From a virus (lineage: Duplodnaviria > Heunggongvirae > Uroviricota > Caudoviricetes): a DNA stretch of 64,000 nucleotides. Below the pieces are notes generated by a model. The model worked only from the letters and a program-made list of their open reading frames with translations. It did no database searches and had not been told where the DNA came from. Below are positions 1 through 64,000 of the stretch, in pieces. Within the stretch, counting starts at the first letter, position 1. Each line of letters begins with the position of its first letter. The position numbers and the translations under genes are program-made. Where the stretch lies: IMG/VR virus record IMGVR_UViG_3300027710_000010, positions 235,583 through 299,582 of that record; one strand, given 5' to 3'.

Positions 1-470
1 GGTAATTGTTCGTAGTATAAGCCGCCCTTAACATAAATTGTTGCTGGTCCAGTTACAGTATCGCAAGCATATCTAATACTTTTAAATGCTTGGTTTAAAC
101 TTGTACCGTCATTGTCATCATTACCATCTGCTTTAACATAATAAATGCTTTGTGCTGTTGTTAAACCTAACCATTGTGGTAGACCGTCTTTAACAATAAG
201 TGCTTCGCCTTCTGCACCAATTGGCAATCTTTCGTTTTCAGCAACTCCGCGATACATGATATCGCCTTCAGTCGTTAATGGGGTTGCACCCTCAATCATT
301 AACTCCCATTTGGCAGCATCAGTAGAGAAAGCGCCTGCGCTAGTGTGATTAGTAATACACACATAACTGCTTCCGCCGTAGCCAACTACGTCATCTTTGA
401 TGTAGGCCGTAGCTGAAGCCCATGGTCCTTGCCATTTAAATTTTAATCTACCTAGTACTATTTCTGCCAT
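1..470 (-). CDS. Tail spike/fibre protein, N-terminal part (runs off the window); paralog of 8800..12477
   Basis: Not in the ORF track. Hand translation from ATG 470: MAEIVLGRLKFKWQGPWASATAYIKDDVVGYGGSSYVCITNHTS...TTEGDIMYRG...YYVKADGNDDNDGTSLNQAFKSI...YYEQLP, colinear with the N-terminus of the 1225-aa protein; AAGGA SD upstream. Confidence 0.85.
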   Translation of the reverse strand, partial: MAEIVLGRLKFKWQGPWASATAYIKDDVVGYGGSSYVCITNHTSAGAFSTDAAKWELMIEGATPLTTEGDIMYRGVAENERLPIGAEGEALIVKDGLPQWLGLTTAQSIYYVKADGNDDNDGTSLNQAFKSIRYACDTVTGPATIYVKGGLYYEQL

Positions 471-500
471 GGTATTATGTCCTTAATCCCCGTATTCTTA

Positions 501-506
501 TATTTA
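501..506 (-). promoter_or_regulatory. Late promoter motif TAAATA
   Basis: CTAAATA upstream of ATG 470. Confidence 0.5.
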
Positions 507-812
507 GTTTGGCCCATTATGGGTGTAAGCTTCGTTCAATCTTACTACTAAAAATCCGTCTGCATTGATGTAAATATTCATTTTTTCAATGTCTATTAAC
601 CATTGATTATATGTTTCACCATCAGCAGGCACCTCAAAGTTCGCGGTGTCATCAGTAACACTACCGTCTGTTAGGTTAACTGTAGCCCCAGGCGTGTTTA
701 GTTTTACATGGTTGTAGTAAAGTAAGCCATCGTCATCTCTGCGTAGGCCGTGAAAGGTTTCGCCTCCATAGCCGGAAGCGCCACCACTTGAAATTCTGCG
801 GATTTCTGCCAT
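504..812 (-). CDS. Small virion adapter-like protein; paralog of 12500..12856
   Basis: GGAG SD; shares 'L.RD..G.L....V.L' and the C-terminal 'Y.IN.DG..VVR.N..Y' pattern with the 118-aa ORF. Confidence 0.7.
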   Translation of the reverse strand: MAEIRRISSGGASGYGGETFHGLRRDDDGLLYYNHVKLNTPGATVNLTDGSVTDDTANFEVPADGETYNQWLIDIEKMNIYINADGFLVVRLNEAYTHNGPN

Positions 813-827
813 TTTAAGTCTCCGCAG

Positions 828-833
828 TATTTA
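828..833 (-). promoter_or_regulatory. Late promoter motif TAAATA
   Basis: GATAAATAC upstream of the SD and ATG 812. Confidence 0.6.
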
Positions 834-862
834 TCGAATTTTAAGTTTAAAAGATTATTGGG

Positions 863-1063
863 TTAATCTATATCTGCCAACTGCTCTTGAATAGAGATAT
901 GGGACTGCGGCCAGTGACCTTTTGGACAATCACTGGCGCTTAACTTACATTTAACTACCATGATACAGGCACATTCAAGACACATTTTGAATGTATTATC
1001 AAAACTGGTGCAAGTTTTACAAATATTATATCTGTTTGCGTAATCTTGTTTTGTAACAAACAT
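863..1063 (-). CDS. Small Cys-rich protein (CxxC...CxxCxC...CPxGxW)
   Basis: RYNICKTC...KMCLECACIM..K.....DCPKGHW; start overlaps the upstream stop (TAATG). Confidence 0.7.
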   Translation of the reverse strand: MFVTKQDYANRYNICKTCTSFDNTFKMCLECACIMVVKCKLSASDCPKGHWPQSHISIQEQLADID

Positions 1064-1278
1064 TAATTATTAGCGTTTTCAGACAACCATTTGTTAGCAG
1101 ATTCCTCGTCAGCACGTAATTGATCCATTACTTCTTCCCAAGTAGGTGCTTCTGAGCCATGCGGGCATGTCCATTGTGTAAAACGTGTACCTTCTAATTG
1201 AAAGTTTGCATCAGGACGTAGTTTTTTAATAGCAACATCTACACCCCAAAGCAATTCATACGGTAATTGTATTGTCAT
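1063..1278 (-). CDS. Small tail-associated protein, XkdW-like
   Basis: Start re-called to ATG 1278 (AAGGAG SD, TATAAATA upstream); 'AIKKLRPDANF.LEG....W......PTWEEV' resembles XkdW-type tail fibre accessory proteins. Confidence 0.55.
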   Translation of the reverse strand: MTIQLPYELLWGVDVAIKKLRPDANFQLEGTRFTQWTCPHGSEAPTWEEVMDQLRADEESANKWLSENANN

Positions 1279-1295
1279 ACTGTTCTCCTTTGGTT

Positions 1296-1303
1296 TATTT
1301 ATA
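1296..1303 (-). promoter_or_regulatory. T4-type late promoter TATAAATA
   Basis: Exact T4 late consensus upstream of ATG 1278. Confidence 0.7.
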
Positions 1304-1326
1304 GCCACTAGATAGTGATGTTAAAA

Positions 1327-3885
1327 TTAGTATTTTAGTATCACACATCCCAAGCCGCCATTGCCTCCAGGAAAATACGCACTACAATATCCGCCACCAC
1401 CGCCACCGCCACCAAGTCCGTTTACACCGTTTTCTCCATTATTATGGCTTCCTTTTCCACCGCCACCAAGGCCACCAAAACCGGCCATTCCGTTAGCAGT
1501 CCCGCTGTCTCCTTGAAAACTACCACCACCGCCACCACCGTACCATTCTGTTCGACCTGTGATAGTGTAAGCAATACCATTGCCGCCGCTGCCAGCTTTG
1601 GTGGTTAATCCGCGGCCACCGACACTGCCAGCGCCACCACCACCACCAGCTGCATAAGGTGCGGCACCATACGAAGTACCGCCTGCGTTTCCTTGGCCGC
1701 TTGTACCACTGCCTCCTGTAGCTGTTACTGCTCCACCGAATGATCCAGCACCTCCTCCTGAACCGCCCGTTAGTCCTGTTCCAGTGTTATTTCCAATTCC
1801 ACCGCCACCGCCAATCGCAGTCAGCCCAGCAAAAGTAGTGTTTCCACCAGTAGTTCCATTTCCGCCCCCAGAGCCGCCTGCGCCACCGCCAGAATCTAGC
1901 CAGTTTGATATTCCAACACCTGTGCCAATTTCAATAGGATATGCCATTCCAGGTGTAACTGATAGGGCGGAGTTGTAAATAACGCCACCACCACCACCAC
2001 CGCCTCCACATGATCCGCCACCGCCGCCGCTGCCAACTATCAATGCCTGTACAGTAGTTACATTAGGCGGACATACCCACACGCTATTTGAATAAAATAC
2101 ATCACATGATGTTTGTGCTCGATATCTAACTATAACAATTCCTGATCCACCTGCGCCAGAAAAAGACTGTGCGACATTATTGTCAGGTACAGCCGGGCCG
2201 CCACCACCACCGCCACCAGTATTAGGAGTACCGTCTTGACCTCCCGCATCATAACCAGAAAGTCTAGCACATCCGCCATGACCGCCACCGCCCTTGCCGG
2301 CTCGTCCACCAAATGCTCCACCATTATCGTAGCCGCCACCGCCACCGCCGCCGCCGGCGTAAATTACCGGGACGCCAGTAATACTACAAACTAATCCGTT
2401 TCCGCCAGCGCCTGAAAATGACCCTGCGCTGTTTCCTGTTGCATTACCGCCAACCTCGCTGGCGCCACCACCTCCGCCAGAAGTATATGAGCCACCAGCA
2501 ACGCCAGTACCGCCTCTATTACCTTGACCGCTTATTCCTGAACCAGCAAATGGGCCTTGTGATCCGTAACTTGCGCCGCCGCCCGATCCTCCATTTTTTC
2601 CATTACCTACTGGCTCGTTGCCGCCACCGCCACCGCCCATTGCTACAATAGAGCCAAATTGGCTAGGAGCTCCACTCAATCCTGCGGCTGCTCCGGTAGC
2701 CCTTGCTCCGCCAGCTCCAACTTTTACAACGTAGGCAGTCCCTGCAACAACCGGATAAGCAGGATTATATACCATGCCACCAGCCCCGCCTCCTCCGCCA
2801 TAGCGGCAAGCTCCAGACCCGCCTCCTCCCACTGTCAATACTTCAACTACTCCAGTAAACTTTGGCACAAATACAGCTGACCCACTTTTAAAATAGTGTG
2901 TTTTAAACCCGCCTGCGGCAGCAATTTCTCCACCAGTTGCATCATTATACTGAATATCTTTTAATGTTGGCCCTAATGACTCGTGTACTTCTATTGATCG
3001 AACATCTGTATTATATCTAGTTTTTCCTAAATTGGTGTTTACATGATAGCTAACAATTACAATCCCAGATCCCCCAGCACCACCGTCAGCACCACCATCA
3101 CTTCCACCGCCGCCACCGCCTGTATTAGCTGTTCCAGGATTACTACCACTTGCGGCCGACAAACCTGCTCCGCCACCGCCTAGTCCGCCTTGACCATTAC
3201 GAACAAAGTTAGAAGATCCCCCACCACCACCAGCATAATATGTCGCAGTACCGCTAATAGAAAACTGTAGACCTACACCGCCATCGCCTGCAAATATACC
3301 TGATCCATCTCTACCAACTCCGCCTGCACCACCGCCACCGCCAGCTCCGTATCCAGATGCGGCATCACTGCCTGTGCCGCCACGATGGCCTTGATTTAAT
3401 TGTCCTTGTCCAGAACGTGTGTTTGGAGAATTACGAGATCCGCCGGCACCCGAGCCGCCGTTTGATCCCCCGGGACCTGTTGGAAATCCAACAGATTGAC
3501 CACTAGATCCGCCTCCGCCTAATGCTATTAATGTATCAAATGCCGAGTTACTACCATTTGCGCCCACAGCTGATGTACTGGTATTTGTTGAGGCTCCGGC
3601 GCCAACAGTTACCGTCATTAAAGAGCCTGGTGTTACTGGGTAAGCAGGATTATAAATCAATCCTCCTGCACCACCTCCACCACCAACACTTTTGCCGCCA
3701 GCTCCGCCACCACCAACAACTAGTACCGCCACTGCGGTGACGTTTGTAGGAACCGTCCATGAAGTTGTTCCAACTGTAGTAAATGATACTACAGTTCTAG
3801 CACTTGTAGACTGTGCTGTTGTTCCTCTAGGTAACGCTACATATCCAGTATCATCAACTGTCGTGTTTTTAAATGAACTTGTCAT
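1327..3885 (-). CDS. Glycine-rich virion protein with three Gly-rich (polyglycine-II-type) domains
   Basis: Start re-called to MTSSFKN (3885) by similarity to the paralog starts MTSQFKN and MSSSFQN; three repeats of 'F...G..W..P..VT.V..LVVGGGG...GGSGIVIV.Y'. Confidence 0.8.
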   Translation of the reverse strand: MTSSFKNTTVDDTGYVALPRGTTAQSTSARTVVSFTTVGTTSWTVPTNVTAVAVLVVGGGGAGGKSVGGGGGAGGLIYNPAYPVTPGSLMTVTVGAGASTNTSTSAVGANGSNSAFDTLIALGGGGSSGQSVGFPTGPGGSNGGSGAGGSRNSPNTRSGQGQLNQGHRGGTGSDAASGYGAGGGGGAGGVGRDGSGIFAGDGGVGLQFSISGTATYYAGGGGGSSNFVRNGQGGLGGGGAGLSAASGSNPGTANTGGGGGGSDGGADGGAGGSGIVIVSYHVNTNLGKTRYNTDVRSIEVHESLGPTLKDIQYNDATGGEIAAAGGFKTHYFKSGSAVFVPKFTGVVEVLTVGGGGSGACRYGGGGGAGGMVYNPAYPVVAGTAYVVKVGAGGARATGAAAGLSGAPSQFGSIVAMGGGGGGNEPVGNGKNGGSGGGASYGSQGPFAGSGISGQGNRGGTGVAGGSYTSGGGGGASEVGGNATGNSAGSFSGAGGNGLVCSITGVPVIYAGGGGGGGGYDNGGAFGGRAGKGGGGHGGCARLSGYDAGGQDGTPNTGGGGGGGPAVPDNNVAQSFSGAGGSGIVIVRYRAQTSCDVFYSNSVWVCPPNVTTVQALIVGSGGGGGSCGGGGGGGGVIYNSALSVTPGMAYPIEIGTGVGISNWLDSGGGAGGSGGGNGTTGGNTTFAGLTAIGGGGGIGNNTGTGLTGGSGGGAGSFGGAVTATGGSGTSGQGNAGGTSYGAAPYAAGGGGGAGSVGGRGLTTKAGSGGNGIAYTITGRTEWYGGGGGGSFQGDSGTANGMAGFGGLGGGGKGSHNNGENGVNGLGGGGGGGGYCSAYFPGGNGGLGCVILKY

Positions 3886-3890
3886 ATTTG

Positions 3891-6800
3891 TTAATACCCT
3901 TGTACTGAAATAAATGTTAGTGGCGAACCTTCTGAATCTGAAGCTTCTCCTATTCCACAAATAACTTTGTCGCCTGATGCGCAGGTAGTCGAAGTATTTG
4001 TGTTAAAATTTGTCCATCCGCTATCTGGTCCTACTGTAGAATACTGTAGTGTTAGTGTATTTCCGCTTCGCTGCCATTTGAACCAATAATTAATATTTGA
4101 GTTACCGCCTGCTATTAGTGGTGCCGCGTATTGTCCAAAATATGTAGCACTATATCCGCTAGGGAAACCAGAAGTAGCTAATGCACCAAAGTATGGCCCG
4201 CTTGAATCAGAACTGTATCCAGTAAAATCATTGACTGATACGTTTGACCCAAATACAAATCCTGCACCTATATAATTATGATTCCATGAAGCAATTAAAA
4301 TAAAGTCTCCAACAAATTCTCTGTTCCAAATTACTGCCCCATAGTTACTACCTAAACCAGTTTTGTCTGCATACCATATAGTATTGTTAGCAGTAAGTGA
4401 TCCAAACACATTAACTGTACTAGGCAATCTCCATCCATCTGGTGCTAGTGCATCAATTGTAGGTGTATATCGTATTATAGCAATTCCAGATCCGCCACTA
4501 CCGCCTGCGGCATTTGAATACGGAGATCCTATATTGTTACCAGCGCCACCTCCACCACCGCCAGTGTTTGCAACACCTGCTGAGCCATTAGTGTGTTGTG
4601 AACCATTGCCACCACCACCAATTCCTCCAAAACCAGGATTATAGGATTTGGTAGTCATTCCAGTTCCGCCGCCACCACCACCGCCATACCAAGCCGGGTA
4701 ACCAGCCATTGAATACAGTACACCAATACCGCCATTGCCACCTTGACCACTGGCACTATTTGTTCCAGTGGCTCCAGCACCGCCACCACCGCCTCCTGGA
4801 TAACCCGTACCGTTATCACCAGATCCTCCCGCATTTCCCTGTCCCGCTGTACCAGCGGCGCCAGAATTGTTGGAATATGATCCGCCACCACCAGAGCCGC
4901 CGCTAGTTGCCGTATAGTATGCAGTGCCATTCCATCCGGCCCCACGGCCGCCGCCAACAGCAGTTAATGTACTAAATGTTGTATTTCCACCTGAATTAGC
5001 TCCTGTATTTGAACCAGTGCCTCCAGCGCCGATACTTATAGCGTAAGCAGTCCCTGGAGTTACTGATACTGAACTGTTATATAATACGCCGCCAGCGCCG
5101 CCACCAGCGGCACCAATGTCATTGCCAGTTCCATTTGATCCACCAGATCCACCGCCACCTACTAGCAGAGCTTCCACTGTAGTCACACCTGGCGGGCAAG
5201 TCCATGTGCCGCTTGTTAGAAATGTATCACTAACTTTTACTTCAGTAGTAGGATAGCGTATAATTATTACACCTGATCCGCCTTTGCCACCAGCACCAGA
5301 AGTTAAGCTATTAGTTCCACCAGCGCCTCCGCCGCCGCCAGTTGCTGGTACTCCAGGAAATCCGTTACCTAATGTTCCTGCACCGCCAACACTTGAACCG
5401 CCAGAAGTCACAGTTGCATAATCATCAGTGCTGGCGCCGTATTTGCTTCCGCCACCTCCGCCACCATAATATGTATATGCATTTACAAAATTTGATCCAA
5501 TAATAGCAAACCCTTGTCCGGCACCGCCGTTGCCCGGAGAAGTATTAGTTGAAGCTTCCCCACCAACACCGCCTGCGCCACCGCCGCCTGCTCCTGCCCA
5601 AGATCCAGTACCACCTCGACCAGAACCACCTTTAAATCCCTGTCCTGCTATTCCAGATCCTCCTGGGCAGATACCTCCAATATTTGGTTCTGCGCTGCCA
5701 CCACCACCGCCTGAAGCGCCGTTCAATCCTGGTCTTACACCAAAGCCACTTTGAGAATATCCGCTGCCACCGCCACCACCATAAGCTATAATATTATCGA
5801 ATACTGAATTACTACCAGTTGATCCTAAACTATAGTTAGCTGTTCCGCCGCCGGCGCCCCCATCGCCAACTGTTACAGTATATGCTGTATTTGCTTTGAC
5901 TGGGTAAGCCGCAGTGTAAACAACGCCACCACCACCACCACCACCCATGCCTGCACCAGCAGTGGGCGTTCCACCGCCACCACCACCACCACCTACTACT
6001 AATAATTCTACAAATCCGTCAAACTGTGGAGTAAATGTAGATGCACCAACAGTGCTAAATGTGTGAATTTTATATCCACTATTATAAGCAATTGAACCGC
6101 CAGTAGCATTATTAAGGGTAGCTCCATTTTGAGCACCACTAAAAGTTGTCCATTGTTTATTATCTAAAACTTCTGCTTTTTTAGTTTCACTGTTAAATCT
6201 TACTCGACCCTCGCCGCCAGTGCCGCTAGATTTATATCGTACTACAACAATTCCAGAGCCACCAGCGCCACTATTAACTCCAGTTCCAGTGTATGCGCCA
6301 CCGGCGCCACCACCACCACCAGTATTAGCAGTTCCAGCAATACCATCATATGAGTTTGTTAGTGTAGGATTTTGTGCTGAACCAGCTCGACCACCGCCAC
6401 CTTGACCGCCTAATCCAGGATAACCAGCGGGAGATTCTCCACCGCCACCGCCACCACCAGCATACCAAGTTGGTGTTCCTGTAATGGAAATACACATACC
6501 TTCGCCACCGTTGCCGTTAGTTGTAGAAGAAGCATCTCTTCCACGCTGGCCTGCGCCACCACCACCTGCGCCGCAATAGTTTCCACTTCCTGGATATGTA
6601 TAGCTGTCTCCGCCAAAATTTCCTTGACCGTTTGTGCCAGATGCGCCTGAGCCTGGTGAAGCATTGCCTAAACCAGCGCCACCACCTGATCCACCAGAAG
6701 TGGGAGCCTTGCCATTCCATGCGCCACCACCGCCGCCACCGATGGCTGTTAGTGCTCCAAAAACACTATTACCCCCATTATTGCCAACAACAGAATTACC

Positions 6801-7115
6801 TACTGATGCTCCGCCAGCACCCACTGTTACAGTGATTGATGCCCCAACGGTTACAGGATAATCAGTTCTATGAATTAATCCGCCTGCGCCTCCGCCCCCA
6901 GCGCCTCCATTACCACCACCACCGCTGCCGCCTCCAGCAACTACTAATACTTCAACTTCACTAATGCCTGCAGGTACAGTCCATGATGTAGTGCCTACAG
7001 ATGTAAATTGCACCACAGTGTATTGAGGATTCGTTGTTCGTTGTGCCGTTGTTCCTACTGGCAATTGCAGAAATCCAGACCCTGTAACTGTTAAATTTTT
7101 AAATTGTGATGTCAT
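3891..7115 (-). CDS. Glycine-rich virion protein (three Gly-rich domains plus a C-terminal beta-rich domain)
   Basis: 1074-aa ORF with the same module boundaries as its neighbours and an aromatic-rich C-terminal ~190 aa. Confidence 0.8.
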   Translation of the reverse strand: MTSQFKNLTVTGSGFLQLPVGTTAQRTTNPQYTVVQFTSVGTTSWTVPAGISEVEVLVVAGGGSGGGGNGGAGGGGAGGLIHRTDYPVTVGASITVTVGAGGASVGNSVVGNNGGNSVFGALTAIGGGGGGAWNGKAPTSGGSGGGAGLGNASPGSGASGTNGQGNFGGDSYTYPGSGNYCGAGGGGAGQRGRDASSTTNGNGGEGMCISITGTPTWYAGGGGGGGESPAGYPGLGGQGGGGRAGSAQNPTLTNSYDGIAGTANTGGGGGAGGAYTGTGVNSGAGGSGIVVVRYKSSGTGGEGRVRFNSETKKAEVLDNKQWTTFSGAQNGATLNNATGGSIAYNSGYKIHTFSTVGASTFTPQFDGFVELLVVGGGGGGGGTPTAGAGMGGGGGGGVVYTAAYPVKANTAYTVTVGDGGAGGGTANYSLGSTGSNSVFDNIIAYGGGGGSGYSQSGFGVRPGLNGASGGGGGSAEPNIGGICPGGSGIAGQGFKGGSGRGGTGSWAGAGGGGAGGVGGEASTNTSPGNGGAGQGFAIIGSNFVNAYTYYGGGGGGSKYGASTDDYATVTSGGSSVGGAGTLGNGFPGVPATGGGGGAGGTNSLTSGAGGKGGSGVIIIRYPTTEVKVSDTFLTSGTWTCPPGVTTVEALLVGGGGSGGSNGTGNDIGAAGGGAGGVLYNSSVSVTPGTAYAISIGAGGTGSNTGANSGGNTTFSTLTAVGGGRGAGWNGTAYYTATSGGSGGGGSYSNNSGAAGTAGQGNAGGSGDNGTGYPGGGGGGAGATGTNSASGQGGNGGIGVLYSMAGYPAWYGGGGGGGTGMTTKSYNPGFGGIGGGGNGSQHTNGSAGVANTGGGGGGAGNNIGSPYSNAAGGSGGSGIAIIRYTPTIDALAPDGWRLPSTVNVFGSLTANNTIWYADKTGLGSNYGAVIWNREFVGDFILIASWNHNYIGAGFVFGSNVSVNDFTGYSSDSSGPYFGALATSGFPSGYSATYFGQYAAPLIAGGNSNINYWFKWQRSGNTLTLQYSTVGPDSGWTNFNTNTSTTCASGDKVICGIGEASDSEGSPLTFISVQGY

Positions 7116-7121
7116 TTTTTA

Positions 7122-8798
7122 TTAAAGTCCGTATCTTGTTTGTAGTACAGCAAAGTTTGCCATGCGTTCTGTGTCAGTCAATGCTCTATTGTACATGGCA
7201 AAGTAATATACTCTTCCTGGCCAGCCTAATCCAATAATAGCAGGATCTTTTCTATTCCAAATTGCCGTATCTGCTACTCCTCCGCCCTGACTGTCGGCTA
7301 CGTTGACACCATTTCTAAACACTTGCCTATATGGAAGTTGATCTGTTCTAGTACGCCAAGCAGAATGCCTAACAGCTCCAACAAAGTCTCTATCACTATT
7401 TGGATAAACTGTACGACTGTTTATATCACAGCATCCGTGAACATCGTAATATATAGCATTTCCACCATAGACAAAGTGGCATGCTAGTCTTGATGAGGTG
7501 TATGGGTAATTTTTAGGAGTACAAGAAAAATGATAAAACCAATTAGTTTGCCCATTATTGACATATGTCACAGATTCAATGTAATGTTCTTGATCTAGAT
7601 CCAAGGTGTCACAAGGCGGGCCATAAAATGCAGCATTATTAAACCCATTGGTCCAATTTGATCCAGGCAAATTAAAATAACTGCCTGTGCCTGCACTAAC
7701 CCACGGAGCTTGTGATGCATTAATATAGAAGTGCCTATTGTTACCACTTATGTCATACCAAATATTGCCAAACCCCGGGTAACTTCTTCTGTCTCCTGCG
7801 TCTAATAAAAATACTAGCCCGTCAGTAGTCCACCCAGCTTGTGTATTCCCTGAGTTACGTGTTCCAGAAAATGTTTCTATCTTTTTATTTGTAGTGCTGT
7901 ATCTAATATCGCCTTCTACTGAAGATTTCCAAGAAATAATTACGATTCCAGAGCCGCCATTTCCTGCAGGCCCAGATGAATTATCACCACTTCCGCCGCC
8001 GCCGCCACCTAAGCCGTTGCCGCCATTAAATCCTATAGCAAGTTGTGAACCCGTTTGATCAGCAACACTGTCGCCACCACCACCAGCGCCGCCGCTTCCT
8101 TTGTATACTGTGCCGCCGCCTGTTGATTGAATTGCGCCAGCGCCACCTCCACCGTAATATGCAGTAATCCCGCTTATGCTGTAGGCAACACCATTGCCGC
8201 CGTTGCCGCCGTATGATACTTGTCCAGCTTGGCCAACTGCACCAGCTCCGCCACCACCGCCGCCTGACCATGTATTTCCAGCGCCGCTTGTACCTGATCT
8301 ACCATTGCCACCTGCACTACCCTGACCAACTGTACCTGAGCCGCCTGTGCCATTATATGTGCCACCACCGCCTGAGCCGCCACTATTGCCATTTCTCCAG
8401 CTAACAGTAGCATTTTCGTTCCCGCCAAATCCACCGCCAATGGCTGTTATTGTAGCAAATACCGAGTTACTACCGTTTGTAGCTTGAATAGCGTTTGTTG
8501 CGCTTCCTTGTCCACCAGCACCCACAGTGATCGAGTATGCATTGCCTGGAGTTACTGAGAAAGAAGAATTGTATACAACGCCACCTGCGCCTCCACCCCC
8601 ACCAGCAGTACCTGATCCGCCTCCACCCCCACCAGCAACTACTAATACTGCAACGGATGTAACTCCGGTTGGACAAGTCCACGATTGGCCTGCACCAACA
8701 GCGTTAAACACAACTGTTGATCGTTGAGCAGTTGTACCAGTCGCAACTTTAAAATGACCAGTATCGTTTATAGTTACATTTTGAAACGAACTAGACAT
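7122..8798 (-). CDS. Glycine-rich virion protein with C-terminal LamG/concanavalin-like domain
   Basis: One Gly-rich module, then 'TDGLVFLLDAG...SYPG.G..WYDISGN' and 'MYNRALT..E...NF.....RYGL', typical of phage LamG-like domains. Confidence 0.75.
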   Translation of the reverse strand: MSSSFQNVTINDTGHFKVATGTTAQRSTVVFNAVGAGQSWTCPTGVTSVAVLVVAGGGGGGSGTAGGGGGAGGVVYNSSFSVTPGNAYSITVGAGGQGSATNAIQATNGSNSVFATITAIGGGFGGNENATVSWRNGNSGGSGGGGTYNGTGGSGTVGQGSAGGNGRSGTSGAGNTWSGGGGGGAGAVGQAGQVSYGGNGGNGVAYSISGITAYYGGGGAGAIQSTGGGTVYKGSGGAGGGGDSVADQTGSQLAIGFNGGNGLGGGGGGSGDNSSGPAGNGGSGIVIISWKSSVEGDIRYSTTNKKIETFSGTRNSGNTQAGWTTDGLVFLLDAGDRRSYPGFGNIWYDISGNNRHFYINASQAPWVSAGTGSYFNLPGSNWTNGFNNAAFYGPPCDTLDLDQEHYIESVTYVNNGQTNWFYHFSCTPKNYPYTSSRLACHFVYGGNAIYYDVHGCCDINSRTVYPNSDRDFVGAVRHSAWRTRTDQLPYRQVFRNGVNVADSQGGGVADTAIWNRKDPAIIGLGWPGRVYYFAMYNRALTDTERMANFAVLQTRYGL

Positions 8799-8799
8799 G

Positions 8800-11700
8800 T
8801 TACTCTCCCTTCAACTTACGAATTTCTTCCTTGAGAGGATCAATCTCTGCTTTTAATGTTTTGATAGCTTCAACCAAGTATGCTGTTAATTTGCTGTAGT
8901 AAATACCTTCAGCAGTGCCATCTTCTCGATGACTTACTAGATTTGGTAATACTCTATCTACTGCTTCAGCAATCAAACCAGCTTCATTATTTTTGCTACC
9001 ATCTCGACGATCATATGTAACGCCTACTAAACTCATAATTGACTCTAAAGCATTTGTAATTGGATTAATATTTTCTTTAAGTACAATGCTTGAACTTTCA
9101 ACAAATCCGCCACTAGTTGTTAGTACTCCGGTACTTGGCACAAAGCTAAGACCAGCACTTGAAACATATGCAGTTGTTAAACTACCAGTTGTACTGGCTG
9201 CAAGTGTTGGGTAGAATGTTGAACTACTTGATGACGCAGTTATAGTTGCACCTGCTGCCGCCCAACTCAATGTGCCGCTGCCGTTAGTTACCAGTGCATA
9301 TCCTGTTGTGCCATCAGTGCTTGGTAATGTATATGTTACACTACCCGCGGCTGCTGGCACTGTAAATGTTACTGCGCCGCTTGAACTTCCTTGAATTGCA
9401 AATGTGCCTTTAATTGCCAAAGCGCCACTACTTGGATTGAAACTTAACTTAGTGCTACTTACACTTGCTGTAGTTACTGTTCCGCTTGTAGCGGTTGTGA
9501 ACAATGGATAGAAAGTACTATTTGTTGTGCTGTCACTTACTGTAACGGCTGCATCAGCCCATTGCATTCCGCCCGAGGTTGTTTGTAAAAATTTACCGTT
9601 AGTACCAGCAGATCCGTTAATTGTAATCTTGCTGGTTGTTGCTACATCAATATTACCAGTTGTAGTTAGCGCACCAATTTTTAAATCGCTGTATGTAGCT
9701 GATGTAAAATCAACTGTAGTAGTTGGTTCAGGAATTACTCCTTTAAATAGCTTCCATACACCGTCATTTGCATCTCGTACAAAGCCAGTGTGTTGGTATC
9801 CGCCGTTGGTAAAGGAACTAATAAAACCAATATCAACTGTATCAGCTGGGTTGTCATCACCCATGTAAATTAACGAATCTGCAACATTATAATTTGTTGT
9901 GTTAATTGTAGTTTGTGTGCCGTTAACAGTTAAGTTACCATCAATAATTATGTTGTTACCGACTGTTAGATCATGGGTAATACGTAGATCATTTTCAACA
10001 GTTAAGTCACTATTAATCGTTACAGCTGGCGTAAATGTAATTCCAGAACTGTCAGTGCTGTCAATTGTTGTACCGTTAATATTAATAGCGTCAATCACAA
10101 CACTACCAGTACCGCTTGGTGTGATAATGATATCTTCGTTGCTGTTTTTTCCGATAATGTTATTTTGGAAATAACGAATATTGCCGGTATCTACTTCACT
10201 AATATTAATAGTTGCTGGAGCCGCACCACCGCCTGTAACACTTAATGCCCCCAAGTCATCAGTAATGGTCAATGAACCAATTGTAACTGATCCAGGGCCT
10301 ACGTATACGTGATTCCATCGTTTTTCTGGAGTACCCAGTGTTTGTACGTTATCATCAACTGGTACTATGTCAGTTGCTACTACTTCAAAGTAGTTTCTAA
10401 CGGCTTGTTCTGTTGGCACAGCTTCGTTGCTGTTGCCACTTAGTGTGTAATCGCTTGAAAATTCGTTAACTAGTTCGCCTAACTGAGCACCAATTGATCC
10501 TAATCGTAAACTTGTAAGACCTGACAAGTCGAACGCTGACGCATTAAGTGTTGCTCGTCCAGTTGCTTGATCAACTCTAAAATAATCACCAACACGGAAA
10601 TTACCGTCTTGGTCAGTACTTACGTAGAACACACGACCAGGGAATGATTCAATTACTTCATTTGCTTGACTTGACGGTTGTAAAGGAGCTCCTGGATAAT
10701 TAGTACTAATACGGTCGCCAGTACCAATACTTAAGAAATCATGACCAGTTAATCTACTTTGACTGTAATTGTATCTAACTGTTACTGCGGCGTTGTTTGC
10801 ACTTGGTGTTGCTTTTTCGTTAGCAAGAACCAGTGTCATAATACTAGTTGAGTTTACATATGTTCCACTAACGCTTTGAATAATATAACTGGTTGAATCG
10901 CCTGCAATTTGTAAACTTGCACCAGGTTTTGGTTCTGCACTAAACCCATCTATAACAAGTACAAATCCGTGTTGTCCTTCAACTCCGCCTGTAGCAATGT
11001 CTGCGCTAACGCCTGCACCATTACTGATAGTATCCGTATCTAAGAAAGTGCCACTAGTGATACTGTAGTAAATTTTACCAACAGCAGTTTGTACGTTAGT
11101 AATTTGTCCAATTGCTCCACTTACTGATCCAGTAATAGTGTTACCCACAGTAAATTCGCCACCAGTTAATGATAATTCATCATAGGTAATTTGTTCGCCA
11201 TACAATGCACCAGTTAGCGGAGTTTCCGCCGCGTCAAATCCACGACTTATTACACCATATGTACCGTATGAGTTGTTGCCTGATAAAGAACGAATCTTTC
11301 CACCACCTGTTGTGGTATAACCAAACCAACAGTAATATGTAAAACACGAAACAATTTCAGCTTTACCTTGTCCGTTAACCCAATATCCCACACCGTCACT
11401 ACAAACAACAGTATAAGCATGGAATACCATAGACTTATAACCGCTAGCATGTTCGTCGCCATCAACAACTGCACCAATGGCGTTGTCCCCAAACGCCGCA
11501 CATTCTAAAATGTAGGGTGACTTATTTAAAATTGGACTGTCAGGATCAAATGCAACATAAACACCTTTGATTGTTGCACTGGTAATGTCTTCTGGTGCTG
11601 AAAGATTTGCTTGGAATCCTGTCATACCACCAAAATACATTTTGTGTAGCATCGACCCGTCGCCTACCATCCACATAGTACCTTCGCTATAATCACTAGC

Positions 11701-12477
11701 TAAGGTCACTGACTCGCCATTTACTATTTGACTACTGAAGCCAACAGTTAGTGTTGTGTACCCAGCAATTGGAGTATCAATGGCAATAGCAGTAATAGTT
11801 ACAGTACCACTAATGCTTGTACCAGTCACAGTTGCACCAACTTGCCAATCATGGCCAGTTGTGTTTGCATCTTCAATTACGATTGTTGTTGAAGTCGTAG
11901 CTCCAAGGGTTGCAGTTACATCACTGCCTGTTGCACTGATATCTATAGGACGAACTTGAGTAGTTCTTTGACCATCACCATAAACTGAAACGCCAGCAGG
12001 AACTTTAATAGGCAGTTGTTCGTAATATGTACCTGTCTTTACAAAAATAACAGCAGGACCAACCACTGTATCACAGGCATGTTTAATAGTAGCAAATGCA
12101 AGATTTAAGTTAGTTCCGTCATTGGCATCATCGCCATCTTGACTCACGTAGTATACATTTTCAGCAGTGACTAAATTTTCCCAACTTGGAATGCCGTCTC
12201 TGACAAATAAGATCTGTCCGTCGTCTCCAATCGGTAAACGTGCATCTTCGCTTGCGCCACGATAGATAATGTCGCCTTCTGTAGTCGTAGGACTGCCGCC
12301 TTCCAACATTAGTTCAAATTTGGCGCTGTTTGCGTTCCATGTTGAACTAGTGTGTGCATCAATACACACGTATGATGATGAGCCGTATCTTACAACATCG
12401 TCTTTAACGTATGCTGTAGTAGTGGTCCACTCACCTTTCCATACGAATTTTAGTCTACCTAATTTAAAATCTGCCAT
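8800..12477 (-). CDS. Tail spike/fibre with C-terminal intramolecular chaperone (peptidase S74-like)
   Basis: N-terminal 'W....AY.KDDVV.YG.SSYVC...HTS' module, 'YYVS.DG.D.NDG...AF.TI' beta-helix entry, C-terminal 'S...LKENI...GLIAE.V..VLPNLV...Y.KL.AYLVEAIK.L' coiled coil. Confidence 0.8.
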   Translation of the reverse strand: MADFKLGRLKFVWKGEWTTTTAYVKDDVVRYGSSSYVCIDAHTSSTWNANSAKFELMLEGGSPTTTEGDIIYRGASEDARLPIGDDGQILFVRDGIPSWENLVTAENVYYVSQDGDDANDGTNLNLAFATIKHACDTVVGPAVIFVKTGTYYEQLPIKVPAGVSVYGDGQRTTQVRPIDISATGSDVTATLGATTSTTIVIEDANTTGHDWQVGATVTGTSISGTVTITAIAIDTPIAGYTTLTVGFSSQIVNGESVTLASDYSEGTMWMVGDGSMLHKMYFGGMTGFQANLSAPEDITSATIKGVYVAFDPDSPILNKSPYILECAAFGDNAIGAVVDGDEHASGYKSMVFHAYTVVCSDGVGYWVNGQGKAEIVSCFTYYCWFGYTTTGGGKIRSLSGNNSYGTYGVISRGFDAAETPLTGALYGEQITYDELSLTGGEFTVGNTITGSVSGAIGQITNVQTAVGKIYYSITSGTFLDTDTISNGAGVSADIATGGVEGQHGFVLVIDGFSAEPKPGASLQIAGDSTSYIIQSVSGTYVNSTSIMTLVLANEKATPSANNAAVTVRYNYSQSRLTGHDFLSIGTGDRISTNYPGAPLQPSSQANEVIESFPGRVFYVSTDQDGNFRVGDYFRVDQATGRATLNASAFDLSGLTSLRLGSIGAQLGELVNEFSSDYTLSGNSNEAVPTEQAVRNYFEVVATDIVPVDDNVQTLGTPEKRWNHVYVGPGSVTIGSLTITDDLGALSVTGGGAAPATINISEVDTGNIRYFQNNIIGKNSNEDIIITPSGTGSVVIDAININGTTIDSTDSSGITFTPAVTINSDLTVENDLRITHDLTVGNNIIIDGNLTVNGTQTTINTTNYNVADSLIYMGDDNPADTVDIGFISSFTNGGYQHTGFVRDANDGVWKLFKGVIPEPTTTVDFTSATYSDLKIGALTTTGNIDVATTSKITINGSAGTNGKFLQTTSGGMQWADAAVTVSDSTTNSTFYPLFTTATSGTVTTASVSSTKLSFNPSSGALAIKGTFAIQGSSSGAVTFTVPAAAGSVTYTLPSTDGTTGYALVTNGSGTLSWAAAGATITASSSSSTFYPTLAASTTGSLTTAYVSSAGLSFVPSTGVLTTSGGFVESSSIVLKENINPITNALESIMSLVGVTYDRRDGSKNNEAGLIAEAVDRVLPNLVSHREDGTAEGIYYSKLTAYLVEAIKTLKAEIDPLKEEIRKLKGE

Positions 12478-12496
12478 TTTTTGGTCCTTGTTTCAA

Positions 12497-12504
12497 TATT
12501 TATA
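12497..12504 (-). promoter_or_regulatory. T4-type late promoter TATAAATA
   Basis: Exact consensus upstream of ATG 12477. Confidence 0.7.
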
Positions 12505-12856
12505 CTGTTGCTGGATAGCTGTATGTGCCATTGATTCTAACAATCATTTCGCCATCTTCGTTAATAAAATATAATAAATCATCTGGTCTTACTTTGTATT
12601 GACTGTAACCCATTGATTTGTTTATAATGTTATGATTTGCATCCATGTTTACTACTAGCGTGTCGTTATCAAACCCGCCAAAATCGCTTTGTGCTTCTTC
12701 ATCTGCTCTTGCTTCTGGATCATCAATGACAATGGTTTCGTCATCTAGTGCCAAATTTACTTTAGTAAATGTTAAGTATCCTTCTGCATCTCTCGACAAT
12801 CTATAGAAATACTTGATAGCACTTGCATCAATTGTTGAACCTATATAGTTACTCAT
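12500..12856 (-). CDS. Small virion adapter-like protein
   Basis: 118-aa ORF in the fibre operon; paralog of 504..812. Confidence 0.7.
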   Translation of the reverse strand: MSNYIGSTIDASAIKYFYRLSRDAEGYLTFTKVNLALDDETIVIDDPEARADEEAQSDFGGFDNDTLVVNMDANHNIINKSMGYSQYKVRPDDLLYFINEDGEMIVRINGTYSYPATV

Positions 12857-13185
12857 GTTATGATCTCCAGTGCGCTAAGAATTACATCTGCGCTGTTTGC
12901 TGTATTGGAAACTACAACAAGGCTGTTGTTAGGTTCCATTACTAATTTTTGGTCTCCGCCCATTGCTGCCAGCGCGGTATTTTTAGCAATAGCAACATCT
13001 TTTACAATATAGCCTTGTGTTGAATTTTCATCAGTAAATTTAATAGATACTAAAATAGTACCTGCTGTAGTATTTGCTATGTTGATACCAATAACGGTTG
13101 CTCTAGTTGTAGGACCAGTAGTATAAACATCTACTGGAGTTGTTCCTACTCCCGTTGTCATTGTCTTTTTAAATTGATTTGCCAT
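12853..13185 (-). CDS. Small beta-rich virion structural protein
   Basis: 'MAN.FK.....VGT....VYT.....TVIG..IAN...S.LEI' pattern; resembles 20627..20947. Confidence 0.7.
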   Translation of the reverse strand: MANQFKKTMTTGVGTTPVDVYTTGPTTRATVIGINIANTTAGTILVSIKFTDENSTQGYIVKDVAIAKNTALAAMGGDQKLVMEPNNSLVVVSNTANSADVILSALEIIT

Positions 13186-13188
13186 GTT

Positions 13189-16100
13189 TTATCCTAATGC
13201 AATCGCAAATGCTATTGCGTCGTCTGTTGCTGTATTACTTACCAAAGTAATTTGTTGGTCTACATAAGTTTTTGTTGGTAAATCTGGAGCAATAATTGTT
13301 GGGAAAATAACAATGTTAACTCTGTCATCCAGTGACGGAGTTTCATCAACAAACGTTACCTCAGTGCCATTTATGCTGTAAACTTCTGTATCTTGATATA
13401 CACTGTTTACAAACACCATTATACATTCTTCGTTAGGTATTTGGAACTGCGTATCAAATGTATCACTCACACCGTCAGCAGTAAAGTTAACAGTGTGTAC
13501 TGATGTAACTGCCGGCATACTTAAGAATCTAACATCAATTCTATCAGATTGTTCTGGAGCAACTACTGTACTTGTGTCATCGATGAATCTTAAAATGCTG
13601 CCATCAACTGTATAAGCAATATTAGGCTCTTGAACAACACCATTAATCGCAACCATAATTGCGGCTGCACTTAATGGTACTTGTGATAATGTAAATTCAA
13701 AGTCTGTACCGTTGGCAAGGAAGCCTTGGTATGTTGGAGCTGTTCCTGAGCCAAAGCCCATTGAACGCCAAGATCCTTCTGCATATCCTTCAAACGCTAA
13801 GTCAGTTGTGTTAAATCGTACAGTGCCTTCTTGCGGAGTTACTGGACGTTCTGCTGTTGTACCTGTTGGGATGGCTGCTTCTGCACCAGTGTTAAACTTA
13901 ATAACACCGTCAACATAAGCAACTGCGCCGCTATCTATAGTTCTTACAATTTTACTTGCATCAGTAAATGTAACTTTATTAATGCTTTCGCTATTAAGTT
14001 TTATACTAGCAACATGTAAGTCTTGATAATTTGTAATTGCAACATTACCACGAACTGTACCTTGCTCAATTGTAGATACAAGTGCAAATGCATCTGCACT
14101 TTCGTCCCATATAAATGCCTTATTGATGTCGCTACCGCGCTCAATAATTAAACCGCTGTCGTAAGTATTAGCACCATATTGCGAACTATTTAAAGTCAAT
14201 AACGGATCTGTAGCAAACACGTTACCAGTATCACCTGGACTACCTGAACCGTCAAGTATAACTCGTCCAGAGCCGCTAGCACGAATAATAAGATCTTCAT
14301 CACTGACGGTGTTTTCAATAACATTTCCGCTAATGCGTACTTTGCCACTTACTAATAACTCGTCAATCTCTGTGTAATTTAATGTAGTATTGCCGGTAAC
14401 ATCTAATGTACCAGTAATTTCTTCGTTACCAGTAACTGTTAATAGTGTACCGTTGAATGTTAAGTTAGCTGAATCTTCTAATTCACCATTAACACCTGCT
14501 AGTACAACTCGACCAGCAGTTAAATCTTCAACATTGGCGCTGGCAAGTGTAGCTTGTCCGCTAGTGTCTAATGTGTTTAGGTAAGTTGCTGTGTTAACAG
14601 TTAAGTTGTTTTCAATTTCTACGTTGTTAGTAGGAACATATACTCTGCCAGTAGCATGAGCACGTAATTCTAAATCACTATTTGAAACTGTTGTTTCAAT
14701 ATAATTATTTTGTAAACGTACATTGTTGTCAACTGTTAATCCGTTGTTGCTAATAGTAACACGTTCAACAGAATCTAATGTGCTACCTGGAGTTTCTCCG
14801 GCAACACCTGTGAAGAATCTAATGATATCTTCGTTATTGCCCGCTGTTTCAAATGTAATTAATGTGTCGCCGTTAGCGTCTGCACTTGACCCGCCACTAA
14901 TACCTGTGAATACAACACCGTTCCAAGCTTCAATATTATTTGTTTGACTATTGTAACGAATGAAACCAGCTTCACCAGTTGCAGGGCGCTCAAATGTATT
15001 ACCTGCAGGAATTCTGACAGCGCCAGTACCACTAATATATACAATGCCACTGCCGCTTGGATCTAATACTAAGTCTGCATTTGATTCAGTTGTGCTGATA
15101 ACATTGGTATCAATTCTAATACTATCAATGTTAGCTTCACCTGAATTTAATGTTGTTATATTGCCTATAGGAACAGTTATACTTGTGCCAACTATAACTG
15201 TTCCAGTTACAGTTTCGTTGCCGGTTACAGTTAATGTTGTGCCGTTGTAGGTAAAGTTTGCACTGTCAGCTAATGTTTGGTCTGCGCCGGCAAAAGTAAC
15301 ACGACCAGTAGTTAGTTGTTCAACTTTTACATTACTCTTAAAGTTTGCATAACTATTAACAATTAATTGATTTGTACTTAGTTGACCAAAACTGTTGTAT
15401 GTTAAGTCAGCGTTGTCAACTAAACGCCCATTTACACCAGCAAGTACAAGACGAGTCGCTGTTAAATCACTTACTTCTGCTTGTGCTAGTGTGCTTAGGC
15501 CAGTTGCTTCAAATGTTCCAGTAACTTTACTGTTGGCTAGTAGTTCAATTGTCCCAGTACCGACAGTATCTAATTCTAAATTGCTGTTGCTTGCAGTAGT
15601 TTCAATTCTATTGCCAGCAATACGAATATCATCTGTAATTATTGGACCACCAACAATATCACCAGTAACAATTAAATTTTGTGTTACTGTCAAGTTGCCT
15701 TGCTGTGTAGTATCTCCAGTAACTGTTAAGTTACCTGTTATATCAACAGTGTCGTTAAATGTGCTTGGAGCATTAACTGTTAGTGTGTCATTAATTGTAA
15801 CAACATCTAAAATAGTATTGCCGTTTACTGTTAATGCCTGACTAAATGTTACATCATTTTGCGGTACTAGTATTGTTCCAGTACCATTTGCTCGTAATTC
15901 TAAATCTGCATTTGATACTTTTGTTGTGATAACATTATCGTTAATGTTGATAACATTGTTATCAAACTCGGCAGCATTTACAATGCGCCATTGTTTATCA
16001 CTTGCACCTAAATCATATAAGTTACTTGCGTTTGGAATTAAATCGCTGGTAAAATCCGCTTGTACTGTAACAGTATCAAGAGTTGTATCACCAATACGAA

Positions 16101-19100
16101 TGTTTCCGCCCAATGTGATATCGCCGGTAACATCTAAGTTACCAACAATGTTTGTATTGGATGTTAAGTTAATAGTGCCAGTACCAGCGGCATCTAAGTA
16201 TAAATTTGTATTAGAATCAATTGTGCGAATAACAGAATAATCACCGTCGCCGTCAATTAAAATGTTATTAAAGTTTACAGTTTCACCACTAAATGACAAT
16301 GAACCACTACTGCCTAACGTTAGTAAGTTACTGATAATAACACTACCAGTTCCGTTAGCATTTAAATATAGGTCACTGTTTAGTAAAGTTGTTTCAATTG
16401 TTGAACCTGATACAGAAACATCACCAATAAGTGCATTGTTAGTGTTTAGTTGATTCCAACGTTTGCCTGCAATACCTAAATCGTAAAGGTCGGTAGTATC
16501 AGGTACAAGATTACTGATAAATTCAGCTTTGACTTCAACAGTATCTGCATCAGTAGTGCCAAGTGTTGTGTTTCCAGTTACATCAAACGTGCCTGATACT
16601 CTTGAATTTGTTAATAATTCAATTGAGCCAGTACCAACAGTATCTAATTCTAAATTGCTGTTGCTTGCTGTGGTCTTAATTGTATTGCCATCAATACGGA
16701 TATCGTCTGTAATTAATGGTCCACCGACAATGTCTCCGGTAACAATTAAGTTTCCGCTTACAGAAACATTACCTGTATTTGTTGTATCACCGTTTACAAC
16801 TACTGCACCTGTAACAGTCAGCGTACTATTAACATCTACGGTGTTATTAAATGTACTTGAAGCATTAACAGTCAATGCGTCATTGACTACTGTAGTGTTT
16901 AGAGTAGTTGTGCCTGTTACATCTAAGTTTTGTGAGAATGTAACATCGTTTGATGGTACAATAATATTGCCAGTGCCGTTAGCACGTAGTTCTAAATCAG
17001 CATTAGATACAGTTGTCTTAATTGTGTTATCATTGATATTGATAACGTTATTGTCAAACTCACTAGCATAAAGTGTACGCCATGCTTTGTTAGCACGACC
17101 AATATCATATGTATTACTTTCGTTAGGGAACAAGTCGCTGGTAAAATCAGCAACGACTGTTACCGTATCAACGTCTTGATTACCAATTCGTATGTTACCG
17201 CCTAACGTAATATCACCGTCAACATCTAAGTCGCCAGTAATATGTTGATCGCCAGTAACAGTTAGGGTAGTACCATCAAATGTTAAGTTAGCTGAATCTT
17301 CTAATTCACCAGCAGTACCAGCTAATACAACACGTCCACTGGTTAAATCTTCAATGTTAGCACTTGCGAGTGTAGCTTGAACGCTTACATCCAAGTTGCC
17401 AACGATATCTTGATCGCCAGTAATTGTTAATGTAGTACCGTCAAATGTTAAGTTTGTCGAGTCTTCTAATGCACCATTGGTGCCAGCTAATACAACACGC
17501 CCACTTGTTAAGTTAGAGTTTAATAAACTATCAACTTCTAAAGTTCCAAGTTTTAAAGTAGCATAGGTTGCTTGAGCAAAGTTTATTGTTAAACTAGGCT
17601 CGTCTATAACACCTTCAAATAGTTTCCATTTGCCGTCAGTTGCGTCACGTACAAAACCAGAGTGTTGGTATGTACCGTCATCAAAACTTGCTACAAAGCC
17701 AAGATCAATAACGTCTGATTGATTGTCTTCACCAATATAAATTAACCCGTCGTTGACACTGAACGAGTCAGAATTAATTATTGTTTCTGTACCTAATACT
17801 GTTAGATTGCCTTCAACTAGAATATTCTCAGTTGTTATTTGGTTTCTAACGTATAGATTGTTTTCAACACTGGCGTCACTGCTAAATGTAACCAGCGGTG
17901 TAAATGTAATTCCAGAACTATCAGCAGAATCTACTGTCGTTCCTGTAATTGTTATACCGTTTATAGTGCTAGTTGTTCCGCCTGTTACTGAAATGTTTCC
18001 AGTAACTGTTAATGTAGTACCGTCAAATGTTAAGTTAGATGAATCTTCTAATTCACCACTTGTACCGGCTAATACAATACGTCCGCTAGTTAAGTCTTCA
18101 ACGTTGGCACTTGCCAATGTAGCTTGACTACTTACATCAAATGTTCCTGTAACGTTTGTATTTGCCAATAACTCGACAGTGCCAGTGCCAACAGTATTAA
18201 TTTCAAAGTTACTGTTGCTTGCTGTTGTTTCAATACGATTGCCAACAATTTGAATGTCATCTGTACGTAATGGTCCGCCAACAATGTCGCCGGTAACTGT
18301 TAGTGTTCCAGCAATGTTAACATTGTTATTTGCTGTTACCACACCAGTTAATAAACTGGTTCCGTTTACAACTACGTTGCCTAATGTTGCTGTACCTGTA
18401 ACAGTTTCATCACCAGTAACTGTTAATGTTGATCCATCAAATGTTAAGTTAGTTGAGTCTTCTAATTCGCCACTAACACCTGCTAGTACTACTCGACCAC
18501 TTGTTAAATCTTCAACATTGGCACTTGCCAATGTTGCTTGACTGCTGACATCAAACGTGCCTGTGATGTTTGTATTTGCTAATAACTCAATGCTGCCAGT
18601 ACCAACAGTATTAATTTCAAAATTGCTGTTGCTTACAGTTGTTTCAATACGATTGCCGACAATTTGAATGTCGTCAGTGCGTAGTGGTCCACCAACAATG
18701 TCACCAGTTACTGTTAATGTTCCGCCAATAGTTAAATTGTTACTAGCAGTTACTGGTCCAGTTAGCGTTGTTGTGCCATTAACTTGTAGATTGCCTAAAG
18801 TTGCTGATCCACTTACACCTAATGTGCCGCCCACATTTAAGTTTTCAGCAATACCTGCGCCGCCAGCGACAGTTAATGCTCCAGTTGTAGACGAAGTAGA
18901 AGTTGTTGTATATTTGACCGCTACATTAGTAGTAGTAAATAATGCTCCCTGAGTTGTCCAATTAAGTCCACCTGGTGCTATTTGAAGTTGATTATTTTCA
19001 CTGTATATGGTGTTGTTTGCGGCACCGCCTTGTATCCATACACGATTACCTGTGGTACCAAAAGAAGCAACTGATCCGCTTGCGCCTGTTGCAAATGTAA

Positions 19101-19989
19101 CTTGACCAGTTGAAGATATATTTGTAGCAGTTACCTTATTGCTTACACCTAAATCACCAATTACGTTTGAGTTGGCTAGTAATTCAATTGTACCAGTACC
19201 AACAGTATTAATTTCAAAATTGCTATTTGAACTAGTAGTCTCAATGCGATTGCCAACAATTTGAATGTCGTCAGTACGTAGTGGTCCACCTATGATATCA
19301 CCAGTTACTGTTAATGTTCCGCCAATAGTTATATTGCCAGGCATCGTAATTGCGCCTGTTGGCCCAACAGTTAATGAGTTGTTGATAACAACTGAACCAG
19401 TGCCGTTACCGTTTAAATTTAAATCGGTATTAGTAACGCTAGTTGTTACTGTATTGTTGGATAGGTATAAATCACCTATCTCTAAAAATTTAAAATTACC
19501 GTTTAACCAACGTTGTCCAGTACCACCTAGTATATAAGTGTCTGTGATATTTGGCATGATATTACTGTTAATATCTGCCGCAAATACTACGTTGTCGGTA
19601 TTGTTATCACCTAACTGTAATGATCCGTCTGCTGTGATAGATCCAGTGGCGTGTAAGTTGCCGTTAATTAAAACGTCATTGTTAATTGTTACTTTGTCTA
19701 AGTTTGTGGCTGCATTTAAAATTAAATCGCCAATTTGACTGCTAATAGTATTGTCATTGATAAAAATTTCATCAATGTCTAGCGAGCCACCTAATAGAGT
19801 TGTTGCACGAGCTGTGCCAGTAATGTCTAGGGTGTATGCAGGGTTAGAGTTCTTAATACCAATTCTGTGATTGGCAGAGTTCGGATCTGTAACCTTAAGA
19901 TATAGTAGATCGTCCTCAAAGCGTAAATTAACTCCATCTCGAGTTAAATTTTCCTTTAAGAGCGGACCTGAAATGCGACCAATGGCCAT
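13189..19989 (-). CDS. Long tail fibre/virion structural protein with internal repeats
   Basis: 2266 aa, T/G/N/V-rich, starts MAIGRISGPLLK, has 'G.T.ERP....G..R.N' joints and ends 'AIAFAIALG'; GAGGAG SD. Confidence 0.85.
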   Translation of the reverse strand: MAIGRISGPLLKENLTRDGVNLRFEDDLLYLKVTDPNSANHRIGIKNSNPAYTLDITGTARATTLLGGSLDIDEIFINDNTISSQIGDLILNAATNLDKVTINNDVLINGNLHATGSITADGSLQLGDNNTDNVVFAADINSNIMPNITDTYILGGTGQRWLNGNFKFLEIGDLYLSNNTVTTSVTNTDLNLNGNGTGSVVINNSLTVGPTGAITMPGNITIGGTLTVTGDIIGGPLRTDDIQIVGNRIETTSSNSNFEINTVGTGTIELLANSNVIGDLGVSNKVTATNISSTGQVTFATGASGSVASFGTTGNRVWIQGGAANNTIYSENNQLQIAPGGLNWTTQGALFTTTNVAVKYTTTSTSSTTGALTVAGGAGIAENLNVGGTLGVSGSATLGNLQVNGTTTLTGPVTASNNLTIGGTLTVTGDIVGGPLRTDDIQIVGNRIETTVSNSNFEINTVGTGSIELLANTNITGTFDVSSQATLASANVEDLTSGRVVLAGVSGELEDSTNLTFDGSTLTVTGDETVTGTATLGNVVVNGTSLLTGVVTANNNVNIAGTLTVTGDIVGGPLRTDDIQIVGNRIETTASNSNFEINTVGTGTVELLANTNVTGTFDVSSQATLASANVEDLTSGRIVLAGTSGELEDSSNLTFDGTTLTVTGNISVTGGTTSTINGITITGTTVDSADSSGITFTPLVTFSSDASVENNLYVRNQITTENILVEGNLTVLGTETIINSDSFSVNDGLIYIGEDNQSDVIDLGFVASFDDGTYQHSGFVRDATDGKWKLFEGVIDEPSLTINFAQATYATLKLGTLEVDSLLNSNLTSGRVVLAGTNGALEDSTNLTFDGTTLTITGDQDIVGNLDVSVQATLASANIEDLTSGRVVLAGTAGELEDSANLTFDGTTLTVTGDQHITGDLDVDGDITLGGNIRIGNQDVDTVTVVADFTSDLFPNESNTYDIGRANKAWRTLYASEFDNNVININDNTIKTTVSNADLELRANGTGNIIVPSNDVTFSQNLDVTGTTTLNTTVVNDALTVNASSTFNNTVDVNSTLTVTGAVVVNGDTTNTGNVSVSGNLIVTGDIVGGPLITDDIRIDGNTIKTTASNSNLELDTVGTGSIELLTNSRVSGTFDVTGNTTLGTTDADTVEVKAEFISNLVPDTTDLYDLGIAGKRWNQLNTNNALIGDVSVSGSTIETTLLNSDLYLNANGTGSVIISNLLTLGSSGSLSFSGETVNFNNILIDGDGDYSVIRTIDSNTNLYLDAAGTGTINLTSNTNIVGNLDVTGDITLGGNIRIGDTTLDTVTVQADFTSDLIPNASNLYDLGASDKQWRIVNAAEFDNNVININDNVITTKVSNADLELRANGTGTILVPQNDVTFSQALTVNGNTILDVVTINDTLTVNAPSTFNDTVDITGNLTVTGDTTQQGNLTVTQNLIVTGDIVGGPIITDDIRIAGNRIETTASNSNLELDTVGTGTIELLANSKVTGTFEATGLSTLAQAEVSDLTATRLVLAGVNGRLVDNADLTYNSFGQLSTNQLIVNSYANFKSNVKVEQLTTGRVTFAGADQTLADSANFTYNGTTLTVTGNETVTGTVIVGTSITVPIGNITTLNSGEANIDSIRIDTNVISTTESNADLVLDPSGSGIVYISGTGAVRIPAGNTFERPATGEAGFIRYNSQTNNIEAWNGVVFTGISGGSSADANGDTLITFETAGNNEDIIRFFTGVAGETPGSTLDSVERVTISNNGLTVDNNVRLQNNYIETTVSNSDLELRAHATGRVYVPTNNVEIENNLTVNTATYLNTLDTSGQATLASANVEDLTAGRVVLAGVNGELEDSANLTFNGTLLTVTGNEEITGTLDVTGNTTLNYTEIDELLVSGKVRISGNVIENTVSDEDLIIRASGSGRVILDGSGSPGDTGNVFATDPLLTLNSSQYGANTYDSGLIIERGSDINKAFIWDESADAFALVSTIEQGTVRGNVAITNYQDLHVASIKLNSESINKVTFTDASKIVRTIDSGAVAYVDGVIKFNTGAEAAIPTGTTAERPVTPQEGTVRFNTTDLAFEGYAEGSWRSMGFGSGTAPTYQGFLANGTDFEFTLSQVPLSAAAIMVAINGVVQEPNIAYTVDGSILRFIDDTSTVVAPEQSDRIDVRFLSMPAVTSVHTVNFTADGVSDTFDTQFQIPNEECIMVFVNSVYQDTEVYSINGTEVTFVDETPSLDDRVNIVIFPTIIAPDLPTKTYVDQQITLVSNTATDDAIAFAIALG
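17990..19330. repeat. Imperfect tandem coding repeats (414-nt period) in the 2266-aa fibre gene
   Basis: Blocks encoding 'TGDIVGGPLRTDDIQIVGNRIETT.SNSNFEINTVGTG.IELLAN' recur near 18254, 18668 and 19265 (offsets 414 and 597 nt), with looser copies near 15550-15680 and 16620-16750. Confidence 0.85.
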
Positions 19990-20095
19990 ACTCTCTCCTC
20001 ATACACCGAGTTGCACGGATAACCAAATTTTCAGCTTGCGCTCTTTGCTGGTTTACACAGTTTAATTGCCCAGCCAACTTTGGCATGTGCTAGTG
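19990..20095 (-). promoter_or_regulatory. Candidate structured 5' leader of the long fibre gene
   Basis: About 100 nt between TAAATA (20096-20101) and the SD; stems GCCA/UGGC, AACCA/UGGUU, AGC-GCAA-GCU, CCG/CGG. Confidence 0.45.
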
Positions 20096-20101
20096 TATTT
20101 A
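20096..20101 (-). promoter_or_regulatory. Late promoter motif TAAATA
   Basis: GGTAAATAC at the upstream edge of the fibre-gene leader. Confidence 0.6.
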
Positions 20102-20124
20102 CCAAAAATTTAAATAATGGGGAG

Positions 20125-20625
20125 TTACTGGTCGAATCCGTGTAGCACAGTGAGTTCCTTACCAAGAGGTAATGGAGAACTGAGTACAAGGTACCATCCT
20201 GCGGCATAAGGAGCGTTAGGTCCTGAGCTAGGATTTTGTACTAACGTATAGTTAGTTGTGGAAATTTGCATAACGTTTTCAACTAAAACAATTACTGCGT
20301 CTGCGCTGATAGGAACTGGACTTAATAATCCAAATGTTGTTTCAACATCGTCTCCTGGTCCAAACGTTTGTTTAGTAATTGTAGTAGCTTCTTTAAATCT
20401 AATGCTTCTCCAACTACTGTTTTGATAAGCTTCTAATTGATTATCAGTTGTGTTGTATCTAATATGTCCGTTCACTGGTGTGGCTGGACGATCTGTAGTG
20501 TTATTGCCTTTAGGAATCAATAGCGAATTTCGTGTGTCCATTAGAACTTGCCCGTTGATATCAACGGCTAAGCTATCGTCTTCGATATTCTTTCTTGATA
20601 AGTTTTGTTTTTTTAGAAACTTCAT
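20125..20625 (-). CDS. Virion structural protein
   Basis: 'LLIPKG....RP.....G.IRYNT....LEAY' joint plus 'GDDVETTF...V.VENV.Q....Y' Ig-like module, both also seen in the fibre proteins. Confidence 0.7.
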   Translation of the reverse strand: MKFLKKQNLSRKNIEDDSLAVDINGQVLMDTRNSLLIPKGNNTTDRPATPVNGHIRYNTTDNQLEAYQNSSWRSIRFKEATTITKQTFGPGDDVETTFGLLSPVPISADAVIVLVENVMQISTTNYTLVQNPSSGPNAPYAAGWYLVLSSPLPLGKELTVLHGFDQ

Positions 20626-20626
20626 A

Positions 20627-20947
20627 TTAACTTACTTGTAAAGTACAGAATGTTACATTTAGTCTGCTGTTATCACTCGCAACTGCACTGATAAAATCTT
20701 GTGAACCTAAAATAATCTTTTCACTATCAAACGTTAGTGTTTCGCCTGCAGGAACTAGCAAGTCTTTGATAATTCTATTTGTATCGCTAGCAGTTCCACC
20801 ACTAGGCACTAAGTTAAGTGAAGACAATGTGACATCTGATCCGCTATAGTTACAGAAAAACATAGTAGTCACAGCAAATTCCTGTCCCGATGGAACAGTA
20901 TAAACTGCCGTTGGTGTAGTTGTAACTAATGTATTAGAAATTGCCAT
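20627..20947 (-). CDS. Small beta-rich virion structural protein
   Basis: 106 aa; AAGGA SD; 'VYTVPSG...AVTTMFFCN'. Confidence 0.7.
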   Translation of the reverse strand: MAISNTLVTTTPTAVYTVPSGQEFAVTTMFFCNYSGSDVTLSSLNLVPSGGTASDTNRIIKDLLVPAGETLTFDSEKIILGSQDFISAVASDNSRLNVTFCTLQVS

Positions 20948-20956
20948 TTTTTATCC

Positions 20957-21949
20957 TTAAAACAATAATGAGTATAACAATGCTTTTTTACTGCTTATTA
21001 ACTCACCGTTTGTTGTTGTATTTACAAATTTAATTCCAGTGCCGCCAGTTCCAATAGTTGCACTGCTATAAATTTTATTTTGTCCTGCTGAGCTTGATGG
21101 TGCAGATCCTTGATTTGCTAATGATAATGTATCATTAATATATACTAGTCCAGTCCCGTTTCCGCTTAATGACAAATTAGTGTCAGTAAGAGTAGTTGTA
21201 ATAGTATTTGATGCTAACTCAAGATCCCCTACAGTAAAAGTGCCAATGACTGCTAATCCTGTACTTGTTACTTCAGCTCTTGTAGTTCCATCAACTTCGA
21301 TAGTTACTTTACTAGTGGCGTCACCTGCATCAGTGTCATATGATCTTGCTCCAGTATTGTATGGAGTTGATGTACCGCTGTTAAATCTATAAAATCTATC
21401 AACTAATGCCACACCTGATGAAGCCGCTACGTAGTCGTTTATCCATTTTTTATTTGGAATATCGTCGTCATCTGTAACTCTTAATTCATAATCTGGAACT
21501 TGACTTACACTAATGACTCCGCTGCCTGTAACACCGGTATTGATCGCAAGATCGCCACCGCCAGTTTGTAAACTATTAAATTTCAAACCTATTAAGTTTC
21601 CAACAGCATCTACAAATGTAAATGCACCTGCTCGAGTTACACCTGTTGGACTAGTATGCGATAAACTTTCATCAAATAAGAAACTAGCATCTGATACTGT
21701 TCCTCTTTCAATAGTAAATCCAGAAGTAACAAGCGATACTCCTGAACTCTGCTCACCTACATTTAAGTATATAATATTGTCTTTGACAGCCAAAGTTTCA
21801 GAGTCAACTGTAGTACTGTTACCTAATACAGTTAAATCACCAGTAACGATTACACGACCAATTTGATTGCCCGTGTCTAATGTTATGGTACCGTTTTGTT
21901 GGGTGACTACTTTGTAATCACCGTCTTGGACTCTGACTACTTTTGACAT
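20957..21949 (-). CDS. Virion structural/fibre-associated protein
   Basis: 'V.GDLTVLG..TTV.SE.L.VKDNII.LN' fibre motif; C-terminal ELISSKKALLYSLLF. Confidence 0.7.
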   Translation of the reverse strand: MSKVVRVQDGDYKVVTQQNGTITLDTGNQIGRVIVTGDLTVLGNSTTVDSETLAVKDNIIYLNVGEQSSGVSLVTSGFTIERGTVSDASFLFDESLSHTSPTGVTRAGAFTFVDAVGNLIGLKFNSLQTGGGDLAINTGVTGSGVISVSQVPDYELRVTDDDDIPNKKWINDYVAASSGVALVDRFYRFNSGTSTPYNTGARSYDTDAGDATSKVTIEVDGTTRAEVTSTGLAVIGTFTVGDLELASNTITTTLTDTNLSLSGNGTGLVYINDTLSLANQGSAPSSSAGQNKIYSSATIGTGGTGIKFVNTTTNGELISSKKALLYSLLF

Positions 21950-21950
21950 A

Positions 21951-22343
21951 TTAGATAGCTGTTAGTACGATATAGTTAGCTGATGAATCATCAGTGACTG
22001 CCCACTGATATCTATTGTTGCTGAAATCTCTGCAAGTTCTGTTATACATCTTAGCGATTCTAACAGAAGTACCACCGCCAGTACTTAGATAACCTACGAT
22101 GGACATTTCATTAGCACCTAATGCGCCGGCAGCTTTGTCTACTAGGATACATACACCTTCGTTACCTGTTCCGTTGGCAGCATCGTTTACTTTGAATGTA
22201 CGAACTGATCTCTGTGACAATATGATACCTTGTGCTGATTCTGCGTTAGAACCTACTTGGCAGTTAATTGTAATGTTGTTACCTTCGGTTCCTACTGAAC
22301 CTGCAGTTAAACCGAAATATCTTTTATTAATTGGGCGTCCCAT
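21951..22343 (-). CDS. Hypothetical virion protein downstream of the major capsid gene
   Basis: Start re-called to MGRPINKRYFG (22343) because of a strong TAAGGAG SD; the track's extra 27 codons run through a structured leader. Confidence 0.75.
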   Translation of the reverse strand: MGRPINKRYFGLTAGSVGTEGNNITINCQVGSNAESAQGIILSQRSVRTFKVNDAANGTGNEGVCILVDKAAGALGANEMSIVGYLSTGGGTSVRIAKMYNRTCRDFSNNRYQWAVTDDSSANYIVLTAI

Positions 22344-22426
22344 TTGTTTCTCCTTAATGATTGACGTTCTAGGTCTACGCGGTGGGTAACCGCATAAGTC
22401 TTGCTTTATGCAAGTTCTAGACAAAG
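22344..22426 (-). promoter_or_regulatory. Candidate three-way-junction 5' leader RNA
   Basis: UCUAG/CUAGA closing stem encloses hairpins CUUGC-AUAAA-GCAAG and UUAUGCGGU-UACCC-ACCGCGUAG; lies between TAAATA (22427-22432) and the SD. Confidence 0.55.
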
Positions 22427-22432
22427 TATTTA
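22427..22432 (-). promoter_or_regulatory. Late promoter motif TAAATA
   Basis: GATAAATAC just downstream of the MCP terminator. Confidence 0.65.
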
Positions 22433-22458
22433 TCGAACTTGTTAAAGTGTATAGCCGT

Positions 22459-22482
22459 AAAAAAGCACCCCGAAGGGTGCTT
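22459..22482 (-). terminator. Rho-independent terminator after the major capsid gene
   Basis: AAGCACCC-UUCG-GGGUGCUUUUUU: C(UUCG)G tetraloop hairpin followed by a U tract. Confidence 0.9.
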
Positions 22483-22504
22483 AGTCTTTATTCTAGTAAT
22501 TAGA

Positions 22505-23695
22505 TTACTTGAATGATAGTTTGCTTGTAGTAACTGTAACTGTACCTAAGTAGTCAGCCGCGTTACCAAGAGAACTTGCTGTGTTTGACAACTCAACATA
22601 ACCATAACGTGTCATGAATGATACGACTGGTTCGAATGTTGATGGATCAAGAACAACACCACTGCTCATCAATGGAATGTATGGGCAATAGAATGCTGCG
22701 GCGTCGCTTTCGCTTGTGCCTTTGTAACCAACAAGCACTTTATTACCAGCGTCTGTTGAATCAGCAGAATATGTGTTAACATAAACTTTCATTGCACCGT
22801 TCAATGTACCAACTAACTTAGTGTTTGTTGGAGCTTCGAAAGTACCTTCTGTTGTACGAGCAAATGCGCTAGTAGTTGCAGACTGAAGAACAGTCAACAT
22901 TGTTGGTGATACAACACACCAGTTACCAGCACCACGACGTGTACGCTGGGCGATACGGTTTGCAACACGGTTGATCTGAACGGCCAATGCGGCATGTTCG
23001 TCACCAACGAATGTAGCAGTACCACTTACTGCGCTTTGGTCGAATGATTCTGTATTGCTTGAACCAGCTAAAGTTGTCAATGAAGAGATAATCTCTTGAT
23101 CGATTTCAGCTGTAATTTCTTGCGCTAAAGCAGCCATGATTTCTGCTTCGATGTCAATGCCTTGTTGGGCTTGTGCATCTTGAGCAGCTTCAAACGTCCA
23201 GCGAGCTGACAATTTACGTGTCTTAGCTTCAACTGTCTGTTTCAAGATCTGAATGCTTAAACGCTTACCAGCTGCGCCTTCTAGGGCGGCAGTTGAAGCA
23301 GCCTTACCAGTACCAGCGGCACCAGAATAGCTTTCTGCGATCTTGAATGGGCTTAGTGCCTCTTCACCAGCTGTTGCATCTCCTGTACCACTTCCGTTTG
23401 TATCGCTGTAGCGAACACGTAGAGTATGGATTTGACCAACTGGGCCAGTCATTGGTTGTACACCAACTAACTCGTTAGCGATAACGGTTGGCATAACGCG
23501 ACGGATCACTGGAAGGATCACGCGATTTAAAGTTGCGACGTTGCCGGCAGAAGTGGCACCTGTGCTTGCAGATTCTGACAAGTACTTACGAGTATTCTCG
23601 AGAGTAGCTGACATTACTGAACGCTTAGTACCTTGTAGGCCTTCTAGAAGTGCCTCTTTGGTCTCTGCCCAACGGCCGTGTAGTAGTTCTGACAT
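22505..23695 (-). CDS. gp23: Major capsid protein (T4 gp23-like)
   Basis: 'LPVIRRVMPTVIANELVGVQPMTGPVGQI', 'VEAKTRKLSARWT.E.AQD', 'EI.AEID.EI', 'FYCPYIPL', 'TRYG'. Confidence 0.97.
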   Translation of the reverse strand: MSELLHGRWAETKEALLEGLQGTKRSVMSATLENTRKYLSESASTGATSAGNVATLNRVILPVIRRVMPTVIANELVGVQPMTGPVGQIHTLRVRYSDTNGSGTGDATAGEEALSPFKIAESYSGAAGTGKAASTAALEGAAGKRLSIQILKQTVEAKTRKLSARWTFEAAQDAQAQQGIDIEAEIMAALAQEITAEIDQEIISSLTTLAGSSNTESFDQSAVSGTATFVGDEHAALAVQINRVANRIAQRTRRGAGNWCVVSPTMLTVLQSATTSAFARTTEGTFEAPTNTKLVGTLNGAMKVYVNTYSADSTDAGNKVLVGYKGTSESDAAAFYCPYIPLMSSGVVLDPSTFEPVVSFMTRYGYVELSNTASSLGNAADYLGTVTVTTSKLSFK

Positions 23696-23706
23696 TTAAA
23701 TTCTCC

Positions 23707-24804
23707 TTAAATTTTTAGTCCTGCGAGCCTGCGGATGTCAATAACCTGACCATCTCGCTCGCTGCTACGATTGCTGTTGGAAATTTCTTTATTTCCTGTT
23801 ATTTCTTTTGCCTCTAAAAGTGCCTGTTTCTTCTGCGGAGCATTGCCTTCTATTACAGCTGGCAAATACTTGTTAAAACTTTCAACTAAACGATGTGTTT
23901 GCACACTCTCTAATAGTTCACCCATAATGCCTTTTTGTTCAGCCGCTAGCGGTGCCAATAATTCATTCATGGTTTGTTTTCTTACCATACTCTCTTTAAG
24001 AGTATTGATTTCTGCTTCCTTGCTTTCTATGACTTTCTGTGCTGTTACTGCAACGGATTGTGCTTCAGCAATTTCAAATTCTTTCTTGTCTATGACTTTG
24101 AGCAATTTGGCAGCTTCTGATTTTTCATTAATATAACTTGTTTGAAATTCGTTGCTAAACGCTTCGAATATCTTACGACCAAAATCAGCTTTACGAGCGG
24201 CATCAATGTCTTCACGTAATTGTGTAAGTTCAGTCTTTAGACTTGACTCAACAATACCTTCCACCATTACTGCGGCACGTTGTACAAACTGAGTTTTAAT
24301 CTTAGCAAGTTGTCCTTTACCTTCACGGATCAAGCGAACTTTCGTTTCGGCAAGATCTTGTTTATCTTTGTAAAATTCAGCGATTTCATTGGCTAATGCT
24401 TCTACTACAAATTCTTCTAACTTGAAGAACTTTGAAGCCATGACTTTTTGGTCTTCATGCAATTCTTTTACTTCAGAAGCTAGTTGACGTGCTACGAATT
24501 CCTTCATAACAGCGGCATCATTCTTCATCTTAACTGCATACTTGGCTTTAGCTTCGGCTAATTGAGCGCGGTCTTCGATGAACTCGGCAATCTCTGGTGC
24601 TAGTTGGTCACTAACCATACGGTCAATAGCCTCTACCATCACAGATCTGTCGTGTTCATAACGCTGACTGAACTCTTCTCTTAACGCTTGAGTAACTTGT
24701 TCTTTATTCTCGTTTACACGAGCTTCCCATGCTTCCTCGATTTGCGCCTTGATATCCTCAGAAATCACATTGTTTTCAAATAAAGATTTTAGTGCATCCA
24801 ACAT
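23707..24804 (-). CDS. gp22: Prohead core/scaffold protein (gp22-like)
   Basis: Coiled-coil, E/K/A-rich, lies between the protease and MCP genes; 'FGRKIFEAF'. Confidence 0.8.
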   Translation of the reverse strand: MLDALKSLFENNVISEDIKAQIEEAWEARVNENKEQVTQALREEFSQRYEHDRSVMVEAIDRMVSDQLAPEIAEFIEDRAQLAEAKAKYAVKMKNDAAVMKEFVARQLASEVKELHEDQKVMASKFFKLEEFVVEALANEIAEFYKDKQDLAETKVRLIREGKGQLAKIKTQFVQRAAVMVEGIVESSLKTELTQLREDIDAARKADFGRKIFEAFSNEFQTSYINEKSEAAKLLKVIDKKEFEIAEAQSVAVTAQKVIESKEAEINTLKESMVRKQTMNELLAPLAAEQKGIMGELLESVQTHRLVESFNKYLPAVIEGNAPQKKQALLEAKEITGNKEISNSNRSSERDGQVIDIRRLAGLKI

Positions 24805-24816
24805 GTGATTCTCCTC

Positions 24817-25452
24817 TTATTGGAGTTTGCTTATTATACCTAATAAGCTCTCTTTTAAATAACGCTGTGCTGCCGGGTCACCCTTTACCTCTTGCGCTAT
24901 GCGTAAGGCATTATAACCACCACGACTATTCATCAGGTGTTCATAAATTGGCGTAGGATATGCTCCCGGTGCACTGGGTTGAGCTACCACATCTACTGTG
25001 ATAATCTCAAAATCGCTGACTCTTCCAGTTCCGTCACCGCTGACGTTGCCTGAGCCTCGACTTGACACTCCCAACTTAACCCCACTTTCTAACATAGTTC
25101 TCACTAGTTGTCCCATGGGAGTTGGTAATATCTTAAACTTTCCGTAACCATTTGGTCCGTCCATCCACATTTCTGTAATCATGTGTGACACACGGTCCAA
25201 ATTAATTTTTAGGTCATCTGGATGATCAACTTCACCTAATACAGAGTATCCGCCAGAAATTTGATCGTTCAAAGTTTTGACAGCTCGCTCAATCTCGTCC
25301 ACAGGGTACACACGTTGGTTAGCATTTTTAATGCCACCTTGTATGCAGATACCCTTCATATATAGGTTCTTCCCGTCTTGTCCGTCAGACTCGACCACCA
25401 TACGGGCTTGGTCGAAACTGAGGTTTTCGCGAAGATAGTTGATTTTATTCAT
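24817..25452 (-). CDS. gp21: Prohead maturation protease (gp21-like)
   Basis: 'KNANQRVYP', 'LGEVDHP', 'KILPTPMG', 'LGVSSRGSG', 'DVVAQPSAPGAYP'. Confidence 0.95.
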   Translation of the reverse strand: MNKINYLRENLSFDQARMVVESDGQDGKNLYMKGICIQGGIKNANQRVYPVDEIERAVKTLNDQISGGYSVLGEVDHPDDLKINLDRVSHMITEMWMDGPNGYGKFKILPTPMGQLVRTMLESGVKLGVSSRGSGNVSGDGTGRVSDFEIITVDVVAQPSAPGAYPTPIYEHLMNSRGGYNALRIAQEVKGDPAAQRYLKESLLGIISKLQ

Positions 25453-25455
25453 TTT

Positions 25456-26331
25456 TTATTTGCCGCCAATAATGCTTTTTGCGTTAGCACCATTGTCGCC
25501 AGTGCTTTTCTTCTCTGCACCATGACCTGCTGAAACAGTTTTTAAGTGTTTCACACCTGCTTTACCACCAGGAACATTAACGTTGCCGCCATTTTGATCC
25601 TTGGTAGATGGATTTAACAAGCCGCCTTGTGTGCCGCCTTTTCCACCGTCACCACCTTTTACGATGTTGCCAGTTGTACCACCCATATCATTTTTACCAG
25701 CTACGATCGATTTCTTGTTTGCACCGTCATCGCCCATCTTAGCTGTTACTTTTTCTACATATTCACGAATAAACGCTTCATCTGTTGCTTCAGTATCTTC
25801 TTCGTCATCGCGAACTTCCATAGCTTGCATGTCTTGTGGAGCCATCATCTGTCCCATCTCTGGAACTTCGTCGTCGCCCATGTCGCCCATGTCGTCTCCG
25901 CCTTCTTCGCCGGTGTCATCACCGCCCATTAGGCTTTCAAATTCGTCACGTAATGCATCTAATGCATCTTCTAAATCTACTACGCGGTCTTGTAGACCTT
26001 CTACGTCGTTACCTGACAAGTCAACGCCGTCACCAGCATCACCGCCAAAGTCATCTCCGCCTTCCTCGCCATCATCTTCGAGGTCGCCTAGCATGTCGTC
26101 GGTGTCATCACCGCCCATTGCTGCCGCTTCGGCCGCAGCCATATCAGCTGGCTCTTCTTCAGGAACTGCTCCTGGTACTTCGCCATCTTCATTGAAATCA
26201 TCTGCAAGTAATGTTTCATAAATTTCGCGTGATTTTGCAACTACGATATCATGAAATAATTCCTTGGCTTTTTGTTCGTCTTCATTAATTAAGTGCTCGA
26301 GCATTTGCTCGAATTTTGAACGGTCAGTCAT
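25456..26331 (-). CDS. Highly acidic prohead core-like protein
   Basis: D/E/G-rich centre and G/K-rich tail; occupies the gp67/gp68 position between portal and protease; AGGAG SD. Confidence 0.6.
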   Translation of the reverse strand: MTDRSKFEQMLEHLINEDEQKAKELFHDIVVAKSREIYETLLADDFNEDGEVPGAVPEEEPADMAAAEAAAMGGDDTDDMLGDLEDDGEEGGDDFGGDAGDGVDLSGNDVEGLQDRVVDLEDALDALRDEFESLMGGDDTGEEGGDDMGDMGDDEVPEMGQMMAPQDMQAMEVRDDEEDTEATDEAFIREYVEKVTAKMGDDGANKKSIVAGKNDMGGTTGNIVKGGDGGKGGTQGGLLNPSTKDQNGGNVNVPGGKAGVKHLKTVSAGHGAEKKSTGDNGANAKSIIGGK

Positions 26332-26366
26332 GTTAAGTTCTCCTATAGGTATGAGCTGTCATAAAA

Positions 26367-26372
26367 TATTTA
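26367..26372 (-). promoter_or_regulatory. Late promoter motif TAAATA (head operon)
   Basis: GTAAATAT upstream of ATG 26331. Confidence 0.6.
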
Positions 26373-26419
26373 CACATTATGCGAAAAAACGTGCTATAAT
26401 GGTGTGAATTCGAGACATT

Positions 26420-26992
26420 TTACCAACGTTTCATAACTTCACGTAGACTTTCATAAGTTATGTGTCGAAAGTTGGGATAATGCCAATCGGGCTCGTGGTA
26501 ATTATTGTCTACTACTCGGTAATATTTAGTATTTTTATTATCGCGTATAACCATTTCAGTCTGTCTAGTCCAGTTGCCAAAGAATGTTGCAGGGTCAGAT
26601 GATTTTTTATAGTTAGGTGTATCAGCAAATACATTATTAACTAAACCGTTGTCACCATGAAAGTCAAATCCAAATATATAAACTTCTTGTGGGTTGTGAC
26701 TGGTTGCTAAGTGTAGTGCAGTAGGTCCGCTACTCCAACCTAGACTGGGATTAAAGTAATTAAATCCTTGAAATGTCTTGTATCTACTATTAGGATTAGT
26801 CCACACTTGGTGTCTTAATTGATACTTAGATTCTTCTATTTCCACAATCATCTTAGGATCAACAGCTATCAAGTAATCAGGTGCAAACTCTCTGTAAACA
26901 GCATTACAGGCATAGACTTTGCCGTAGGGCTTTACTTCTTCAAATTTAATATTAAGGCGGCTCTTGCCATTACCAAAGACAAAACTTCTCAT
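26420..26992 (-). CDS. Rossmann-like putative sugar/nucleotide transferase (sialyltransferase-/DUF115-like)
   Basis: 'FVFGNGKSR', 'YACNAVYR...PDYLIAVD', 'SSGPTA', 'VYIFGFD' motif order. Confidence 0.5.
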   Translation of the reverse strand: MRSFVFGNGKSRLNIKFEEVKPYGKVYACNAVYREFAPDYLIAVDPKMIVEIEESKYQLRHQVWTNPNSRYKTFQGFNYFNPSLGWSSGPTALHLATSHNPQEVYIFGFDFHGDNGLVNNVFADTPNYKKSSDPATFFGNWTRQTEMVIRDNKNTKYYRVVDNNYHEPDWHYPNFRHITYESLREVMKRW

Positions 26993-27008
26993 ATAGAGAA
27001 TTTATCTT

Positions 27009-27248
27009 TTACGACGCTGGAGGAGGTACAGTTCCGTACATTTCATGCACAAAACCTAGTTCTTCTTCTTGTTCTAGTATATGTGCTTCGGAACTTTTAC
27101 GTAGTTCATTTATTTGCTTAAGAGTCAAACGTGTCTTGCGTGTGTCACTGCGCTGTAGTTCTTCAATATCTCTTGCCGCATCAAAGCGAAAGTCATTGCT
27201 GACTCTTCGCGTTTCTGGATCTAGATAAAATAATTCTCTTAATATCAT
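27009..27248 (-). CDS. Small hypothetical late protein
   Basis: 79 aa, 'DTRKTRLTLKQINELRK...MYG'; TAAATA 5 nt before the ATG. Confidence 0.7.
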   Translation of the reverse strand: MILRELFYLDPETRRVSNDFRFDAARDIEELQRSDTRKTRLTLKQINELRKSSEAHILEQEEELGFVHEMYGTVPPPAS

Positions 27249-27253
27249 ATGAT

Positions 27254-27259
27254 TATTTA
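27254..27259 (-). promoter_or_regulatory. Late promoter motif TAAATA
   Basis: GATAAATA overlapping the portal stop codon, 5 nt before ATG 27248. Confidence 0.55.
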
Positions 27260-28975
27260 TCAGGCTGCTGGTGGCGCAGCTGGAGCCGTTGGTACTGCTC
27301 CTGCCTCAGCTCCTGGTACACCTTCAGCTGGTGCAACTTCTTCTGGAGCTGTAGTATCACCTAATTCTAAATCACTGTCAATACCTGCGGCACTTATGCC
27401 TACACTACGTAATTCACCGCTAGCATCTGTGCCAGTGATAGTAGAAGTTCCCTTCTCTTCACGCCACAAGCGTTCGTTTTCTGCCATCTCTTCATCAGTA
27501 ATACCTAAGAATCGTTTCATAGCAAAGCGTTTACTAATATATGGAACAGCTTGAATAGTATTAAAGGTGTTAATACGTTGTCCATCTACTTCTGCTTGAC
27601 GGTATGCCGCAAAGTTTTGTGGTGGTTGGAACTTGATTTCAAACAAACTGCTGTCAATATTGACGCCTCTACTGTACAAGTAACGTTTAAATTCTTGATC
27701 AAATACACTTGTAATCAAACTTTGTAGACGCATACAGTAATTGTTAAAGCGCAATTCTTGAATGTATGCTGTACCAACACGTCCGTCATTGTATTGTGCT
27801 TGACTATCATCTGCACCAGTTGGCAAATAGCTACTTGGAATGCGTAATGCACGGAATAACTTGTTGGTAAAGTACTTCAAGTCATCAATTTCGCCTAAAT
27901 TAGTACCGCCAGGTAGTGTTTCAACTTTACTACCACGACCGCCTTCTGTTTGTGGGAAGAAATAATCTTCGTTAATACTTAATGGATTGTAAGCACTGTC
28001 AATAACGTTCTGTCCACCGCCTGTTTGGCTTGGAATACGACGTTGGTGGATCTCATTCTTTACACGTTCCACGAAACTCATAGCCATGTGGCTTGGCATA
28101 TTACCTACGTCAATGTAGAAAATACGTCTTTCTGGAGCACGTTGTATACGATAGATTAGAATAGCGTCTTCAAGCAGTTCTTTTTGCTTGTAAACTTTAA
28201 ACACTTGTTCTAATAAACTGTTTCCAAACGGAAAATTATTATCTAAGCCTTCACTTAGACTTAGATGGATAACGTGTGCGGCATCTACAGCTAATTCGTT
28301 TTCGCCTATGCTAAATCTATCACCTGATGATTGTGGGAAAGCGCCAGTCATGCCTTTACCAAAGCCGCCGCCATTAACATAATTGCTTCCGCGATTGTTT
28401 GTGGAAATATTACTTGGCTGTATTTGTGTAGCAACTAGATGTTGAAAGTTTGGAGCTAGATCTCTAATAACGTACTGTTCAGGCTTCTTGCCTTCACTTT
28501 CATTAACAATAATCTTAACTACTTTACCTGGATCAACATAAAACCATTTGTTAGTTTCTGGATCTCTAACAAAAAATGCATCACCGTACTTGAATGTGTT
28601 ACGAACTATTCTAAAAAAGCGTGTTTCAAACAGTTGTAACTTACTCCACTGCTGTAAATATTCACGCAACACACGAATTTCTGTGCTGGTTGCTTTACTT
28701 TTAAAACTTAAACTAAAGCTAGTGTTGTTTTCTTTGTTCTTTTGACTGCAAAACTCTGCTAAAATATCTAAAGCCGCATTAACTTCCGGATCCATATCCA
28801 TAGTGTCATACTGCATGTATCTTTCAACACGATTTGGACTACCTGTGTAGACATCTGGCAAGTAACTGCTGTAGTTTGTTCTAGCTGGGCCAGCTTTGCT
28901 TGAATTTGATAACGAACTAACGTTACCCATTCCGCTATTAGCTGGTGCTGGTGTAAAATATTTTTTCCAACTCAT
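27260..28975 (-). CDS. gp20: Portal vertex protein (gp20-like)
   Basis: 'LEDAILIYRIQRAPERRIFYIDVGNMP', 'EDYFFP..EGGRGSKVETLPGGTNLGEIDDLKYF..KLFRALRIPSS'. Confidence 0.96.
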   Translation of the reverse strand: MSWKKYFTPAPANSGMGNVSSLSNSSKAGPARTNYSSYLPDVYTGSPNRVERYMQYDTMDMDPEVNAALDILAEFCSQKNKENNTSFSLSFKSKATSTEIRVLREYLQQWSKLQLFETRFFRIVRNTFKYGDAFFVRDPETNKWFYVDPGKVVKIIVNESEGKKPEQYVIRDLAPNFQHLVATQIQPSNISTNNRGSNYVNGGGFGKGMTGAFPQSSGDRFSIGENELAVDAAHVIHLSLSEGLDNNFPFGNSLLEQVFKVYKQKELLEDAILIYRIQRAPERRIFYIDVGNMPSHMAMSFVERVKNEIHQRRIPSQTGGGQNVIDSAYNPLSINEDYFFPQTEGGRGSKVETLPGGTNLGEIDDLKYFTNKLFRALRIPSSYLPTGADDSQAQYNDGRVGTAYIQELRFNNYCMRLQSLITSVFDQEFKRYLYSRGVNIDSSLFEIKFQPPQNFAAYRQAEVDGQRINTFNTIQAVPYISKRFAMKRFLGITDEEMAENERLWREEKGTSTITGTDASGELRSVGISAAGIDSDLELGDTTAPEEVAPAEGVPGAEAGAVPTAPAAPPAA

Positions 28976-28977
28976 TA

Positions 28978-31476
28978 TTAAGTCCTGTCATGAGCGTTAC
29001 CGCTCATTGCCTTAGTTGCTTTTACTTGCTGTGTTAGCTTACTACTCATTCCTTCGATTGAGTTATATACTTTATTCATAGTAGTATTTAAGCTAGACAT
29101 GAGCTTAACCATGTCGTCTTGACTAGCTTCTTTAGTCGTTGTACCAGTTTTTCTGTCTGCTGTATCCTTAGTTTGGGCAACATCAGCTGGTTTCTTTTCT
29201 TCTGGTTTCTTTTCTTCTGCTTTCTTTTCAGCAGCCTTAGTTGCTGCCGGGATAGTGTCTGCTTGCGGCTTAGCTGTAATTTTTGGCATGCCATCTGAAC
29301 CAATTGATATTGATCCCATGCTTGGCATTTGAAATTTTGGTTTTTCTTTTGGTAATGCTGAGCCTGCTTTAGCAGATAATACGTTTGAAACTTCTTTTTG
29401 TACTGCGCTAACTTCTTCAGAACTTTTAGCTATACTGCTACCTAAGTCGTCAAACGAAGAACCAAAGTCATCGCCCACATCATCAAACGATGACACTAGG
29501 TCTCCCATAGAACTATCAATAACTTTTGTTAAATTGTCTTTGGCTGACTTTAATTCTTCTGCAAGTTTCTCATGTTGCTCGTCAAGCTCTTGATCTGTAC
29601 CTTCATTCCACAGTTTAGTCAAACGTTCTTGCGCGGCTTCTTTCTTTTTAATTGCTTCGTCAATGGCTGCTTGAGCTTTTTCATTAGAATTAACAGAACT
29701 TGCTCCAGGCGCCGCACTAACACTTGTTGAAATTTGTTTTGCAATGCCGCCCAAGTCAATTGATGCTGTATCTGATTTCATCTTAGGCATAGACTTGGCC
29801 ATTTCTTGTACAGCACTAGCCATGCCATCAGTTTTTGCGCCCATCATAAACTTTTGCGCTTGGTCTGGTGTTAATACCATTTCACCTTTTGCTACTTTAC
29901 CAATAAAGTCAGCAGGTTCAAACGGTTGTCCAGTCTTTCCTAACGTGCCTTCATCTCTTGTTGGCACGGCTTCCTTATTCATGTTGTATACTTTCATAGC
30001 ATCACCAACAAAGTTTGTGGCTTTTAATGCTACGTCGCCAGCACCCTGTAGTGCGCCTCCAACTACTTTATCTGTTGCTTGAACTGCTTTATCTACACCT
30101 AACTGTGTTGCTACTGCTTCAATTTTTTCTCTAGCACTGGCTGGCGCCTTAGATGCTCCGCCCATTTGTGCTTGATTAGCCAATGCAGTACTGTATGCGC
30201 CAGCAGTATCCTTAGCAGTATCGCCTGCTCGAACACCTTGACTTGCACTTTGACTAAATTTTAATCCTGCTTTGTTAATTTCGCCTTCATTTAATGGCTT
30301 AACAACTTTGTTTGCTACTGCGGCAGCGGCATCTTGCAGTCTAGCCTGCACAGTAATCATTGCCGACGTGGCACCGTGACGTGCTTGTTGCTCGTCTTGT
30401 ATTGCTTTCTTCTGTGCGCCCAATACTTTAACAGTATCTTCCATAGCAAGGCCCATTGCTTTGGCAGTTTTGGCAGCGCCGTGATAAGCGGCATCATTTG
30501 ATTCAATGTTTTTCTTCATTACATCGGCTGCTGGGCCAACACCTGCCGCGGTAATGTTTAATAATGCCACGTTCTTTTGATTGGCCAAGTTACCAACTTT
30601 GGCTGTTTCCATTGATGCTTGACTAGCTTCAATGTTGCCTTTGCTCAATGCTTTGGCAGATTCTGCTGTGCCTCTGGCTGCTTCACCTAGCAGACCCATT
30701 TGCATTGCGGCTTCTTGACTGCGAACAGTTCCTGTAGCAAACATTTCTTTAAACACTTGCCCTGTGCCCATTGCTTCAGCTTGTGCTAACTGTTTTGCAA
30801 ATCCTTCACGAGCTGTTTTTTCAGCTTCAGCACCTTGAGTAAGACCAATTAATCGCATCTTAGCTTCAATCTGTCCATCAGATTTAGCTTTATCCAGTGC
30901 GGCTTCTTGTTCTTTACGTGTCTTACCTGTTTGTTTAGCAATGAGATCCATCTCTGTAGCTAAGTCAGCGGCAGCTTGTGCAGTTCTAACCTGTCCTGCT
31001 ACACTAGTATCTGTTGTAGACTTTTGAAATCCAATCTGACTAGCAAGAACTTCATTTAAATCTTTGCTGGTGTAACCCATTTGACGTAAATTCTCTGCAA
31101 CGCCACTGTCAAAGAAAGTTTTACTAAATTCTGTAAAGGCCATTCCGCCTTTTGCAACGCTACCGCCTAATCCAGCAAAGCTCTTACCAACTTCGCCGTT
31201 ATTTTTGGTCATCATACCGGAGAAATCATCAAAGCTCATGCGGGTATTAGCCGCGGCAACTTTCATTCCAATGATATCGTTGTTAAAACTATTGCCAGTT
31301 TCACTTAGTTTGTTAAATGCACCTGTACTGTCTTCAACATATTTGGTGGCTGCTTTTAATGGTTCCGTGAACTTTTTAAGTGCATCACCTGCTGGACCTG
31401 CGTCAATACCGCCACCAGATCCCCCGCGTCCTTTGTTGACTGCGTCTGCTAACTTGTCATAATCAATGTCTGCCAT
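28978..31476 (-). CDS. Tape-measure-like protein
   Basis: 832 aa, A/G/K/M-rich helical composition; lies next to the gp26/gp51-like genes. Confidence 0.55.
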   Translation of the reverse strand: MADIDYDKLADAVNKGRGGSGGGIDAGPAGDALKKFTEPLKAATKYVEDSTGAFNKLSETGNSFNNDIIGMKVAAANTRMSFDDFSGMMTKNNGEVGKSFAGLGGSVAKGGMAFTEFSKTFFDSGVAENLRQMGYTSKDLNEVLASQIGFQKSTTDTSVAGQVRTAQAAADLATEMDLIAKQTGKTRKEQEAALDKAKSDGQIEAKMRLIGLTQGAEAEKTAREGFAKQLAQAEAMGTGQVFKEMFATGTVRSQEAAMQMGLLGEAARGTAESAKALSKGNIEASQASMETAKVGNLANQKNVALLNITAAGVGPAADVMKKNIESNDAAYHGAAKTAKAMGLAMEDTVKVLGAQKKAIQDEQQARHGATSAMITVQARLQDAAAAVANKVVKPLNEGEINKAGLKFSQSASQGVRAGDTAKDTAGAYSTALANQAQMGGASKAPASAREKIEAVATQLGVDKAVQATDKVVGGALQGAGDVALKATNFVGDAMKVYNMNKEAVPTRDEGTLGKTGQPFEPADFIGKVAKGEMVLTPDQAQKFMMGAKTDGMASAVQEMAKSMPKMKSDTASIDLGGIAKQISTSVSAAPGASSVNSNEKAQAAIDEAIKKKEAAQERLTKLWNEGTDQELDEQHEKLAEELKSAKDNLTKVIDSSMGDLVSSFDDVGDDFGSSFDDLGSSIAKSSEEVSAVQKEVSNVLSAKAGSALPKEKPKFQMPSMGSISIGSDGMPKITAKPQADTIPAATKAAEKKAEEKKPEEKKPADVAQTKDTADRKTGTTTKEASQDDMVKLMSSLNTTMNKVYNSIEGMSSKLTQQVKATKAMSGNAHDRT

Positions 31477-31500
31477 ATTTTTCCACCAGAAAACTACGTA

Positions 31501-31523
31501 TATAAATACCTATGTTATATTTA
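31501..31523. promoter_or_regulatory. Pair of opposed late promoters for the divergent gp26-like and tape-measure-like genes
   Basis: TATAAATA on + at 31501-31508 and TAAATA on - at 31518-31523. Confidence 0.65.
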
Positions 31524-31535
31524 TCGGAGTAGAAT

Positions 31536-32378
31536 ATGAACCCAAATAACCCGTTACAGAAGTATTATAGACAAGCTAGGATTTACATGGCATTACCTAG
31601 CAAGGGTTTATTTTATCCACCAGGCGCACTACAAGGTGATTACAATAATGTGCCAATTTTTGGCATGACTGGCATGGATGAAATTATCTTTAAGACACCT
31701 GATGCGCTGTTTAACGGTGAGGCTACTACAAAAGTTATCGAAAGTTGTTGCCCATACATTAAAGATGCATCAAGTATGCCCAGCACTGACGTAGATGCAC
31801 TACTTGTTGGTATTAGAATTGCTACTTATGGCAATGAAATGGAACTTGTTCACACTTGTCCTAACTGTAGTACTGAAAATGATTTTGTTGTTAACTTGCA
31901 AACCATATTAGATTACTTTGGTAGTTTAACATTTGACGGTAAAATTAAGATTGACGAGTTGACTATTAATATTAGACCACTGGCCTATAATGAAATAACC
32001 AAGTTCAACATGGAAAATTACAAGCTACAAAAAATGTTATATCAGTTAAGCAAGGCAGAAAACGCAGGTGATGACGATGCCATGTCTAAAATACAAGATG
32101 ACATTTACAAACGCATTGCTGAAATGCAAATAGAGTTGTTTTTGACCAGTATTGAAAGTGTACAAATGGAAGACGGGTCAACAGTTGATGATGAAACTTA
32201 CATTAAAGAATGGTTAGAAAATACTGAACGTCAATTCTTTAAAAAGATCAAGCAAAAGTTGGAAGCAAACAAGACCATGTGGGACATGCCTCAACAACAC
32301 ATTGTTTGTACTTCATGCAGTCACGAATCAGATGTTAGTATTACGCTGGATCAAGCAAATTTTTTCGACAAAAGCTGA
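31536..32378 (+). CDS. Baseplate hub/tail assembly chaperone (gp26-like)
   Basis: 'NPL..YYRQ..IY..LPS.G', 'MT..DE', 'D.DALL..IRIATYG', two CxxC pairs, C-terminal NFF. Confidence 0.75.
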   Translation: MNPNNPLQKYYRQARIYMALPSKGLFYPPGALQGDYNNVPIFGMTGMDEIIFKTPDALFNGEATTKVIESCCPYIKDASSMPSTDVDALLVGIRIATYGNEMELVHTCPNCSTENDFVVNLQTILDYFGSLTFDGKIKIDELTINIRPLAYNEITKFNMENYKLQKMLYQLSKAENAGDDDAMSKIQDDIYKRIAEMQIELFLTSIESVQMEDGSTVDDETYIKEWLENTERQFFKKIKQKLEANKTMWDMPQQHIVCTSCSHESDVSITLDQANFFDKS

Positions 32379-32599
32379 TTTACACCCCGGACTCTGAATT
32401 AGAACAGTTCATCAGAGGTTATGATACCTACGTGAGGGACATTAAGGACGAGATTTTCCGTATCAGCTGGTATATGCGAGGTGGAGTATCTAGCTATGAC
32501 TTGTTTTATGTCTATAGCAGAGACGATCGAATTATAATGAATGAGATTGTCAAAGACAATATTGAATTGACTAAGAAAAGCGGCTTGCCTATCTTATAA
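32357..32599 (+). CDS. gp51-like ORF in the -1 frame, probably expressed as a frameshift fusion to the gp26-like protein
   Basis: Not in the track. Open frame (..FRQKLIYTPDSELEQFIRGYDTYVRDIKDEIFRISWYMRGGVSSYDLF...NIELTKKSGLPIL*) to TAA 32597-32599; no ATG before 32474; slippery AAATTTTTTC at 32357-32366. Confidence 0.7.
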   Translation, partial: KFFRQKLIYTPDSELEQFIRGYDTYVRDIKDEIFRISWYMRGGVSSYDLFYVYSRDDRIIMNEIVKDNIELTKKSGLPIL

Positions 32600-33331
32600 A
32601 GTAGATCCTGCACGACTAGTGCCTTTGAATGGATCTGCAAAAGCCCCGCCTACTGCCTTGCCCATTGTACCCATTGGATCATTAGCGTCAGCAGGTGCAT
32701 CAGCTTTTTGTTTGTTGAGTACAGCCGCATTGCCAGTACCAGTTGCCACTTGAGCAACTGCTTTGGCAGCACCAAACACATCTCCAGCAATTTCAGGAAT
32801 AGTTCCTACACCTGTAATCATAGAACCAAATGTGTCTGTAAGCCATTTTTTACCAGCATCAGTTGTCCACCATAACAACAATGCGGCTTCTGCGCCCTTG
32901 TAAGACAGCTGGCGTGTTATAGCGGCTGCTCCAGGAGCTTTGAATTTGTGTAATATCCATGGAAGAAATTTAAAAATCTTCGTTAACATTATTTTATTAC
33001 CTGCCCACATGACAACTTTGGGGCCTAGTACAGCAACAATAAATTGTCCACGAAGTGTTCTTAATTTTTCTTCGTAATCTGGAGCTTTCTTGTCCAACTC
33101 AGATACTTTTATATTGTAATTGATGATCTCTTTTACAATGTCCAATGCATAAAACAACTTCATTGTTTGACTGCCATAATGACTGGCTACTAATTCAGCA
33201 GCCTGAGCAGCCCTAGCAGATTTACTCGCAGCCTTAGTAGCGGCAGCGCCACTCCTAGTTAATGCTTTAAACCCATTAGCGATCCAACCTTCTTGAGTTT
33301 TCTGTTCTGATATAATGTCGTGGATATTCAT
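32594..33331 (-). CDS. Hypothetical late protein with hydrophobic/amphipathic segments (possible internal virion protein)
   Basis: Start re-called to MNIHDIISE (33331), 7 nt after TAAATA; the track start at 33370 lies inside a hairpin. Confidence 0.65.
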   Translation of the reverse strand: MNIHDIISEQKTQEGWIANGFKALTRSGAAATKAASKSARAAQAAELVASHYGSQTMKLFYALDIVKEIINYNIKVSELDKKAPDYEEKLRTLRGQFIVAVLGPKVVMWAGNKIMLTKIFKFLPWILHKFKAPGAAAITRQLSYKGAEAALLLWWTTDAGKKWLTDTFGSMITGVGTIPEIAGDVFGAAKAVAQVATGTGNAAVLNKQKADAPADANDPMGTMGKAVGGAFADPFKGTSRAGSTL

Positions 33332-33338
33332 AATAGTA

Positions 33339-33344
33339 TATTTA
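33339..33344 (-). promoter_or_regulatory. Late promoter motif TAAATA
   Basis: GATAAATA 7 nt before ATG 33331. Confidence 0.6.
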
Positions 33345-33349
33345 TCGTT

Positions 33350-33834
33350 TTGATGTGAGCTAACGCTCACATGTGTTTGCGTTCAGCTAAAGCTTCACTT
33401 AAACACATTTCTTTCAGTTAAAACTATTTAGATGAATTAACTGCGAAGCAGTTTAAATATTATCTAGATTGTTTAGTCACACTTGGCCCTGGCGGGCCAA
33501 AGTTTTGAACATTATCTGAGTTGCATAGTTCACTTAGCGTTATGGCATTACAGAGGCGGTCATCCTGTACCTCGAGCCATGTCTTTATATGACGGCGGTT
33601 TGTGTCGTATACGCTAACATACACACAAACGTAGGGAATACTATCCCTTCATTTAGCCTTTTGAAATTGTCTTTAAACAGCAAAACCAGTTGTACGAAGG
33701 CGTATCTGATCATCGTCCTGTTAAGGATAGTTACTGAGTACTCTTGGCGGCTAGAGTTTTCCGTCCCTCTTATTATCGAGTTGTCATAGGCGTCTGAAAT
33801 TTGCCGACGCTTGCTTATTACCGCTTGTTGTGCC
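33350..33834 (-). ncRNA. Candidate large structured non-coding RNA / origin-like element
   Basis: The only long intergenic gap in the window; at least nine hairpins, two loop-distal complementarities and a thrice-repeated CAA-N3-4-GATAAT motif; not recognised as a known family. Confidence 0.6.
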
Positions 33835-34263
33835 TTAAGATTTTAGTATATGGGAGCCGTGGACGCGAACTTGAATGTGCCCATTGTAGTAGTCGTCGCG
33901 TTCAAGAACTCGTCTTGCGAATTGTTCTCTTGCTTCAACGTATGAGCATTCAGCCTTTGATTTGCAGTAATATAGAATTTCTCTTGAGAAGTTTTCTTGG
34001 CCTAATGTGTCTATGTCTTTTTGAAGATTAGGACTACTTCCGTAGTACTCACGCCAGTCAGAATCTATCTTACTGCGTATCTTCTTTTTCTTCTTTGAGC
34101 CATTCTTTAATTTTACTGTTTTATAAGTAGTCTTTGAGAATTTGGCGAGCTTTTTGCCTATATACTTGCGTCCAGATGTGAGATTAGTTATGAGATAGAC
34201 AAATCCAATACAATCTTCAGGTAATGATTCCACTATTGTATCTTGATAAGTCCATTGCATCAA
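33835..34263 (-). CDS. Stand-alone GIY-YIG nuclease-family protein (Seg-like)
   Basis: 'GFVYLITNLTSGRKYIGKK', 'W..YYGSS', 'FSREIL', conserved Glu (YVEAREQF) and 'YYNG'. Confidence 0.8.
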   Translation of the reverse strand: MMQWTYQDTIVESLPEDCIGFVYLITNLTSGRKYIGKKLAKFSKTTYKTVKLKNGSKKKKKIRSKIDSDWREYYGSSPNLQKDIDTLGQENFSREILYYCKSKAECSYVEAREQFARRVLERDDYYNGHIQVRVHGSHILKS

Positions 34264-34518
34264 CTATGTATCGATGTCTGGAGCGGTGCCTGTTTGATCT
34301 TGAAGTTTCTTTTGTTTTTTAATTTCATCTAGTTCCATGCGCCACTCTCTAACGTGTTTGCGCCGTAAACTACATAGTCGCCTAATTTCGCTGAGCCAAA
34401 ATCGTACTTCGATGGCGGCTCTGCGTGTGCCTCTGTTAAGCCATTTTTGATTTGCTTTAAAATAATTACTAAACGCAGTCATTAATTCTGCGTGTAGTTC
34501 TTCATCTTGTTGCATCAA
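34264..34518 (-). CDS. Small basic helical protein (Hc1/histone-H1-like phage family, tentative)
   Basis: 'KW...G.R.AA...R..LSEI..L...RRK' pattern. Confidence 0.45.
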   Translation of the reverse strand: MMQQDEELHAELMTAFSNYFKANQKWLNRGTRRAAIEVRFWLSEIRRLCSLRRKHVREWRMELDEIKKQKKLQDQTGTAPDIDT

Positions 34519-34906
34519 TTACCCTCTGACGCAGTTCGCTTGTACTAAACGAATGTCTGCGTTTATTAAAATAAAATTCCATGGGCAAATCGTGCCCAGT
34601 AAATTTTTTGTCTTTATATTCTTCGCCTAATATTCTTATATTGATTGGAAATGAAAGCAGGATATCTTGTAGTTCACGTTCACTAGCATAAGGAACAATT
34701 TGATCTACAAATTTGCAGGCTTTTAACTGTGCCCAACGTTCAAATACACCTTGTACAGGTTTGTTTTTAGTGTTGGGTCTGTCAATAGTTGGGTCTGTTT
34801 GCAAACCAACAATTAAAAACTCACATTGTTTCCTTGCTTCTTCCAGCATCATAACATGCCCAGCATGAAACAAATCAAAAGTTGAACAAGTAAATCCTAT
34901 TTTCAT
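34502..34906 (-). CDS. Cytidylyltransferase (TagD/glycerol-3-phosphate CTase-like)
   Basis: 'TFDLFHAGH' HxGH motif, 'LIVGLQTD', 'KP.....ER', 'FSTSELR'. Confidence 0.85.
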   Translation of the reverse strand: MKIGFTCSTFDLFHAGHVMMLEEARKQCEFLIVGLQTDPTIDRPNTKNKPVQGVFERWAQLKACKFVDQIVPYASERELQDILLSFPINIRILGEEYKDKKFTGHDLPMEFYFNKRRHSFSTSELRQRVIDATR

Positions 34907-36681
34907 TCTACAATCTCGATATCATTAGCATAGCTAGTAAAACCATTTTCTTTGATAACTTTTAACACATTATTAACACGGCCAATTAATTCGTCTTTGT
35001 GTGATATCAAGTAAATGTTCTTATCACGTTCACGAGCCATTTTTTTCAATACTGCAAGTGCGCCTTCAACACCACTGGCATCTAATCCATTGTCAATAAG
35101 TTCGTCAATAAACAACAAGTTGATATTTTGATATAAACTTTCCCATACATCTCGGAAACTCCAAGACAATCCTAAAATCAAGCGATTGCGTTCACCACGT
35201 GACAAGTTGTCAAAGTCTAAATCCTGTCCTAACTGTGTAATTTCCACAGTGAGGTCATTTTGGAATACAACTGTATGCGGTAACCCCATGCGGTCAAGAT
35301 AATAAGTTAGACGGTTGTTCAAGTAGGCCAAATTCTGATCAATAATTTTCTTACGAATAAAACTGTCTTTGCTGGTTAGCAATTTTAACAAAAATTCTTG
35401 ATGATCTTTTACTGATGTTAATTCATTAACATGATCCCATGAAATTTCCTGCATAGCAGTATGCTTCAATTCGTCAATTTGTTCTTGATAAGGGTCAGTT
35501 TCTTCAGCACGTTTTACCAACTGATTCTCTAATGTAGTCAAGTTGTTTTGATGCTTTAGTGCTTCTTCAACAGTGTCATAATATGTGTTAGGTCTGCCAT
35601 TAATATCACCGATTACAGACAACTCTGCAACTACTTTAGCCAAGTCAGCAACAACCTTATCGTGATACTTGTTGGCTTCAGTTATGTTAGCATTAGCTGT
35701 GGCAGATAATTCCTCGTGTTTATGGTCATGTAGTGCTTGTTCACAAGCATGGCAAGTCTTGCTATCTAGGGCTAAGAGCTCGCTAGCGTATTTTTTTACG
35801 CTACGCTCTGCTTGTGCCATTGCACTTTCCAGAGTCGCTCGTTCTTTGTTTAAACTTTTTATCTTAGATGCTTGCTCATCGTAGACTTTTAACTTGGCAT
35901 GCTGATCTAGTTCGTTATTAATGTCTACACTTTGTAGTTCATCAATAGCCGCAGTAATTTTATCTAAATCAAGTCGTTGTTGATTGTACCAAGCAGTTTG
36001 TCTAGTTATTAAGCTGTCAACACTTTGTTGAATCTTATCATTAGATTTCTTAGACGCTTCAATGTTAGCACTTTCCTGCGTAATTTCTTCTTTTGTAATA
36101 CGGATCAGTTCTTTAAGTGCTTCGGACTTTTCACTTAACAGTGTAATGCCCAACAACTGCTCGATAATAACACGCTGATCATTCGCTCTCATGCTTAAGA
36201 ACGGCTCAGTGTAAGTGTTGAGCGCAAGGATATGTTTGAACATGTCATGACTCATGCCCAAAAGTTCGTCTAAGTCCTTTTGAGTCTCACGCATGTCGCC
36301 CTGTGCGTCATCACTTTCGTCTGTGTCTTGCTCTACATCGTTAACATAAAATTTAAGAACATTCGGTCGACGACCACGTTCAATCCTATAACTAACTCCG
36401 TCTTTATCAAAACTCAACGTGACCAACATGCCTTTGCCATTGATCTTATTGATTAAATTATCTTTCTTAATGTTAGTCAAAGCAACACCGTACATTGCAT
36501 AACTCAATGCATTAACGATTGTAGTTTTACCCGTGCCGTTACGACTGCCATTGTCATCGCCGCCTTGGTCTAAATTTTCACCCAAGACTAACGTTAAATG
36601 CTGTTTGCCGAAATCAACTGCTTGAGTTTGGTTGCCCACACTCATGAAGTTTTTTACGGTCAAATCTTTAATTTTTATCAT
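34903..36681 (-). CDS. gp46: Recombination exonuclease ATPase subunit (gp46/Rad50/SbcC-like)
   Basis: 'KNFMSVGN', Walker A 'NGTGKTT', CxxC hook 'CHACEQ', signature 'LSRGE', Walker B 'LLFIDE', 'LISH'. Confidence 0.95.
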   Translation of the reverse strand: MIKIKDLTVKNFMSVGNQTQAVDFGKQHLTLVLGENLDQGGDDNGSRNGTGKTTIVNALSYAMYGVALTNIKKDNLINKINGKGMLVTLSFDKDGVSYRIERGRRPNVLKFYVNDVEQDTDESDDAQGDMRETQKDLDELLGMSHDMFKHILALNTYTEPFLSMRANDQRVIIEQLLGITLLSEKSEALKELIRITKEEITQESANIEASKKSNDKIQQSVDSLITRQTAWYNQQRLDLDKITAAIDELQSVDINNELDQHAKLKVYDEQASKIKSLNKERATLESAMAQAERSVKKYASELLALDSKTCHACEQALHDHKHEELSATANANITEANKYHDKVVADLAKVVAELSVIGDINGRPNTYYDTVEEALKHQNNLTTLENQLVKRAEETDPYQEQIDELKHTAMQEISWDHVNELTSVKDHQEFLLKLLTSKDSFIRKKIIDQNLAYLNNRLTYYLDRMGLPHTVVFQNDLTVEITQLGQDLDFDNLSRGERNRLILGLSWSFRDVWESLYQNINLLFIDELIDNGLDASGVEGALAVLKKMARERDKNIYLISHKDELIGRVNNVLKVIKENGFTSYANDIEIVE

Positions 36682-37691
36682 AGGCTATTATAAATTTCCA
36701 GTAGCGTCTTTGCGCTAAATTTGTCACTTTCAATGCTTACAAGCTGATTGCTGACAATTTGGTCAACGCTTTCAAATGCTTGTACATCAATGCTAGTGTT
36801 AATCTCTACATCTTTTTTCTCAGGAATTAACGTCAATTCTCTAATATCGTAATCACCTAAGAATTTTTCTTTAATAAAACTTGCTTCTTCATAACTGATG
36901 TCAATGTCTAGTGTAACACGAAGATGTTGCTTGGGCAAGATTAATGTTTCCGCTTCGTCGATCAGTTGGCTTAATTTTACAGTACGGAACGTGGGTTGTC
37001 CAGGCCAGCTGTGATATTCTGGCTCACCGTCCCACTCTAAAATCATCATGCCACGTTCATCATCCCATGCATCTGCATAGTTGTGCGGAAATGCATTGCC
37101 AATATAAATCATATTGTCTTTTTGTTGACGCTTGTGAAAGTGTCCGCTAAATCCAAGTTCATAAGATTTGAAAGCATCTGCTTTGAGTTCACCATGATCT
37201 GGCATCTGCACCATAGCATTCATAAAAAAGCTAGGCAATTCAAAATGCCCAAAGATATACTTGCCGCCTTTTTTGCCTATTGTTTTCCACTCATCACCTA
37301 CCAGCCACGGACAGAGAGTAACCTGACCAATAGTAGTGGGCTCATGAACAACAGTAATCCCAGGAATATACTTTCCGAACTCGACGGAATGAATATCCCG
37401 TTTATCTTTGTAATATAAATCATGATTGCCAGGGAAAAAGTAAAATTGATCGAAAGCCTTACCCAGCTTTTCCAAGGCCCTAAGACTATAGTCCATAGTA
37501 GTGATATTAAGACTATTGCGATTGTGATGCCAATCCCCCATAAATATTCCAGTATCACACCCTTCCTCCTTTGCTTTTGCAATGTACCAGTCAATGAATT
37601 CTTCACAATCTTTATTGTGAACACTGCTGTTAGATTTTAAACCAAAATGTATGTCTGTAAAACAGGCAACTTTCTTAAAAAGATTACTCAT
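36678..37691 (-). CDS. gp47: Recombination nuclease subunit (gp47/Mre11/SbcD-like)
   Basis: Metallophosphoesterase motifs DIHFG, GDWHH, GNHD, GHFE, SGHFH; start re-called to MSNLFKK, overlapping the upstream stop. Confidence 0.93.
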   Translation of the reverse strand: MSNLFKKVACFTDIHFGLKSNSSVHNKDCEEFIDWYIAKAKEEGCDTGIFMGDWHHNRNSLNITTMDYSLRALEKLGKAFDQFYFFPGNHDLYYKDKRDIHSVEFGKYIPGITVVHEPTTIGQVTLCPWLVGDEWKTIGKKGGKYIFGHFELPSFFMNAMVQMPDHGELKADAFKSYELGFSGHFHKRQQKDNMIYIGNAFPHNYADAWDDERGMMILEWDGEPEYHSWPGQPTFRTVKLSQLIDEAETLILPKQHLRVTLDIDISYEEASFIKEKFLGDYDIRELTLIPEKKDVEINTSIDVQAFESVDQIVSNQLVSIESDKFSAKTLLEIYNSL

Positions 37692-38529
37692 GCGGTGTAC
37701 TCTCGTCAAAACGTTTTATAGCGGCGGCATGCTCTCCGGCGCCAGTCCTACTGTAACTTGGATTCATGCCATTCATTTCCAGCATGTCGTCTCTAATGTT
37801 TTGGTTACGTTTTTCAATGTTGATAATGCGTACAAAACTATTAGTAACTGCCGCTGTAAAGTAGGCAAACGGATTATTACTTTTTGCCTCATTGAATTGC
37901 AAGCCAATTTGAGTTAATTGTAAAATTGCCTGCGCTCGCATTTCATCGTTGTATGTGTAGCCACGAACGTTGCCCCTAGTAGCATATCGTTCACACAGCT
38001 TAATATACATTCGAGCCAATTTATCTGTAATTTGACCGTGGTCTTTGTTGAATTTGCCCTTAGCAACAGTGCCCTGCCAATGGCTCTTTCCCACACAGAT
38101 AAGTTCGTCATTCTCATCAAATTTCCAGTGTTGAAACGGCGGAAAGTTGACCTTATCTCTATGATCTGCTAGGCTTTTTGGATTCTTTTTGCGTGTGCTG
38201 TTAAGCGGAATATGGTCAAACGTCATAATTCTAAAGACCAAATCCAACTTAGTGATCTTTTTGTAGTCTACTTCACAGTCGGCTTGTTTGACTTTTTCGC
38301 CTTCTCTTTTGCGTCTTGCATACTCGGCATCGCCGATGCGTTTGGCTTGATTACGTTTGGCTTCTGCAATAGTGCGTATGTTAATTTTATCTACACTTGG
38401 CAAAATTAAATCATATTGGTGATATTCTGGCTGTGTGTAGCTTGAGTAAGTATTTTTGGACTTGTGTATCTCTTCCAGTAAGTCTTTGTTGTTTAAGTAA
38501 TTTACTTTCGTTGTTGTTGTAATTGTCAT
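37684..38529 (-). CDS. gp55: Late-transcription sigma factor (gp55-like)
   Basis: 'NYLNNKDLL.EI', 'N.RGYTY.DEM', 'F...KS.NPFAYFT......F.R.I..EK'; sits upstream of gp47-gp46 as in T4-like phages. Confidence 0.8.
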   Translation of the reverse strand: MTITTTTKVNYLNNKDLLEEIHKSKNTYSSYTQPEYHQYDLILPSVDKINIRTIAEAKRNQAKRIGDAEYARRKREGEKVKQADCEVDYKKITKLDLVFRIMTFDHIPLNSTRKKNPKSLADHRDKVNFPPFQHWKFDENDELICVGKSHWQGTVAKGKFNKDHGQITDKLARMYIKLCERYATRGNVRGYTYNDEMRAQAILQLTQIGLQFNEAKSNNPFAYFTAAVTNSFVRIINIEKRNQNIRDDMLEMNGMNPSYSRTGAGEHAAAIKRFDESTPHE

Positions 38530-38551
38530 CGATTGGGTCCTATATAGTAAT

Positions 38552-38580
38552 ATTATAAACTACGCACATAATTTTGTCAA
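38552..38580 (-). promoter_or_regulatory. Consensus sigma70 promoter for the gp55-gp47-gp46 operon
   Basis: Minus strand TTGACA (38580-38575), 17-nt spacer, TATAAT (38557-38552). Confidence 0.9.
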
Positions 38581-38581
38581 C

Positions 38582-38587
38582 TAAATA
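38582..38587 (+). promoter_or_regulatory. Late promoter motif TAAATA (baseplate operon)
   Basis: CTAAATA followed by AGGAG SD and ATG 38607. Confidence 0.65.
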
Positions 38588-38606
38588 TAGACATAGGAGA
38601 TAGAAA

Positions 38607-39593
38607 ATGGCAGATTTTAATGTAGCAGGTGCTGTGTCAGGTGTTCAATCTGCGTTAGGTACTGCGGCCGGAGTGTTGAATACTGCGGCTAACCTAGGTG
38701 CGGCGCTTAACAGTAATTTATCGAATCCAGCCAGACTACTCAGCTCAATTCGAAGTATTAACTTACCTGTGGGCGGAGAAGCAATTGGATCAATTATCAA
38801 TGCAGCCGCATCATTTGGCGGTACTGATAATACAGATGACTGGAGAGCAAGACTAAGCATGCCAACTGGCAGTTTCTTTGATAGAAGTCCTATTTTACAG
38901 CCACTAATTAATGCAGGCGGATTAATTTTTCCATACACTCCTACTATCTCAATTAACAGCACTGCTACTTACGGAGAGATTCCAGTAACACATCAGAACT
39001 ATCAATTCCAAGCATATCAAAATAGCAGAGTAAGTGACATTCAAATTACTGGCGAGTTCAACGTTGAAGATGCTGTGCAGGCAAAATACTGGATTGCCGC
39101 AGTACACTTTTTAAGATCAGTGACAAAAATGTTTACAGGTGATACAGCGTTCCAAGGTAATCCTCCTCCAATCTTAAATTTTAGTGCTTACGGTGATCAT
39201 GTGTTTAGAAACGTGCCCGTAGTTGTAAAAAGTTTTAGCATGACACTGCCTAAAGATGTACAGTATATCAGTACAAACGTAGCAGGTGGCGGCGGCGGCC
39301 TTAATGACATTTCACAAACTGCTGGACAACTAGCAGGAGTCGCTGGCGCTTTTGGATTAGGCAGTGCGGCTCAGTCATTGGGGCAGATTGGCGCAGTTGC
39401 TGGCGCTGCCAGCACACTGACTAATTTATTCAGTGGAGTTGCTGGCGGGCAAGGCACACCGAGAGACAGCCATGTGCCCGTCAAGAGTGATTTAACAATT
39501 ACCATAATGCCAATTTACAGTAAAGAAGCTGTAAGACAGTTTAGTCTACAGCGTTTTGTTAACGGTGATTATGTAAGTAGAGGGTATGTATAA
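38607..39593 (+). CDS. Baseplate/tail-tube junction protein (gp48/gp54-like)
   Basis: 'GLIFPYTP.I', 'HFLRSVTKMF', 'GNPPPI..FSAYG..VF..VPVVV.SF'; first gene of the baseplate operon. Confidence 0.55.
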   Translation: MADFNVAGAVSGVQSALGTAAGVLNTAANLGAALNSNLSNPARLLSSIRSINLPVGGEAIGSIINAAASFGGTDNTDDWRARLSMPTGSFFDRSPILQPLINAGGLIFPYTPTISINSTATYGEIPVTHQNYQFQAYQNSRVSDIQITGEFNVEDAVQAKYWIAAVHFLRSVTKMFTGDTAFQGNPPPILNFSAYGDHVFRNVPVVVKSFSMTLPKDVQYISTNVAGGGGGLNDISQTAGQLAGVAGAFGLGSAAQSLGQIGAVAGAASTLTNLFSGVAGGQGTPRDSHVPVKSDLTITIMPIYSKEAVRQFSLQRFVNGDYVSRGYV

Positions 39594-39898
39594 TGACAGC
39601 AAAATACACTAACACCAGTCCATGGTTTAAGACTAGTATTACTAAAAACAGTTACTTAGATGTGTTAACTATTAGACCAGTTAGTTCAGAAGCTGACGAT
39701 TTTCTTTATACAATAGAATCTCAATATACATATAGGCCTGACTTATTAGCGTACGACTTGTATGAAGACTCAAGCCTGTGGTGGGTTTTTATGCAAAGAA
39801 ATTTAGATGTATTACAAGATCCTATTTGGGACTTTGTTCCTGGAACACAAATTTATTTGCCTAAAAATGGCAGTCTAAAACAAGTATTAGGAAATTAA
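39593..39898 (+). CDS. gp53: Baseplate wedge protein (gp53-like, LysM-type)
   Basis: 'RPDLLAYDLY....LWWVF..RN....DP...F.PG..IYLP'. Confidence 0.8.
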   Translation: MTAKYTNTSPWFKTSITKNSYLDVLTIRPVSSEADDFLYTIESQYTYRPDLLAYDLYEDSSLWWVFMQRNLDVLQDPIWDFVPGTQIYLPKNGSLKQVLGN

Positions 39899-39901
39899 GT
39901 T

Positions 39902-42286
39902 ATGGCGTTTGATATCACATCCGCTGCCACCACAGCTACCTCGACGGTTAAAAATGCACTTAACAGTTCAGGAGTTGTTTCTGGACTACAGCAGGCAGGC
40001 GCATCATTAGACAGTTTAAAAAATGCTGCCGTTTCGGGTGTGACAAACTTAGCTGGTTCTTTAACCAACTCTATTCCTGGTCAGTTAAAATCTGCAATAG
40101 ATGCAATTCCAAAAATTGCTGATCTTAATATTGAAAAATTATTACAGTCTGCGAAGAGTGTAGTCAACGTTTCAGGTACTCCTCCGTTTGCTAATGTTTT
40201 GCACAATTTTGCCAGTTACAATTATTTGTGGACATTAAGTGTGCTAAGTCCACAAGACTTAAATTTTCCTGATGATAGTTATAGAAAAGGAAAATTAGGC
40301 CCAATTATTTTACAGAGCGGCAGTGGCAATCCTAATGACAGGATCAGCACAGTATATAGAAGTCCAGATAATCCAGCTGGCAAGTTTGATTATTTTATGG
40401 AAAACGTTCGTATCAGTGGTATGATTGGTATGGACAAGACAACAGGGAACACAAACGCTACAGGTATCACTTTTGATATTGTTGAACCATATAGCATGGG
40501 CTTGTTTTTCCAGTCATTACAAATCGCCGCACTAGAATCGAATTACGCAAACTATATTGATTGTCCGTTATTGTTAAGATTGGAATTTAAAGGTCACCTT
40601 GATCAGTATAAACAAAATGTACAAATTCCCGGAACAACAAAATACTTTCCTTTAAAAATTAGAAACATTACTATGCGTGTTAGTGGCAATGGAAGTGTGT
40701 ATACTTGTGAAGCTATTCCTTGGAATGAAAAAGCGCACAACACAACTTACAGTCAAATTAAAACTGAAATTACTGTTTCTGGATCCACTGTTCAAGAAAT
40801 GATTCAAACAGGTGCTAAAAGTTTACAAAAAGTTGTTAATGATAGATATCAAGAATCAGTAAAACGTAAAGACGTTGAAGTTCCAGATCAAATTTTAATT
40901 TTATTCCCTTCAGATTTAAAAACTAGTGATGCGAAATCATCTACAGATGATTCAAGCTCACCTGCGACAGCTACACAAAACCCCAATGAAAAAACTGCAA
41001 ATACTAGTGTGTTTAATCGTTTAGGGGTTGCTCGTAGTTCTGATGGATTTAACCTTGTACAAAATGACAACATAAATCCTGTTGGAATTTCCAGCATGGG
41101 ATTTAACGAGTACAGAAAAGGCGATCCTGCATTTGGTAAAGACAACGCAGTTTATGATGAAAAGACTGGCACATACAAACGCGGTAATATCACAATTAGT
41201 AAAACGTCCAGTGAAGCTAGATTTAATCAAGGTACTGACATTCCTAACGTAATTAACCAGGTTATTTTATCTAGCGATTACGGACGTCAAGCACTAGATC
41301 CTGACAAAATTGACGATGCAGGATTTATTAATTGGTGGAGAATTGACACACAAGTCTATATGTTAGACACTGATGCTAACATAGCTAAAACAGGTAGAAA
41401 ACCAAACTTAGTTGTATATCGTGTAGTACCACATAAAATTCATCACAGTAAATTTATGGCTCCTAATTCAGCAGCCAAAGGCACTGAGAAACTTAAATTA
41501 CAGTCATTAAAAGAATACAATTATTTGTATACAAGTAAAAATTTAGATATTATTAATTTTAACATTGAATTTAATGCGGCATTTTATACAGCATTAACCG
41601 CTGACAGTGGCAAAAACAACCAAGGTGTTGTGAGGGCCGCTGAAACAGGTCGAGCAGCGGCAGACACAACTACACCTAATGATAAAGTTAGTGGAAGAAC
41701 TGACAGCGTTGGAACTGGCCAAGGTGCGATTGAATTAGGCACAGTACCAACAGTTGCAGAAAACGATAAAATTAAAACTCGTAGTGGCGGTAAGGGTGGC
41801 GCAGGATCAGACGATCCTGGCACAATGGCGGCAAGGCAATTTCATGATGCTATTACTGAAGGCAGTGATATGGTTCAATTAGATATGGAAATTATGGGAG
41901 ATCCTTTTTACTTAGGCGACAGCGGCATGGGCAACTACTCTGCTCAAGCAACTAACTTAAAAGGTCTAAATTCAGATGGCGGCATCAATTATCAAGACGG
42001 CGAAGTTTACATTAATGTCAAGTTTAGAAACCCGGTTGATATAAGTAGATCAACTGGACGCTATGACTTTCCTAGTGGAACATTGGTCCCACAATTTAGT
42101 GGATTGTATAGAGTAACTAAAGTTGAAAATAATTTCAAAACAGGTAAATTCACACAAACATTGTCATTAACTAGAATGGTTGGACAAGACGTTAAGGATG
42201 ATGGTTCAGCAGGCAAGACAGTAGTGTCTAAGATTGCGGATACATTTAATCCTAATAATCCAGACTCATACTCAACAAGCGAATAA
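39902..42286 (+). CDS. Baseplate hub protein (gp27-like, tentative)
   Basis: Immediately upstream of gp5; C-terminal 'I.GDP.Y' and 'SGLYRVTKV...F..G.FTQTL.L.R'. Confidence 0.6.
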   Translation: MAFDITSAATTATSTVKNALNSSGVVSGLQQAGASLDSLKNAAVSGVTNLAGSLTNSIPGQLKSAIDAIPKIADLNIEKLLQSAKSVVNVSGTPPFANVLHNFASYNYLWTLSVLSPQDLNFPDDSYRKGKLGPIILQSGSGNPNDRISTVYRSPDNPAGKFDYFMENVRISGMIGMDKTTGNTNATGITFDIVEPYSMGLFFQSLQIAALESNYANYIDCPLLLRLEFKGHLDQYKQNVQIPGTTKYFPLKIRNITMRVSGNGSVYTCEAIPWNEKAHNTTYSQIKTEITVSGSTVQEMIQTGAKSLQKVVNDRYQESVKRKDVEVPDQILILFPSDLKTSDAKSSTDDSSSPATATQNPNEKTANTSVFNRLGVARSSDGFNLVQNDNINPVGISSMGFNEYRKGDPAFGKDNAVYDEKTGTYKRGNITISKTSSEARFNQGTDIPNVINQVILSSDYGRQALDPDKIDDAGFINWWRIDTQVYMLDTDANIAKTGRKPNLVVYRVVPHKIHHSKFMAPNSAAKGTEKLKLQSLKEYNYLYTSKNLDIINFNIEFNAAFYTALTADSGKNNQGVVRAAETGRAAADTTTPNDKVSGRTDSVGTGQGAIELGTVPTVAENDKIKTRSGGKGGAGSDDPGTMAARQFHDAITEGSDMVQLDMEIMGDPFYLGDSGMGNYSAQATNLKGLNSDGGINYQDGEVYINVKFRNPVDISRSTGRYDFPSGTLVPQFSGLYRVTKVENNFKTGKFTQTLSLTRMVGQDVKDDGSAGKTVVSKIADTFNPNNPDSYSTSE

Positions 42287-42296
42287 CAGAGAAAAT

Positions 42297-43652
42297 ATGG
42301 CAGAAGAAACCAGAAAAGCAACGGGCGATGGCAGTAATAACCCTGGCCCCTTTTTAGCAAAGGTAGTAAGCCATCTAGATCCTACCTACATGGGTGGGTT
42401 AGAAGTTCAACTATTGCATGAAGTTGGTAACGACCCTGGCAAAGAAGGACAGCTACACGTTGTAAAATACATGAGTCCTTTTATGGGATCTACAAGTGTT
42501 GATTATGTTGGCGAAGAAGACAATTTTCAAAACACACAAAAAAGTTACGGTTGGTGGGCAATACCCCCTGACGTAGGTTCAACTGTAATTTGTTTCTTTA
42601 TTGACGGAGACCCACGTTACGGTTATTGGATAGGATGTGTACAAGATGAAGACATGAACTTTATGATGCCAGGAATGGCAGCAACATCATATAATATTGA
42701 TGGTGATGAAGAACGTGTCCCTGTAGCTGAATATAATAAAAAAGCAATGGAAGTTGCTCCTGCTGACACAACAAAAGTTAAAAAACCGCAACATCCTTTT
42801 GCTAAGGTATTACAAGATCAAGGCTTATTAAAAGATGATATCCGCGGTATTACTACAAGTAGTGCTCGTAGAGAAACTCCTAGCAGTGTATTTGGAATCA
42901 GTACACCTGGACCAATTGACAAACAACCTGGTGCCAAAAAAGGCAAAATGGGCAAGGCTGAGCATCAAATTTCTGGAGCATTTGTAAGCCGTCTTGGCGG
43001 CACTACCTTTGTAATGGATGATGGCGATGACAAGTTTTTACGAAAAACAAAGGCGCACGAAGGTCCGCCAGAATATACCGCTGTTGAACAAGATGAAGCA
43101 GGTGGAGACCCAACAGTTCCGCATAATGAGCTAGTGCGTATTAGAACCCGTACTGGTCATCAAATATTATTGCACAACAGTGAAGATTTAATTTACATTG
43201 GCAATGCTCGCGGAACTACATGGATTGAATTAACTAGCATGGGCAAGATAGATATATTTGCCAGTGATAGTATCAGTATTCATACTAAAAATGATTTAAA
43301 TGTAACTGCTGATAGAGATATTAACTTTACTGCCGCTAGAAATATAAATTTAAACGCAGGTAAAGACACGGTAATGACATCCGCAGGAACTAGTCACATC
43401 AATAGTGCTACAGAACATAGAGAAACTGCGGGTAAGATCAACATGAATGGTCCAGTGGCTACTAAAGCACCTAAAGCAAATAGAATTCCGCAACATGAGC
43501 CTTGGGCTGGACACGAAAACTTAGATCCTACATCCACGAATCCCGATACAACTGAAGCAAAAGACGCACCTGTTGAAGCATCTCCAGCAGCCTTTAACAA
43601 ATATACAACATCAACAGATACCTTCAGTAAACTCAAAGGTACTGAAGAGTAA
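42297..43652 (+). CDS. gp5: Baseplate central spike (gp5-like)
   Basis: OB-fold 'A.V....DP...G.L.V' and 'W..PPD.G..V...F..GD', then 'IRIRTRTGHQILL' and a short beta-helix repeat; start re-called to ATG 42297. Confidence 0.75.
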   Translation: MAEETRKATGDGSNNPGPFLAKVVSHLDPTYMGGLEVQLLHEVGNDPGKEGQLHVVKYMSPFMGSTSVDYVGEEDNFQNTQKSYGWWAIPPDVGSTVICFFIDGDPRYGYWIGCVQDEDMNFMMPGMAATSYNIDGDEERVPVAEYNKKAMEVAPADTTKVKKPQHPFAKVLQDQGLLKDDIRGITTSSARRETPSSVFGISTPGPIDKQPGAKKGKMGKAEHQISGAFVSRLGGTTFVMDDGDDKFLRKTKAHEGPPEYTAVEQDEAGGDPTVPHNELVRIRTRTGHQILLHNSEDLIYIGNARGTTWIELTSMGKIDIFASDSISIHTKNDLNVTADRDINFTAARNINLNAGKDTVMTSAGTSHINSATEHRETAGKINMNGPVATKAPKANRIPQHEPWAGHENLDPTSTNPDTTEAKDAPVEASPAAFNKYTTSTDTFSKLKGTEE

Positions 43653-43655
43653 ATA
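43650..43655 (+). promoter_or_regulatory. Late promoter motif TAAATA
   Basis: Overlaps the gp5 stop codon, 5 nt before the gp25 ATG. Confidence 0.5.
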
Positions 43656-43660
43656 CTATT

Positions 43661-44104
43661 ATGCCAGCCAGCAAACGATTATACGATAAAATTTCACTTA
43701 AGGGCAAAGCCCCTAATCAATCAACACCTCTACCTAGGACTTATAGAGGTTTTAGTACAATTAGTGCTGATAGTGAAAGCTACACACTGTATGATTTGGC
43801 ACTGATAAAACAGGATATTTTAAATCATTTCCATGTTCGCCAGGGCGAGCGACTAATGAATCCCGAGTTTGGCACGATCATCTGGGACCTATTATTCGAG
43901 CCGTTGACAGAGGAATTGAAGTCTGCAATAACAAAAAACGTTGAAGATATCATTAATTATGACCCTCGAGTTAGAGCTGACCAGATCATTTTAACTACGT
44001 ATGATAGCGGCATACAGATAGACTGCACGTTAACTTACATGCCCTACAACATTCAAGAAAGTTTGCAATTTAGATTTGACCAAGCAAGCGGATTGCTCAA
44101 TTAA
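43661..44104 (+). CDS. gp25: Baseplate wedge subunit (gp25-like)
   Basis: 'GERLMNPEFGTIIWDLLFEP', 'I.YDPRV'. Confidence 0.9.
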   Translation: MPASKRLYDKISLKGKAPNQSTPLPRTYRGFSTISADSESYTLYDLALIKQDILNHFHVRQGERLMNPEFGTIIWDLLFEPLTEELKSAITKNVEDIINYDPRVRADQIILTTYDSGIQIDCTLTYMPYNIQESLQFRFDQASGLLN

Positions 44105-44126
44105 ACACATACATAATAAAAACCGC

Positions 44127-44132
44127 TAAATA
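44127..44132 (+). promoter_or_regulatory. Late promoter motif TAAATA
   Basis: CTAAATA upstream of the gp6 ATG (44154). Confidence 0.6.
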
Positions 44133-44153
44133 TACATTATATAGGAAGCGGAT

Positions 44154-47100
44154 ATGTCCTCAACTGATAGACAAAATAGATTACTAGTAGCAGAAGATTG
44201 GAAACGAGTTTACCAAAGTTTCCGCAATGCAGACTTTCAAAGCTACGACTTTGAAAACTTACGTAGGGTAATGATTAATTATCTGCGTGAAAACTACCCA
44301 GAAGATTACAACGATTACATTGAGTCGAGCGAATACCTTGCCCTAATAGACATGATTGCTTTCTTGGGCCAAAGCATAGCTTTCCGAGTTGACTTAAATG
44401 CTCGTGAGAACTTCCTAGAACTAGCGGAACGTCGTGAAAGCATATTGCGTTTAGCTCGCTTACTAAGCTATAATGCCAAGCGTAATAAGGCTGCAAATGG
44501 TCTCCTTAAATTTCAAAGTGTTACAACAACACAAACAGTTGTGGACAGCAATGGTCGTAATTTATCAGGACAAGTAGTTGTTTGGAACGACCCTGCAAAT
44601 AGCAACTGGTACGAGCAATTTATTAAAGTAATTAACGCTTCTCTTCCTGCAAGCAGACAATATGGAACTCCAGACAACAGTGCTACGGTATATGGAGTAC
44701 CAACAGAGCAATATCGCTTTCAAACATACAGCACCGGCGTCCCTGTATTTGGCTTTACAAAGACAGTTGATGGACGTAATATGAATTTTGAGATTGTCAG
44801 TACTGTTATTGAAAATGAAAATAATATTGCTGAAGATGCTCCACAAGCTGGTAAAAATTTGTCATTCTTATACAGAGATGATGGTAAAGGATCTGCTAGT
44901 CCTAGCTCTGGATTCTTCCTTCATTTTAGACAAGGCAATCTTAACACTGGTACTTTTGCAGTAACACAACCAAGCACAAACGAAATCATTGACGTCGATG
45001 CAAACAACATTAATGATGACGACGTGTGGTTATACAAATTAGATGCTACTGGGGTTGAAAGTGAATTATGGGCAAAAGTGCCTAGCTTTGAAGGCAACAA
45101 CGTAATTTATAACAGTCTTAAGAAAAGCATTAGAAATATCTACGGTGTAGTAACACGTACTAACGACCGAGTTAGTTTGACATTTAGTGACGGAACTTTT
45201 GGCACCTTGCCATTAGGAACTTTTAGAACTTATTATAGAGTAAGTAACGGTTTAAGTTACACAATCAATCCTAAAGATATTAGAAATGTCAGCATTGACA
45301 TTCCATATCTATCTAATGTTGGTCAAGCAGAAGTATTAACAATCACAATGGCATTACAAACATCTGTGACTAACAGTGCCGAGAGCGAATCAAATACTAG
45401 CATTAAACAAAATGCTCCTGCAACTTATTATACACAAAACAGAATGATTACTGGTGAAGACTATAACATTAGTCCTCTAAGTGTTAGTCAAGATGTTGTA
45501 AAAATTAAAGCAGTAAACAGAACAAGTAGTGGTATTAGTCGTTATTTTGACCTAGTAGATCCTACTGGCAAATATTCTAGTACTAACTTATTTGGTGATG
45601 ACGGCATTGTCTATAAAGAAGAATATGATGACAGTTTTAGGTTTAGCTATCTAACTAGAACTGACATTGAGGGAGTTATCTATAATCAAATTTTAGATGT
45701 TCTAAAAGAAATTAGTTTGCGTAATTTTTATTACAGTAAATTTACAAAAATTGCAACTGATAGTTTAAACATTAAGTGGTTTAGAAAAACACAAGACACT
45801 AACGAAAGCTCTGGATATGTTGGTGATGCCAACGATTCAACACCGTATAGAACAGGCGTTTATGCTGCCACAGATTTACAATACTTTGAATCAGGTGCGT
45901 TAGTAAAGTTTGAAGCACCTGCAGGCAAATGCTTCCTTACTACTGATCTAAGTCGTTTGTATGATTTGTCTAATCCGCCAGTGTTGAATTCTGCAACGTC
46001 ATTATGGGCCAAGGTTGTTAGTGTCACTGGTGATGGTACAAATGGCGGAACTGGTGTACTAGATGATGGAACTGGTCCTATCACTATAAATGTTAATATC
46101 CCACAAGGTGCTATTGTAAGTCAAATTATTCCTAAGTGGCGCACTACTATTGATTCAAGTATTATTACTTCTATGATAGAATTAATATTTGCTAACAAGC
46201 CATTTGGACTACGTTACGACATTGTTAGTAAAACATGGAAGATTGTGTTTGAAGGTAACTTGAATATTATCGATGAATTTAGTTCAGGTAAATCAGGTGA
46301 TAACACAAATCAAAAGTTAGATTCAAGTTGGTTATTGTTGTTTACCACTGACACAGAATATTATACTGTAACAAGCAGACGTCTGCGTTATATATTTGAA
46401 AGCGAAAAACAAATTCGTTTCTTCTTTGATTCATCAAATAAAATCTATGACAGCAGAACAAATAGTATTGTAAAAGACAAAATCAAAGTACTGAGTATTA
46501 ATAATAAGCCTAATAACACTTCGGCATTTACATATGATTTAACGTGGGAAATCAATAAAGAATATGTTGGTATTGACGGCTACGTTGATACTAAAAAAGT
46601 TGAATTGTCATTCAGTGACAGCAATGATGACGGTATTGTAGACGACCCAGACTTGTTTGAATCTATTGTTGACACTGTTAATACAGTTAATCAAGAAAAA
46701 TATGTCGTATTAGAACGATATGAAATTGCTTCAGGCCAACAAGACTATCGTTATATTTCAAATGCAGATAATACTGTATTAATTGTTGAATCTGAAGCAG
46801 CCGTAACCTCTTTACAAAGAGTTGATGGACAATATTTTTATTTTATAAACACAGATGTAGTTAAAAAATACAATGCAGTTACATCGGCATATGTTATAAG
46901 TTTAGATTATAAGGTATTTGCTGGACGCGATGCATTAAAATTCCAGTATGTTCATAGTGCTGATTATGAAACACGTATTGATCCAGGGTTAAGCAACATT
47001 ATTGATTTATTTGTGTTGAGTAAAGAATACGATATTAAATTTAGACAATGGGTTTCTGGCAATCTTACAGATGAACCGTTAGCTCCAAGCTCAGACGAAT

Positions 47101-47612
47101 TATACTTGACTTTATCGCCAGCATTAAGTTCAATAAAATCAATTAGTGATGAGATCATTTATCATCCAGTAAAGTATAAAGTGTTATTTGGCGCAAAGGC
47201 TAGTTTAGATGTGAGAGCTAGTTTTAAAATCATTAAAAATATAGAACAACCAATAAGCGATAATGAAATTAAAGCTAGAGTGTTATCAGCAATCAATCAA
47301 TTCTTTTCTTTAGAAAATTGGGAATTTGGAGATAGTTTTTACTTCTCAGAATTATCTACATACGTGATGAATCAAACAGCACCGTATCTAGTTAACTTTA
47401 TTATTGTTCCAAGACAAACAACTTTAAACTTTGGCAGCTTGTTTGAAATTAAATCAGAAAGCGATCAAATTTTTATAAATGGTGCAACGGCAGATGATAT
47501 TGAAATTATTACAGGCATCACGTCAAGTAATATATCGGCACAAGGTAGTGTTACCTCAACATCTAATGTTACATCACAACAAACTATTACAAGTAGAACT
47601 GGGAGTTATTAA
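44154..47612 (+). CDS. gp6: Baseplate wedge subunit (gp6-like)
   Basis: 'YDFE.LR..MI.YLR', 'D....ENFL..A..R.S.L.LA..L.Y', 'F.DG.FG..P', 'ES...IK..AP..Y.TQNR.IT..DY'. Confidence 0.85.
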   Translation: MSSTDRQNRLLVAEDWKRVYQSFRNADFQSYDFENLRRVMINYLRENYPEDYNDYIESSEYLALIDMIAFLGQSIAFRVDLNARENFLELAERRESILRLARLLSYNAKRNKAANGLLKFQSVTTTQTVVDSNGRNLSGQVVVWNDPANSNWYEQFIKVINASLPASRQYGTPDNSATVYGVPTEQYRFQTYSTGVPVFGFTKTVDGRNMNFEIVSTVIENENNIAEDAPQAGKNLSFLYRDDGKGSASPSSGFFLHFRQGNLNTGTFAVTQPSTNEIIDVDANNINDDDVWLYKLDATGVESELWAKVPSFEGNNVIYNSLKKSIRNIYGVVTRTNDRVSLTFSDGTFGTLPLGTFRTYYRVSNGLSYTINPKDIRNVSIDIPYLSNVGQAEVLTITMALQTSVTNSAESESNTSIKQNAPATYYTQNRMITGEDYNISPLSVSQDVVKIKAVNRTSSGISRYFDLVDPTGKYSSTNLFGDDGIVYKEEYDDSFRFSYLTRTDIEGVIYNQILDVLKEISLRNFYYSKFTKIATDSLNIKWFRKTQDTNESSGYVGDANDSTPYRTGVYAATDLQYFESGALVKFEAPAGKCFLTTDLSRLYDLSNPPVLNSATSLWAKVVSVTGDGTNGGTGVLDDGTGPITINVNIPQGAIVSQIIPKWRTTIDSSIITSMIELIFANKPFGLRYDIVSKTWKIVFEGNLNIIDEFSSGKSGDNTNQKLDSSWLLLFTTDTEYYTVTSRRLRYIFESEKQIRFFFDSSNKIYDSRTNSIVKDKIKVLSINNKPNNTSAFTYDLTWEINKEYVGIDGYVDTKKVELSFSDSNDDGIVDDPDLFESIVDTVNTVNQEKYVVLERYEIASGQQDYRYISNADNTVLIVESEAAVTSLQRVDGQYFYFINTDVVKKYNAVTSAYVISLDYKVFAGRDALKFQYVHSADYETRIDPGLSNIIDLFVLSKEYDIKFRQWVSGNLTDEPLAPSSDELYLTLSPALSSIKSISDEIIYHPVKYKVLFGAKASLDVRASFKIIKNIEQPISDNEIKARVLSAINQFFSLENWEFGDSFYFSELSTYVMNQTAPYLVNFIIVPRQTTLNFGSLFEIKSESDQIFINGATADDIEIITGITSSNISAQGSVTSTSNVTSQQTITSRTGSY

Positions 47613-50600
47613 TGGCTGAAGACCAAAACGAATATGGCCTGCCTATTGGCAAAGGCGAAAAGCGAAGAACTGCACGACTTCTTCCTCGTTATTATAGAAC
47701 TGAATCAAATAAAAAATTTATTCAAGCCACAGTCGATCAGCTTACACAGTCTGGTACTGTTAAGAAGTTAAATGGTTACATTGGAAGAAAGAACGCGAAA
47801 GCAGTTACTGGCAATGATGTATTCATTGAAACTGTTACGACTGACAGAGAAAATTATCAGTTAGAACCCTGCGCCATTGTTAAAGATACGCTAGATAATG
47901 TAACGTTTTTTAAAGACTACATAGACTATGTTAACACAGTTGACGTATTAGGCGGCATTTCTAAAAATCATAAACAACTTAACAAACAAGAGTTTTACAG
48001 TTGGAATCCACACATTAGTTGGGATAAGTTAGTTAACTTCCAACAGTATTATTGGATGCCCTATGGCCCTGACACTATCAAAGTTGCCGGACAACAAAAA
48101 GATATCGTTAGTACGTACACTGTTTCTATTTCTGACGAGGGAGACAACAGAGCGTTTGTCTTTACTCCAGACGGATTAACTAGAAATCCAACATTAAAAT
48201 TATTTAGAGGCCAAACGTATCGTTTTGAAATTAGTTCAAATGGCGAACCGTTTAGTATTAAAACCCAACGTGAAGCTGGATCACTGTATAGATATCTAAA
48301 CGGGGTCAGTGATTATGCTGTTGAATACGGTGTAGTTACGTTTACAGTTCCTGATGATGCGCCTGACGTGCTATACTATGTCAGTGAAAATTCTGTTGAC
48401 ACCGGCGGCGCATGGGAAGTATTTGACATTACAGAAAATACAGCAATTGATGTTGATGCTGAAATTATTGGTAAAAAAACTTATCAACTAGCTTCAGGAC
48501 TGGCATTAAGTAACGGTATGAAAATTACCTTTACAGGCGAAGTCCTGCCAGCATCATACGCAAACGGTAATTTTTATGTAGAAGGGGTCGGCTCACAAAT
48601 TAAATTAATTCCAGAAAACAGCTTAGAGATTATTACAGGATACTCAGAAGCTAGTGAAATCTTATTTGATGACTCTGGATTTGATACCCTGCCGTTTAGT
48701 GATGCAACAGCATATGCAGCCAAAAAAGATTATATAACAATTAATCGTGCAAACACTGACGGCAATCCATGGAGCCGTTATAACCGATGGTTCCATCAAG
48801 ATGTAATTACTAAGAGTGCAGAAGCCGCAGGTGTTGATGTTTCACTAGATCAACTTCAAAGAGCTACTAGACCAATTATTGAGTTTGAATCAAATCTTAA
48901 ATTGTTTAACTTTGGCACGGTAGTAAAAAAGGATGTTGATTTAATTGACAGTTTCACTGACGACATTTTTTCAACTATTGAAGGTACGACCGGATATAAC
49001 GTTGACGGAATCAGTTTGTCTCAAGGTCAACGTATTTTGTTTACTGCTGATACTGATCCGTTAGTAAGAAATAAAATTTTTAAAGTTGACTTTATTACAG
49101 TACACCCAACAGGTGCCAGTCCTATTAGACAAATTCACTTGGTTGAAGAAGATGATTCTGATCCATTGACTAACGAATCTATACTAGTTAAGAACGGAAA
49201 TCTAAATCAAGGCAAAATGTATTGGTTTACTGGTACTGACTGGAAAGCTACTCAAGAAAAAACAGCAATTAATCAAGCACCGTTGTTTGACTTATTTGAT
49301 AAAAATGAAGTTTCTTTAAACGACTTGACTTTTTATCCAGGCTCTACATTTGCTGGCAATAAGATTTTTTCTTATAAAGTAAGCTCGTCTGGTACAAATG
49401 ATTCTGTACTTGGATTTCCGTTAACTTACAGAAATATCAATAATATTGGCGATATTGTTTTTACTTTTGATCTATTACAGAATCAATTTTCCTATAAGCA
49501 GGGCGTTGATGTATTGACTCAGCATACTGATGCACAGTTTTTAAAACTAATTACTGGATTAGAAACTGGCAACTATATTAATGGATGGACTAAAAATGCA
49601 TTGAATAATGTTCAACCAATTGTCCGAGTTTACAAAGACAGCGGGTTAACGACTGAATTTACGATAGATGTATTTGATAGTATTGCACAACTCGCTGATT
49701 TAGAAGTCAGAGTATACATTAATGGTAAAAGATTAGACAAGTCTAAGTGGAATATCGTTGACGGCACAAAATATAAAAAAGTTGTATTAACTACAGCAGT
49801 TGAACTAACAGATGTAGTTACACTGAGATGTTTTAGCGAGCAGGATAAAAATGCAAAAGGTTATTATGAACTTCCTATTAACTTTCAAAATAATCCATTA
49901 AACAACAATGTTAACACATTTACGTTAGGTGAAGCGATAGATCACGTTGACAGTATTGTTGACAATAATACTTTGTTTTCTGGAGCATATCCTGGCACAG
50001 GCAATCTACGTGACTTGGGCGATATTTCTGTCTACGGTACTAAGTTTGTTCAACACAGTGGACCAATAAATCTAGGATTATACCATTTAACAAGCAAAAA
50101 CGCCAACATTATCAAAGCTCTTAAACAAGCAAGAGACGATTATGGTAAATTTAAAAGAAATTTTATAAACATTGCAGAAACAATCACTGACGAATATGAT
50201 AATAAAAAGTTTGTAGATAATATTCTATTTGAAGCAAACAAGGATCGTTCAAAATCTTCGCCTTATTATTTTAGTGATATGATTGGTTACGGCGCTGCCG
50301 TCCAAACTGATTATACTGTCGTTGATTACAGAATTAAAACATATCCGTTATCTCAAGTATTTTCTTTAAATGAGTTATCTAATAAAGCAGTCAACGTTTA
50401 TGTTAACGGTATACAACTGTTATATGGAAAAGATTACACATTTAATGATACTGGATTTGTTGAATTAACTGCAACTGTTCCGTTAGCTAATAATGATGTT
50501 ATCAGCGTATACGAATACGAAAGTACTGACGGTTGTTTCATACCACCAACACCTACTAGTTTAGGCATGTGGCCTAAATTTGAACCTAAGAAATATTTAG

Positions 50601-53600
50601 ATACTACACTATCAACTCCTCAATATGTTATTCAAGGACATGACGGTGCCATTATTTTGGCCTACAATGATTATAGAGACGATTTAATTCTTGATTTAGA
50701 AAAGAGAATCTTTAACAACATTAAAGTTGAATACGATACTACAATGTTTGATGTGTTGGATTTTGTTCCTGGATATAATAGGCCTACTGAGTATTCAAGA
50801 GACGAATTTAATGAAATATTAGCTCCTAATTTTTATCAATGGACTACATTAATTGATAGAGATTTTACTAAACCGTTGACTTATAGTTCTGACAACGCAT
50901 TTACATACAACTATAAAGATAACACAGCCGTTGATGGAACACCACTACCGGGTTACTGGAGAGGCATCTATAGTTGGATGTTTGATACTGACCGTATTCA
51001 TATTTGCCCATGGGAAAGTTTAGGCTTTAGTATAGAACCAACATGGTGGCAAGAGGTCTACGGATCTGCGCCATATACTAGCAATAATCTTGTATTATGG
51101 GAAGACATTAAAGCAGGCATTATTAGAGAGCCAGGCAAGCCTGTGACACGTGTTGCTAAGTTTGCTAGACCAGTAATGGGGGATATACCTCCAGTTGATG
51201 AGGAAGGTAATTTAATAGATCCTATAATGTCTGACATTGCACAAGGCACAATTAAACCTCAAATGTCTGATAGTTTCGTCTTTGGTGATGTAAGTCCAGT
51301 TGAAGCTGCTTGGAGAAGAAGTTCGTACTTTCCATTCAGTGTATTAGTGGCAGCGTCGTTAATGCAACCAAACAAAGTTCTAGGTACTTGTTTAGACAGA
51401 AGCAGAATTGTTAGAAATTTAAATGATCAAATTGTTTACAAAGACACTGGGTTAAGAATACGTTTAGCAGATATTGTATTCCCTTCAATCCCATCAGACA
51501 ACGCCAGAATTCAAACTGCCGGGTTGGTTAACTATCTAGTTGACTATATTTTAAGTGATAATTTAAAATCATTAGTTGAATACAAAAATGATTTAGCGAC
51601 GTTGACAAATCAACTTAGCCATAGGCTCGGCGGATTTACAAGTAAAGAAAAATTTAATTTAATTTTAGACAGTAAGAGTCCAACAGCAAATGCAGGCGTA
51701 TTTGTGCCTAAAGAAAACTATAGCATTTTCTTAAACACAGGGTCTCCTACTTCCAAATTAAATTACAGCGGTGTTATTATTACAAAATTGTTGACTAGAA
51801 ATGGTGTTGGCTATGAAGTTAAGGGCTACAGTCAAACTGCTCCTTTCTTTTACTACTATCCATGGACACAGTCTGGAAACACAATTAATGTGGGCGGTAT
51901 AAGCGAGTCATATATTACTTGGTCATCTGGTCAAGTATACGTGGCTGGCAATATTGTAAAATATAATAATGCTTATTATAGAGTAAAATCTAATCACACC
52001 GCTCAAGAAAGTTTTGATGTTACACTATATCAAAAATTACCAGCACTGCCAATAATTGGTGGCCGAGATGCAGTTTTAAGAAAAGCATGGGATAGAACTC
52101 CTACTATTCTTAATTATGGAACTACATTTACTAGTGTTCAACAAGTCGTGGACTTTTTACAAGGGTACAGTGAGTACTTAAAAGATCAAGGGTTTGTGTT
52201 TGATGACTACAATACAAATCTTAAATCTATTGCATCTTGGGACACGTCGGTAAAAGAATTCATGTTCTGGACTACACAGAACTGGAGCACAGGTGTTGAC
52301 AAGTATAAAGACTGGTTGCCCAATACTGAAATTAAAGCAGATGAAATTGTAATTTACAATGGCGATTTTTATACTTCTATCAAAGAGCATGTAACATCTG
52401 AATTGTTTGACCCTGTACTGTATACACCATTGAATAGCCTTTCTCAAGAAGGTGCAAGCGTTATTTCTCTAAGTCCGTCTGCTCTTGGCTTATCAATGAG
52501 ATTAGATTATAATGTTATTGATGATATCAGAGATCAGTTTAACGAATATGAAATTTTTAAAGCTGATGGTTTAAAGTTTGATCAAAACTTTTTAAATTAC
52601 ACACGAGAGGACAACGAGTTTTCGTTTAGTCCTAGAGTTAACGGTATAGGAATTTACGGTGCTGGATTCTATCTAGTACAAAAAGAACACGTACTGATTA
52701 TTGACAATACTACACAGTTTAACGATACTATCTATAATTTAGAAGCAGGTTATCGCCAAGAGCGTATTAAAGTAGCAGGTTACAGAACTGTTAACTGGTA
52801 CGGCGGATTTGATATTCCTGGATTTATATTTGACCAAGCTAAAATTTCTGAATGGAAACAGTGGACAGACTATAACTTGGGTGATATCGTTAAGTACAAA
52901 GAATTTTACTATAGTGCCGAAAAGTTCTTACCAGGAGCATTTGAGTTTAACAACGAAGATTGGATCAAACTTGACAGCAAACCAACCTCTGCTTTATTAC
53001 CTAACTGGGATTATAAAGCAGAACAATTTACAGACTTTTATGATTTAGAATCTGACAACTTTGACAGTAATCAACAACGTATTGCACAGCACTTGATCGG
53101 ATATCAAAAGCGTCAATATTTAGAAAATATTATTAAAAATGATGTAAGCGAGTATAAATTCTATCAAGGCATGATCCAAGAGAAAGGGTCTGTAAATTCA
53201 TTAAACAAATTGTTTGATGTATTAAGTGCCGCTGACCAAGAAAGCATTGACTTTAATGAAGAATGGGCAGTTAGGATTGGCCAGTACGGCGGTGCAGAAG
53301 CGTTTGATGAGATTGAATTCACATTAGATGAATCATTGTTTAAAACTAATCCACAAGCATTTGAATTAGTTGCAACTACGGATTCAAATAAAGTAGATTT
53401 TGTAGTTAGACAAACATCTAATCAGTTGTACATTAAACCACTGGGATATAATAACAATCCGTGGCCAGTAAACTCTAGCACTAGATCATATTTAAGAACA
53501 CCGGGATATGTTAGGTACGATCAAATTAAATTGAATGTTGATTCTATCAAAGACATGGTAGGTCAAGATATTACAACATTTACTGAAGGCGATTATGTCT

Positions 53601-56600
53601 GGACAGCTTTTGATTCAGTCAGCTGGGATCCAGTTAGCTGGAATATCTATAGATTTACAAAAGCAGATTTCCTTGATAAAAGTATAGAGTATACTACCAG
53701 TACTAAAACTTTAAAAATTCAGTTTGATCGAATCCCTAATTTAGAAGTTGGCGATATCATTGGTATCACTAATTCTGCAAAATTACAAGGATTTCATATA
53801 GTAAACAGTGTTGTATTAAACACTATTACAGTGACAGCTACTATTAGTGGTTGGCAAGATCCCTTCCAGGATAGTTCGCAGATACTGTTTTATAAATTAA
53901 TTCCTCAACGCATTCAAAGTATTGATGATGAAATTGCATTACCTAAACTATTAAAGACTAATGAGTTATTATGGATTGACAACAACACATCTAATAAAAA
54001 TTCTGTTTGGCAAAATACACCTGTTTACAATAAAAAGACTCTACAGTTGCCGGCAACACAAGCGGATACACAGTTTGGCAATGCAGTTGCACTCAGCGGA
54101 GACGGCAATACATTAGTGGTATCAACAAACACAAACAAATGTATTGTTTATAGAAAAGCATCAAATACTTCTGGCTGGGCTCGCCAGCAAACTATAACAG
54201 AAGACATTAGTGGATTTGGCACCATAATTTCTTTATCGTTTGATGGCAGATGGTTAGCTGTTGGTATTCCAACTTCGCAGGGTGCAGTATTAATTTATGA
54301 AATAGATTCTAACGGTGATTACCTATACTTAGAGACGATAACAGTTAGTGGATCGACTAATTTTGGCACAAAAATTAAATTTGCCACGACAAGTTTTGGA
54401 TATAGAATGCTAGTGACTGCACCTGGAACAAACGGTACAGGTGAACTGTATGTTTACAGTTACACAACGAGTTGGTCAACAGAAGGCGCCATCGAGCTTC
54501 CAGTAGGTACTGCTGGATTTGGTTATGACTTAGATGTTACAGTTGATGGAGCAACGCTAATTGTTTCCTCGCCGACTGCTAATTCTCTTGCAGGACAAGT
54601 ATACGTTTACACGTACACTAGCTCATTATATGAATTAACACAGACTTTAGAGTCTGGAGCAGTGTTTGGAGAACGTTACGGCGAAAGTGTTGCTATAGCA
54701 CCAGCAGGTGATTTGATCGCCGTTGGAAGTATTACTTATGATGGTGAACAAGTTGACCAAGGACTTGTTAGACTTTACAAACTTGATGCTGGCGAATATG
54801 TAGCAGATCAACTTGTTAAAAATCGTAACCCAGAAGAATCAGAATCTTTTGGGGCAAAATTACAGTTTATCAACGACGGTGTTAGCTTAGTTGTGTTTAG
54901 TGCGTTTGGCGACAGTATAACCCGTACTACTTTTGATGTGGAGGGAAATAACCCAACAACATTTGATGGTAATACAACTTCAATAGCTACAGTTAATAAA
55001 GATGTAGGACGTTTTGATATCTATGACAAGTACAACACTAAGTTTCTATACGCTGAATCATTACTAGTTGATAATGCAATAACTGACTTATATGGTCGTG
55101 CTTTTGCCGCTGGTAATAACACAATTATTACCTCGGCAATTAATAGCGGCGCAACAGGGCAAGTTTATTCTTATGCCAAATTGCCCAATGCTTATAGTTG
55201 GTCGCAGGTTCAAGAACAATCAAACAAAGTAGATTTAACAAAAATTAAAAAAGTATTCTTATACAATAAGAAAACTAATGAGCTTATTACATATCTTGAT
55301 GTAATTGATCCTGTACAAGGTAAAATTGCGGGTATTGCAGAACAAGAGATCAAATATAAAACTTATTACGATCCTGCAACATACTCTGTTGGTAGTTCAA
55401 CAGTAAACGTTGATGACGGAATGGCATGGACTGGAAAACAAGTAGGAATGCTGTGGTGGGATTTAACCCGTGCTAAATTCTTAGATAGTTATACCGGTGA
55501 TGTAGTTTACAAAAATTCTACATGGAATACTTTGTATGATACTAGTAGTATTGACATCTACGAATGGGTAGAGTCAAAATACTTGCCGGCAGATTGGGAC
55601 ACTTTGGCTGATACAGAAGCAGGACTAAGTGCAGGTATCAGCGGTACTAGTTTATACGGCAATGCTGTATACAGTATTAAAAAACGATATGATACAGTTG
55701 CAAAGTCCTTTAAAAACACTTATTACTTCTGGGTAAAAAATAAAACAATCGTTCCTAACACTGTTGATAGATCAACATCTGCGAGCGATGTTGCACGATT
55801 GATTGCTGATCCTAAGAGTCAAGGACACAAATATATTGAATTTACTGGAACTGATAGTTTTAGTTTAGTAAACATTGACAATTTATTACAGCATACAGAT
55901 ATTGTGTTAACTGTACAATACTGGTTGGTAAAATATGACGATTTAAATGTTCATACAGACTGGAAAATCATTAGCGAGCATCCAAATACATCTATTCCTA
56001 AAAGCATAGAGACCAAGTGGGTTGACAGTTTAGTTGGTGTTGATGACAACAATCGAACCGTACCAGATATGAACTTGCCAGCTAAACAGAAATTTGGCGT
56101 GCAATTTAGACCTAGACAAAGTATGTTTGTTAACAGACTGGAAGCACTAAAACAATATATTGAACGAGTAAATCATGAATTAAAACAGTTGCTGATTGTT
56201 GATAGTGCAGATTTATCAGACTTTAATTCTTTTGATCCTGTTCCGTCAAAGATCTCTGGACTGTATGACACAGTTGCAGATGCTGAAACTGAACTACGTT
56301 TAATTAATACTGGAGCATCAACTACAGCGTTACTAACTCCGGTTATTATTGACGGACAAATTGTTGATGTAATTATTAACTCTGCGGGTTCTGGATATGT
56401 AAATGCTCCCTTTGTTACTATTGTTGGCAGTGGGTCTGGAGCGTCTATAAAAACAATTATCAATACTAATGGGGCTGTTACTGGTGTTGATATTATTAGC
56501 AAGGGCAAAGGGTATTCAGATGCAACAACCTTATCTGTAAGGAATTTATCAGTACTGGTGTCTAGTGATAGCCAAGCATCTGGACGTTGGGCTATCTACT

Positions 56601-59600
56601 CTTATGATAGTATTAAATCAGTATGGATAAGAACAAAATCACAAAGCTACAACGTTACTGACTTCTGGGATTACTTAGATTGGTATGATACGGGTTATAG
56701 CCAGTTTACAAAGATTGACTACGTAGTTGGCGGAACATATGAATTATTTACATTAGCAGTAAATGTTGGCCAAGTGGTCAAAGTTAAAAATGTTGGCTCT
56801 GCAGGTTGGATGTTGTTGGAAAAATATGCTGATGTTAACAGTATTGATTATACACTTTCATATAAAGTTATAGGTCGTCAAAACGGTACTATTGCAATAT
56901 CTAATAAGTTTTATCAGTTTGCTGATACTAACTCGGGATTTGATGGTCCACTGTATGATATTGACACTTATGACAATTCAGGTTCAGTAGAACTAAAAAT
57001 TATTTTAACAGCATTACGTAACAAGGTACTGATCGACGAGTTGCGCCCAATTTACTTACAGTTGTTCTTTGCAAGTTTAAAATACGCAATGTCTGAGCAA
57101 ACATTTATTGACTGGGCGTTCAAGACTAGTTTTGTAAAAGCAATGCATAATGTTGGTGAGTTGAAACAAAAAGTAACTTATAACAATGACAATTTAACTG
57201 ATTTTGAAAATTATATTGCTGAAGTTAAGCCGTATAGAACTAAGATTAGAGAGTACGTAAGTGCTTACAACAACTTAGATAACAGCCAAACAATGGTCAC
57301 TGACTTTGATCTACCTGCGGTAGGCAGAGGCAAAGTTACTGAACCTATTAGTGTTATTGTGCGAGACGGTGTACTTGAATATTCAGACAGTGAACTTCTT
57401 GACTACCCCTGGAAGCATTGGTTAGACCATGTTGGTTTTTATGTAGATTCTATTCAGCTAGTTGATGCCGGTACTGGGTATATTAGTAAACCAGTTATTA
57501 ATATTGTTGGTGACTGTGAAGTACCTGCAACGGCAAGAGCGTATATAGCAAATGGTAAAATCTCAAAGATAGAATTATTAACTCCAGGATCTGGCTACTT
57601 GTCAGCTCCAACAATTGAAATTTCTGGAGGGTTGTCGTCTAATGGTGTTGCTGCCAAAGCAGTTGCAATTATTAAAAATGATCTAGTAAGAAGTAATTTA
57701 ATTAAAATTAAATTTGATAGAATAACAAACAATTATTTTATAACACAATTAGATGTTAGCGAAACATTCACTGGTACTGCATCAAGATTACAATGGCCAT
57801 TAAAATGGAGTCCTGATTTAAAAACAGGCAATACGATTGTTAGAATTAACGGACAAGAAGCTTTACGTGACAGTTATTCAATTGCCACAAAGAAAACTAC
57901 GACTCGAGGATACACTGCGTATTCTGGATTATTGACGTTTAATACTGCCCCTGCTTCTGGAGCAGTAATTGTTATCGAATACATGAAAGATTTCAACTAC
58001 TTAAATGCCGCCGATAGAATTAATTTTTATTATAATCCAACTACTGGTCAATTAGGTAAAGATTTAGCACAGTTGATGACTGGCGTTGATTACGGCGGCG
58101 TAAACATTGTTGGTTTGAATTTTAAATCATCAGCAGGTTGGGACGATTTACCTTGGTTCAGTGATGTATGGGACGGGTTTGATCCAACATTTGATGATTT
58201 TATTACTACTGTTGATAACAGTACTCAGCAAGTTACATTGAATTATATTCCTGCTAACGGATTAGAATTAAACGTTTACTTGTCTAGATACAATGAACTT
58301 ACTGAAAAATATGATGATGCTATTAGATTAGATGATCCTTATTATAATTTGTATGACGGTGTTACGGTTCAGCCCAACGGAAGAACTGTTGCTCCAACTA
58401 ATGCTATAATGCAAACTCTTGTTGGTAATGGTATAACTGATACATTTGAGTTGCCAGAAGATGCGAGTCGTCTAATTGATCAACGAGACAAGTTAATAAT
58501 TCGTAAAACAACTAGCGATGGGTCAAGTACTCCTAATAGTTTAGATTATGATACTGCATTATCTGGCGGAACTATGGTCTATGATACTGCAACGGGCTTG
58601 ACCGCAGATGATATTATTGTTGATGGTGATGGGTTTGTTACTCCAACAAGTAGTCCTGCTACTGAAGAAGTTGTTCCTGGACAGATTACTGATGCAGTGG
58701 CAATCAAAGTATTCCATAAACCTACATCAGGATCTGCAGGCATTGTATCTAATAACTATGTAGGTGATGGAACAACTGATACATTTAGTATTGGCCAATT
58801 CCCTAATACACAACAGGCAGTTATTGTAAAAGTTGGCACTGATATCATTAATGATTTCACTATAGACTATAATACAAAAACTGTAACATTGACAACACCG
58901 CCAGCTAACAAAGAAATTGTTAGTGTAATGAGCTTTGGCTACAACGGAGAAGACATTGTTGATTTAGATTATTTTGTAGGGGACGGCAGCTCTATTGAGT
59001 TTATTACAAATGCTCCATGGTCAGAAAATGTGTCATCATTAATTGTTGTATCAGGTGTACAACAAGATTACATATTATTTGCCACTGATGGATCATATTC
59101 TGATGTAAACAGGATTGGTATTAGATTTGGTGAAGCTCCTCCAAGCGGCGCTATCATCAACTATTTGATTTCCAGCACATCAACTAGAACATTTAGTTTA
59201 GCAACAAAAGAAACATTCGTAACAGACGGTAGTACACTGACTTATCAGTTAACAAACCCTGTTGGTGATGCGTATCCTTACGAAGCAAACGTAATAGTTA
59301 GAACAGGTAATGCAATACTAACTGGACCAAATAACAGCTACTTTACATTAAGTAACGATAGTTTAACGTATACAATTCCTGCGTACTTGTTCCAGTCTGA
59401 TACATTTGATATCAACGATTTTAATGTCTACTTAGATGGCAATGAATTAGCACTGATGGCAGACTACACTATTGATCTAACTTTGGGACAAGTAATTTTA
59501 AATTCTTCTTTATACAATGAAGGATCTAAACTAATTGTTAGCTTGTTAAGTTCAGCAGATTATTTTATTGATAATAATGCAATTACATTTACAACTGTGC

Positions 59601-60922
59601 CTAGTATTGATGATACTTATGAAATAATGTCATTATACAAACACGATGTGTTGGACATTGAACGTACAGAAGCTAAAATTTCACCTAACGTAAGTTTGAC
59701 ACAAGACACTGTTGAATATTTCACTTACAATGCAATTATTGGTGGCACAATTAACTTAGGCAGAGAAGTTTTAAGCGATGATTATGTTTGGGTAATTAAG
59801 AACGAAGCATTGCTAACACACAGCGTTGACTATAAACTAAACCCTAATATGTCTTCTATTAAACTAGCAACGACGCCAGTACTAAATGACAAATTTGTGG
59901 TTATCACGTTCAGTAAAAACGTTGTGAACACAGCGATTGGTTACATGCAGTTTAAAGACATTCTCAATAGAGATCACTATAAGCGTATGAATAAAGCTAA
60001 AGCAACACCTATTGCTAGTAACTTAAATTACTATGACAACAAGATTGTTGTTGAAGACGGCTCTGTATTATCAGCACCTAACAAAGCAAAAAATATTCCA
60101 GGTGTGGTCTACATCAATGGCGAACGTATTGAATACTTTGTTAAAGAAGGTAACATATTATCTCAAATCCGCAGAGGAACATTGGGTACTGGCACACCAC
60201 CAGTCCATATCAAAGGCGAATTTGTCTTAGATATCGGAATTACAGAAACTATTCCGTACAATGACAGTATCATTATTGACACTTACATTCATGACGGCAG
60301 TACAAACTTAGTTCCACTACAATATGTTCCTAACATAACAAGTACAACTGGTTGGACTAACCAAGTAATCCCAGCAGGATACGGACAATGCGATGAGATT
60401 GATGTGTTTGTTGGTGGCTGGAAAGTTTCACCGTGGACTACTGCTACTTCTTACAGCGTTGGCGAGATTGTAATTTACGGATCTTATACATTTAGATGCG
60501 TGACAAATCACACAAGTGAGGATTTTAACGCTGACCGATCAAATTGGGAACTATTTGTGGGGAATCAGCATCTTAAGAAGCATCCTTATTCTGTTCATAA
60601 TGTAGAAAATCATTACGAAAGTCCAGAAGGGGATGTGGATTTTGAGGCAGACTTTGCAGTTGACGGGGATGCCGGCGCAGTTAGATTAACAAACGATCTG
60701 ACTATTGGCACAAAAGTCATTGTAACTAAGAAGGTAGGGCGTGTTTGGAATGATTCAAACACTAGTTTAATTAATTCCAATAATAAGATAATTAACTTTA
60801 TAAGGGCATCAGAAGGCGTGTTATTAACTGTTAAAAATCCAAGATTGGGCCCAGATGGTATTGGATTTGATGAGACAATAACAAGTTTTGATTCAAACAA
60901 TTTAACGTTTGACAAGGGATAA
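47612..60922 (+). CDS. Giant (4436-aa) baseplate/virion structural protein, gp7-position
   Basis: Uninterrupted ORF following gp6 with TAATG coupling; contains a propeller-type 'FG.AVALS.DG' region and 'W.....Y..G.IV.Y' modules. Confidence 0.75.
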   Translation: MAEDQNEYGLPIGKGEKRRTARLLPRYYRTESNKKFIQATVDQLTQSGTVKKLNGYIGRKNAKAVTGNDVFIETVTTDRENYQLEPCAIVKDTLDNVTFFKDYIDYVNTVDVLGGISKNHKQLNKQEFYSWNPHISWDKLVNFQQYYWMPYGPDTIKVAGQQKDIVSTYTVSISDEGDNRAFVFTPDGLTRNPTLKLFRGQTYRFEISSNGEPFSIKTQREAGSLYRYLNGVSDYAVEYGVVTFTVPDDAPDVLYYVSENSVDTGGAWEVFDITENTAIDVDAEIIGKKTYQLASGLALSNGMKITFTGEVLPASYANGNFYVEGVGSQIKLIPENSLEIITGYSEASEILFDDSGFDTLPFSDATAYAAKKDYITINRANTDGNPWSRYNRWFHQDVITKSAEAAGVDVSLDQLQRATRPIIEFESNLKLFNFGTVVKKDVDLIDSFTDDIFSTIEGTTGYNVDGISLSQGQRILFTADTDPLVRNKIFKVDFITVHPTGASPIRQIHLVEEDDSDPLTNESILVKNGNLNQGKMYWFTGTDWKATQEKTAINQAPLFDLFDKNEVSLNDLTFYPGSTFAGNKIFSYKVSSSGTNDSVLGFPLTYRNINNIGDIVFTFDLLQNQFSYKQGVDVLTQHTDAQFLKLITGLETGNYINGWTKNALNNVQPIVRVYKDSGLTTEFTIDVFDSIAQLADLEVRVYINGKRLDKSKWNIVDGTKYKKVVLTTAVELTDVVTLRCFSEQDKNAKGYYELPINFQNNPLNNNVNTFTLGEAIDHVDSIVDNNTLFSGAYPGTGNLRDLGDISVYGTKFVQHSGPINLGLYHLTSKNANIIKALKQARDDYGKFKRNFINIAETITDEYDNKKFVDNILFEANKDRSKSSPYYFSDMIGYGAAVQTDYTVVDYRIKTYPLSQVFSLNELSNKAVNVYVNGIQLLYGKDYTFNDTGFVELTATVPLANNDVISVYEYESTDGCFIPPTPTSLGMWPKFEPKKYLDTTLSTPQYVIQGHDGAIILAYNDYRDDLILDLEKRIFNNIKVEYDTTMFDVLDFVPGYNRPTEYSRDEFNEILAPNFYQWTTLIDRDFTKPLTYSSDNAFTYNYKDNTAVDGTPLPGYWRGIYSWMFDTDRIHICPWESLGFSIEPTWWQEVYGSAPYTSNNLVLWEDIKAGIIREPGKPVTRVAKFARPVMGDIPPVDEEGNLIDPIMSDIAQGTIKPQMSDSFVFGDVSPVEAAWRRSSYFPFSVLVAASLMQPNKVLGTCLDRSRIVRNLNDQIVYKDTGLRIRLADIVFPSIPSDNARIQTAGLVNYLVDYILSDNLKSLVEYKNDLATLTNQLSHRLGGFTSKEKFNLILDSKSPTANAGVFVPKENYSIFLNTGSPTSKLNYSGVIITKLLTRNGVGYEVKGYSQTAPFFYYYPWTQSGNTINVGGISESYITWSSGQVYVAGNIVKYNNAYYRVKSNHTAQESFDVTLYQKLPALPIIGGRDAVLRKAWDRTPTILNYGTTFTSVQQVVDFLQGYSEYLKDQGFVFDDYNTNLKSIASWDTSVKEFMFWTTQNWSTGVDKYKDWLPNTEIKADEIVIYNGDFYTSIKEHVTSELFDPVLYTPLNSLSQEGASVISLSPSALGLSMRLDYNVIDDIRDQFNEYEIFKADGLKFDQNFLNYTREDNEFSFSPRVNGIGIYGAGFYLVQKEHVLIIDNTTQFNDTIYNLEAGYRQERIKVAGYRTVNWYGGFDIPGFIFDQAKISEWKQWTDYNLGDIVKYKEFYYSAEKFLPGAFEFNNEDWIKLDSKPTSALLPNWDYKAEQFTDFYDLESDNFDSNQQRIAQHLIGYQKRQYLENIIKNDVSEYKFYQGMIQEKGSVNSLNKLFDVLSAADQESIDFNEEWAVRIGQYGGAEAFDEIEFTLDESLFKTNPQAFELVATTDSNKVDFVVRQTSNQLYIKPLGYNNNPWPVNSSTRSYLRTPGYVRYDQIKLNVDSIKDMVGQDITTFTEGDYVWTAFDSVSWDPVSWNIYRFTKADFLDKSIEYTTSTKTLKIQFDRIPNLEVGDIIGITNSAKLQGFHIVNSVVLNTITVTATISGWQDPFQDSSQILFYKLIPQRIQSIDDEIALPKLLKTNELLWIDNNTSNKNSVWQNTPVYNKKTLQLPATQADTQFGNAVALSGDGNTLVVSTNTNKCIVYRKASNTSGWARQQTITEDISGFGTIISLSFDGRWLAVGIPTSQGAVLIYEIDSNGDYLYLETITVSGSTNFGTKIKFATTSFGYRMLVTAPGTNGTGELYVYSYTTSWSTEGAIELPVGTAGFGYDLDVTVDGATLIVSSPTANSLAGQVYVYTYTSSLYELTQTLESGAVFGERYGESVAIAPAGDLIAVGSITYDGEQVDQGLVRLYKLDAGEYVADQLVKNRNPEESESFGAKLQFINDGVSLVVFSAFGDSITRTTFDVEGNNPTTFDGNTTSIATVNKDVGRFDIYDKYNTKFLYAESLLVDNAITDLYGRAFAAGNNTIITSAINSGATGQVYSYAKLPNAYSWSQVQEQSNKVDLTKIKKVFLYNKKTNELITYLDVIDPVQGKIAGIAEQEIKYKTYYDPATYSVGSSTVNVDDGMAWTGKQVGMLWWDLTRAKFLDSYTGDVVYKNSTWNTLYDTSSIDIYEWVESKYLPADWDTLADTEAGLSAGISGTSLYGNAVYSIKKRYDTVAKSFKNTYYFWVKNKTIVPNTVDRSTSASDVARLIADPKSQGHKYIEFTGTDSFSLVNIDNLLQHTDIVLTVQYWLVKYDDLNVHTDWKIISEHPNTSIPKSIETKWVDSLVGVDDNNRTVPDMNLPAKQKFGVQFRPRQSMFVNRLEALKQYIERVNHELKQLLIVDSADLSDFNSFDPVPSKISGLYDTVADAETELRLINTGASTTALLTPVIIDGQIVDVIINSAGSGYVNAPFVTIVGSGSGASIKTIINTNGAVTGVDIISKGKGYSDATTLSVRNLSVLVSSDSQASGRWAIYSYDSIKSVWIRTKSQSYNVTDFWDYLDWYDTGYSQFTKIDYVVGGTYELFTLAVNVGQVVKVKNVGSAGWMLLEKYADVNSIDYTLSYKVIGRQNGTIAISNKFYQFADTNSGFDGPLYDIDTYDNSGSVELKIILTALRNKVLIDELRPIYLQLFFASLKYAMSEQTFIDWAFKTSFVKAMHNVGELKQKVTYNNDNLTDFENYIAEVKPYRTKIREYVSAYNNLDNSQTMVTDFDLPAVGRGKVTEPISVIVRDGVLEYSDSELLDYPWKHWLDHVGFYVDSIQLVDAGTGYISKPVINIVGDCEVPATARAYIANGKISKIELLTPGSGYLSAPTIEISGGLSSNGVAAKAVAIIKNDLVRSNLIKIKFDRITNNYFITQLDVSETFTGTASRLQWPLKWSPDLKTGNTIVRINGQEALRDSYSIATKKTTTRGYTAYSGLLTFNTAPASGAVIVIEYMKDFNYLNAADRINFYYNPTTGQLGKDLAQLMTGVDYGGVNIVGLNFKSSAGWDDLPWFSDVWDGFDPTFDDFITTVDNSTQQVTLNYIPANGLELNVYLSRYNELTEKYDDAIRLDDPYYNLYDGVTVQPNGRTVAPTNAIMQTLVGNGITDTFELPEDASRLIDQRDKLIIRKTTSDGSSTPNSLDYDTALSGGTMVYDTATGLTADDIIVDGDGFVTPTSSPATEEVVPGQITDAVAIKVFHKPTSGSAGIVSNNYVGDGTTDTFSIGQFPNTQQAVIVKVGTDIINDFTIDYNTKTVTLTTPPANKEIVSVMSFGYNGEDIVDLDYFVGDGSSIEFITNAPWSENVSSLIVVSGVQQDYILFATDGSYSDVNRIGIRFGEAPPSGAIINYLISSTSTRTFSLATKETFVTDGSTLTYQLTNPVGDAYPYEANVIVRTGNAILTGPNNSYFTLSNDSLTYTIPAYLFQSDTFDINDFNVYLDGNELALMADYTIDLTLGQVILNSSLYNEGSKLIVSLLSSADYFIDNNAITFTTVPSIDDTYEIMSLYKHDVLDIERTEAKISPNVSLTQDTVEYFTYNAIIGGTINLGREVLSDDYVWVIKNEALLTHSVDYKLNPNMSSIKLATTPVLNDKFVVITFSKNVVNTAIGYMQFKDILNRDHYKRMNKAKATPIASNLNYYDNKIVVEDGSVLSAPNKAKNIPGVVYINGERIEYFVKEGNILSQIRRGTLGTGTPPVHIKGEFVLDIGITETIPYNDSIIIDTYIHDGSTNLVPLQYVPNITSTTGWTNQVIPAGYGQCDEIDVFVGGWKVSPWTTATSYSVGEIVIYGSYTFRCVTNHTSEDFNADRSNWELFVGNQHLKKHPYSVHNVENHYESPEGDVDFEADFAVDGDAGAVRLTNDLTIGTKVIVTKKVGRVWNDSNTSLINSNNKIINFIRASEGVLLTVKNPRLGPDGIGFDETITSFDSNNLTFDKG

Positions 60923-60928
60923 AAGAAC

Positions 60929-61765
60929 ATGGCAAAACAAGTAATTGATGTCGGCAGCAAAGCTAATGACGGATCGGGAGATTCGTTAAGAGAAGCCGGC
61001 CTCAAAATTAATGCTAATTTTACAGAAGTGTACTCGGCATTGGGCGGAACATCAGGCAACCTGAGTGTTGTATCTAAATTAACCGGAGCTAACGGTATAG
61101 TTGTTAGCAATCCCACAGGCGATATTACTTTAACTAATAGAATTGCTACAACTACCCAATTAGGAGTAGTCAAAGTTGGAAACAACTTGTCTATAAACAG
61201 TGAAGGTGTGTTGTCTGCAAATTCGGGGACTTACACACTGCCAACAGCTACTGGGTCAGTACTGGGTGGTGTAAAAGTTGGCAGCAGGCTATCGATATCT
61301 AACGGGATATTAAGTGCAGATGTGCAATCCACGCAAACATCACAATTAGTCAACGGTGAATTTATTGTTAGTCTTAACTCCAATGGAGCATTATCATATC
61401 CCAACAGTGCTTTACAACGAGACACTGCCACACTAACATGTGCAGGCAATGCCAGCACTGTGGTTTACACAGCGTCAGCACAATATCAACACACTATAAG
61501 ATTATTGATACAGGTTGAAGGAACTGTTGGCGCAGGTGCTATTATGGATACACAAGCATGTGAAATGATCATAGCCAAAAGTTTTAGAGCTGATGATATA
61601 GCTTCAACAGTATACGGTGTTGTGCATACTAGTGCGTCACCATTGGCAACATTCACAGCTGAATGGAATGCACTAGCCAGCAGAGTAGAAGTGCTGTGTA
61701 CTACACCCAGTGCCAACTCAGTTGCCGTCAGAACGTTCGCAACAGAAATTACAACATCAGATTAA
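60929..61765 (+). CDS. Fibre-attachment protein with gp9/gp10-like N-terminus
   Basis: 'MAKQ.I.VG..ANDG.GD.LR.A..KIN.NF.EVY' plus 'AT...LGGVKVG..L.I..G.LS' repeats. Confidence 0.75.
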   Translation: MAKQVIDVGSKANDGSGDSLREAGLKINANFTEVYSALGGTSGNLSVVSKLTGANGIVVSNPTGDITLTNRIATTTQLGVVKVGNNLSINSEGVLSANSGTYTLPTATGSVLGGVKVGSRLSISNGILSADVQSTQTSQLVNGEFIVSLNSNGALSYPNSALQRDTATLTCAGNASTVVYTASAQYQHTIRLLIQVEGTVGAGAIMDTQACEMIIAKSFRADDIASTVYGVVHTSASPLATFTAEWNALASRVEVLCTTPSANSVAVRTFATEITTSD

Positions 61766-61778
61766 GGAATAATATAAC

Positions 61779-64000
61779 ATGGCAAATAAACCATTCGCAA
61801 TTCAAGGTGCTGACCTAACACTAGGCGGCGTAAATTTACAAGCAGGTACAAACAGTATTGTTATTCCTGGTGTTACACAAGCAGCCAACTTTAAAGTTGA
61901 AGAAGTTAACGATACAGGTAATCAAACTGATACACTTGAAGGTGCAGTAGCAATACTTGACGCGGTTCAATTTGCGGCTTTATCGGCAAACCCTAACGCA
62001 GATATTACAGGATACGCTACGTACACAGTTGAACTTGATGATGATTACTACATTGACGAGATTGAAGTAACTAGTCCAGGAACATATACACAACAACAAG
62101 CAACTATTAACGCAGGTTCAGATATGTGGGCACCTGGTGCTAGTGGCGATGTGTTTGATCCGTTTGTGGCTGCTGATTGGTTCCAAGTTCCGTTCCGTCC
62201 TAAGATGAGAGCAGGCGACGTTGAAAATGTAGGCGGCGGTGCCGACACTGGTAATGTTGTGTTCGATGGTAATCAAATGTATGTGGGCGGCACAGGATTT
62301 TTAAACTTAGAAACTGATAACGGGGAAGCCGCTATTGGTACTAACGGACCAGACCCATTACTTGTTAGTATAAACGAGGGCGATAAGGAATGGACGTTTA
62401 GCGCAGATGGTAGCATCACATTCCCAGACGGCTCTATTCAGACCACAGCCTACACTGGACAGTCAGGCGGATCAGGCAATACATCAACAAGATTCGTTGC
62501 TGTAAACAACAACGGTACTGTCTACGGTTCCACAGACGGTGAGAACTGGACGTCATATGCTAGTCCAATGACTGACATTGGTGAAGTTGCTGTTGGTCCT
62601 ACCAATATTGTTTATACTGCGAATAATAGCAACCCTAGCGTCAGCGGTTATTCACTGTGGTATGCTACCGCTTATAACTCTACTCCCACAGAAGTACAAC
62701 CTCCTGAAAACGTAGAAGAACATTATAATGAAGTAAAATATTTTAAAAGTATTGAAAAATATGTAGCAGTTGGTTATGTTGCTGAAGGTGTCAACTTTCC
62801 CGTATTACTACACAGCAGTGATGGCGTTACCTGGACTCGTTCGTATATTTCTGAAGGATTCATAGCAGAACTTGGCTTTACTGGCAATGCTGAATTCCTA
62901 GACATTGCTGAAAACGATCTAGGATTTTTCATCATATCAGACAGTTCTACTCTAGGCAGTTTCTTCCTTGAGAACATCACAGACGCTCTAGACGGCACGA
63001 CTAATGTTAGCCAGACAGATAGCTACGAGCATGTGGTTTGGGTAGAAACAGCCGCTCAAGGTTTTAGAGGATGGCATGTATTTGATAATGATGAAGATTG
63101 GTGGTTCAACGCAAACCAAGATCCTAGAGTAGGATCGTTTGAGTTGTTTGCCGTTGATGATTTAGATACTGTATTTGAAAATGCTATAGGATATAGTCCA
63201 TCACCTGGAGAATTTGCTGTAGGCGAATATAACGGTGTATCAACTATTGTCATGGGCACTGGTGATGGTCAGATCCTGTATTGGCCAGCAATTGAAGCAG
63301 GTCCGTTTGTTTCTATTCCTAAACCTTATACAGCGACTATCACAGCCTGGACCAGTGCTGCCGAATCAGTGATTACTATTACAGGTGAAGGAGCACAAAA
63401 CTCCAACGAGAAGTTTACTGTTACCGGTTCCTCAGTTACAGCATATAATGGCACATACTATATAAACACTGATAACAACAAAGTCTATACTAACCGTGCT
63501 ATGACTGTGCCATTTGACACCACAGGATTGGCAGCGTTCACCGGTACAGCAACTATCACTTGGAGTCACGGACAATACATCGATGCTCTACACTACAGCA
63601 ATGGCGTATTCTATGTGGGCAATGATGATGAAGAATTTTTTATCTCAACTGACGGCGGAGCAACTTGGACCGAAACAGATTCATTCCCAGGTGGGGAAGG
63701 CGAGAATAACGGATACCCCAACGACATTGATTCCTATGGTACTACTACTACAAATAAATTAATCAATGGTACTCAAGAATTTACATTAAACGCCAACGGA
63801 TCAGTAACATTCCCAGATGGCAGCATACAGACCACAGCCTATACTGGCACCGCAAGTGATGCTAATGTTTGGGTACAGACATTTGAAAGTGTTGACGGCG
63901 CCCCAACAGATGTTCCAGCATTGGCAGTGAGCGTAGAATACGATTCAGCGGGCAACGTTATTGCCTTGTTCACTCATTACAACAATATTAGCAACTCGAG
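61779..64000 (+). CDS. Fibre/receptor-binding-like protein, truncated by the window end
   Basis: Not in the track. ATG 61779 after TAAGGA; MANKPFAIQGADLTLGG...; frame spot-checked at 62400, 63780 and 63960; Asp-box motifs (STDGENW, SSDGVTW, STDGGATW). Confidence 0.75.
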   Translation, partial: MANKPFAIQGADLTLGGVNLQAGTNSIVIPGVTQAANFKVEEVNDTGNQTDTLEGAVAILDAVQFAALSANPNADITGYATYTVELDDDYYIDEIEVTSPGTYTQQQATINAGSDMWAPGASGDVFDPFVAADWFQVPFRPKMRAGDVENVGGGADTGNVVFDGNQMYVGGTGFLNLETDNGEAAIGTNGPDPLLVSINEGDKEWTFSADGSITFPDGSIQTTAYTGQSGGSGNTSTRFVAVNNNGTVYGSTDGENWTSYASPMTDIGEVAVGPTNIVYTANNSNPSVSGYSLWYATAYNSTPTEVQPPENVEEHYNEVKYFKSIEKYVAVGYVAEGVNFPVLLHSSDGVTWTRSYISEGFIAELGFTGNAEFLDIAENDLGFFIISDSSTLGSFFLENITDALDGTTNVSQTDSYEHVVWVETAAQGFRGWHVFDNDEDWWFNANQDPRVGSFELFAVDDLDTVFENAIGYSPSPGEFAVGEYNGVSTIVMGTGDGQILYWPAIEAGPFVSIPKPYTATITAWTSAAESVITITGEGAQNSNEKFTVTGSSVTAYNGTYYINTDNNKVYTNRAMTVPFDTTGLAAFTGTATITWSHGQYIDALHYSNGVFYVGNDDEEFFISTDGGATWTETDSFPGGEGENNGYPNDIDSYGTTTTNKLINGTQEFTLNANGSVTFPDGSIQTTAYTGTASDANVWVQTFESVDGAPTDVPALAVSVEYDSAGNVIALFTHYNNISNS

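Follow-up and report, generated by a model that had tools for sequence, protein, structure and literature searches.

A phage-borne structured RNA of about 460 nucleotides with the Polynucleobacter-1 motif at its front and a repeated word in its tail

Large phage RNAs and the Polynucleobacter-1 motif

GOLLD and ROOL are large, ornate RNAs associated with phages that run to several hundred nucleotides, fold into multiple pseudoknotted domains and were discovered by comparative genomics of environmental and phage DNA. We know of no function for either of them. To our knowledge, few RNAs are both large and intricately folded and still lack a function, and every one that has been solved revealed new biochemistry. 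Other long structured transcripts are the ColE1 RNA II pre-primer and the oriF and oriG origin transcripts of T4, while the nut sites of lambda-type phages, made up of boxA and a boxB hairpin, present a short single-stranded word twice per phage that differs between related phages. The Polynucleobacter-1 motif has been in Rfam since 2010 as a model of 141 positions, with no function and no stated carrier. It goes back to Weinberg et al. (2010, Genome Biol 11:R31; PMC2864571). Table 1 of that paper rates the motif as likely cis-regulatory, and its passages on the motif name Burkholderiales and fresh water/estuary under taxa and give neither a phage context nor a neighbour gene (PMC2864571). The literature that we searched held nothing on Polynucleobacter-1 beyond 2010, and that on GIY-YIG proteins, structured RNA and phages was without this RNA.

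The window studied here, a stretch of 64,000 nucleotides (positions 235,583 to 299,582 of the IMG/VR virus record IMGVR_UViG_3300027710_000010), belongs to a T4-like giant lake phage. At 33353-33815 its minus strand carries a conserved, non-coding and heavily folded RNA of ~460 nt. In a cmscan search against Rfam, positions 33675-33815 matched RF01718 (Polynucleobacter-1) with 85.8 bits (gathering score 37, E 7.9e-17) over model positions 1-141, which is the full model, and the match was recovered in a whole-genome search too. At gathering level the cmscan of the window returned only RF01718 and RF02980. The RNA is a member of RF01718, and the sequence-only reading of this DNA, which had called it unclassified, was wrong in this respect. 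The 2010 alignment (16 sequences) reaches through the part that we call domain 2, with AAAGGC, a UUAGC-loop hairpin, CCGCCGU, GGUACCGG..ACCGCC and the UUAGCGU/ACGCUAA pseudoknot, and ends just past the 3' strand of that pseudoknot (PMC2864571). The window RNA likewise has GGUACCGG..ACCGCC and the UAGCRU/YRCUR pseudoknot. The first ~280 nt, or front two-thirds, of the ~460-nt RNA are the published Polynucleobacter-1 motif. Behind them the window RNA continues with twin words, a central hairpin and 3' hairpins, all of which are absent from the published alignment (PMC2864571).

The window RNA is like GOLLD and ROOL in its length and its pseudoknotted domains, and unlike them in that it gave no sequence or model match to either. 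With cow-rumen-2 (RF02947), domain 2 has in common a UUAGC-loop hairpin, CCGCC and a hairpin with the loop ACAGGAUGACC, in the same order; the match itself, at 18.9 bits (E 0.85), stayed below the gathering score of 66, and its outer helix contained many non-pairs. We take this likeness in sequence as a possible lead to a shared core and claim no membership. Several known RNA types were tried and rejected. An omega RNA of IscB/HEARO or TnpB does not fit a 142-aa SegE-type GIY-YIG neighbour, no guide-RNA family was found at the Rfam threshold, and there is no hypervariable guide end, the twin words being all that varies. Against a group I intron, cmscan gave no intron family, whether at gathering level or with E allowed up to 1; moreover, the RNA has the nuclease gene on its 5' side, and the ORFs to either side are those of unrelated genes. 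In type III toxin-antitoxin systems, ToxI consists of tandem repeats of ~35-45 nt beside a gene for a ToxN/AbiQ-family endoribonuclease; the window RNA has no tandem full-length repeats, and the neighbour is a GIY-YIG or PD-(D/E)XK protein.

The core pattern occurs in an estimated ~2,000 viral stretches of IMG/VR, and at least two sister RNA classes absent from Rfam have the same twin-word tail; searched against Rfam, these classes B and C gave nothing at E up to 1. In the 8 of 64 parts of the prokaryote genomes that were scanned, none of the 120 pattern matches retrieved was a real copy and all were due to chance. Among 50,697 cultured phage records, blastn matched neither the window RNA nor either of two other classes. 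Polynucleobacter-1 is the front part of an RNA of ~460 nt that is borne by abundant T4-like lake phages, and the tail shared by all classes holds two short words kept identical over dozens of independent changes.

A conserved non-coding fold

Between the stop codon of the GIY-YIG gene and the ATG of the next gene (33331-33835) only short ORFs of 42-66 aa are found, and these are unconserved. Indels relative to the window in 92 relatives had lengths of 1 mod 3 in 962 cases, of 2 mod 3 in 249 and of 0 mod 3 in only 93, which shows the stretch to be non-coding and rules out a protein-coding gap. The longest stop-free run in any frame, whose median length was 63 codons, was without positional conservation. 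The earlier statement that the gap holds no credible gene was thus borne out, and the conserved coding signal that had been named as grounds against an RNA was answered as non-coding by the same test on 92 relatives. The RNA shares its strand with the GIY-YIG gene and begins ~20 nt past the stop codon of that gene. Its downstream limit is the motif ATAAATAT (33336..33345, minus strand), located 5 nt before the ATG of the next gene (33331); the alignment consensus of this motif among relatives is AAATAAATAT, and we take it to resemble the T4 late promoter consensus TATAAATA.

The minus-strand block to which the RNA belongs is headed by a sigma-70 consensus promoter at 38552..38580 (minus strand; TTGACA-17-TATAAT, 12/12) and runs through a 281-aa ORF, gp47-like, gp46-like and cytidylyltransferase-like genes, an 84-aa ORF and the GIY-YIG gene to the RNA. 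No strong terminator-like sites were seen between this promoter and the RNA. The proposal of a sigma70 promoter at 38580 therefore stands as regards the promoter, a perfect consensus, from which the RNA would be co-transcribed. In one aquatic metatranscriptome, relatives with 90-95% similarity were present as 4 assembled contigs (share of words, 0.12), data which, being contigs, can neither prove transcription nor give ends, strand or level. A TAGGCAC-type motif at the GIY-YIG stop was considered as a phage promoter and dismissed, its 20 genome matches being scattered with no pattern.

The large folded structure is real. Among 34 relatives, 89.9% of the 2,861 cells belonging to 86 proposed pairs were paired, versus 39-43% in controls with slid partners, and compensatory double changes were seen in 62 of the 86 pairs. 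The covariation score was 0.376 versus 0.058-0.082 with partners slid, not one of 500 shuffles came up to the real alignment in these values, and RNAalifold found compensatory changes in 42 of 63 pairs. The architecture that emerges is one of two pseudoknotted domains followed by word 1, a hairpin, word 2 and further hairpins. Domain 1 (33675..33815, minus strand) coincides with the RF01718 match and comprises helices P1-P6. Its helices (helices 1-10) are 78-100% paired with compensatory changes present, double changes being found in 5/5 pairs of P1 and in 4/6 pairs of the long-range helix; there is in addition a 2-pair contact of 33814-13 with 33804-03. Domain 2 (33534..33661, minus strand), which is also in the 2010 alignment, was apparent from MI pairs in 93 sequences. 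It contains the AAAGGC stretch, a hairpin at 33648-33633, the hairpin 33630-33598 with its UUAGCGU loop, and a helix 33580-76/33546-42 that encloses GAGG/CCUC at 33573-70/33556-53. Two pseudoknot helices complete it, 33617-11 with 33540-34 and 33593-89 with 33563-59.

All eight hairpins listed in the sequence-only reading proved to be helices that hold in relatives. The fraction of cells paired was 96.5% for GCGUC/GACGC (double changes 5/5), 91.2% for CUCU/AGAG, 94.9% for UCC/GGA, 99.4% for GAUCAG/CUGGUU, 63.1% for AGGGA/UCCCU on the MAFFT alignment used (double changes 5/5), 91.2% for the hairpin 33630-33598 (double changes 12/12), 85.3% for AUGGC/GCCAU, 98.5% for GAGG/CCUC and 79.8% for UUGGCCC/GGGCCAA. 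The tertiary contacts suggested there fared differently. The pseudoknot of UUAGCGU (33617-33611) with ACGCUAA (33540-33534) was confirmed, with 97.9% paired and both-side changes in 7/7 pairs. The second, GCCUU with AAGGC, turned out to be weak: the longest helix averaged 3.84, versus 3.52 (sd 0.08) when the loops were shuffled, and no more than 24 of 93 sequences had at least five pairs. The long-range GACGG/CCGUC helix found no support, as its sides vary independently and both are taken by better-supported helices, namely 33789-88/33762-61 and 33593-89/33563-59. The latter, GUCAU (33593-33589) with AUGAC (33563-33559), is a covarying pseudoknot helix (98.2% paired) that was not in the original list.

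The tail has hairpins of its own. The central G+C-rich hairpin UUUGGCCC-GCCA-GGGCCAAG (33482..33501, minus strand), which contains the UUGGCCC/GGGCCAA pairing and shows compensatory changes, stands between the words and is present in every RNA class seen. Directly after word 2 follows a small hairpin, CUGC-UUC-GCAG (33441..33451, minus strand), with helices 66% and 89% paired and compensatory variants visible in the alignment. Two 3' hairpins occupy 33353..33408 (minus strand): AUGUGUUU...AAACACAU at 33408-33371, which is visible in the alignment of relatives with its pairs uncounted, and GUGAGC-GUUA-GCUCAC at 33370-33355, for which RNAalifold gave 7 pairs (columns 641-647 with 652-658), each of them with compensatory changes. 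An nhmmer profile of this 3' hairpin region matched 136 of 201 sequences. Their likely role is to define where the transcript ends or to make it more stable.

Two words that change together

Word 1, at 33511..33521 (minus strand), is ACUC followed by a heptamer X7, here AGAUAAU, and is preceded by GUGAAC. Word 2, at 33459..33469 (minus strand), is AUCU followed by the same X7 and is preceded by GUGUGAC. Both are single-stranded. The sequence-only reading had not mentioned them. X7 is the same in both words in 177 of 201 sequences, which together contain 17 different X7, and in class A the copies agree in 92 of 93 sequences. MI revealed identity covariation of the two words at six columns. The MI of a variable word column with its twin was 0.46-0.99 and that with the next best column 0.19-0.70; for the four X columns, the latter range was 0.19-0.35. 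A tree from which the word columns had been left out requires 39 or more changes of the word; for Watson-Crick covarying columns the figure is 8-18, and the word changes are of the same order. The words are 47-59 nt apart, with one case of 74; over the range of 47-59 nt the spacing varies continuously and shows no helical phasing. Apart from the words, the one repeated element in the RNA is a (G/A)UGAC box, the ~400-nt body being unique. Such identity covariation of direct repeats within one RNA is unusual and suggests that both words are read by a specific partner, one that can be searched for.

No pairing partner for the words was found within the RNA or its surroundings. The possibility that they are hairpin loops was rejected, the longest flanking helix being 5.04 versus 4.81 in shuffled sequences for word 1, a difference that is not significant, and 4.12 versus 4.52 for word 2; MFE folds of 152 tail modules were mutually inconsistent. 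A complement of X7 at a consistent place was found neither within 700 nt upstream nor within 500 nt downstream, and MI gave no partner for X7 other than its twin. In the 299,582-base genome there were no extra copies of the word beyond chance (3 other loose matches), and complements of the word elsewhere in the genome came to chance-level runs only, with one palindrome, ATTATCTAGTAGATAAT, at genome position 227069. Complementarity of X7 or the word to the phage tRNAs did not exceed 9 contiguous bases. The words were also considered as promoters or as a genome-wide regulatory motif and rejected: A-YYY-AGATAAT-R has only 5 matches in the genome, 2 of which are the words themselves, the GTGAC box lies ~10-11 nt from GATAAT, and X7 variants such as ACATGAA and ATAGCAG are unlike a -10 box. 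By analogy, the arrangement might be called nut-like in that a word stands beside a hairpin, twice; unlike in nut sites, the copies lie 47-59 nt apart in one RNA. We know of no N-like protein for the window RNA.

The neighbouring nuclease and the rival explanations

The RNA's upstream neighbour (33835..34263, minus strand) encodes a protein of 142 aa with a single SegE-type GIY-YIG domain (Pfam PF19835, 117.2 bits, residues 4-130; phrog_447) and is single-copy in the genome. The catalytic motifs GFVY, Y.GKK, RE, Y.EA.EQ and YNG are kept in at least 95% of 68 relatives, and no second domain was found. Compared with Seg-type homing endonucleases, the protein has the GIY-YIG catalytic domain and lacks the C-terminal DNA-binding extension, and its presence is not sporadic: it is encoded in 584 of 600 scanned stretches, and members of its family, which the P-HM1 record names T4-like gene cluster 213, turn up in 268 records of cultured phages with <60% identity. 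T4 Seg proteins are ~200 aa or longer. The gene is present at the same locus in all 80 best loci and follows gp46 in 69 of them. Its protein is 73-86% identical where gp46 drops to 44%, and this identity is uncoupled from the flanks (L043, gp46 87% and GIY-YIG 77%; L072, 44% and 80%). Synteny with the RNA, which the sequence-only reading had made a point of decision, was upheld: the RNA tail was found in 66 of 66 loci that were selected by GIY-YIG and had at least 700 nt downstream, with exact twin words in 64 and one mismatch in 2. From the RNA side, GIY-YIG was present in 69 of 120 loci, 41 being too short to judge and 10 without it. The gene downstream of the RNA is not conserved (3/120 and 2/80 loci).

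Gene and RNA are separable nevertheless, and this bears on the proposal that the RNA is a cofactor, guide, substrate or antidote of the adjacent small nuclease, with the words as recognition or cleavage sites. Besides the tight synteny, the proposal can draw on the protein's want of a DNA-binding domain of its own, on its high identity, and on a second, unrelated small nuclease, of the PD-(D/E)XK family (PF24608, 50.2 bits), that takes the place of GIY-YIG in L095, L115, L129 and L134. A precedent is offered by the Ssn proteins (CDD cd10448), small single-domain GIY-YIG enzymes without a DNA-binding domain that recognise a hairpin-forming motif beside their own gene; this SRM/NTS motif has tens to hundreds of copies per genome (PMC11893778). 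The protein studied here is instead of SegE type (PF19835), and the 299,582-base genome has just the two copies of the word. However, the RNA is absent behind the gene of this family in two cultured records (Melnitz-3, P-HM1), and conversely the RNA has no nuclease neighbour in L103, L105, L121, L153 and L158. Other genes, e.g. RNase H-like, MazG-like and ClpP-like, lie upstream of related RNAs in 5 loci, and in 8 loci ~800-1,000 nt are inserted between the GIY-YIG gene and the RNA. The GIY-YIG protein had no match in the records of 5 relatives, of which one is a 302-kb RNA-carrying relative (G001, 85% complete) and 4 are fragments only 14-26% complete. No GIY-YIG column covaried with the variable words above background (top MI 0.26 (x1) versus 0.20-0.38 for control RNA columns). 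A variable guide-like segment had been sought, and only the twin words vary; at 11-13 nt with 17 variants and ~4 variable positions in class A, they would make a poor guide. The earlier suggestion of a cofactor or guide for the GIY-YIG protein is therefore weak, each occurring without the other and protein and words failing to covary, and adjacency to a minimal nuclease is here no evidence of an RNA-guided enzyme. We regard a partnership with the nuclease in any of these forms as distinctly unlikely. Selfish, free-standing homing endonuclease genes that settled by a conserved RNA gene which they or their relatives cut in rival phages, in the manner of segB in the tRNA region of T4, would account for one slot with two nuclease families and for identities uncoupled from those of flanking genes, the word changes then being escape from cleavage. 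Against this stand a single-copy gene held at one locus in all 80 best loci, without a DNA-binding extension and widely conserved in cultured cyanophages, and escape from cleavage alone would not hold two words identical, which makes this origin of the arrangement improbable.

Since the words also exist in DNA, a role at the DNA level, as iterons, recombination or cleavage sites, gives the same identity pattern. The RNA could be an origin or pre-primer RNA that stays paired with its template where the DNA behind word 2 is A+T-rich and primes the leading strand, with the words as DNA iterons. It closes a block with gp47-like and gp46-like recombination nuclease genes, direct repeats that covary in identity beside hairpins and an A-rich spacer look like iterons, and, like ColE1 RNA II and the T4 oriF/oriG transcripts, it could end in an A+T-rich stretch by hairpins, near replication/recombination genes. 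The cumulative GC-skew minimum at ~273-274 kb lies 4-5 kb from the RNA (269.0-269.4 kb), but falls at the divergent promoter region ~38,000-38,600, where gene orientation flips. The drift in word spacing is without helical phasing, and unlike in ColE1 there is no RNA I-like antisense partner or evidence of an RNase H site; conserved pseudoknots and near-invariant joining nucleotides also seem to exceed the known needs of an R-loop. We consider an origin RNA unlikely. The RNA might instead act only in cis as the end of the early operon, whether as a 3' UTR exonuclease block, a terminator before late genes or a processing platform. Its start ~20 nt past a stop codon, 2-3 stable covarying hairpins just before a late-type promoter, and the likely cis-regulatory rating of 2010 would suit this. 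However, a ~280-nt near-invariant pseudoknotted core with concerted words would appear to exceed what a stabiliser needs, the downstream gene is unconserved, and in L121 the RNA is its own unit, the order being terminator, TTGACA-17-TATAAT promoter, RNA. We hold a purely cis-acting end piece to be unlikely too.

What we tentatively prefer is that the ~460-nt RNA is a free-standing scaffold that shows two identical single-stranded 11-nt words to one partner, with GIY-YIG as a neighbour rather than the partner; this is possible and not yet a confident assignment. Transcription would begin either at the early promoter (38580) or close to the GIY-YIG stop and would end at the 3' hairpins, ahead of the late-type promoter that precedes the next gene. 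The structured body would set the two words beside their hairpins, where a single factor might read both, be it a dimeric protein or a nucleic acid of which there are two copies. Neither word could then change unless the other changed in the same way, and the word would be a lineage-specific address. The strong GIY-YIG synteny (66/66 from the protein side, 69/120 from the RNA side) is left unexplained by a pure neighbour model.

Much less probable than this scaffold, and the most speculative of the readings considered, is that the twin words are a programmable address, the pseudoknotted body presenting two lineage-specific words of 11-13 nt for RNA-directed capture on behalf of the adjacent small nuclease. 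Both words could pair, G-U wobbles included, with the same target sequence, and a matching nucleic acid would be caught by the RNA in two copies, or by both of its strands, for the GIY-YIG or PD-(D/E)XK nuclease to act on. If true, RNA-directed recognition would here take a new form that has no relation to CRISPR, OMEGA or bridge RNAs, and it would span a superfamily of Polynucleobacter-1 and at least two unnamed sister classes. As a side observation, a profile search of the genome for Endonuclease VII (PF02945) gave no match, and the control was without a match anywhere too. The small nuclease itself may, by analogy, be a junction resolvase of the gp46/gp47 module, for which Slx1 and T7 endonuclease I are presumably the fitting comparisons.

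A folded RNA of the Polynucleobacter-1 family

From the GIY-YIG stop to the ATG that follows it (33331), the window holds short open reading frames only. This minus-strand stretch had been described from sequence alone as gene-free and self-complementary, a description that the comparison with relatives bears out. We collected 80 viral loci via the GIY-YIG protein, and in most of them the stretch 3' of the gene retained 66-84% nucleotide identity. When the window was aligned with 33 relatives in MAFFT, compensatory changes appeared throughout the RNA (33353-33815, minus strand), and RNAalifold proposed 63 pairs, 42 of them with double changes. A pseudoknotted structure of 86 pairs in 20 helices was then drawn by hand and counted on the same alignment, which is blind to structure. 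Of 2,861 cells, 89.9% were paired, as compared with 39-43% when partners were slid by 1-3 columns, and 62 of the 86 pairs had changed on both sides. Covariation scored 0.376 versus 0.058-0.082 for slid and 0.166 for shuffled alignments, a value reached by none of 500 shuffles. Indels relative to the window numbered 962, 249 and 93 for lengths of 1, 2 and 0 modulo 3, which rules out a coding reading of the gap. Positions 33727 and 33715, in domain 1's small hairpin, covary in a non-canonical manner, with U/C in 68 of 93 sequences and C/U in the other 25. The closing pair, A-C or A-U, apparently changes register along with the type of loop (UUAACA versus GAAA).

The RNA had been called unclassified. 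A cmscan search against Rfam, the check proposed along with that claim, matched the full model of Polynucleobacter-1 (RF01718) to domain 1 (33675-33815, minus strand) with 85.8 bits (gathering score, 37). The motif is named in Weinberg et al. (2010; PMC2864571), where Table 1 gives it as likely to be an RNA and likely to be cis-regulatory, from Burkholderiales and fresh water or estuary. In the supplementary Stockholm alignment of 16 sequences, most metagenomic members extend about 140 nt further, through AAAGGC, a UUAGCGU-loop hairpin, CCGCCGU and GGUACCGG..ACCGCC. As this extension runs through domain 2 (33534-33661), the segment from 33815 to about 33534 is the long form of the published motif.

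The sequence-only reading had proposed three long-range contacts, which fared differently. The pseudoknot between UUAGCGU and ACGCUAA was 97.9% paired with double changes in all seven pairs; it had already been proposed in 2010, when the second structure line of the alignment paired the two segments and the drawing carried the label 'pseudoknot?' (PMC2864571). An additional pseudoknot helix, 33593-33589 with 33563-33559, covaries and is 98.2% paired. GCCUU and AAGGC formed at least five pairs in 24 of 93 sequences only, the mean longest helix barely surpassing that of shuffled loops (3.84 versus 3.52), and the GACGG/CCGUC helix showed no covariation, its two sides being claimed by two competing, supported helices. 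The pseudoknot at the first of these sites is weak, and the helix at the second is not upheld.

The tail and its twin words

The tail that follows the pseudoknot is previously undescribed. On the minus strand it consists of a GUGAAC box with word 1 (ACUC AGAUAAU, 33521-33511), a G+C-rich hairpin (33501-33482), a GUGUGAC box with word 2 (AUCU AGAUAAU, 33469-33459), a small UUC hairpin and then a further two hairpins that covary. A ATAAATAT motif, which we take to resemble a T4 late promoter, lies 5 nt before the next gene. Across 93 distinct sequences, mutual information picked out six pairs of columns, each pair separated by 52 nt in the window, whose covariation is one of identity rather than of complementarity (for example A/A 46 and G/G 46 with one exception, or A/A 61 and G/G 32). 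Of 201 sequences, 177 contain ACTC plus a seven-letter segment (X7), followed within 30-140 nt by ATCT and the same X7, and 17 different X7 occur among them; the 24 sequences lacking the match are mostly loci cut short. No further partner of the word columns turned up within the RNA: mutual information of the four X columns was 0.46-0.93 with the twin and 0.19-0.35 with the next best column. On a tree built without the word columns, the words changed at least 39 times (51 for shuffled labels), and their first letter 22 times; Watson-Crick covarying columns changed 8-18 times.

At three letters the words always differ, one pyrimidine standing in for another (CUC versus UCU), so that one purine-rich strand could pair with both. 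Searches for such a strand in cis, elsewhere in the 299,582-base genome and among the phage tRNAs found none. Among other explanations of the words, the hairpin-loop one does not fit their behavior, a genome-wide motif is ruled out by the genome search, and helical phasing was not seen. Separately, two loci (L105, L153) have a TTAGGCACA-like motif repeated 3-7 times in tandem directly 5' of the RNA, some 200-330 nt before the core motif. In class A, the window-type RNAs, one copy only, TAAGGCAC/TAGGCTC, lies across the GIY-YIG stop. The TTAGGCACA-like motif shows no enrichment in the window's genome.

The same tail is found on other RNAs. Two sister classes, B (L015, L027, L040, L053; for example L015:3425-3900) and C (L001, L004, L035, L055, L071; for example L001:3425-3900), are large conserved RNAs that stand, in some phages, behind the same GIY-YIG gene, which is equally conserved there. 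Their 5' bodies are quite different and their 3' end is the shared word-hairpin-word tail, with X7 such as AGATAAT or ACATGAA. Class B keeps the GGGGGUACCGG..AACCGCC pseudoknot core, and neither class matched Rfam, whether at the gathering cut-off or with E values up to 1.

Gene neighborhood and distribution

The virus record is a single contig whose final 64 kb form the window, and the virus is a T4-like giant phage. On the minus strand, genes for a gp47-like phosphoesterase (36678-37709) and a gp46-like SMC-type ATPase (34903-36681) are followed by a cytidylyltransferase-like, an 84-aa and a 142-aa ORF, in that order. The last of these is the GIY-YIG gene (33835-34263), whose 142-aa product matches PF19835 over residues 4-130 (117.2 bits) and consists of a SegE-type GIY-YIG domain with no other part. 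Downstream, on the opposite strand, lies a T4-type baseplate hub gene. The slot behind gp46 is conserved, with gp46 in 69 of 80 loci, and the gene 3' of the RNA is not (2 of 80 and 3 of 120 loci).

Seen from the gene, exact twin words occurred in 64 of the 66 loci with at least 700 nt downstream of the GIY-YIG gene, and the other two had one mismatch. Seen from the RNA, a core-pattern scan of viral contigs gave 120 loci out of an estimated ~2,000 stretches. GIY-YIG lay upstream on the same strand in 69, eight of which (L104, L109, L110, L122, L137, L141, L156, L157) had some 800-1,000 nt inserted between gene and RNA; in L062, L069 and L075 such an insert is an ORF starting MTKLDY. Another 41 loci were too short to judge and 10 were without GIY-YIG, one of them (L150) being a chance pattern match. 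In L095, L115, L129 and L134, a PD-(D/E)XK nuclease gene occupies the GIY-YIG slot between gp46 and the RNA (~173 aa, L129:721-1242 as oriented; PDDEXK_15, PF24608, 50.2 bits for the L129 protein tested). L103, L105, L153 and L158 carry other genes upstream, and in L121 the RNA directly follows a TTGACA-17-TATAAT promoter, which itself comes after a terminator. An RNA-carrying relative of 302 kb, 85% complete, gave no GIY-YIG protein match, an empty result of little weight.

The GIY-YIG family occurs in 268 cultured phage records, all below 60% identity and mostly from Synechococcus and Prochlorococcus phages; the P-HM1 record names it 'T4-LIKE GC: 213', mis-named NAD synthetase. Melnitz-3 and P-HM1, the two records opened, had no RNA of this kind behind the gene, and blastn found no match to the RNA among cultured phage records. 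The core-pattern scan of 8 of 64 parts of the prokaryote genomes gave 120 matches, none of them real.

Function and expression

The best-supported reading is a stand-alone structured RNA gene, a long-form Polynucleobacter-1 member with a new tail. With somewhat less than even confidence, we propose that its body would act as a scaffold and that the two words may form a lineage-specific address, with a single partner reading it twice. That this partner is the neighboring nuclease, with the RNA as cofactor or guide as suggested previously, seems improbable. The RNA occurs without GIY-YIG (L121 among others), the gene occurs without the RNA (Melnitz-3, P-HM1), and no GIY-YIG column among 68 aligned proteins tracked the words above control RNA columns. 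From the conserved gp46 slot, the variable downstream gene and the nuclease data, the nuclease is in our view a regular neighbor of the RNA, possibly exchangeable, and a partnership is not established.

An origin pre-primer RNA would account for the words as iteron-like elements and is unlikely; the cumulative GC-skew minimum of the genome (~273-274 kb) lies 4-5 kb away at the switch of gene orientation near 38552-38607. Slightly less probable still is a cis-acting operon end, for which the published cis-regulatory label speaks and against which stands the locus with its own promoter before the RNA (L121). Least probable of all, we consider, is a conserved landmark for selfish nuclease genes, a reading that the exchange of nuclease types in the slot favors.

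A perfect sigma-70 consensus promoter stands on the minus strand at 38580-38552, at the head of the minus-strand block, as had been noted in the sequence-only reading; co-transcription of the RNA from it, the other half of that claim, is plausible but inferred. Back to back with this promoter, a plus-strand ORF begins at 38607. One RNA run yielded assembled contigs only, from relatives of 90-95% similarity, and one 999-nt contig, spanning a diverged GIY-YIG gene and the RNA as far as ~33397, is compatible with transcription and is no proof of it. Elsewhere in the window, a freshwater-2 RNA (RF02980, listed as cis-regulatory) was detected at 22341-22415 on the minus strand (62.4 bits, gathering score 49.9). 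Outside it, ARAGORN predicted one permuted tmRNA-like gene (genome 95167-95617) and 40 tRNA genes in the genome, 38 of them in one minus-strand cluster at ~51.2-65.9 kb.
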